Positions 1 through 32,000 of a DNA stretch of 32,000 nt are shown here, in pieces; position 1 is the first letter of the stretch; each line of letters starts with the position of its first letter. A model generated the notes under the pieces. It worked only from the letters and a program-made list of their open reading frames with translations, had not been told where the DNA came from and made no database searches. The stretch is from Erysipelotrichaceae bacterium MTC7 (GTDB taxonomy: Bacteria > Bacillota_I > Bacilli_A > Erysipelotrichales > Erysipelotrichaceae): assembly GCA_001695645.1 (NCBI GenBank), contig LVZN01000067.1:30001-62000 (forward strand), in the 5' to 3' direction. Both the position numbers and the translations under genes were made by a program.

Positions 1-548
1 TGATGGAACTTTGTCAAAAGAAACGTGGAAATTATAAGGATATGATTTACATTGATGATACAAGAATGAACTTGGTTTATGAACTTCCGTTATCAGAAAT
101 TGTGTTTGACTTTTTTGATCGTTTAAAATCACTGAGTAAAGGATATGCAAGCTTTGATTATGAACTGATTGGTTATCAAACATCTCGATTGTCTAAAATG
201 GATATTTTACTAAATGGTGAAATTGTCGATGCATTGAGTACAATTGTCCATCGTGACTTCGCGTATCCACGAGGAAAGGCGATTGTAGAGAAACTTAAAA
301 ACTTGATTCCTAAACACCAATTTGAGATTCCAATTCAAGCAGCAATTGGTGGTAAAATCATTGCTCGTAGCAACATCAAATCATTACGTAAAAACGTTCT
401 TGCCAAATGTTATGGTGGGGATATCTCGCGTAAGAAAAAATTATTAGAGAAACAAAAAGAAGGAAAGAAACGAATGAAATCTGTTGGTTCAGTAGAAGTA
501 CCACAAGAAGCATTTATGTCAGTTCTTTCCATGGATGAAGAAAATTAG
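1..548 (+). CDS. lepA: Elongation factor 4 (LepA), C-terminal portion; the 5' end lies outside the window
   Basis: ORF 3..548 is open to the left edge. The translation ([49 protein letters not shown]...[38 protein letters not shown]) is the conserved LepA C-terminal domain and tail. Confidence 0.93.
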
Positions 549-668
549 AATCATGGCAACATGTTTCTTTTTTTTGTACATATAGTTTAAAAAGTATTGT
601 TCTATAAACACATTGTCCTATAAAGTGATAAAATACAATTAAATAATATAAGGGTGAGAGGATAATGC

Positions 669-743
669 ATGTATAAAATAGCAATCTGTGATGACAATCA
701 GAAGATTCTGAGTACGTCGCTCGTTTTGAGCCAGTCGCGATAG
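669..743 (+). pseudogene. Possible 24-codon stub of a response-regulator receiver domain (MYKIAICDDNQKIL...), truncated by TAG
   Basis: ATG 669 is preceded by GGTGAGAGG (SD) and a TGaTAAAAT extended -10-like element. The N-terminus resembles the beta1/acidic-pocket start of LytTR/AgrA-type regulators. The ORF stops after 24 codons and no receiver or LytTR remainder is seen in any frame. Confidence 0.25.
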
Positions 744-915
744 TTTGTGCCACTTAAATCGCGATTAATTGCCCCAATATTTTCCATTAGTGAGAAACTG
801 TTTCAAATTATTAAGACTTAAACCTTTAGTCTCTAGTCTATCTAATGTGTGAGCGATCGTCCAACTATTTTTCATTTCTTATGTATGAATGTATCTTAGC
901 TTTATCTCGAATTGA

Positions 916-1506
916 CTACACGTGTTTTAAACCAAGAATACTAATACGCTCAAGTACCTTAGTTAGTGCATCAGTTAGTTCTTGTTCACTTACACCAGCA
1001 TCATCTTTTAACCATTCTAAGATGGTACCAATACTACCTTGTACAAAAAAGACAAAGTAAAAGTTTAATATTCTTGGATCATTTTCTTTAAAGTCTTTTG
1101 AAAAATCGCGCATTGCCATATTTTGAACTTCAGCAAATACGTTTTTGACAAGTCGACTGTTCTGGTAATCAGTTAAGATGATGCGACTTACTGTGCGATT
1201 TTCATTCAGTAAATGGATGAGTTTACTTAACCAAACATGAATAAATCCTTCACCTTCGATTTGTAAGATAGGCATTACACTAGCGATCAATTCGTCCTCA
1301 ATTTGATTAAACAAATCATTGCTATCTTGATAGTGTAAATAAAACGTTCCACGATTCACATCAGCAAGTTCGCAAATTTCTTTTACACTTACTTTCGATA
1401 TGTCTTTTTCTTCAAGTATTTTTAAAAATGATTGTTTAATGACTTGTTTGGTGTATTGTACGCGTCGATTGTTTTTTACTCCAGCCATATATATACCATT
1501 CAACAA
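916..1506 (-). CDS. TetR/AcrR-family transcriptional regulator
   Basis: The N-terminal HTH (YTKQVIKQSFLKILEEKDISKVSVKEICELADVNRGTFYLHYQD) is typical of TetR. The gene is divergent from the ABC operon. The track start is TTG 1506; ATG 1488 (MAGVKNNRR) is an alternative. Confidence 0.88.
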   Translation of the reverse strand: MLNGIYMAGVKNNRRVQYTKQVIKQSFLKILEEKDISKVSVKEICELADVNRGTFYLHYQDSNDLFNQIEDELIASVMPILQIEGEGFIHVWLSKLIHLLNENRTVSRIILTDYQNSRLVKNVFAEVQNMAMRDFSKDFKENDPRILNFYFVFFVQGSIGTILEWLKDDAGVSEQELTDALTKVLERISILGLKHV

Positions 1507-1553
1507 TTTTCTAAAAAGTGTTCAAAAGATAACATAATGAACAATTTTGCATA

Positions 1554-1582
1554 TTGTCTACCTTTCATACTTTTATTATAAT
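1554..1582 (+). promoter_or_regulatory. Sigma-A-type promoter of the ABC operon (TTGTCT-17 nt-TATAAT)
   Basis: TTGTCT is at 1554-1559, followed by a 17-nt spacer and TATAAT at 1577-1582, about 50 nt upstream of the SD/ATG at 1622/1632. Confidence 0.55.
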
Positions 1583-1598
1583 AACAGTGTGGGATGAA

Positions 1599-1615
1599 AT
1601 CAACATGGTGTTGAT
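1599..1615. promoter_or_regulatory. 17-bp perfect palindrome ATCAACA-tgg-TGTTGAT, candidate TetR operator
   Basis: The inverted repeat lies between the -10 element and the SD of the ABC ATPase gene, in the divergent tetR/ABC intergenic region. Confidence 0.5.
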
Positions 1616-1631
1616 AATTTCAGGAGGACAT

Positions 1632-2333
1632 ATGTCATATATTGAAGTGAAACATGAATTTAAAATCTATAAAATGGGGTCACATGAAATCGTTGCTAAT
1701 GAAGATATGAACTTTAGCATTGAAGAAGGTGAACTCGTTGTTATTTTAGGGCCTAGTGGGGCTGGTAAAAGTACCATATTGAATATTTTAGGTGGTATGG
1801 ATAGTCCAACTGATGGAGACATTATCATTGATGGACAAAACATCGCAACTTATAATACAAGACAACTCACTAACTATCGTCGCACGGACGTTGGTTTTGT
1901 GTTTCAGTTTTACAATTTAGTACCCAATTTAACCGCAAAAGAAAATGTTGAACTTGCTACTGCAGTAAGTAAACATGCACTCAATGTGAGCGATGTTTTA
2001 CGTGATGTTGGTCTTGAAAACCGTATGGCAAACTTTCCTGCGCAGCTTTCTGGTGGGGAACAACAAAGGGTAGCAATTGCTCGAGCACTTGCTAAAAACC
2101 CGAAGTTGTTGCTTTGCGATGAGCCAACTGGTGCTTTGGATTTTAAAACCGGAATTCAAGTGTTAAAACTTTTACAAAATACATGTATCAAGTTTAAGAA
2201 AACAGTCATTATTATCACGCATAATCATGCAATTGCACCGATTGCTAATCGCGTGATCCATATCAATGATGCTAAAGTGAAAAAAATAGAAGTGAATGAA
2301 CATCCTTTACCAGTAGAGGAGTTGGTTTGGTAA
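1632..2333 (+). CDS. ABC transporter ATP-binding protein (MacB/LolD-type NBD)
   Basis: Walker [10 protein letters not shown], signature [14 protein letters not shown], Walker [13 protein letters not shown] and H-loop IIITHN are present. The start was moved from the track's 1554 to ATG 1632, which is preceded by AGGAGG (1622-1627). Confidence 0.93.
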
Positions 2334-5212
2334 TGAAACTACGATTATACGTTGAAACCACATTTCGAGAAATCAAACAATCCTTTGGTCGTTTTATTGC
2401 CATTGTTTTAATCATTTTTATGGGGGTACTACTTTTTGTTGGTATAAAGTCAGTTGGACCTGACTTGGAGACAAGTTTGAATCAGGTAATCGATGCGCAA
2501 AGTATGTCAGATATCGTGGTTCAATCCACCTTAGGGTTTTCTGCTGATGACAAAAAAGAAGTAGAAGCTGCGCTATCGACAGCAAACGTTGAACTTGCCT
2601 ATAGCTTTCCTGTCGTTGAACAACAAGAGCAAAACAACCTTCAACTATACAATCTTAGCAATAAGATTAGCCAAAACGAAGTGTCATTAGTTTCTGGGGT
2701 ACTGCCACAGCATGCCGATGAAATTGTATTGGATAACCAACTGAAAGAAGAATATCCTCTTGGTAGTATTGTTGTCTTTCATGATGATAGTTTGCAACAA
2801 AGTGACTATCGGGTGGTTGGCTATGTAGAATCAGTACTCTATGTTGCAAATGCGGAACGAGGTGTAACCAACATTGGAGATGGACAGTTGCATGGGTTTG
2901 CTTACGTAAACGATGAAGCGATTGCGAGTGATGTACCTAGCATCATGTATATCCAATTCAAAGATCTAGTCGATGTAGATATGTTTTCTAGCACATATGA
3001 AAATAAAATAGAATCATATTCACAAATCTTAGATAATGTACTGATTAAGCGCAAAGAAGCTCGAAAAGAAGAGTTGCAAGAACAAGCACTAGATACGATA
3101 GAAAAACATGAACTTGAAGTTAAAGACAATCAACAAAAACTTGATGATGCAAAAAAGCAAATTGATGATGGTTTACTTACTATTACAAATCAGAAAACAA
3201 GCTTAGAAACACAACGTGTAGCACTGCAAGACCAACTTGTCACATTGCAAAATCAACAAACAAACATTCTTCAACAAAAAGCACAAGTTACAGCACAGTA
3301 TGGTGAAGATGTTGCACAAGCGCAGTTTGCAAGTGCTCTTGCACAAGTAGAAGCAGGAATTGATCAAGTGCAGACCGGAATTGATCAGGTCGATGCAGGT
3401 ATGAATCAACTTGTTGTTGAAGAACAAAAAATAAAAGAAAATCATACAACTTTGCAAAGTAATCAAGCAAACTTGGATCAAGCAAAAGCTGAAATTGAAA
3501 CATCCAAACAAGAAGTTATGGATATGGATAGTGCAACCTATATAACCAATCAAAGAAAAGATCTTCCTGGTTTTAGTGAATATACAAGCTTATCGGATCG
3601 AATTGATGCGATTGCAAATGCATTTCCAATATTCTTTTTCGCGATTGCAATTCTAATCACTTTTACAACCGTAACACGTATGATTGAAGAAAACCGTAAA
3701 GAAATTGGAACATTAAAAGCCTTGGGATATAGAAATGGTGAAATTGCCATCAAGTATGTACTGTATGCTTTACTTGCATCCAGTTTAGGAATTATCGTTG
3801 GTGTATATAGTGGAAGCAAATTGTTACCACCTGTGGTTTTTTCGATGTTGCAAAGTCAATACATCATTGGTGATTACGTTGCCCTATATTGGGCAAGTCC
3901 GATTGTCATTGCAACATTGCTGTCTCTAGCAAGTACACTATGTTCAACAGCATATGTATTACTTCGTGATTTACGTGAAAAACCAACGGTGCTCCTCTTG
4001 CCAAAAGCCCCAAAATCAGGAAAACGAGTTCTACTTGAACGTATCACGTTCTTCTGGTCACGATTGAGTTTTCAAATGAAAGTAACCTTACGAAATATTT
4101 TCCGCTATAAAGGACGTTCAATCCTTACGATAGCTGGGATTGCTGGATGTTGTGGATTGATGCTAACTGGTTTTGGCTTGCAAGATTCGGTTGGAGAACC
4201 TGCAGTATTACAGTTTGGCAAACTAAATAAAATGGATGCTATCGTAACCATGGAAAGTTCAGTAAACAAGAATGAACTTGATGAAGTAAAAACGTTTTTA
4301 GCAAAAGATACGAAAGTAGAAGAAAATCTTTCAGTTTACAGTGAACAAGTAACATTCCGTGCCAAAGATGTTAGTAAGCAAAATGCAAGCTTATATGTAC
4401 TTTCATCTACTTCAAACGATAAAGATTTCTTTGCTTTACATGATGCATCAAATAAACATCGACTCCCTCTTAGTAAACAAGGGGCAATCATCAGTGACCG
4501 TTTAGCTAAAATCTTCAAAGTGAGCCAAGGGGATACCTTGGATATGGTGGATGCAGGTGGAACGACCTATACGATAAAAATTGCTGGTATTAGTGAAAAC
4601 TATTTGGGACACAATGTTTATATGTCACAAACCTATTATGAAAAAGTATGTTCAAAAACGTATCAAGAAAACACCTTCCTGTTAAAAACAAAAGACATCA
4701 ACCATCGTTCCGAACAAGAATTACGAGAATCACTGATGCAACATGATGGTGTTCAAAACGTTACCTACATGTCAACACAACTTGAAAAACAAGAACTATT
4801 GGTGGAAAACTTATCCGTTGTTGTCATCATCATTATCTTCTTAAGTGGAACGTTAGCATTTGTTGTGTTGTATAACCTAACAAACATCAACATATCGGAA
4901 CGAGAGCGAGAACTTGCTACATTAAAAGTGCTTGGGTTCCAAAGTGGGGAAGTGACGATGCATATTGTGCGTGAAAACATCTTCTTTACGATCATTGGAA
5001 TTTTGCTCGGTTTTGGTGTTGGTTATGTTTTAACTTGGTTTATCTTGGAAATGGCATCGTCCGATTTGGCTGTGTTTCCAGTAATTATTAAACCGTATGC
5101 TTATGGAATTGCTGCAGGATTGACCATCGTCTTTACTTGTATTGTGACATGTATAACGCATGTTAAATTAAAACATATTCATATGATTGAAGCACTAAAA
5201 TCGGTAGACTAA
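2333..5212 (+). CDS. ABC transporter permease, tandem FtsX/MacB-type (8 predicted TM) with a large Q-rich coiled-coil ectodomain
   Basis: ATG 2333 overlaps the upstream TAA (TAATG). There are two hydrophobic FtsX-like 3-TM blocks (EENRKEIGTLKALGY... and ERERELATLKVLGF...), each preceded by a TM helix and an extracytoplasmic domain. Residues about 240-405 are heptad-like and Q/E/K-rich. Confidence 0.88.
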   Translation: MKLRLYVETTFREIKQSFGRFIAIVLIIFMGVLLFVGIKSVGPDLETSLNQVIDAQSMSDIVVQSTLGFSADDKKEVEAALSTANVELAYSFPVVEQQEQNNLQLYNLSNKISQNEVSLVSGVLPQHADEIVLDNQLKEEYPLGSIVVFHDDSLQQSDYRVVGYVESVLYVANAERGVTNIGDGQLHGFAYVNDEAIASDVPSIMYIQFKDLVDVDMFSSTYENKIESYSQILDNVLIKRKEARKEELQEQALDTIEKHELEVKDNQQKLDDAKKQIDDGLLTITNQKTSLETQRVALQDQLVTLQNQQTNILQQKAQVTAQYGEDVAQAQFASALAQVEAGIDQVQTGIDQVDAGMNQLVVEEQKIKENHTTLQSNQANLDQAKAEIETSKQEVMDMDSATYITNQRKDLPGFSEYTSLSDRIDAIANAFPIFFFAIAILITFTTVTRMIEENRKEIGTLKALGYRNGEIAIKYVLYALLASSLGIIVGVYSGSKLLPPVVFSMLQSQYIIGDYVALYWASPIVIATLLSLASTLCSTAYVLLRDLREKPTVLLLPKAPKSGKRVLLERITFFWSRLSFQMKVTLRNIFRYKGRSILTIAGIAGCCGLMLTGFGLQDSVGEPAVLQFGKLNKMDAIVTMESSVNKNELDEVKTFLAKDTKVEENLSVYSEQVTFRAKDVSKQNASLYVLSSTSNDKDFFALHDASNKHRLPLSKQGAIISDRLAKIFKVSQGDTLDMVDAGGTTYTIKIAGISENYLGHNVYMSQTYYEKVCSKTYQENTFLLKTKDINHRSEQELRESLMQHDGVQNVTYMSTQLEKQELLVENLSVVVIIIIFLSGTLAFVVLYNLTNINISERERELATLKVLGFQSGEVTMHIVRENIFFTIIGILLGFGVGYVLTWFILEMASSDLAVFPVIIKPYAYGIAAGLTIVFTCIVTCITHVKLKHIHMIEALKSVD

Positions 5213-5223
5213 ACAATACAAAA

Positions 5224-5268
5224 AGAAAACGTGAAATCGAGATAATAAGCTCGTACTTCACGTTTTTT
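5224..5268. terminator. Bidirectional intrinsic terminator between the convergent ABC permease and PBP genes
   Basis: GAAAACGTGAA...TTCACGTTTTTTT forms a long hairpin flanked by an A-run and a T-run. Confidence 0.7.
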
Positions 5269-5270
5269 TG

Positions 5271-6623
5271 TTATTTTACAATATTTGGAATTTGATTTAA
5301 TACTTGTTTTGCGGCTTCAGTAGCAGCACCAGTATAGTTTGCATTTTCGACAATGAAAACAAAGGCATAAGGAGTTTCTTCATTTGCTGAAAACCCAACA
5401 AACCAGGCGTGTGGATTTTTTCCTTCCACTTCCGCTGTTCCTGTTTTTGCGCTAATCTCCAAACCAGGGAAGTTATAATCACCATAGGTTTGGATCGTAT
5501 TGTTGCGCATCAGTTCTGCCAAACGATTGGCTGTTCTTTTATCAAGAATCTCACTGTCTGTTTTAGTCATTTGTGTGAGTGAAGATAAAAATGAATCATC
5601 TTTGATGTAGTGAGGCGTTGGAAGTGTTCCATCATTCGCAATGGCTGCAACATATTCTAAAAATTGCATAGGGTTAACAAGTGTTGTATATTGACCAATT
5701 CCTGCCCAAGCTAAGTCAGCTTTGCTTGCACCACTTAAGTTGAATCGCGAAGCACTTGTTTTTGCACCGTCAATGTTGGTACTACTCGTTAAACCACTTT
5801 TTTGAACATAGGTACTTAATGTATCATTACCAAGCTGATTTGCAATTAAACCAAAAGCAACGTTGCATGAGTTGGCGAGCGCTTGCTCAAAACTTTGGTG
5901 ACCATGTACTCCATTACATTCAATCCACTGATCACCAATGGTGATTCCACCTTGGCAATCAAAAGTTTGACTTTCAATATCATCAATAGTTTCAAGGGCA
6001 GCATAGCTAGTGACAAGTTTCATAATGGAACCAGGGACATACAGTCCATTGAGCACACGATTGATAAAAAGTCCATCATCATCACTTGCTTCTTCGCTTG
6101 GTGGGTTGTTTGGATCAAAGGATGGTTTAGAAACCATGGTTAGTATCTCACCAGTTTTGTAGTTCATGATAGCGATAGCTCCATCTTGATAACCTAAAGC
6201 ATCGTAAGCCAAACTTGATAATTGCGCATTGATGGTTAAGTTGATGGTATTCTTTTTGCTTTTTGCTTCAAACAATCCGTTTATTGCACTATAGCCAATA
6301 AGCATGTCACGTTTTGTGGTAAGAATGCTATTGGTGATGGCATCGTTTTTATCACCGATGTTATGCAGTGTAGCTAAACGTACCGTTGCATCATCAGCAT
6401 ATACAAGACCCTGGTTGGTCGAACTTAATAGGCGTACACCATCTGTAGAATAAATATCTCCTGCAACTGTGAGTTCACCTTCATAATAAATGTTTTGATT
6501 GGTGGGATATGTGACCCATTGGTTTGCACCAGTGATATAGTCTTTTGCAAATACTGCGCTGCAAAACAAAAAGACAACCATAATGATCACTAGATATTTT
6601 GCGCGTGCGGAAATTCGTTTCAT
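5271..6623 (-). CDS. Class B penicillin-binding protein (transpeptidase), short PbpA-like form
   Basis: N-terminal membrane anchor, then SxxK (SIMK), SxN (SCN) and KTG (KTGT) motifs in the canonical order. The start codon overlaps the stop of the upstream SEDS gene (ATGA at 6620-6623). Confidence 0.9.
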   Translation of the reverse strand: MKRISARAKYLVIIMVVFLFCSAVFAKDYITGANQWVTYPTNQNIYYEGELTVAGDIYSTDGVRLLSSTNQGLVYADDATVRLATLHNIGDKNDAITNSILTTKRDMLIGYSAINGLFEAKSKKNTINLTINAQLSSLAYDALGYQDGAIAIMNYKTGEILTMVSKPSFDPNNPPSEEASDDDGLFINRVLNGLYVPGSIMKLVTSYAALETIDDIESQTFDCQGGITIGDQWIECNGVHGHQSFEQALANSCNVAFGLIANQLGNDTLSTYVQKSGLTSSTNIDGAKTSASRFNLSGASKADLAWAGIGQYTTLVNPMQFLEYVAAIANDGTLPTPHYIKDDSFLSSLTQMTKTDSEILDKRTANRLAELMRNNTIQTYGDYNFPGLEISAKTGTAEVEGKNPHAWFVGFSANEETPYAFVFIVENANYTGAATEAAKQVLNQIPNIVK

Positions 6624-8377
6624 ACTTCATCACCTCCAATATCGACAGGTTTTACTTCCTGATGTTCGTTTGGTGTTGCATAGTTTAATGCTGCACTAAT
6701 AAAGCTTAGTAACCCCCAACTTCCCATCATGCTGCTTCCACCATTACTTACAAATGGTAGGGTAACACCAGTAAATGGGAGAACATCCAAGGCTCCAAAT
6801 ATATTCAATGCTGTTTGAATCACAAACATGCCAGCAGCTGCACAGGCAGCAATAACATAGTAACTACTTCGGGCAACTTTATGAGAGCGAATGGCTCCAA
6901 GTAAGATGACTAAGAAAATGCTTGCGACAAGAATGGCGATGAGTAACCCCCATTCTTCACCAATCATAGCGATGACAATATCTGTATCTGCAGCAAATAG
7001 GTTTTTCGCAAATCCATTTCCAACACCTAAACCTAGCAGTCCACCACTGGCAAGGGCAATAAGGGCACTTGCTTGTTGGTAACCGGAATCGTACATGTGA
7101 GTAAAGACATGACGCCATGTTTCAAAACGACGCATGATGTAGGGACGAAAGCTTAAGACCATCAGACCACCAAGACCAGAGACAAGCAAGGTCATAAAGA
7201 TGGCTTTGATGTCTCCACTGGTCATAAACATCAAAATAATGAAGGTCACAAAGAAGATTAATGCAGTTCCAAAATCTCCCATTAAGAAGAGTAAACCAAC
7301 GCAAGCTGTGGAATAAATAATCAAGTTTCGTAAGTTTTTACTTTTGAATAACCAGTTTAGTGTTGCACTACTTGCAAATATAAACAAAACCTTTACCAAC
7401 TCGGATGTTTGCAAACTCAAGGGTCCCAAGCGAATCCAGTTGGTTTGGCCGTTGATGTTACTACCTAGAACAAGCGTTACAGCCAAGATGATAATGGATA
7501 AAAAGGCAGCATAACGCCGTAATTTCATAATGGTGTCAAGGTTTTGCAAAGCTAGACATAAAATTATATAGATTACAATTCCAATAAGTAAAGCTAATAG
7601 TTGCTTATAGATTTCTGCTGGATTGGCACTTGCAATCATGCTAAAACCAATGGTCGATAGAAAGAAAGCAGCACTTTCAGCACCTAGGTTTTCTAAACGT
7701 AACAGTTTTGCCAACGGAATAAACAACCAAGGAATGACAAATAATACAGCAAAACTAATAAAGATATTGGTGTGATAACTTGCATCGATGGAAAAAAACA
7801 TCTGTAAGCAAGTCAATAGTTGAAAGATGTTGAGTAAGACAATGGCTTTGGTGTAACTTCCATCACGTCGACCAATAAATTTTAACTTTTGGCGGAAACA
7901 ATAACTAAGTTTCTTTTGTTGTTTCTTTAGGGCTTTTTCGTATTCTTTGACATTGTCATAGGTAGGGGGTTGAATCACCATTTCCACTCCTGATAAAGAG
8001 ATGGTATCACCCATATGAATCGGTGTTTTATCATTTGCAGGTACATCGTTAACCATAATATCACCTGCAAAACGAGTATCTGTGAGGTTCCAATACCCAC
8101 TATCGTTCATGACCAACACAGCGTGTTGTTTAGAAATAAAACGTAAATTGATAACAACATCACAGGCGCTAGAGCGACCAATGGTTACCTCATAATGGGT
8201 AATGGGTATCTTTTCAACTCCGTTACCGACATTTAGTATTGCTAAAATACGTTGTTTTTCTTGTCGATACAAAATAAGACGTTTGATTTCTATAAAAATG
8301 AAAAAGGCTAGAATGACAAAAACATATCTAGCAATTAGTAAATAGTACTTTTCAAATAGTTCCATTGTAATTTCCAT
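6620..8377 (-). CDS. FHA-domain::SEDS (FtsW/RodA/SpoVE-family) fusion protein
   Basis: Residues about 45-135 (nt about 7972-8245) carry FHA hallmarks (TIGRSSACDVVI...SKQHAVL...NLTD...GDTISL). A K-rich linker follows, then a polytopic SEDS body ending ...TGVTLPFVSNGGSSM. AGGAAG lies 7 nt upstream of ATG 8377. Confidence 0.88.
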   Translation of the reverse strand: MEITMELFEKYYLLIARYVFVILAFFIFIEIKRLILYRQEKQRILAILNVGNGVEKIPITHYEVTIGRSSACDVVINLRFISKQHAVLVMNDSGYWNLTDTRFAGDIMVNDVPANDKTPIHMGDTISLSGVEMVIQPPTYDNVKEYEKALKKQQKKLSYCFRQKLKFIGRRDGSYTKAIVLLNIFQLLTCLQMFFSIDASYHTNIFISFAVLFVIPWLFIPLAKLLRLENLGAESAAFFLSTIGFSMIASANPAEIYKQLLALLIGIVIYIILCLALQNLDTIMKLRRYAAFLSIIILAVTLVLGSNINGQTNWIRLGPLSLQTSELVKVLFIFASSATLNWLFKSKNLRNLIIYSTACVGLLFLMGDFGTALIFFVTFIILMFMTSGDIKAIFMTLLVSGLGGLMVLSFRPYIMRRFETWRHVFTHMYDSGYQQASALIALASGGLLGLGVGNGFAKNLFAADTDIVIAMIGEEWGLLIAILVASIFLVILLGAIRSHKVARSSYYVIAACAAAGMFVIQTALNIFGALDVLPFTGVTLPFVSNGGSSMMGSWGLLSFISAALNYATPNEHQEVKPVDIGGDEV

Positions 8378-8541
8378 AGTATACTTCCTTTAAAAACATT
8401 GTATAGAAATGCCACGTAAAACACAAGAAGTAGCATATTACAATGATGTAAGAAAAGGAAGTTGACAAATGTTAGTGAAAAATGACAAGATGGATTTAGC
8501 GATTATCCGTACAATAAGAGTACAAGAAAGAGGGTAGAAAT

Positions 8542-9411
8542 ATGAACTGGATGGAAGCACTAACTAACGGACTGCATTACATGGAAAAACATTTAATGGA
8601 ACATGTAACGATACATGAAGTTGCTAGTGTTGTTGGGATTTCACCAATGTATTTTCAGCAAAGTTTTAAAATTGTGACTGGATATACGGTAGGGGAGTAT
8701 ATGCGTAATCGAAAACTTTACTTAGCTGCACTTGATGTGCTTCAAGCAAAAGAAAAGATGATTGATATTGCATATACCTATGGGTATGAAACACCGGAGA
8801 GTTTTAGTAAAGCATTCACGCGGATACATGGTATCTCACCTACAAAGTTACAGTTAGATCCATCAAAAATCACCATATTTCAACCACTTCGACTTGTCAT
8901 TGATGTCAAAGGAGGACAAGCTATGCAAAACTATGCAAAAGACAAAGATGTAATGAAAATGATTGGAAAAAAATATGAAGTGAAGTACGAAAGTGCGTAC
9001 CAAGAAATCCCAAGCTATTGGGAAAGCTATCGTAAAGAATGTATGAATCCTAACTCGAAGGAAATCGAAGTTTATAAAAAGCATCATATTGGTGAGTTTG
9101 GTGTATCTTTTGATAAAGGTCAAGATACAGGTAGTTTCGATTATTATGTTGCGGGTATGTATAAAGGTGGAGATGTACCGGAGGGGTTCACATTGTTTGA
9201 AGTTCCAGCCAGTACTTGGATGATTTTCCCAGTTGTGGGTCCAATGCCACATGCTCTACAAACAACAAACACAAGAATTTTTAAAGAATGGATTCCAAGT
9301 CATCCAGAATATGAAATTTCATTACCAATCAGCATTGAATGGTATAAAAATGGAGAGATTGAAGATTACGATTACGAAAGTGCAATCTGGATTCCAATTA
9401 AGGAAAAATAG
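8542..9411 (+). CDS. AraC-family transcriptional regulator with a C-terminal GyrI-like effector-binding domain
   Basis: N-terminal double HTH (ISPMYFQQSFKIVTGYTVGEYMRNRK...YGYETPESFSKAFTRIHGISPTKL). The C-terminal half (about 160 aa, ending WIPIKE) is typical of the GyrI/SbmC-like fold. Confidence 0.85.
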   Translation: MNWMEALTNGLHYMEKHLMEHVTIHEVASVVGISPMYFQQSFKIVTGYTVGEYMRNRKLYLAALDVLQAKEKMIDIAYTYGYETPESFSKAFTRIHGISPTKLQLDPSKITIFQPLRLVIDVKGGQAMQNYAKDKDVMKMIGKKYEVKYESAYQEIPSYWESYRKECMNPNSKEIEVYKKHHIGEFGVSFDKGQDTGSFDYYVAGMYKGGDVPEGFTLFEVPASTWMIFPVVGPMPHALQTTNTRIFKEWIPSHPEYEISLPISIEWYKNGEIEDYDYESAIWIPIKEK

Positions 9412-9412
9412 T

Positions 9413-9450
9413 AAAAAAATAGTTGGTCAATTGCGATCAACTATTTTATT
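9413..9450. terminator. Bidirectional intrinsic terminator between the convergent AraC and MerR genes
   Basis: AAATAGTTGGTC-aattgc-GATCAACTATTT is a 12-bp stem with one G-U pair, flanked by an A-run (5') and a T-rich tract (3'). It overlaps the MerR stop codon. Confidence 0.7.
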
Positions 9451-10268
9451 ATCGGTAATTTGGTTTCCATCATAATCTTTGTACGATACTTGTTAGGGTC
9501 CTGCTGGTTTAGTCGACTGTACAAGTAATCTTCATAAACGTAAGTCCCTAAAGGAATGTTGTGTTCTTTTGCATAGGATAATAAATTGTTATAGGTAATG
9601 TGCAAACTATCGTAATCACCTTGATGTACGACAGTTAACATCATCATTTCTTTACGCTGGGTTGTTACTCCTTTAATGACTTTGTTTGCCTCCGTATAAA
9701 GAAAGGCGGGTGTATTAAAATCTTTTGCGTAAAGTTTTTCGATACTCATTACATATTTAACGTTTTTTTGAATCACCAACATATGTTTGTTTGCATAGGT
9801 CTGAAAGTTTATAAGCGACAAGGTTAAATCTTTTTCTTTTCCATGCTTAATGGGATAACTTAAGATCATGTTCTTTTTTGGATAATATTCAAGGGTGATT
9901 TGATTAGGGTTTGCTTGCAAACCTTCTTTTGTGTTGGTTTTAAAGCGATGGACCATTTGTGATATCGCTTTAAGTTCATCCATTTGCATTTGAATTTCTT
10001 TCTCTTTTTCTTCTAACAGCGAAATGAAGATTTCAGGTGAGCGTTGTTCTAGGTACAATTTGATGTCTTCCAACGACATATTCATCTTTTGTAAACATTT
10101 AATCATTTCAAATGTATCAAATTGACGATAGGTATAATAACGGTATCCGTTTTCTTTGGTATAAACAGGTGAAAACAGTCCAATTTCATCATAATAGAAG
10201 AGCACGTGTTTTTCGACACCACACAGTTTTGCAAACTCTCCAGAAGTTAAATACGTATTATTTTTCAC
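9441..10268 (-). CDS. MerR-family transcriptional regulator with a C-terminal GyrI-like domain (BmrR-type multidrug sensor)
   Basis: N-terminal MerR winged HTH ([45 protein letters not shown]), a coiled-coil linker, and an effector domain of about 150 aa. It is divergent from the ABC exporter pair. Confidence 0.87.
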
Positions 10269-10285
10269 TTTCTTTCTCCTTTGTG

Positions 10286-10316
10286 TTGACTATAAGGTTA
10301 CCTTATAGTTTAGTAT
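10286..10316 (+). promoter_or_regulatory. MerR-type promoter with a 19-bp spacer containing a 19-bp perfect palindrome operator
   Basis: TTGACT (10286-10291), a 19-nt spacer, then TAGTAT (10311-10316). The palindrome CTATAAGGT-t-ACCTTATAG (10290-10308) fills the spacer. This is the classic over-long-spacer architecture of MerR-activated promoters. Confidence 0.75.
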
Positions 10317-10350
10317 ATTTTAGATTGAGAGTTTTTACAAGAGGTGAAGT

Positions 10351-12081
10351 ATGAAGTTTTTATGGAAATATTTACGAAGGTATAGTTGGATACTTGTTTT
10401 GAACTTTGTGGGAATTGCAGGGTTTATTATTGCAGAATTAGGTATTCCATCAATTGTTGCCCAGATCGTTGATAAGGGAATACGTAATCAAGATGTGGCG
10501 GTGATGAAAACCATGTTGGTTTACTTGGTTATTATAGCCATTTGTGGAGGAATTGGACGTGTCATTCTTTCTTTTTGTGGTGCCCGTATGTCAAGTTATG
10601 TTGTACGTGATATCCGTAATGATATTTTTAAGAAAACACAAACGTATTCACCAAGAGAATATAATCAATTTGGGGTTTCAAGTATGATTACGAGAACCAA
10701 CCCCGATGCCTATATGTTGATGCAATTTACAAATATGTTAATGCGTACGGGTTTACTTACACCGGTTATGATTGTTGCGAGTTTCTTTATGGTGATTAAA
10801 ACCAGTCAAAACTTAGCAATGGTGATCATTGGTAGTTTACCAATTATTATCTTTTCAATTTACTTGATTGCTAAAGCAAGTGGTCCACTTTCAAGAAAAC
10901 AACAAAAGGAAATGGACAACTTAAACCGTATCACTAGGGAAAATATTACGGGAGTTCGTGTTATTCGTGCATTTAGAAAAAACAAGTATGAAGAGAACCG
11001 TTTTAGCAATACAAGTGAAGACTACACAAATGTCGCTAAAAAATTGTTTAAATTGATGGCAATTGGACAACCATTGTTCTTCTTTATTTTGAACAGTGCA
11101 GGGTTGTTTATTTATTGGTTAGGGGCAAACCTAATCGATGCGGGAAGTCTGCAAGTTGGACAGTTGATGGCATTTGGTGAATATATGTTCCATGCCTTAT
11201 TCTCACTTATGCTATTCTCGAATATGTTTATGATGTATCCACGGGCAAAAGTAAGTGCAGACCGTATTGAAGAAATGCTTAATGTGCAAGTTGCAATCGA
11301 AAACCCATTACAACCAATTTACGAAGGAAAAGAAGATACAACACTTGTCTTTGACCAAGTGAGTTTTCAATATCCAGATGGAGAATTACCAGTGCTGCAA
11401 AACATTAGCTTTGAAGCCCATAAAGGACAAACCATTGCCTTTATTGGAAGTACAGGAAGTGGAAAAAGTACACTGATTAATTTAATTCCACGATTTTACG
11501 ATGTAAGTGCCGGAAACATTAAAGTAGATGGTGTTGATGTGCGGAAATACGATTTAAAAACGCTTCGTCAAAAAATTGGGTTCATTCCACAAAAAGCATT
11601 GTTGTTCTCAGGAACGATAAAAGAAAACATTAAGTATGGAAAACACGATGCAAGTGAAGCTGAAGTTGTCGCTTCATCGAAAGTTGCAAACGCATATGAA
11701 TTTATTCAAGATAAACCACAACAGTTTGAAGATTGCATTGCGGAAAGTGGAACCAATGTCTCTGGGGGACAACGTCAACGCTTGTCCATTGCAAGGGCGG
11801 TGGTTAGAAAACCCGAAATCTATATCTTTGACGATTCATTTTCTGCACTGGATTTTAAAACGGATGCAGAAGTAAGAAAGAACTTGATGCGCGAAACTGA
11901 GGATGCAATTACCTTAATTGTTGCCCAACGCGTTAGTTCCATTATGAATGCCGATCAAATCATTGTTTTGAACAATGGTACGATTGTCGGAAAAGGAACG
12001 CATCGAGAATTATTACATTCGTGCGAAATCTACCAAGAAATCGCGAAAAGTCAGTTAAGTGAAAAGGAGTTGCAACTATGA
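10351..12081 (+). CDS. ABC exporter half-transporter (TMD-NBD), subunit 1 of a heterodimer; carries non-canonical catalytic residues
   Basis: Six-TM type I exporter domain. Walker A is GSTGSGKST and the signature VSGGQRQRLSIARA. Walker B is IYIFDDSFSALD, with Asp (GAT 11833-11835) where the catalytic Glu is expected, and the switch region is VAQRVSS (Gln instead of His). Confidence 0.92.
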   Translation: MKFLWKYLRRYSWILVLNFVGIAGFIIAELGIPSIVAQIVDKGIRNQDVAVMKTMLVYLVIIAICGGIGRVILSFCGARMSSYVVRDIRNDIFKKTQTYSPREYNQFGVSSMITRTNPDAYMLMQFTNMLMRTGLLTPVMIVASFFMVIKTSQNLAMVIIGSLPIIIFSIYLIAKASGPLSRKQQKEMDNLNRITRENITGVRVIRAFRKNKYEENRFSNTSEDYTNVAKKLFKLMAIGQPLFFFILNSAGLFIYWLGANLIDAGSLQVGQLMAFGEYMFHALFSLMLFSNMFMMYPRAKVSADRIEEMLNVQVAIENPLQPIYEGKEDTTLVFDQVSFQYPDGELPVLQNISFEAHKGQTIAFIGSTGSGKSTLINLIPRFYDVSAGNIKVDGVDVRKYDLKTLRQKIGFIPQKALLFSGTIKENIKYGKHDASEAEVVASSKVANAYEFIQDKPQQFEDCIAESGTNVSGGQRQRLSIARAVVRKPEIYIFDDSFSALDFKTDAEVRKNLMRETEDAITLIVAQRVSSIMNADQIIVLNNGTIVGKGTHRELLHSCEIYQEIAKSQLSEKELQL

Positions 12082-13829
12082 AACAATTAAAACAAATTTT
12101 AAATGATTTAAAGCCGTTTATTGCTCCATTTAGAAAGTTTTTCATCTTCTCACTTTTCTTTATTGTGCTTGCTTCTGTAATGACAGTTGTTGCACCTTAT
12201 GTAGAAGGGATGATTACAACATACTTGCTTGGTGTAGTTAGTAAAAACGGAACGATTGATTTTCAATATATTTTACAGTTAATTGCCTTATTACTTGGAA
12301 TTTATATTACGGGTTCAGGAAGTCGTATTTTGTATCAGTTTATTCTTACAGAAGCCATTCAAAATATGATGAAAGATTTACGTCAAGCGATCAATGTCAA
12401 AATCCACAAACTTCCAGTTTCTTATTTTGATAAACATACAACGGGTGATTTAATGAGTCGTATGGCTAGTGATGTTGAAACGGTGAGTAATGCACTTCAA
12501 CAAAGCCTTGCGGTCTTTGTATCGAGTATTTTGATGTTGTCTTTTGCGATTGCTGCAATGTATGCCATCAATATAAAATTGGCACTCATCGTGAGTTTGA
12601 TTCTTCCGTTTACCTTTGTATATGGGAAATTTATTATTAAAAAATCACAACCGCGATATCAGAACTTGCAAAATGCACTTGGAGATCTCAATGGGGTCAT
12701 TCAAGAAAAATACAGTGGCTATAAAGAAATTATGCTTTTTGATAAACAAGAAGATGCGATTGAAGAGTTCATGGCAGTCAATCAAAATCTTTGTAATCAA
12801 AGTTTTATGTCACAATTTGTAAGTGGGATGTTAACACCAGGAATTAACCTAGTGACCTACCTATGTATTGGTATTGTTATTTATTTGGGTGGTCTTGATG
12901 TTCTAGCTGGCTTGATGCTAGTAGGACAACTACAGGCGTTTATTCGTTACATTTGGCAAGTTGCTGATCCGTTAAACCAAATGAGTGACTTAATTCAAAT
13001 CTTACAAGCAGCAGTTGCTTCGCTTGTTCGTATCTTTGAAGTTTTAGATGCGCAAGAAGAATTGCCAGATAGCAAGGCACCAAAAACAATCGCAAATGTT
13101 TGCGGCTCTGTCCAAATGAAAGATGTTGCCTTTGGCTACACAAAAGATAATATCTTATTGCATGATCTTTCGGTGGATATTAAGTCTGGACAAATGGTTG
13201 CAATCGTGGGTCCTACCGGAGTAGGAAAAACAACCTTGATAAACTTATTGATGCGTTTCTATGATGTCAGTGCAGGAGCAATATGCATCGATGGCGTAGA
13301 TATTCGTGATTTGGCACGAGATGACTTACGCAGTATGTTTGGAATGGTCCTACAAGATACTTGGTTATTCAAAGGAACCATTAAAGAAAACATCGCTTAT
13401 GGTGTGGATCATGCTAGTGATGAACAAATTGAAGAAGCTGCAAAAATCGCTAATGCCCATCACTTTATTCGTACTTTACCTGATGGGTATAACATGGTTA
13501 TCAACGAGGAGGGAAATAACATTTCTCAAGGTGAAAAACAGTTGTTAACCATTGCACGTGCTATTGTTGCTAATCCAAAAATTATGATTCTTGATGAAGC
13601 GACAAGTTCGGTAGATACACGTCTAGAACAAATGTTGCAGGAAGCAATGTCAAAAATTATGGAAGGTCGAACAAGTTTTGTTATTGCCCACCGCTTATCA
13701 ACCATCAAAAATGCAGATGTGATTTTAGTAATGAGAGACGGAAATATTGTCGAGCAAGGAAACCACGAAACACTACTTGCACAAAATGGTTATTACGAAC
13801 AATTGTACAATGCACAATTTGCTGAATAA
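12078..13829 (+). CDS. ABC exporter half-transporter (TMD-NBD), subunit 2 of a heterodimer; degenerate signature motif
   Basis: ATGA overlap with subunit 1. Walker A is GPTGVGKTT, Walker B is canonical (IMILDEATSSVD) and the H-loop is IAHRLST, but the signature is ISQGEKQLLTIARA rather than LSGGQ. Confidence 0.92.
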   Translation: MKQLKQILNDLKPFIAPFRKFFIFSLFFIVLASVMTVVAPYVEGMITTYLLGVVSKNGTIDFQYILQLIALLLGIYITGSGSRILYQFILTEAIQNMMKDLRQAINVKIHKLPVSYFDKHTTGDLMSRMASDVETVSNALQQSLAVFVSSILMLSFAIAAMYAINIKLALIVSLILPFTFVYGKFIIKKSQPRYQNLQNALGDLNGVIQEKYSGYKEIMLFDKQEDAIEEFMAVNQNLCNQSFMSQFVSGMLTPGINLVTYLCIGIVIYLGGLDVLAGLMLVGQLQAFIRYIWQVADPLNQMSDLIQILQAAVASLVRIFEVLDAQEELPDSKAPKTIANVCGSVQMKDVAFGYTKDNILLHDLSVDIKSGQMVAIVGPTGVGKTTLINLLMRFYDVSAGAICIDGVDIRDLARDDLRSMFGMVLQDTWLFKGTIKENIAYGVDHASDEQIEEAAKIANAHHFIRTLPDGYNMVINEEGNNISQGEKQLLTIARAIVANPKIMILDEATSSVDTRLEQMLQEAMSKIMEGRTSFVIAHRLSTIKNADVILVMRDGNIVEQGNHETLLAQNGYYEQLYNAQFAE

Positions 13830-13835
13830 GAAAAC

Positions 13836-13873
13836 AAGGATTTGGTGATTTAACCAAATCCTTATCTTTTTTT
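13836..13873 (+). terminator. Intrinsic terminator of the ABC exporter operon
   Basis: AAGGATTTGGT-gattta-ACCAAATCCTT is a perfect 11-bp stem followed by a T7 run. Confidence 0.85.
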
Positions 13874-13948
13874 GTTGTGATGGCTTACGTCACGTTGACA
13901 TTGATGTAATTTGTTGATTAAATTAAAAATACATAGGGAGAATGAACG

Positions 13949-14449
13949 ATGATAGAAATACTTAAATGTGATACAAATGATGTAACATTATTAGCAAGTT
14001 TAGCAAAAGAGATATGGAGTCAACATTTCTTACCAATTATTGGCGAAGAACAAGTTGCCTACATGCTAGAACACTTTCAAAACGAACAAGCGATGCTTCG
14101 TCAAATGAAAGAAGAAGACTATACCTACTTTAAAGTGATTGATGGTGAGCCAATTGGGTATATTGCAGTTGTGTTTAAGGAAGGTGAAGATTCCTTTCTC
14201 AGTAAGTTTTACTTAAAGGAAAGTGCACGTGGAAAAGGTTATGGTCGCTTTGCTTTAAAATTTATTGAACTGTTAGCTCGAGAACATGGTTCAACTGGTC
14301 TTTGGTTAACTTGCAATAAAGATAATGCATTGACCATCGCAAAATACAAAAAGATGGGCTTTGAAATCTTCGAAGAAGCTGTGAATGATATCGGAAATGG
14401 ATTTGTCATGGACGATTATTACATGCGAAAAGACATTGTAAAAAAATAG
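13949..14449 (+). CDS. GNAT-family N-acetyltransferase
   Basis: 166 aa with acetyl-CoA motif A (ARGKGYGRFALKFIELLA) and ...NALTIAKYKKMGFEI. SD TAGGGAG is upstream. A candidate promoter (TTGACA 13895-13900, 17 nt, TTAAAT) is present. Confidence 0.85.
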   Translation: MIEILKCDTNDVTLLASLAKEIWSQHFLPIIGEEQVAYMLEHFQNEQAMLRQMKEEDYTYFKVIDGEPIGYIAVVFKEGEDSFLSKFYLKESARGKGYGRFALKFIELLAREHGSTGLWLTCNKDNALTIAKYKKMGFEIFEEAVNDIGNGFVMDDYYMRKDIVKK

Positions 14450-14450
14450 A

Positions 14451-14479
14451 GAGTATTCCAAAAGGAATATTCTTTTTTT
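14451..14479 (+). terminator. Intrinsic terminator after the GNAT gene
   Basis: GAGTATTCC-aaaa-GGAATATTC is a 9-bp stem with one G-U pair, followed by T7. Confidence 0.75.
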
Positions 14480-14505
14480 GTGACATGAATGTTGTTTCAT
14501 AATAT
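14478..14505 (+). promoter_or_regulatory. Promoter of the polymerase/YolD operon (TTGTGA-16 nt-TAATAT) with an inverted repeat in the spacer
   Basis: The spacer contains ATGAAtgttgtTTCAT (14485-14500), i.e. GAA-N6-TTC. This is the spacing of the Firmicute LexA (Cheo) box GAAC-N4-GTTC, but with T at both the C and G positions. Confidence 0.45.
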
Positions 14506-14539
14506 AGTAAAATAGACACAAGAAGAAAGGAACATAGAT

Positions 14540-16042
14540 ATGCAAAAAACGTACATTGCCATTGATTTAAAATCATTCTATGCTTCTGTTGAATGCATGG
14601 AAAGACATGTGAATCCACTTACAACAAATTTGGTTGTTGCCGATAATAGTCGCACCGAAAAAACAATTTGTTTAGCTGTTTCGCCATCTTTGAAATTGTA
14701 TGGTGTTCCTGGGCGACCAAGATTGTTTGAAGTCAATCAAATGATCCGTGATCTCAATAAAAAACGATTGCAGTACGCTCCTAATAAAACATTTGTTGAT
14801 GATAGTTTTGATTATCAGTTTTTAGCAAGTCATCCAGACTACAAAATTGATTTTATCGTTGCGCCCCCGCAAATGGCAAAGTACATTGAAATCAGTTCAA
14901 CGATTTATGAAACATATTTAACTTTTGTTTCCAAGGATGATATTCATGTCTATTCGATTGATGAGGTGTTTATCGATGTCACACCGTATTTAGATACCTA
15001 CCAGATGAGTGCGCATGAGCTAACACTAAAGATGGTGCAAGCGGTCTTTAAACGAACAGGAATTACGGCAACTGCTGGTATTGGAACCAATTTATATTTA
15101 GCAAAGGTTGCCATGGACATTGTCGCCAAACACATTGAACCAGATGAAGATGGAGTGCGTATTGCCCAACTTGATGAGTATAGTTATCGCGAACTGTTAT
15201 GGAATCATCGACCATTGATAGATTTTTGGCGTGTAGGCAGAGGATACAGCAAAAAACTAGAAGCACATGGGATGTTCACGATGGGTGATGTTGCACGTTG
15301 TTCTTTAGAGAATGAAGAACTATTGTATCGTTTGTTTGGAATTAATGCAGAATTGTTGATTGATCATGCCTGGGGAATTGAACCTTGTACGATGCAAGCT
15401 ATCAAAAACTATAAACCAAACAATCATAGTTTTGGTGCAGGACAAGTGTTACATGCTCCGTATCCTTGGCATAAAGCCCGTATCATTGTCAAAGAGATGG
15501 GTGAAGCGCTCGCACTTGATATGTTAGAGAAACAACTTGTCACCAACAAAATTGTATTGTCTGTTGGTTATGATAAAGAAAGTTTAAACATCCCAGAAAT
15601 TCGAGATCGTTACGATGGTCCTGTGACAACTGACTATTACGGACGTAGTGTACCAAAAGGTGCACATGGTACTCACAACTTAGAACAACTTACATCCTCG
15701 GCAACAAAGCTAGTAGAAGGTTTGCTTGTCTTGTTTGATAAGATTACCAATAAAGGTTTGTTTATTCGAAGAATTTCGATGTCGTTTGCAACCTATCCTG
15801 AAGGAACGACACTCAAACCTAAAAAACAAGTGGATCAATTAGATTTATTTACCGACTATGAAGCCATTGATAAACAAAAACAAGAGGAAGCAAAATACTT
15901 AGAAAAAGAACGTAAGGAACAAGAAGCGCTATTAAAAATCAAACAAAAGTTTGGCAAAAATGCAGTTTTAAAAGCAACCAGCTTGCTTGAAGGTGCAACA
16001 GCAAAAGAAAGAAACAATCAAATTGGAGGACATAAGAAATGA
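14540..16042 (+). CDS. Y-family (translesion) DNA polymerase, UvrX/YqjW/UmuC-like
   Basis: The N-terminus IAIDLKSFYASVECMERHVNPLTTNLVVAD and SIDEVFIDVT (catalytic acidic residues) plus TATAGIGTNLYLAKVAMD are typical of the Y-family palm/fingers. A 500-aa form with a K/E-rich tail. Confidence 0.9.
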   Translation: MQKTYIAIDLKSFYASVECMERHVNPLTTNLVVADNSRTEKTICLAVSPSLKLYGVPGRPRLFEVNQMIRDLNKKRLQYAPNKTFVDDSFDYQFLASHPDYKIDFIVAPPQMAKYIEISSTIYETYLTFVSKDDIHVYSIDEVFIDVTPYLDTYQMSAHELTLKMVQAVFKRTGITATAGIGTNLYLAKVAMDIVAKHIEPDEDGVRIAQLDEYSYRELLWNHRPLIDFWRVGRGYSKKLEAHGMFTMGDVARCSLENEELLYRLFGINAELLIDHAWGIEPCTMQAIKNYKPNNHSFGAGQVLHAPYPWHKARIIVKEMGEALALDMLEKQLVTNKIVLSVGYDKESLNIPEIRDRYDGPVTTDYYGRSVPKGAHGTHNLEQLTSSATKLVEGLLVLFDKITNKGLFIRRISMSFATYPEGTTLKPKKQVDQLDLFTDYEAIDKQKQEEAKYLEKERKEQEALLKIKQKFGKNAVLKATSLLEGATAKERNNQIGGHKK

Positions 16043-16479
16043 GTAACAATCATGATGTTATGAAAACTTACGGTGATATCATCCACTTGTCTCGTCCTGT
16101 CTCAACAAAACATAAACCCATGACGATTGCCAATCGTGCTGCTCAGTTTGCACCATTTGCGGCATTAACTGGATACGATCAAGCGCTTATTGAAAAGGCA
16201 AGATTAACTGATCAAAGACCATTGTTATCAGAGGAAGAAAAGCAAAATATCAATAACGTGCTTCACGAAATCTTTGATCAGATTCGGAAACAACCCGATG
16301 TACGGGTTATGTATTTTGAACCAGATGCGAAAAAGGAAGGTGGAAAAATCATCACCTTACATAGTTTTGCAGTGAAGATGAGTATTGATGAAAGATATCT
16401 CATGGTAGAAAACAAACAGCGAATTTCTATTGATGACATTCTAGATGTACAAATCTTAGAGGCAAAGGAAACGAGGTAG
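16039..16479 (+). CDS. yolD: YolD-like protein (accessory partner of Y-family polymerases)
   Basis: ATGA overlap with the polymerase gene. The motif RAAQFAPFAALTGYD is characteristic of the YolD-like family, and the size is 146 aa. Confidence 0.75.
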   Translation: MSNNHDVMKTYGDIIHLSRPVSTKHKPMTIANRAAQFAPFAALTGYDQALIEKARLTDQRPLLSEEEKQNINNVLHEIFDQIRKQPDVRVMYFEPDAKKEGGKIITLHSFAVKMSIDERYLMVENKQRISIDDILDVQILEAKETR

Positions 16480-16526
16480 ACATTTTCATTTAATGAATGG
16501 ATACGCTCTATTTACAAGCGAAAACG

Positions 16527-16535
16527 TGATATACT
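16527..16535 (+). promoter_or_regulatory. Extended -10 element (TGaTATACT) placed so that the predicted TSS coincides with the hemW ATG
   Basis: TGATATACT is at 16527-16535. The hemW ATG begins at 16542, exactly 7 nt after the hexamer, and no SD-like purine tract is present in between. Confidence 0.35.
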
Positions 16536-16541
16536 ACGTAT

Positions 16542-17669
16542 ATGATTGAAGCATTATATATTCATATTCCTTTTTGTGAGAATATTTGTTATTACTGTGA
16601 TTTTAAACGTAGTGTTTACAACCAAGAGGTTGTTGATGCATTTTTATTACAGCTTGATAAAGAAATGACAACACGTATTCTAAACAAAGGACTACAAACA
16701 ATTTATATTGGTGGAGGAACACCGACGTGTTTACATGAAACACAACTAGAAAAGTTGTTGCAAATCATACAACCCTATACACATACAGTTGTCGAATATA
16801 CCATTGAATCAAATTTGGAATCCATTTCTAATGAAAAACTAGAGTTACTAAAAGCATATGGTATCAATCGGATATCTTTAGGTGTACAGTCTTATGATGA
16901 TGACTTACTGCGCTACATGAACCGTAAACATAAAGCAGCAGACATTGATGCTACGATTGCGAGAATCGCTTCGTATATATCCAACATCTCCATCGACCTT
17001 ATTTATGGCTTTGAAAACCAAAGTAAGGAAATATGGCTTGATTCCTTAAAAAAAGCAACAAGCAATCCAAACATCAAGCATATTTCTATGTATTCACTAA
17101 CCATTGAAGAAAACAGTGTATTTGGCAAACAAGGAGTTCAACCCATTGATGGTGATATTGAAGCAGATATGTACATCCTAGGTCGTGAGTACTTAAAAAG
17201 CCATGGTTTTGAACACTATGAAATTGCAAATTATGCAAGAGCAGGTTATGAATCAAAGCACAACCAAGTATATTGGGCGTATGATGATTTCTATGGTGTG
17301 GGTTTAGGAGCCAGTGGAAAAGATGATCATGTGCGTTATGCAATTACCGGTAATGTAGAACAATATATAAAAGATGGGGGAGAGCTGTTTAAAGAACAGT
17401 TATCTGAAAAAGACATTTTAATTGAATACTTAATGATGAACTTGCGAACAAAAAAGGGTATTGATAAAACGAAATTCAAACAGAAGTTTAAACGTAATTT
17501 TGATGATTTGTTTGATGATGCCATCGAACGCCTTGTGCTCCATCATCAAGCCATGAATACACCAACGAATTTTACGATGAGTGAGGATGGAATGTTGTTG
17601 CTACATACACATTTGGTGCAATTTATGGAAGTGATAGATATCATTATGGAGGATGAACAAGATGTTTGA
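16542..17669 (+). CDS. hemW: Radical SAM family heme chaperone HemW / HemN-like (coproporphyrinogen III oxidase-like) protein
   Basis: LYIHIPFCENICYYCDF (CxxxCxxC radical SAM cluster) is at the extreme N-terminus. Also present are GGGTP, ISLGVQS and a C-terminal HemN_C-like region. 375 aa. Confidence 0.9.
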   Translation: MIEALYIHIPFCENICYYCDFKRSVYNQEVVDAFLLQLDKEMTTRILNKGLQTIYIGGGTPTCLHETQLEKLLQIIQPYTHTVVEYTIESNLESISNEKLELLKAYGINRISLGVQSYDDDLLRYMNRKHKAADIDATIARIASYISNISIDLIYGFENQSKEIWLDSLKKATSNPNIKHISMYSLTIEENSVFGKQGVQPIDGDIEADMYILGREYLKSHGFEHYEIANYARAGYESKHNQVYWAYDDFYGVGLGASGKDDHVRYAITGNVEQYIKDGGELFKEQLSEKDILIEYLMMNLRTKKGIDKTKFKQKFKRNFDDLFDDAIERLVLHHQAMNTPTNFTMSEDGMLLLHTHLVQFMEVIDIIMEDEQDV

Positions 17670-18195
17670 AAAAACCTTAGAAACAAAAACAGTCTATAAA
17701 GGTAAAATCCTTGATGTTAGTGTCTCAAAAATTGAATTACCTGATGGACGTACAAGCACACGTGAAGTTGCTCATAACAGTGGTGGTGTTTGTGTATTAG
17801 CACTTGATGAACAAGAAAACATCATTCTTGTTAAACAATTCCGGTATCCTTCACAAGAAGAACTTTATGAACTTGCTGGTGGTAAACACGATGCAAATGA
17901 AACACATGAAGAAACGGGGATGCGAGAACTTTTGGAGGAAACAGGGTATGTATCCAATGAAGTACAGTATTTAGGATATATCTATCCAACAGTTGCTTAT
18001 GGTGATGAAGTCATTCATATGGTACTGGCAAGAAACTGTACGTATCGCAAACAAGCATTGGATCCAGGAGAGTTTGTCAGCGTTGAGACATTCTCGCTTG
18101 ATCAAGTTCTTCATATGATTGAAACCAACGAAATTAAAGATGGAAAGACAATTGTGGCTGTCTTAAAGTATATGCAATTTATTCGTCACAAGTAA
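17653..18195 (+). CDS. Nudix hydrolase (ADP-ribose pyrophosphatase-like)
   Basis: Nudix box GGKHDANETHEETGMRELLEETG. 180 aa. It overlaps the hemW 3' end by 17 nt. Confidence 0.88.
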   Translation: MNKMFEKTLETKTVYKGKILDVSVSKIELPDGRTSTREVAHNSGGVCVLALDEQENIILVKQFRYPSQEELYELAGGKHDANETHEETGMRELLEETGYVSNEVQYLGYIYPTVAYGDEVIHMVLARNCTYRKQALDPGEFVSVETFSLDQVLHMIETNEIKDGKTIVAVLKYMQFIRHK

Positions 18196-18228
18196 AAAAA
18201 CGATTCTCGATGAAGAACCGTTTTTTTT
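18194..18228. terminator. Probable bidirectional terminator between the Nudix and trkH genes
   Basis: A7-CGATTCT-cgatga-AGAACCG-T8 is an imperfect stem with one mismatch, flanked by A and T runs. Confidence 0.5.
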
Positions 18229-19693
18229 ATTGACGCCATGTTGTAGGTGAAAATAGCAACAACATAGGAATGATTTCAAGACGACCTGCTAACATATCAA
18301 AAGTCATCGTTAACTTAGAAAGCATGGAGAAACCCGCAAAACTTTCAACCGGACCAGCCATATTCATACCTGGACCGATGTTGTTGAAGGTAGCATTTAC
18401 AGCACTAAAGGTAGACATCAAATCAAAATTATCCAATGATACAATGAGTACGGATATGCCCATAATGATAATGTATAGTACGAGATAACTCTTTGTACTT
18501 GCTACGACATCATTTTCGATGAGTTTTCCATCCATTTGTACAACTTGAACACGTCGTGGTGAAATGAAGTTTCTTAGTTGGTTAAGTGCATTCTTGCAGA
18601 TAATAACCAAACGTTGGATTTTAAATCCACCACCAGTTGAACCGGCCATAGCTCCGACTAGCATCAAACCTAATAAGATTAACTGTGAGAACATCGGCCA
18701 TTGGTTATAGTCCACGGTTGTATAACCTGTGGTTGTAATGATACTTCCGACTTGGAAACTACTTTGCAGTATCGTATCCCAAAGGTTTCCAACTTGTCCA
18801 TAAATGTTTAATGAAATCAAAACAATAGCGACTATAATGATGCCTAGATACGCGCGGAGTTCTTCGGATTTACATGCTGATTTAAAGCGTCGTAATAAAA
18901 GCAAATAGTAAATGTTAAAGTTAATCCCAAAGGCAATCATTCCAATGGTAAGAATTACTTGAATTTGTGGGCTATAAATCCCAGCCCCAGCACTACTGAC
19001 TGAGAAACCACCAGTACCAGCTGTTCCTAACCCCATGGTAATGGCGTCGTAGATTGGCATTCCAGCAATAATTAGTACGACAATGAGCACAACTGTCATC
19101 ACAAAGTAAATTCCATAGAGAATCCGTGCAGTATCCTTAATTCGTGGTACCAATTTTCCAACACTTGGACCAGGAGATTCAGCACGCATCACATGAATCG
19201 TATTTCCTTGTTGGTTACTTTCAATGGGTAAGATGGTTAAGACAAAAACTAAAACTCCCATTCCACCAATCCAGTGTGAGAAACTTCGCCACAGGATGGT
19301 CGCCTTACTCAACACATCGGGATTGGGAACAATACTTGCTCCTGTTGTGGTAAAACCAGATACGATTTCAAACAGGGCATCGTGCACTTGTGGTATTTCA
19401 CCAGTTAGAATAAAAGGCAGCATACCAAAAGCTGATAAGACAATCCAACTTAAAGCAACAACTAAGAAACCTTCTTTTGCCCGAAAACTTCGCGTTTTCG
19501 GTTTATGTAAAGTCAGGATATAACCTAAAATAAAGGTAACGATGGCAACTCCTAAATAAACATAAGCTGCATCTTCTTGGTAGTAAAATCCAGTTAGGAC
19601 AGGAAATAGCATACAAGCTGCTTCAATTTTTAGTACCCATCCTAAGATAAAACGTAATTTTGAATTTCTCATATTAGCCAACCAAGATATCAT
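18227..19693 (-). CDS. trkH: TrkH/KtrB-family potassium uptake membrane subunit
   Basis: Polytopic, with repeated selectivity-filter-like GFTTTG / TAGTGG / TTTGYT / NNIGPG loops. The alternative start ATG 19672 lies 1 nt after the trkA stop. Confidence 0.9.
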   Translation of the reverse strand: MISWLANMRNSKLRFILGWVLKIEAACMLFPVLTGFYYQEDAAYVYLGVAIVTFILGYILTLHKPKTRSFRAKEGFLVVALSWIVLSAFGMLPFILTGEIPQVHDALFEIVSGFTTTGASIVPNPDVLSKATILWRSFSHWIGGMGVLVFVLTILPIESNQQGNTIHVMRAESPGPSVGKLVPRIKDTARILYGIYFVMTVVLIVVLIIAGMPIYDAITMGLGTAGTGGFSVSSAGAGIYSPQIQVILTIGMIAFGINFNIYYLLLLRRFKSACKSEELRAYLGIIIVAIVLISLNIYGQVGNLWDTILQSSFQVGSIITTTGYTTVDYNQWPMFSQLILLGLMLVGAMAGSTGGGFKIQRLVIICKNALNQLRNFISPRRVQVVQMDGKLIENDVVASTKSYLVLYIIIMGISVLIVSLDNFDLMSTFSAVNATFNNIGPGMNMAGPVESFAGFSMLSKLTMTFDMLAGRLEIIPMLLLFSPTTWRQ

Positions 19694-21035
19694 TCAAATC
19701 TTTAAGGCCACGAGCAAGTGTAATCACAATGACATGGTCGTTAGGTAATAAGACATCATTACCTTTTGGAATGATAATTTTTCCTTTCCGGTTAATACAA
19801 GAGATTAGTAAATGATCTTTCGTTTTTAAATTGATTAGTGGAATGTTGGTAATTCCACAGGTTTCACCAACATGAAATTCCAAGACTTCCACTTTTCCAT
19901 CAATAATTCTTGAGAATGTTTCAACCGCACTACCCAATGGATTTTGTAGAGACCGTACATAGCGAATGATGCTATAAGAGGTTAATAGTTTTGGATTGAT
20001 GATACTACCAATTGGTAATTCACAAATGATGCTATCAAAGGTTGAACGTTTAACTTTTGTGACAACCTTTTTGATGGTTGGAATGTTTTGCGCATACATG
20101 CTTAACATGATGTTTTCTTCATCAATTCCGGTTAATGTCACCATCGCTTCATGTTCGAGCAAACCTTCTTCTTCAAGTAGATTTTGTTCAGTTGCATCAC
20201 CACAAATCACGTTTGCTTTTGGTAGGAGGGTAGATAGTTCTACACAACGTTCATGTTTTGCTTCAATGATACTCACATCAACCCCTTTTTCAAGGAGTTG
20301 TTTTGCTAAATAGTGACAGATCATACTTCCACCAACAAGCATGACATTTTTGGCAGGTTTAATTCCTGCACCAATTCCATAGAAGAATTTACTTGTATAT
20401 TTTGGAGTTGCAAGAACATAGATGATATCCCCACTTTGAATTGTGACAGTTCCATCAGGGATGATGACATCATCTTTGCGTTCAATTGCACAAATAAGAT
20501 AATCACCAAGTCGTTTTTTTCCTAGCTCGATTAAACTCAAACCAACGAGTGGGGAGTTCTTTGGAATCGGATATTGTACAATTTCTGCTTTACCACGTGA
20601 GAATGTATCAATCTTTGTGGCACTTGGAAAACGCAAAATCCGTAAGATTTCTTTACTTGCTGTATATTCTGGATTGATAATCATGGATAAACCTATCGCA
20701 TCCTTGATATGTTCCTCTTCTTTTTTATAGATTGGATTTCGAACACGTGCAATCGTGTTGATGTTTCTCCCTTTTTTTGCCATAACACAACACAGCAAAT
20801 TCAATTCATCAACATTTGTTACTGCAACAAACATGTCACAGTTTTCGATACCCGCTTCTTGTTGGATGTTATAACTTCCTGCGTGTCCAACAACCCCTAG
20901 TACATCTAAGTCCGTACAAGCAGTTTCTAAAGCATCTTTACGTTGATCGATCAAGGTGATGTCATGACCTTCCTCACGTAATACCTTTGCGATGGAGTAC
21001 CCTACACTCCCGCAACCAGCAACAATAATATTCAT
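19674..21035 (-). CDS. trkA: TrkA potassium uptake protein (tandem RCK/NAD-binding domains)
   Basis: MNIIVAGCGSVGYS and VMLVGGSMICHYLA are two Rossmann GxGxxG motifs. 453 aa. SD GAGAGGG is upstream. Confidence 0.92.
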   Translation of the reverse strand: MNIIVAGCGSVGYSIAKVLREEGHDITLIDQRKDALETACTDLDVLGVVGHAGSYNIQQEAGIENCDMFVAVTNVDELNLLCCVMAKKGRNINTIARVRNPIYKKEEEHIKDAIGLSMIINPEYTASKEILRILRFPSATKIDTFSRGKAEIVQYPIPKNSPLVGLSLIELGKKRLGDYLICAIERKDDVIIPDGTVTIQSGDIIYVLATPKYTSKFFYGIGAGIKPAKNVMLVGGSMICHYLAKQLLEKGVDVSIIEAKHERCVELSTLLPKANVICGDATEQNLLEEEGLLEHEAMVTLTGIDEENIMLSMYAQNIPTIKKVVTKVKRSTFDSIICELPIGSIINPKLLTSYSIIRYVRSLQNPLGSAVETFSRIIDGKVEVLEFHVGETCGITNIPLINLKTKDHLLISCINRKGKIIIPKGNDVLLPNDHVIVITLARGLKDLNDILVG

Positions 21036-21065
21036 ATAAACCCTCTCTTATAAAGTATTGAAATC

Positions 21066-21094
21066 ATCATAGCACTTCTACTTCGTGCTTTCAA
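21066..21094 (-). promoter_or_regulatory. trkA-trkH promoter (TTGAAA-17 nt-TATGAT on the minus strand)
   Basis: The reverse complement of 21089-21094 is TTGAAA and that of 21066-21071 is TATGAT. The leader is only about 25 nt. Confidence 0.55.
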
Positions 21095-21163
21095 TGATAT
21101 GTGAACGTTTTACCTATACATATAGTATATAGGAGTGTTTTTCATTATTAAGCCCATTTGCAT

Positions 21164-21190
21164 GAAAAAAGCCAAGACGTTTATCTTGAC
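21164..21190 (-). terminator. Intrinsic terminator of the dehydrogenase gene
   Basis: The minus strand reads CAAGAT-aaac-GTCTTG followed by GCTTTTTTC, immediately after the stop. Confidence 0.55.
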
Positions 21191-22039
21191 TTACTTTGTT
21201 TCATAATATTTGATTAGAGCTTGTGTTCCTTCATCTTCAAAACCTGCTTTAGCAAGGCTCTCATACATATGGCATACCGTATTCAACACCTCTAAGTTCA
21301 TATTTGCTAGACGTGCTTCATCACGTGCGATATTCATATCTTTGATGAAATGTTTGATGTAAAAGCCAGGAGCAAAGTCTTCTTTTAAAGCTTTCGGACC
21401 ATTGTTGTCAAGCTGCCAACTTTGCGCACTACCTTTGGTGATTGCCGCAAATACTTTTTCTGGATCAAGCCCTTGTTTTTTCATATAGGTAATGGTTTCC
21501 GCAACGCCACTGATTGCACCTGCGATGGCAATTTGATTGCACATCTTACAGTGTTGTCCAGCACCATGCTCGCCAATTCGGTTGATGGTAGCTCCCATCA
21601 CTTCAAAAATAGGTAAGGCAGCTTGGTAGGTTGCTTCATCTCCACCAACCATAATGGTTAATTTCCCGGATTTCGCATACACATCACTTCCTGAGACAGG
21701 AGCGTCAAGGACGCCGTGTTTTGTTGTTGCATTTGCAATCTTCTTAGCTAAATCTGGTGAAGATGTGGTCATATCAATTAAGATTGCACCTTCTTTTGCA
21801 TAATCTAAAATTCCATCGTTAAAATACACTTCTTCAACATCACTAGGATATCCAACCATCGTAATAACAACATCACAATGCTCAACACACTCTTTAATTG
21901 TTGTAAATTTGAATGGAGTGTCGATATCCTTCATTCTTTCATACGTACGATTGTAAGTATGTACTTCATAACCGGCTTGCAATAGGTTTGCAATCATCGC
22001 TTTACCCATAACACCAGTTCCAATCCATGCTATTTTCAT
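21191..22039 (-). CDS. NAD(P)-dependent oxidoreductase of the 3-hydroxyisobutyrate dehydrogenase (HIBADH/GarR) family
   Basis: MKIAWIGTGVMGKAMIANL (Rossmann), DAPVSG and KDMNIA motifs typical of beta-hydroxyacid dehydrogenases. 282 aa. Confidence 0.88.
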   Translation of the reverse strand: MKIAWIGTGVMGKAMIANLLQAGYEVHTYNRTYERMKDIDTPFKFTTIKECVEHCDVVITMVGYPSDVEEVYFNDGILDYAKEGAILIDMTTSSPDLAKKIANATTKHGVLDAPVSGSDVYAKSGKLTIMVGGDEATYQAALPIFEVMGATINRIGEHGAGQHCKMCNQIAIAGAISGVAETITYMKKQGLDPEKVFAAITKGSAQSWQLDNNGPKALKEDFAPGFYIKHFIKDMNIARDEARLANMNLEVLNTVCHMYESLAKAGFEDEGTQALIKYYETK

Positions 22040-22112
22040 AATGTTTCACCTCATAGTCATTATATGCTTATTTACGGTTGAAGAAAACCGTGAATGTGCA
22101 GTTTTACTTACT

Positions 22113-22535
22113 TCAACGACCGCGATGTTTTGCTTTTTTCTTTAGTTGTCGCAGTTCAAATTGCATTTGTTTCTTATTTTGCTTTACTATTTTTTTGTTT
22201 TGCTTTTTTTGTTGTAAACGTGCTTCTTGTTGCAACTTGAGAGCTTGTTGGGCTTTTGTGCCAACTCCATTTTGCTTCATTTGTTTTCTTACTTGTCGTT
22301 GCATTCTTTTAGGATTAACTTTTGATGGTGATTGGGTTGTCATCTGAACTTGTGGGCTGAAGGAAAGGGAATACCAATGTTCAAATAGATAGGCATACAC
22401 TTCATAATCCTTTGGTTCAGCACCAAATGTAATTTTGCATACTTCCATTACGCCATCGATGGTCCGCTCATAAATTCCAATCCAATATGGAGCATCGAAT
22501 ACAACTTGCAAGCAACTGTGTGTTTTTTGCATCAT
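22113..22535 (-). CDS. yjdF: YjdF-family protein (DUF2992)
   Basis: The start was trimmed from the track's 22664 to the ATGATG at 22535/22532, downstream of AAGGAGG. The translation has an N-terminal beta-rich domain (VVFDAPYWIGIYERTIDG...FGAEPKDYEV) and a K/Q-rich tail ending KKKAKHRGR. This matches my recollection of B. subtilis YjdF. Confidence 0.7.
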   Translation of the reverse strand: MMQKTHSCLQVVFDAPYWIGIYERTIDGVMEVCKITFGAEPKDYEVYAYLFEHWYSLSFSPQVQMTTQSPSKVNPKRMQRQVRKQMKQNGVGTKAQQALKLQQEARLQQKKQNKKIVKQNKKQMQFELRQLKKKAKHRGR

Positions 22536-22646
22536 AAAACCTCCTTGATTTTTCAACACAAAGATTGGACAGCCAAGGAGGCAGGTTACTGACAGATATT
22601 GCTGCACCCGGACTACCAGCCGGGTCGTGTTTCTATCTTTGTTGCT
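22536..22646 (-). ncRNA. Structured 5' leader; candidate yjdF-class (azaaromatic) riboswitch with an anti-SD
   Basis: The leader of about 110 nt starts at the predicted TSS. It contains the hairpin ACCCGG-cugguag-uCCGGGU. An enclosing helix pairs CAACAAAGAU (22644-22635) with AUCUUUGuGUUG (22565-22554). CCUCCUUG (22581-22574) is an exact complement of the SD CAAGGAGG (22547-22540). Confidence 0.5.
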
Positions 22647-22652
22647 ACATAA

Positions 22653-22681
22653 ATTGTAACGCATCTACATAGGCATTTCAA
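22653..22681 (-). promoter_or_regulatory. Promoter of the yjdF leader (TTGAAA-17 nt-TACAAT on the minus strand)
   Basis: The reverse complement of 22676-22681 is TTGAAA and that of 22653-22658 is TACAAT, with a 17-nt spacer. Confidence 0.65.
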
Positions 22682-22802
22682 TAAATGGTATGTCATATAA
22701 GTAGACAAAGTTTCAATTTGTTCTTATAATTTTTCTAAAATATTTCCTTTTCATTCATTTACATTTCACAAACATTTGGCATAGTATAGGCGGAGGTACA
22801 AA

Positions 22803-23783
22803 ATGGAAAATTTTAATCAAAACGATGAGTTTACAAATAATACTAACAATACGAATCATTCAAACGAAAATGAAAGTCGTGGGGAAATGAATAACTATGG
22901 ATATACACCACACCAAGATGATCAATTTAATCGTTACACTTGGAATGGACAAGATGGCAGTGGTCGACAACAAGCAAATTATCAACAACCCCCACAAAAA
23001 CCAAAACCAAAAGTATGGCGTTATGTAGTGATTGCACTTGCGGTATTTGCTTTAGCAACTGGTGGTGCATTTGCAGGTGTGAGTATTGCAAACCACTTTA
23101 ACGACACCAAGGATAGTGGAATCACACTCGTAAAATCTGAAAACACATCAAAAAATGAAACAGACCTTACCAAAGTTATTGCAAAAGCAAGTACAAGTGT
23201 TGTGGAAATTACAACAGAAGTCGTTTCAAAACATCCATTTTATGGAAACTATGTTACTGAAGGAGCTGGATCAGGTGTCATCCTAAGTGAAGATGGATAC
23301 ATTGTGACAAACTACCATGTAATTAGTAATGCTAGTTCATGTACGGTTCGTTTAAGTGATGGAACCGAATATAAAGCAACTTATATTGGTGGATCAGAAA
23401 CCGATGATGTTGCCGTAGTGAAAATTGATGCAACTGGTTTAACACCAGCCGTACTTGGTGATAGTGATAAACTGGTTACTGGTGAGAATGTTCTTGCCAT
23501 AGGAAATCCATTGGGGGAACTTGGTGGAACAGTAACCGAAGGAATCTTAAGTTCTACATCACGCACCATGAATGTAGATGGTGTACAAATGGAATTGTTG
23601 CAAACAAGTGCAGCGATTAACCCAGGTAACTCAGGTGGTGGATTGTTTAACGCAAGAGGTGAATTGATAGGTATTGTTACGCTTAAAAAAGCCGGAGATG
23701 AAATTGAAGGTTTAGGGTTTGCGATTCCTGTGAATAAAGTCGTAGAAACAATCAACAAAGTAGTTGACTCAAGCAAGTTCTAA
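22803..23783 (+). CDS. HtrA/DegP-like S1C serine protease, membrane-anchored, without a recognisable PDZ domain
   Basis: Catalytic triad contexts VTNYHVI (His), DDVAVVKI (Asp) and GNSGGGLF (Ser). The N-terminus is N/Q-rich and followed by a TM helix (WRYVVIALAVFALATGGAFAGV). Only about 55 aa follow the catalytic Ser. Confidence 0.88.
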   Translation: MENFNQNDEFTNNTNNTNHSNENESRGEMNNYGYTPHQDDQFNRYTWNGQDGSGRQQANYQQPPQKPKPKVWRYVVIALAVFALATGGAFAGVSIANHFNDTKDSGITLVKSENTSKNETDLTKVIAKASTSVVEITTEVVSKHPFYGNYVTEGAGSGVILSEDGYIVTNYHVISNASSCTVRLSDGTEYKATYIGGSETDDVAVVKIDATGLTPAVLGDSDKLVTGENVLAIGNPLGELGGTVTEGILSSTSRTMNVDGVQMELLQTSAAINPGNSGGGLFNARGELIGIVTLKKAGDEIEGLGFAIPVNKVVETINKVVDSSKF

Positions 23784-23874
23784 TGCTATTATGAACTAGG
23801 TTTAATTCTAGGTTTTTGGATACTCCAACCATCTACTTGGAACTGAACGACAATGACAATAGGAGGAACATAAA

Positions 23875-24141
23875 ATGTTATTAAAATCAGAAAAACAAGC
23901 AATTATGAAAGAATACGCAACAAAAGAAGGAGATACAGGTTCTCCAGAAGTACAAGTTGCTGTATTAACAGAAGAAATCAACCGTTTAACAGACCACATG
24001 AAAGAACACAAACATGACTTTCATTCACAACGTGGACTTATGCAAAAAGTTGGTAGACGTCGTAACTTACTTAAATACTTAAAAAACAAAGACTTACAAC
24101 GTTACACTACATTGATTGGACGTTTAGGATTACGTAAATAA
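23875..24141 (+). CDS. rpsO: 30S ribosomal protein S15
   Basis: 88 aa ([51 protein letters not shown]). SD AGGAGG is upstream. Confidence 0.97.
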
Positions 24142-24148
24142 TTCAACT

Positions 24149-24178
24149 AAACTGGAATTCGTTCCAGTTTTTATTTTG
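24149..24178 (+). terminator. rpsO intrinsic terminator
   Basis: AACTGGAA-ttcg-TTCCAGTT is a perfect 8-bp stem followed by TTTTATTTT. Confidence 0.85.
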
Positions 24179-24302
24179 CATAGAGTTTACGTTTTCCAAT
24201 TTAGATCACATAGGATACAAAGACACTCGATAAGACAAAGAATATGACATCTGTAATACGTTTATAGTGTAATAGAGATGCCAATATACCCAATAGCGTA
24301 TA

Positions 24303-24330
24303 GATACTACTAAGCAGTAGTGTCTTTTTT
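24303..24330 (+). terminator. Second terminator-like hairpin plus T-run on the plus strand, inside the agrB remnant
   Basis: GATACTACT-aagc-AGTAGTGTC is a 9-bp stem with one G-U pair, followed by T6. No plus-strand gene is seen between it and the rpsO terminator. Confidence 0.35.
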
Positions 24331-24332
24331 GT

Positions 24333-24752
24333 TTAATAGGTTTTTTCACTTTTAGAGAGTATTATATTTTTAAATGTAACAGCTTTGTATTTGTACAAAC
24401 TAGTAAAGATTACTGCATACACCATCAACAAAGTAAAGGGATGTAGTTCCAAATAGTTACTACCTGCTCCACAAATAAGTGCATTGACTAAAGAGAAGAG
24501 TAAACACGTATATTTGTTTTTGAAATGGAATCCACCCATGTTTGTTCGCAAAGAGAATGGGAAAAGTTCAAATAGCACACTTGCACTAAAAATATCCAAT
24601 AGAAAGGATAGTAAGGCCAAAAGCACTAAGAAAACACTATAGGAGCGTAAAACAATTAGACTGTATGCAAAGAGAACAGCATCATAGTGACCTACGGTGT
24701 TTGCGAACAAATGTTGAATAACTTCTATGGGAATACATTTTCTTTTATGCAT
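24333..24752 (-). CDS. agrB: AgrB-family (accessory gene regulator B, AIP-processing peptidase) protein, apparently truncated by an in-frame TAA
   Basis: The motif LRTNMGGFHFKNKYTCLLFS places His76 and Cys83 with the same 7-residue spacing as the catalytic His77/Cys84 of S. aureus AgrB. The protein is multi-TM. The ORF is only 139 codons, but the frame stays open for 43 more hydrophobic codons after the TAA (to 24204). Confidence 0.65.
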   Translation of the reverse strand: MHKRKCIPIEVIQHLFANTVGHYDAVLFAYSLIVLRSYSVFLVLLALLSFLLDIFSASVLFELFPFSLRTNMGGFHFKNKYTCLLFSLVNALICGAGSNYLELHPFTLLMVYAVIFTSLYKYKAVTFKNIILSKSEKTY

Positions 24753-25170
24753 GGCTTGTTACATTCCTTTAATTCGCTAACGGGTTTGTTGCATAAAGGT
24801 GAAAGCAAAGCCGCATTAGAAGAAGCGAAGCAAATCACGACACAGTTTGTAAAAAATTCAACATCCTCCATTCAAATTTTTATATTTGGAATATTATTAT
24901 TGTTTCGAAAATGGATTTCATACAATCAAAGAATATTGAGAACGAAAAATGTTTGGGATTTACGTATTTTATTTCCTTTCTTCGGAAACAGCATTTGCAT
25001 TTTTTGATACATTATTCTCTATCACAATTGAAGCATCTCTACCAGATGACAACAGGCGGATTATTATTGAGAAAACCAAGCAATTTACTTTTATGTGAAG
25101 ATTATCCCATTTCTACTTCTACTACTATCATAATTTATTTTTTTGAAAAAACTAGGGGTAGTGGACAAGA

Positions 25171-25230
25171 TACAGTAAAATCGGACAAAATATATAAAAA
25201 TCGACAAAAAACGCAAAAAAATGCGAAAAT
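25171..25230. repeat. Six helically phased A-tracts (about 10-bp period), predicted intrinsically curved DNA
   Basis: Reading in 10-nt steps gives tacagtAAAA / tcggacAAAA / tatatAAAAA / tcgacAAAAA / acgcAAAAAA / atgcgAAAAt. It includes the near-repeat AAAATCGGACAAAA / AAAATCGACAAAAA. The tract lies 70-125 bp upstream of ATG 25298. Confidence 0.7.
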
Positions 25231-25297
25231 CATCCGTTTTCTATTCCTTTTTCTATCCGATAAGTTAAAATGAAATAATACTTAAAGGGGTACTTAC

Positions 25298-26455
25298 ATG
25301 GAAAAACGGTTACTGCAAAACAAAAGATTTTTGGAAATTGTTTCCATAATTGAAGAGAAACAATTTGCACAAAACGGAAAATGGGAATGGGATCATACTA
25401 TGAGTCACTTTCAACGTGTCGCAGATTATATAGAAGATATACTACGTCAATTTCACGTTGATGAAAGAATGGTTACTCTAGGAAGAGTTGCTGGTCTTTT
25501 ACATGATGTAGGATTGAGTGTTGCAGATACGAATCACGCAAGTATTGGAAGTACATTATTTGTTGAATGTATTGATGATCTTGATTTACAGGATGAAGAA
25601 ATTGAGATTCTACGTTCTGCGATTATCAACCACTCAAATGGAGAGTGTATTGATTCGTTAGTTAGTTTGGCTTTATTGTTAGCAGACAAAATGGATGTCA
25701 CATACCATCGTACAGTATATGCTTCAAAGCTTGATCCAATGCTCACAGAACTCCAAAAGATTCAAAAGGTTGAAGTCCAATTCACGAATGAAGAATTGAT
25801 CTTATATTATTATGCAACTTCATCTTTGGACTTTGATGCATTACAAGCTTGGGATAAAATTTATACAATTCCAGAAAAAGTAGCACAGTATTTAGGAAAA
25901 GAATTTGTGTTACATGTTGTAGATGCAGATGAAATCTATTTGGTAAACCCTTCAATCGAGGACAAAGAAGCGGTTATGAACTACCGTAGTTTCATGTTAG
26001 AAAACGGGAATACTATTATACATGGTTCCAATTTCTTACAAGATTATGAAGTTTATGAAGATTGGCTACAAAATGATATTGCTATGCGTAGTGACACAAC
26101 ATGTCCTGAGGGACTAGTAAGCGCAACAACATTTTTGATTTATGCACAAGATACTTTTGTGGGTATGATCAACTGTCGTCATCACCTAAATGATTACTTG
26201 GCTACTTATGGTGGTCATATTGGCTATGGTATACATCCAAATCATCGAAAAAAAGGCTATGCAAAAAAAGCACTCCAACAAGTGTTAGATATGTACAAAC
26301 ATGATTTACATTTAGATGAAGTTCTACTGATCTGTGATAAGAAAAATAGCGCATCACAAAAAGTCATCACTTCTTTCCCACATCGCTTTGATGGGGAAGT
26401 AATCGATGTAAATCAACGCACTTTACTTAGATACTTCGTGTACACAACTAAGTAG
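25298..26455 (+). CDS. HD-domain phosphohydrolase fused to a GNAT-family acetyltransferase
   Basis: The N-terminal part has H33/H37...H69-D70 (LLHDVGLS, nt 25502-25507)...HSNGE...LLADKMD. The C-terminal part, from about residue 215, has GNAT features (GMINCRHHLNDYLATYGGHIGYGIHPNHRKKGYAKKAL...LICDKKNSASQKVI). SD AAAGGGG is upstream. Confidence 0.75.
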   Translation: MEKRLLQNKRFLEIVSIIEEKQFAQNGKWEWDHTMSHFQRVADYIEDILRQFHVDERMVTLGRVAGLLHDVGLSVADTNHASIGSTLFVECIDDLDLQDEEIEILRSAIINHSNGECIDSLVSLALLLADKMDVTYHRTVYASKLDPMLTELQKIQKVEVQFTNEELILYYYATSSLDFDALQAWDKIYTIPEKVAQYLGKEFVLHVVDADEIYLVNPSIEDKEAVMNYRSFMLENGNTIIHGSNFLQDYEVYEDWLQNDIAMRSDTTCPEGLVSATTFLIYAQDTFVGMINCRHHLNDYLATYGGHIGYGIHPNHRKKGYAKKALQQVLDMYKHDLHLDEVLLICDKKNSASQKVITSFPHRFDGEVIDVNQRTLLRYFVYTTK

Positions 26456-26462
26456 AAAATAG

Positions 26463-26486
26463 AAAAGGCAGAAAAATCTGCCTTTT
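26463..26486. terminator. Bidirectional terminator between the HD-GNAT and XRE genes
   Basis: AAAAGGCAG-aaaaat-CTGCCTTTT is a perfect 9-bp stem with A/T flanks. It overlaps the XRE stop codon. Confidence 0.75.
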
Positions 26487-26931
26487 ATGCTTTCTTCCAA
26501 CATTTTCCTAAGATATCTTTGAGTACAAGTAAACTATCCAATTGATTCAAATCATATCGCTTTTGCATATCCCGTAACAAGACCAATAATTGTTTTTCAT
26601 ATACTTCTACATCAACAAGTTGTGGATATACATTGAGTATTGGATACTTTTTACCCCATGCTTTTGTCCAATCTATTTTTTCATCTTTATGATCATCCCT
26701 TTCAAGAATCACTTTCTCAACTTCCTTTTGTTCGATATCTTGACTAATTAGTTCATCTAATGACAAACCAAAGAGTAGAGCCAATTTCTTTGCTTGGTAA
26801 ATATCTGGTATTGTTTCATCTAACTCCCACTTGGATATAGTTTGGCGACTTACACCTAATTTTTCGGCAACTGCTTCTTGTGAGAGTCCTTTTCTTTTTC
26901 TTGCTTGTAATATTTGATTTCCTAAATGCAT
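26485..26931 (-). CDS. XRE-family helix-turn-helix transcriptional regulator with an uncharacterised C-terminal domain of about 85 aa
   Basis: The HTH is LGNQILQARKRKGLSQEAVAEKLGVSRQTISKWELDETIPDIYQAKKLALLFGLSLDELI. The start was set at ATG 26931, 8 nt downstream of GGAGG (the track start GTG 26946 lies upstream of that SD). Confidence 0.85.
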   Translation of the reverse strand: MHLGNQILQARKRKGLSQEAVAEKLGVSRQTISKWELDETIPDIYQAKKLALLFGLSLDELISQDIEQKEVEKVILERDDHKDEKIDWTKAWGKKYPILNVYPQLVDVEVYEKQLLVLLRDMQKRYDLNQLDSLLVLKDILGKCWKKA

Positions 26932-27294
26932 ATGTACTACCTCCACTACATTTAGTATAAAAGAAAGAGATGAAACTTACTACCAAGCAAAATAGGCAAT
27001 TGTGCAAGAAAAGCGAACAAATCCTAGCAAAAGATGTAAGTTTTACTATCGAACAGACAGACTAAATATAAAATCAAGATTGAAAATTAATTGATGCAAG
27101 AAATCACGTTCACCATATAATATTTAAGTTTTTATTTGTGTGTTGTTTGATTGCACATTTTATAGTGTTGGTGATGTACAAACACATTTTTCCATTATTT
27201 GTCATATTTGCTTTTTTGTAGTTTGTTTAAATATAATCTTAATTGCTACTTTTATCTAGTTTTAAAGATTGACAGGTAGTATAACAAAGATGAA

Positions 27295-28674
27295 TTGCTT
27301 AAACTATTAGTAACAAATATGGAATACTTGTTACCAGAAGTGTTGAATGAATGGTCTAATTATAGAAATGAATCTTTTATTAATGCTACTAATAATGAAG
27401 AATCATTTAAACAAATTCAGAAGAATAACCAAAATTCAATCGCAACTAGATTTCTTTTAGAATATGTTGCAGCATCGAAGATACAAGGCTCAAAACATGT
27501 CCAAAAAACAGATATGGAACATTTACTATCTATTTGTATATTAATAATTGAGTGGGCACAAAGAAGTGATCAGTTTAAATATAATTTGGTGAAGTCAAAT
27601 CTTACAATGCTTAAATCCAATAGAATTGGAGTGAAAGAGAGCGACTTCTATGAGATTAATCGAGCAATGCATAATTCACAAAAATTCTATTTAAATTTTG
27701 ATGATAAAACTCAACCAAACTTCAATATGTTTAGCGAAGAAGTTAACAGAAAAAGTAATGAGCTCTTAGTGGATGCATTTACAGAAATGTTTGGGTTTAG
27801 TAATGTGGAATTTAACAGTACAATATCGTTAATCTGCAATATATTTTATGGTCATTTTAATACGATTATTGTTGGTGATAAAGAGGAACTAATTAATACT
27901 TTGGAATCATCACCAGATGCAGAACTGTCGAGTGTTGTAATAAGGAAAGTTATAGATGTCTTGTTATCTTTAGAGAGAAATGATTTCTTAGAACCTCCAA
28001 AAGGTAATTCAAAATTTGATGTATTACCATGGAGATTTAACAGGGATCTTTCATTCATAAGAAAACCAATTGTCGAGTATGATAACAAGTTGTATTTTGG
28101 TGTTAGAAATATAATGTATGCAAAAACATACTTGTATAATTTGATTTTCAGGGGAAAACTCAAAACAAAAAATAAGAAAATGAAAGTATTTATGTCTGAG
28201 ATACGCAATCAAATTGGTAAAGATTTCAACATGAGCGTCGCGGAAATGATACGACAAAATCCGTTACTTGAAGTTTTTACCGAAGTTAAAAAAATAGGAA
28301 AGAAAAAAATCACAAATGATAACGGAGATGATCTAGGTGATATTGACATCTTAGTAATCAATAAAAGCAAGAAGAAAATTTTTGTTATTGAAACAAAAGA
28401 ATTTTCAGATTCAAGAAATCCCTATGATATTGCAATGGAGATTAAGAGTATATACGGTGAAGGGAAGTCATTTCAAAGTAAACACTTTAATAGAACAAAG
28501 TGGATAATAGACCATAAAAAAGAAATAATTGATTTTTATTCTTTAAAAAAGGGAAGTTGGAAAATTGAGCCATTGTTTATTTTTTCCGAATATTTAATAA
28601 GCAAGCACTTAATAAAGAACAGTAAAATTAAATGTATTTCCTTAGGTGAAATTACCAAAAAATCCTTTACTTAG
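27295..28674 (+). CDS. Hypothetical protein with a C-terminal PD-(D/E)xK / NERD-like nuclease motif; N-terminal ~340 aa of unknown family
   Basis: Long uninterrupted ORF in very AT-rich DNA. GDIDILVINKSKKKIFVIETKEF (nt 28339-28398) gives D-x-D...E-x-K in a beta-strand context. The start is uncertain (TTG 27295 or ATG 27319, neither with a good SD). A candidate promoter is TTGCTT (27208-27213), 18 nt, TATAAT (27232-27237). Confidence 0.6.
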   Translation: MLKLLVTNMEYLLPEVLNEWSNYRNESFINATNNEESFKQIQKNNQNSIATRFLLEYVAASKIQGSKHVQKTDMEHLLSICILIIEWAQRSDQFKYNLVKSNLTMLKSNRIGVKESDFYEINRAMHNSQKFYLNFDDKTQPNFNMFSEEVNRKSNELLVDAFTEMFGFSNVEFNSTISLICNIFYGHFNTIIVGDKEELINTLESSPDAELSSVVIRKVIDVLLSLERNDFLEPPKGNSKFDVLPWRFNRDLSFIRKPIVEYDNKLYFGVRNIMYAKTYLYNLIFRGKLKTKNKKMKVFMSEIRNQIGKDFNMSVAEMIRQNPLLEVFTEVKKIGKKKITNDNGDDLGDIDILVINKSKKKIFVIETKEFSDSRNPYDIAMEIKSIYGEGKSFQSKHFNRTKWIIDHKKEIIDFYSLKKGSWKIEPLFIFSEYLISKHLIKNSKIKCISLGEITKKSFT

Positions 28675-28831
28675 TTCAATAGCAGAAGTAGAATTTAGAA
28701 AAATATTGACACTTTTAACGTTTTTTTGTTAGCAGTACAGCTGAAGTCAATTTATTTTTTATTCAAAATTATCGTTAATCTCTACTTACACCGATTTGAA
28801 TCCCTTTCTTGTTTCGTTTGTTGTCTATTTA

Positions 28832-28840
28832 TGTTATTAT
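28832..28840 (+). promoter_or_regulatory. Possible extended -10 element (TGtTATTAT) for pnp
   Basis: TGTTATTAT lies about 30 nt upstream of the pnp ATG. No good -35 element is seen. Confidence 0.3.
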
Positions 28841-28870
28841 GGATTCATATTGAAAGAAGAGGTATTAGAC

Positions 28871-31048
28871 ATGGCGAAAGAAGTATTTCGTTTAGATTTC
28901 CGCGGTCGGGGGATCGTGGTAGAAACTGGTGAATTAGCCAAACAAGCTGGTGGATCTGTCTTAGTTAGATATGGTGATACGGTTGTATTATCAGCAGCTA
29001 CTGCAAGTTCACAAGCAAAAATGGATTTAGACTTTTTCCCACTTACGGTAACGTATGAAGAAAAGTTGTACTCAGTAGGGAAAATCCCTGGTGGATTCTT
29101 AAGACGTGAAGGGCGTCCATCTGAAAAAGCGACATTAACAGCGCGTATGATCGATAGACCAATCCGTCCATTATTTGCGGATGGATTCCGTAATGAAGTA
29201 CAAGTTGTAAATACAGTACTATCAGTTGACCAAGAAGCATGTGCAGATATGACTGCAATGTTGGGTGCATCCTTATCATTATGTGTAAGTGATATTCCAT
29301 TCAATGGTCCAATTGCTGGAGTTAACGTTGGTTACATCGATGGTGAATACATCATTAACCCAACTCCGGAACAACAAGAAGTTTCATTAATTGACCTTGC
29401 TGTTGCAGGGACAAAATATGCAGTTAACATGGTTGAAGCAGGTGCTAAAGAAGTAACTGAAGAAGAAATGTTAGAAGCGATTATGTTTGGACACGAAGCA
29501 ATTAAAGAATTGGTTGCATTCCAAGAAGAAATTATCGCAAAAGTTGGAAAAGAAAAACGTGAAATCGAATTATATGTAGTTGATGAAGCTGTCAATGCAC
29601 TTGTTCGTGAAAAGTTTGAAGCAGAATTACGTGCTGCCGTTTCCATTGAAAAGAAATTAGAACGTTATGGAAAAATCGATGAAATCACTGCTGAAGCAGT
29701 TGCGATGATCGAAACACAAGAATTTGAAAACGATAGTGAAAAAGCAAAAGCTGCAAAACAAGCAAAACAAATTTGCCACAGTATAGAAGCTGATGAAGTG
29801 CGTCGTTTAATTATTGAAGATAAAGTACGTCCAGATGGTCGTCAAATTACAGAACTACGTCAATTGAACTCACAAGTTGATTTACTACCTAGAGTTCATG
29901 GTAGTGCAGTCTTCACACGTGGAGAAACACAAGTATTAAGTGTTACTACTTTAGGAGCACTTAACGATGAGCAAATCATTGATGACTTGAGTGAAGTGGA
30001 TCGTAAACGTTTCATGCACCACTACAACTTCCCTCCATACTCAGTAGGGGAAACAGGAAGAATGGGTGCGCCTGGACGTCGTGAAATTGGTCACGGTGCA
30101 TTAGGCGAACGTGCCTTACTGCAAGTGTTGCCAAGTGTTGATGAATTCCCATACGCAATTCGTGTAGTTGCTGAAGTACTGGAATCTAATGGTTCATCAT
30201 CACAAGCATCAATTTGTGCAGGTACAATGTCATTGATGGCAGCAGGGGTACCAATTAAAGCACCAGTTGCTGGTATTGCAATGGGTCTTATCATGGATGA
30301 AGACAACGAAAAATATACAGTATTAACTGATATTCAAGGTATGGAAGACCACTTTGGAGATATGGACTTTAAAGTTGCTGGAACACCTAAGGGAATTACA
30401 GCGCTTCAAATGGATATCAAAGTTACGGGTATCACAAGAGATATCTTTAAAGAAGCACTTGCACAAGCAGGTATTGCAAGAGCACAAATCTTAGAAAACA
30501 TGATGGCAACAATTTCTGAAGTTCGTCCTGAAGTTTCTAAATATGCACCTAAGACACACATCATGTACATCAATGTAGATAAAATCAAAGATGTTATCGG
30601 ACCTGGTGGAAAAATGATTAACGAAATCATTGAAGCATGTGACAATGTTAAAATTGACATTGAAGACGATGGACGCGTGATTATTTATCACTCAGACCAA
30701 AATGCTATCAATAAAGCGGCAGAAATGATTATGGATATCACGAAAGAAGCTAAAGTTGGTGACATCTATGATGCAAAAGTTGTTCGTATTGAAAAATTTG
30801 GTGCATTTGTGAACTTATTTGGTAAAGTTGATGGATTGCTTCACGTATCAAAAATCAAACACGAACGTGTAGAAGATGTAAACAAAGTGCTTAAACTTGG
30901 TGATACGATCAAAGTTAAAGTAACAGAAATTGACGACCGCGGTCGTATCAATGTTTCTGCAAAAGCACTTATTGAACGTCCAAAACGTGAAGAAGTAAAA
31001 AAAGTAGAAAAAACAGAAGAAAGTACGGAATCAACGGAAACAAAATAA
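28871..31048 (+). CDS. pnp: Polyribonucleotide nucleotidyltransferase (PNPase)
   Basis: The start was trimmed to ATG 28871 ([40 protein letters not shown]). Two RNase PH domains, a KH domain ([11 protein letters not shown]) and an S1 domain ([20 protein letters not shown]) are present. SD-like AGAAGAGG is upstream. Confidence 0.97.
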
Positions 31049-31051
31049 GCA

Positions 31052-31243
31052 ATGAAAAATCAAAAGTTTAATATCCTATTTTTGATTTCAAATGTTTGTT
31101 TCTTGATTTGTTCAATCTTGATGTTGTTATCAAAAAGTATGTTTTTAGCCATCTGCTACTTTGTGATTTCACTTTCAATGGGAACCATTTATCAAGTGAA
31201 TGTCAAAAAAGCGAAAGATGCAAATAAAACGGATAAGAAATAA
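31052..31243 (+). CDS. Small hypothetical membrane protein (63 aa, two predicted TM helices, K-rich tail)
   Basis: The ORF starts 3 nt after the pnp stop and is followed directly by a strong terminator. Hydrophobic segments are ILFLISNVCFLICSILMLL and FLAICYFVISLSMGTIY. There is no family assignment. Confidence 0.4.
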   Translation: MKNQKFNILFLISNVCFLICSILMLLSKSMFLAICYFVISLSMGTIYQVNVKKAKDANKTDKK

Positions 31244-31249
31244 GTAAGA

Positions 31250-31277
31250 GAACGTCCACAACTGGACGTTCTTTTTT
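31250..31277 (+). terminator. Intrinsic terminator of the pnp transcription unit
   Basis: GAACGTCCA-caac-TGGACGTTC is a perfect 9-bp stem followed by T6. Confidence 0.88.
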
Positions 31278-31301
31278 ATCGATGGTTTGATTGTGATTAA
31301 C

Positions 31302-31330
31302 TTGAGAAGCAAGTAGACAACGTGTATAAT
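31302..31330 (+). promoter_or_regulatory. Promoter of the FemAB-family gene (TTGAGA-17 nt-TATAAT)
   Basis: TTGAGA is at 31302-31307, followed by a 17-nt spacer and TATAAT at 31325-31330, about 35 nt upstream of the ATG. Confidence 0.6.
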
Positions 31331-31365
31331 TACATAGGTATAAACAAAGGTATAAAAGGTGAAAC

Positions 31366-32000
31366 ATGATATTTGAGGAAATAAGTACAACGGAATTTGA
31401 TGCATATGCAAGAAGTCATCCGTTACATAATTTTATGCAAACATCGCAAATGGGAGAAGTTGGAAAAATTAGTGGTTTGGTTTCCTATTATGTTGGGGTT
31501 CGTGAAAATGGAAAACTGATTGGTGCGTGTCGTCTAGCAGGTGTTAAAAATCGTTTGGGACAATACTTTTTTAGTGCGTTTCGAGGACCGTTACTCAATT
31601 ATGAAAACGAAGCTTTAGTTGCTTTTTTTACCAAAGAGGTCAAAACGTTTTTAAAGGCGAAAAAAGGATATGCATTAGATATTGATCCAGCGATTATTCA
31701 CCTTGAACGTGATATCAACGGAGATCCAGTTCCTGGAGGAATTGATCACACACCAATGGTTGCTATGTTTGAAAAACTTGGGTATCAACATGTCGGATTT
31801 CAAACGGAATATGATATTACACGTCAAGGGCGATGGCTGTTTGTGCTAGATTTGGAAGGGAAAAGTGAAACAGAAGTCTTCAAAGCGATGAAGCAAAACC
31901 ATCGAAACATCATCAAGAAAACGGAAAAGTTTTTTATTGAGATTAAAGAAGTTGGATTTGATGAACTAGAAGACTATAAACGCATCACGGAAGAAACTGG
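31366..32000 (+). CDS. FemAB-family peptidoglycan interpeptide-bridge aminoacyltransferase (FemX/MurM-like); the 3' end lies outside the window
   Basis: This ORF is absent from the ORF track because it runs off the right edge. My own translation from ATG 31366 is MIFEEISTTEFDAYARSHPLHNFMQTSQMGEVGK...FRGPLLNYENE...ALDIDPAIIHLERD...LGYQHVGFQTEYDITRQGRWLFVLDLEGKSETEVFKAMKQNHRNIIKK, which follows the Fem family pattern. SD AAAGGTGA is upstream. Confidence 0.82.
   Translation, partial: MIFEEISTTEFDAYARSHPLHNFMQTSQMGEVGKISGLVSYYVGVRENGKLIGACRLAGVKNRLGQYFFSAFRGPLLNYENEALVAFFTKEVKTFLKAKKGYALDIDPAIIHLERDINGDPVPGGIDHTPMVAMFEKLGYQHVGFQTEYDITRQGRWLFVLDLEGKSETEVFKAMKQNHRNIIKKTEKFFIEIKEVGFDELEDYKRITEET

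What the first reader, a model, noticed from the sequence alone, without database searches (positions are those of the whole stretch)
27295..28674. Orphan AT-rich 459-aa protein with a C-terminal PD-(D/E)xK/NERD-like motif: candidate undescribed nuclease, possibly a single-gene defence function
Seen in sequence: a long clean ORF sits in the most AT-rich part of the window. The protein is rich in K, N, I, F and S. Neither possible start (TTG 27295, ATG 27319) has a convincing SD. Near the C-terminus, GDIDILVINKSKKKIFVIETKEF (nt 28339-28398) gives an acidic pair on one hydrophobic strand followed by E-x-K on the next. That is the core signature of PD-(D/E)xK nucleases and closely resembles the NERD pattern (xIDhlvi....ifviExK). 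I cannot assign the preceding ~340 residues to any family; notable strings are LLEYVAASKIQGSKH and DVLPWRFNRDLSFIRKPIVEYDNKLYFG. Inference: a variable N-terminal module plus a C-terminal PD-(D/E)xK domain, encoded as a lone gene in a cargo island beside a divergent XRE regulator, parallels known single-gene anti-phage nucleases such as the Shedu DUF4263 proteins. I cannot show homology to any of them.
Basis: partly seen in the sequence, partly recalled or inferred. Interest (0 to 1): 0.72.

Follow-up and report, generated by a model that had tools for sequence, protein, structure and literature searches.

The report
Truncated remnant of Upx defence gene
The "orphan nuclease" ORF is the last 38% of a known anti-phage gene, Upx: it has lost the front 62% that senses phage, so it is most likely a dead remnant and not a new defence system.

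Summary
The ORF (27295..28674) and its GDID…ExK motif are real. It is not an undescribed family.

- **Family.** Profile, structure and pairwise searches all place it in Upx, a known ~1,240-aa single-protein anti-phage nuclease with a solved structure (9wuf).
- **Only the 3' part is present.** The open frame matches positions 763-1234 of a 1,240-position full-length Upx profile (E=8e-108). It aligns without gaps, at 43% identity, to residues 747-1209 of an intact 1,210-aa Upx (L095).
- **No true start.** Homology begins at the first codon after an in-frame TAG (27277-27279). It runs through both candidate starts, which align to internal Upx residues and lack a ribosome-binding site.
- **Missing part is gone.** Nothing in the 32 kb encodes the missing sensor and middle domains.
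- **Not a natural class.** Of 65 informative loci sampled by the C-terminal motif, 61 are intact full-length Upx, 3 are broken and 1 is similarly truncated.
- **Published experiments.** Upx truncations do not defend.
- **Context.** The fragment lies in a 4.6-kb strain-specific insert between rpsO and pnp, next to a decaying AgrB gene.

Verdict: a 5'-truncated Upx remnant, and ordinary. Residual nuclease activity is possible but untested.

The parts
27280..28674 (+). Open frame homologous to the C-terminal 38% of Upx (stop TAG 28672-28674). This is the 5'-truncated Upx remnant.
   Evidence: It matches positions 763-1234 of a 1,240-position full-length Upx HMM (E=8e-108, 358 bits). It aligns without gaps at 43% identity to residues 747-1209 of the intact 1,210-aa Upx in L095. 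Foldseek finds 9wuf at E=1e-16.
27277..27279 (+). In-frame TAG that marks the 5' homology boundary (the truncation junction).
   Evidence: The alignment starts at the first codon after this stop. Reading through it adds 0.7 bits, and the upstream 45 aa score no better than shuffles.
27295..27321 (+). The two candidate start codons (TTG 27295, ATG 27319). Both are internal to the Upx homology.
   Evidence: NKDELLKLLVTNMEYLLP aligns to FNKNQLLKLLIAQIETLLP of L095, and the annotated Met pairs with an internal Ile. SD pairing is -3.1 and +0.6 kcal/mol, against a median of -9.9.
28027..28044 (+). PWRFNR motif, a hallmark of the Upx family.
   Evidence: P237, W238 and R242 are invariant and R239, F240 and N241 are >=90% conserved in A1. 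The motif aligns to PWRFGR of SeUpx. Coordinates were verified.
28336..28347 (+). G-D-I-D. The second Asp (D343 counting from ATG 27319) corresponds to the catalytic D1161 of SeUpx.
   Evidence: It is invariant in A1. The alignment to 9wuf is, and the catalytic residues come from PMC13099982. The model places it on strand 342-348.
28390..28398 (+). E-T-K, corresponding to the catalytic E1176-x-K1178 of SeUpx.
   Evidence: E358 and K360 are invariant. They align to IECK of 9wuf. The model places them on strand 353-360.
26932..27279 (.). AT-rich intergenic DNA (GC 0.279) upstream of the junction, unrelated to Upx.
   Evidence: A six-frame HMM scan and tblastn with L095 and other Upx N-terminal parts find nothing. 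The scan finds one - strand promoter-like match here, facing the XRE gene, and none on the + strand; matches over 23800-28900 are no more frequent than in shuffles.
26485..26931 (-). Divergent XRE-family HTH gene (148 aa from ATG 26931) with a strong SD. It is a neighbour and is not shown to be linked to the fragment.
   Evidence: HTH_3 at E=1.5e-18. SD pairing is -10.7 kcal/mol. It is unrelated to the HTH gene beside the truncated Upx of L008.
24173..28802 (.). Strain-specific 4.6-kb insert between rpsO and pnp. It holds an AgrB remnant, an HD-GNAT gene, the XRE gene and the Upx fragment.
   Evidence: Homology to Breznakia blatticola stops at 24172 and resumes at 28803. The rpsO-pnp gap has a median of 91 bp in 64 relatives. 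Island GC is 0.311, against 0.366 for the rest of the window.

Best explanation
The ORF is the 3' remnant of a Upx anti-phage gene. A full-length Upx is a ~1,210-1,270-aa monomer with three parts: an N-terminal sensor domain, a middle domain, and a C-terminal helical plus PD-(D/E)xK nuclease domain. I infer that such a gene was once part of cargo DNA inserted between rpsO and pnp. A deletion or replacement then removed everything 5' of the codon equivalent to residue ~747-790. That is the N-terminal domain, the middle domain and the first ~75 residues of the C-terminal domain.

What remains is an open frame that begins right after a stop codon. It has no native start codon and no ribosome-binding site. 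It still carries an intact nuclease core (D343, E358, K360, counting from ATG 27319).

Upx defence needs the N-terminal domain, which recognises the phage terminase ATPase, together with the C-terminal nuclease. The fragment therefore most likely confers no phage defence. It is probably untranslated or only weakly translated. If it is made, the expected activity is at most a weak, unregulated Mg2+-dependent 3'-5' ssDNA exonuclease, like the isolated SeUpx C-terminal domain.

Shown here: the homology, the truncation point, the absence of the 5' part, the rarity of such forms, and the island context. Inferred: the loss of function, the lack of expression, and the history of the deletion.
For: Family:
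- NCBIfam Upx_antiphage at E=4e-22, profile positions 813-1205 of 1240.
- PADLOC Upx at E=4e-15.
- Precomputed Pfam PF28173 'Upx-like'.
- PDB 9wuf by sequence, at E=4e-6 with the single protein and 1.6e-51 with the family profile.
- The AF2 model (pLDDT 79.7) has 9wuf as its only significant Foldseek match (E=1e-16, TMq 0.59).

Fragment:
- The ORF matches full-length HMM positions 763-1234 only.
- It aligns without gaps to residues 747-1209 of the intact 1,210-aa Upx in L095, starting at the first codon after TAG 27277 and running through both 'start' codons.
- No remnant of positions 1-762 exists anywhere in the window.
- The truncation maps to SeUpx residue ~790, inside the C-terminal domain (715-1272) and not at a domain boundary.
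- There is no SD.

Not a natural class:
- 107 of the top 150 representatives are >=1,150 aa, and the rest form a flat length continuum.
- Every short relative on an informative contig is a piece of a full-length gene: nonsense, frameshift, IS insertion or a mis-called start.
- In a sample drawn by the C-terminal motif, 61 of 65 informative loci are intact full-length, 3 are broken and 1 is 5'-truncated.

Function:
- Deleting the NTD, or expressing single domains or partial constructs, abolishes SeUpx defence. The isolated CTD has only weak ssDNA nuclease activity and no detectable DNA shift (PMC13099982).
- The N-terminal sensor is predicted (AlphaFold 3 models) to bind the terminase ATPase domain, and co-expression screens show terminase activates Upx (PMC13601566).

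Context:
- The island also holds a decaying AgrB gene, with a 1-bp indel polymorphism.
Against: - The 464-codon frame is intact in very AT-rich DNA, and all 12 family-invariant residues, including the catalytic ones, are retained. That is what selection would produce.
- Its mean identity to full-length Upx (0.26) is only slightly below that of its nearest low-GC relatives (0.27-0.29), so there is no clear sign of relaxed constraint.
- Two of the 16 other long ORFs in the window also lack a good SD.
- Expression was not measured.
- A second strain carries an identical ORF. This is uninformative, because the surrounding non-coding DNA is equally invariant.
- The rest of the genome could not be searched for a partner that encodes the N-terminal part.
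Confidence: 0.82

Rival explanations
1. The truncated Upx C-terminal domain is expressed and kept as an autonomous, sensor-less nuclease. It might be transcribed from the 348-bp intergenic region and gated by the divergent XRE repressor. It could act as a constitutive or stress-induced nuclease in defence, plasmid restriction or toxin-like growth arrest.
For: The ORF is intact and all catalytic and invariant residues are kept. The model folds confidently over the nuclease core, with pLDDT around 90 for most of residues 150-360. The isolated SeUpx CTD keeps partial ssDNA nuclease activity in vitro. The ORF is arranged divergently with an XRE gene. It is no more diverged than its neighbouring relatives.
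Against: Both starts are internal to the homology and lack an SD. The truncation falls inside the CTD, not at a domain boundary. Partial Upx constructs give no defence. Only 1 of 65 sampled loci is similarly truncated, and at a different position, so there is no recurrent architecture. No conserved XRE-Upx pairing was found. The ORF's intactness is explained by the recent common ancestry of the segment, because the non-coding DNA is equally unchanged.
Confidence: 0.12
2. It is one half of a split Upx. The N-terminal sensor and middle domains are encoded elsewhere in the genome and assemble with this C-terminal piece in trans.
For: Several public gene calls make Upx look like two adjacent genes.
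Against: Every such case turned out to be one reading frame interrupted by a TAG or TAA stop or by a frameshift, not a designed split. Nothing in the 32-kb window, or in the further ~7 kb downstream in L093, encodes the N-terminal part. The break lies inside the CTD.
Confidence: 0.04
3. It is a new NERD-like or Shedu-like PD-(D/E)xK protein, unrelated to Upx, with its own variable N-terminal module.
For: A weak NERD match at E=0.008 over residues 347-430. The motif resembles the NERD pattern.
Against: The NERD score of 17.1 bits is below the 22.1-bit gathering cutoff. There is no DUF4263 hit in Pfam and no Shedu hit in PADLOC. The whole length, including the 'unassigned' 340 residues, aligns to Upx at E=8e-108.
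Confidence: 0.01

Closest known systems
Upx (single-protein anti-phage PD-(D/E)xK nuclease; SeUpx structure PDB 9wuf; NCBIfam NF042954; Pfam PF28173 'Upx-like'; PADLOC Upx)
   Same: The window ORF is homologous over its whole length to the Upx C-terminal helical and nuclease region. It keeps the family-invariant PWRFNR motif and the catalytic D/E-x-K residues. Its predicted fold matches 9wuf.
   Different: It has only the last ~38%. It lacks the N-terminal domain (the terminase sensor, also described as an atypical nuclease), the middle domain and ~75 residues of the C-terminal domain. It has no native start or ribosome-binding site. It scores 77 bits against the 1,900-bit equivalog cutoff. 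It is at most 43% identical to any known Upx.
Intact full-length Upx in locus L095 (VOFL01000095.1, 1,210 aa, GC 0.288)
   Same: It is the closest relative: 43% identity with no gaps over 463 residues, and a similarly low GC.
   Different: L095 is one open frame covering profile positions 5-1233, with its own ATG. The window has only the part equivalent to residues 747-1209.
Other decayed Upx genes (L008: 5'-truncated and IS3-split; L148: 5'-truncated at profile position 550; L001, L003, L004, L007, L091: nonsense or frameshift alleles)
   Same: They are sporadic, lineage-specific inactivation products of a full-length Upx gene, often in mobile or variable regions.
   Different: The breakpoints differ (profile positions 550, 628 and 763). 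The window copy has lost the 5' part completely instead of retaining it as broken frames.
NERD domain (PF08378) and Shedu (DUF4263)
   Same: The window protein has the PD-(D/E)xK restriction-endonuclease-like catalytic core that these families are also described as having (prior knowledge, not tested here), and its hydrophobic-strand D...ExK motif resembles the NERD pattern.
   Different: The NERD match is below the family threshold, and there is no Shedu match. The resemblance rests on the shared catalytic motif only.

Membership tests
Upx (complete system) | A single polypeptide of ~1,200-1,290 aa with an N-terminal sensor/NTD, a middle domain and a C-terminal domain. | tested here: not met
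   Only profile positions 763-1234 of 1,240 are present. There is no match to positions 1-762 anywhere in the window. The NF042954 score is 77 bits against a 1,900-bit cutoff.
Upx (homology of the C-terminal region) | Sequence homology to the Upx C-terminal helical and nuclease region, including the PWRFNR motif. | tested here: met
   E=8e-108 to the full-length Upx HMM. 43% gapless identity to L095 residues 747-1209. PF28173 is precomputed for this protein. The PWRFNR residues are invariant or >=90% conserved in the family alignment.
Upx (homology of the C-terminal region) | Catalytic residues equivalent to SeUpx D1161, E1176 and K1178. | tested here: met
   D343, E358 and K360 (counting from ATG 27319) align to these residues. 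They are invariant in 25 relatives.
Upx (homology of the C-terminal region) | Structural similarity to the solved Upx structure. | tested here: met
   Foldseek against 9wuf gives E=1.1e-16, probability 1.00 and TMq 0.59 over 457 columns. It is the only hit with E<=0.001.
Upx (complete system) | Anti-phage activity that depends on both the NTD and the CTD and is triggered by a phage protein. | not testable with these tools
   The literature shows that NTD deletion or partial constructs abolish defence (PMC13099982). By inference, the window fragment should be inactive in defence.
PD-(D/E)xK nuclease superfamily | Acidic residue(s) on one beta-strand and (D/E)xK on the next, within an alpha/beta restriction-endonuclease-like core. 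| tested here: met
   In the model, GDID is on strand 342-348 and ExK on strand 353-360, flanked by helices. There are weak Foldseek hits to restriction enzymes and VC1899. The SeUpx CTD was classified as canonical PD-(D/E)xK by its authors.
NERD (PF08378) | A score above the Pfam gathering threshold. | tested here: not met
   17.1 bits against a 22.1-bit cutoff, E=0.0082.
Shedu (DUF4263) | A match to the DUF4263 or PADLOC Shedu models. | tested here: not met
   No hit at E<=1 in Pfam or PADLOC. The only PADLOC hit is Upx.

The most novel reading that the evidence does not exclude
A sensor-less Upx nuclease module has been captured as a working gene. Under this reading it is translated from an internal codon without an SD. 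It acts either as an unregulated or XRE-gated ssDNA exonuclease, or as an effector recruited by some other sensor. That would be a natural example of a defence protein being cut down to its effector domain.
Probability: 0.08. Interest if true: 0.4.

Novelty: new member of a known kind. Interest (0 to 1): 0.12.

Why it matters
It matters mainly as a correction. A gene that looks like a novel orphan nuclease is a decayed copy of a characterised defence gene, and it should not be counted or pursued as a new system.

Three minor points have wider use:
1. Annotation pipelines and protein databases hold many Upx pieces that look like independent 450-770-aa proteins. These can mislead domain-architecture surveys.
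2. Upx genes are inactivated by nonsense mutations, frameshifts, IS insertion and truncation in several lineages. This fits the turnover, and possibly the fitness cost, of defence genes.
3. The fragment is a natural equivalent of the Delta-NTD/MD constructs tested on SeUpx. It could serve as a divergent Firmicute-type CTD for biochemistry.

Tried and rejected
- **NERD or Shedu membership.** NERD is below threshold and Shedu has no hit.
- **A stand-alone 450-770-aa 'mini-Upx' family.** The 29 hits of the first search suggested this. It was rejected after mapping the loci: the short proteins are nonsense or frameshift pieces, IS-split, cut by contig ends, or have a mis-called start. The motif-based sample is 94% intact full-length.
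- **A designed split gene.** The junctions are TAG or TAA stops or frameshifts inside continuous homology.
- **Alternative genetic code (TGA=Trp) as the cause of in-frame stops.** The interrupting codons are TAG or TAA in all but one contig-edge case.
- **Residual Upx sequence upstream of the ORF.** I tried six-frame HMM, read-through, shuffled controls and tblastn with the 43%-identical L095. None found anything.
- **Repeats or scars at the junction.** Only short matches of chance quality were found.
- **Promoter and terminator scan.** Promoter-like sites are no more frequent than in shuffles. No terminator was found after the ORF.
- **Phage or plasmid origin of the island.** No blastn match.
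- **rpsO-pnp as a defence hotspot.** Other large inserts at this site are metabolic operons.
- **Selection test using a second strain.** It is uninformative. The whole 3.57-kb segment, non-coding DNA included, has 1 difference against 27 expected.
- **Conserved-site and relative-rate tests for decay.** The fragment is at the divergent edge of the family but close to its low-GC neighbours, so this is inconclusive.
- **XRE link.** The window's XRE has no relative in the 80 rpsO-pnp loci beyond one marginal hit (34% over 61 aa, E=6e-4), and it is unrelated to the HTH gene beside L008's truncated Upx.
Full report
**Observation.** The ORF exists as described: 27295..28674 on the + strand, 459 aa from TTG. 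The public annotation of the same sequence (Erysipelotrichaceae bacterium MTC7, hypothetical protein A4S06_04945) starts at ATG 27319, giving 451 aa. The ORF has the lowest GC in the window, 0.284 against 0.366 outside the island. An open frame of this length at this composition is not a chance event (P about 1.5e-20). The quoted motif GDIDILVINKSKKKIFVIETKEF is at 28336-28404. Neither start has a Shine-Dalgarno site: pairing is -3.1 and +0.6 kcal/mol, against a median of -9.9 for 16 other long ORFs and -10.7 for the divergent XRE gene. Two of those 16 ORFs are equally weak, so this point supports the conclusion but does not decide it.

**Family.** Pfam gave only a sub-threshold NERD match (17.1 bits against a 22.1-bit cutoff) and no DUF4263. 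Three independent libraries pointed elsewhere:
- NCBIfam 'anti-phage protein Upx' (NF042954) at E=4e-22. Query residues 36-419 align to profile positions 813-1205 of 1,240.
- PADLOC Upx at E=4e-15.
- PDB chain 9wuf_A, the 1,272-residue cryo-EM structure of Salmonella Upx, at E=4e-6, rising to 1.6e-51 with the family profile.

All 29 homologues in the 5.8-billion-protein search carry the precomputed Pfam family PF28173, named 'Upx-like'. My local Pfam copy did not report it. An AlphaFold2 model built on the 25-sequence alignment (pLDDT 79.7, pTM 0.77) has a single significant structural neighbour, 9wuf (Foldseek E=1.1e-16, TMq 0.59). It also has weak hits to restriction enzymes, consistent with a PD-(D/E)xK core. 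In the family alignment G340, D341, D343, E358 and K360 are invariant, as are P237, W238 and R242 of the PWRFNR motif. D343, E358 and K360 correspond to the experimentally essential D1161, E1176 and K1178 of SeUpx.

**What Upx is (literature).** Upx is a single-protein defence system. SeUpx is a monomer with an NTD (1-515), a middle domain (516-714) and a CTD (715-1272) whose last ~150 residues are a canonical PD-(D/E)xK core. It is a Mg2+-dependent 3'-5' ssDNA exonuclease. The isolated CTD keeps only partial activity and gives no detectable DNA shift. Deleting the NTD or CTD, or expressing single domains or partial constructs, abolishes phage defence (PMC13099982). A second study shows that phage large terminases activate Upx. 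AlphaFold 3 models place the terminase ATPase domain in the N-terminal sensor. E1176A abolishes both defence and toxicity (PMC13601566). The two papers disagree on the trigger (gp16 or terminase).

**Fragment or stand-alone gene?** The first search returned only 298-773-aa proteins, which suggested a short family. Context showed otherwise:
- In L001/L002 the 464-aa homologue is preceded, in the same frame, by a 698-aa ORF covering the Upx N-terminus. A single TAG separates them, and the 75 codons after it still read as family sequence.
- L003 is three frame-shifted pieces.
- Streptomyces L004/L005 has one frameshift.
- Flavobacterium L007 has one in-frame TAG.
- L091 is in four pieces.
- L006 is an intact 1,240-codon frame whose start was mis-called.
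- L008 is 5'-truncated and split by an IS3 element.
- P0002 and P0004 start 16-20 nt from contig ends.

The interrupting codons are TAG or TAA in all but one contig-edge case, so this is not TGA recoding.

The exhaustive profile search of 1.84 billion representatives found 3,628 relatives. Of the best 150, 107 are >=1,150 aa (median 1,227). The other 43 are spread evenly from 470 to 1,150 aa, which is a fragment continuum and not a discrete class.

I then drew a sample by the C-terminal motif itself, not by protein length. Of the 81 loci, 16 are cut by contig ends. Of the 65 informative loci, 61 encode full-length Upx in one open frame, 3 are broken, and 1 (L148) is 5'-truncated in situ, at a different position.

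**The window copy.** Against an HMM of 60 full-length Upx proteins, the stop-to-stop frame 27280-28671 matches positions 763-1234 (E=8e-108, 358 bits). Nothing else in the six-frame translation of the 32 kb matches positions 1-762 (best E about 5).

The alignment begins at the first codon after the in-frame TAG 27277-27279 and runs through TTG 27295 and ATG 27319. The closest relative, an intact 1,210-aa Upx on a 3.2-Mb contig (L095, GC 0.288), makes this clearest. Window YNKDELLKLLVTNMEYLLP aligns to L095 FNKNQLLKLLIAQIETLLP, starting at residue 747. The alignment then continues without a single gap for 463 residues at 43% identity. The annotated Met pairs with an internal Ile.

Reading through the TAG adds 0.7 bits, and the upstream 45 aa score like shuffles. 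tblastn with L095 residues 1-746 finds nothing in the window. On SeUpx numbering the break is at about residue 790, which is ~75 residues inside the CTD and not at a domain boundary.

The ORF is therefore a 5'-truncated Upx that has lost about 62% of the gene, including the whole sensor.

**Is the remnant under selection?** It keeps all invariant residues. It also sits at the divergent edge of the family:
- It retains 81% of the >=90%-conserved columns, against a mean of 96% and a minimum of 81% for full-length proteins.
- It scores 358 bits, against 438-634 for the same region of held-out intact proteins.
- Its mean identity to full-length Upx is 0.26. That is only slightly below its low-GC neighbours (0.27-0.29) and above Flavobacterium (0.24).

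These comparisons are inconclusive.

A second strain (L093 and L094, which carry the same variants) has the identical 451-aa ORF in the same context. It differs from the window by 0.4-0.9% in the flanking core genes, and all 11 differences in pnp are synonymous. Across 25298-28870 (HD-GNAT, XRE, both intergenic regions and the Upx fragment) there is a single difference, at 27310, against 27 expected (P=4e-11). The non-coding DNA is as invariant as the ORF. This therefore shows recent shared ancestry of the segment, not purifying selection. It also removes the argument that an intact AT-rich ORF must be functional.

**Context.** Homology to Breznakia blatticola (PNPase 98% identical) ends at 24172, just after the rpsO terminator, and resumes at 28803. 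In 64 relatives the rpsO-pnp gap has a median of 91 bp, whereas here it is 4.7 kb. The insert contains four genes:
- an AgrB-like gene covering only profile positions 19-136 of 185, with a 1-bp indel polymorphism between strains;
- an HD-GNAT fusion;
- an XRE-family HTH gene with a strong SD;
- the Upx fragment, whose stop lies 128 bp from the right edge.

B. blatticola has a different 2.1-kb insert that includes GNAT-like ORFs by inspection. Other relatives carry metabolic operons at this site. So it is a general variable site, not a defence hotspot. The island has no phage or plasmid match. The XRE gene shows no link to Upx.

**Conclusion.** The nuclease-fold and defence-ancestry parts of the interpretation are right. 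The gene is not new, it is not NERD or Shedu, and it is not a complete lone system.

| Reading | Confidence |
|---|---|
| Remnant with no autonomous defence function | ~0.82 |
| Expressed, autonomous or XRE-gated sensor-less nuclease | ~0.12 |
| Half of a split system, with the partner encoded elsewhere | ~0.04 |

Interest is low.

Noticed in passing
window 24173-28802; loci L009-L088: The rpsO-pnp intergenic gap is a variable cargo site in Erysipelotrichaceae. Its median is 91 bp in 64 genomes, but it holds 0.9-8.5-kb inserts in several: this window's island; a 2.1-kb insert in Breznakia blatticola whose ORFs look like GNAT and other acetyltransferases by inspection (not profile-tested); an ornithine-fermentation-type operon in L074; and sugar-metabolism genes in L066.
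   Followed up: partly
window 24333-24752 (-): The AgrB-like ORF covers only Pfam AgrB positions 19-136 of 185, so its C-terminal ~50 positions are missing. It also shows a 1-bp indel polymorphism (24559) between the window and the second strain, where no gene is called. It is probably a decaying quorum-sensing gene remnant. No agrD, agrC or agrA was looked for.
   Followed up: partly
window 25298-28870 compared with L093/L094: The right 3.57 kb of the island has 1 difference between two strains, whereas the flanking core DNA differs by 0.4-0.9% (27 expected, P=4e-11). The left 1.1 kb of the island differs by 0.5%. This suggests that the HD-GNAT/XRE/Upx-fragment segment was acquired recently, or was homogenised by recombination, after the strains diverged.
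   Followed up: partly
window 25298-26455 (+): A 385-aa protein fuses a weak N-terminal HD-domain match (E=4.5e-4) to a C-terminal GNAT acetyltransferase (E=2e-14). It is followed by a bidirectional terminator-like hairpin (26463-26486) shared with the convergent XRE gene. Its function is unknown.
   Followed up: no
window 26485-26931 (-): The XRE-family protein has an N-terminal HTH (residues ~5-66), followed by a C-terminal extension of ~80 residues with no family match. Its best named match is phage RstR-type repressors, below cutoff. Apart from one marginal hit (34% over 61 aa, E=6e-4, L059), no homologue was found in the 80 related rpsO-pnp loci.
   Followed up: partly
loci L001/L002, L003, L004/L005, L007, L008, L091/L092, L105, L143, L148, L151: Upx genes are found inactivated in several unrelated lineages: single TAG or TAA nonsense codons, frameshifts, IS3 insertion and 5' truncation. 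In the motif-based sample about 6% of informative loci (4 of 65) are damaged. Public protein databases list the pieces as separate 370-840-aa proteins.
   Followed up: yes
locus L006 6216-9935: P0011 is called as a 645-aa protein, but the locus has one uninterrupted open frame covering Upx profile positions 6-1238 (1,254 bits). The deposited gene call starts far too late.
   Followed up: yes
literature (PMC13099982 and PMC13601566): The two 2026 Upx papers disagree on trigger and mode. One reports the ejection protein gp16 relieving MD inhibition, with direct immunity. The other reports the large terminase ATPase as sole activator, with cell-death-like toxicity. They also differ on whether the N-terminal domain is a nuclease or a sensor.
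   Followed up: no
Homologous-protein output compared: The word-indexed search returned 29 hits, none called as a full-length protein. The exhaustive HMMER search found 3,628 relatives, mostly full-length. The first result alone would have wrongly suggested a short stand-alone family. Also, the local Pfam library did not report PF28173, although it is precomputed for these proteins.
   Followed up: yes
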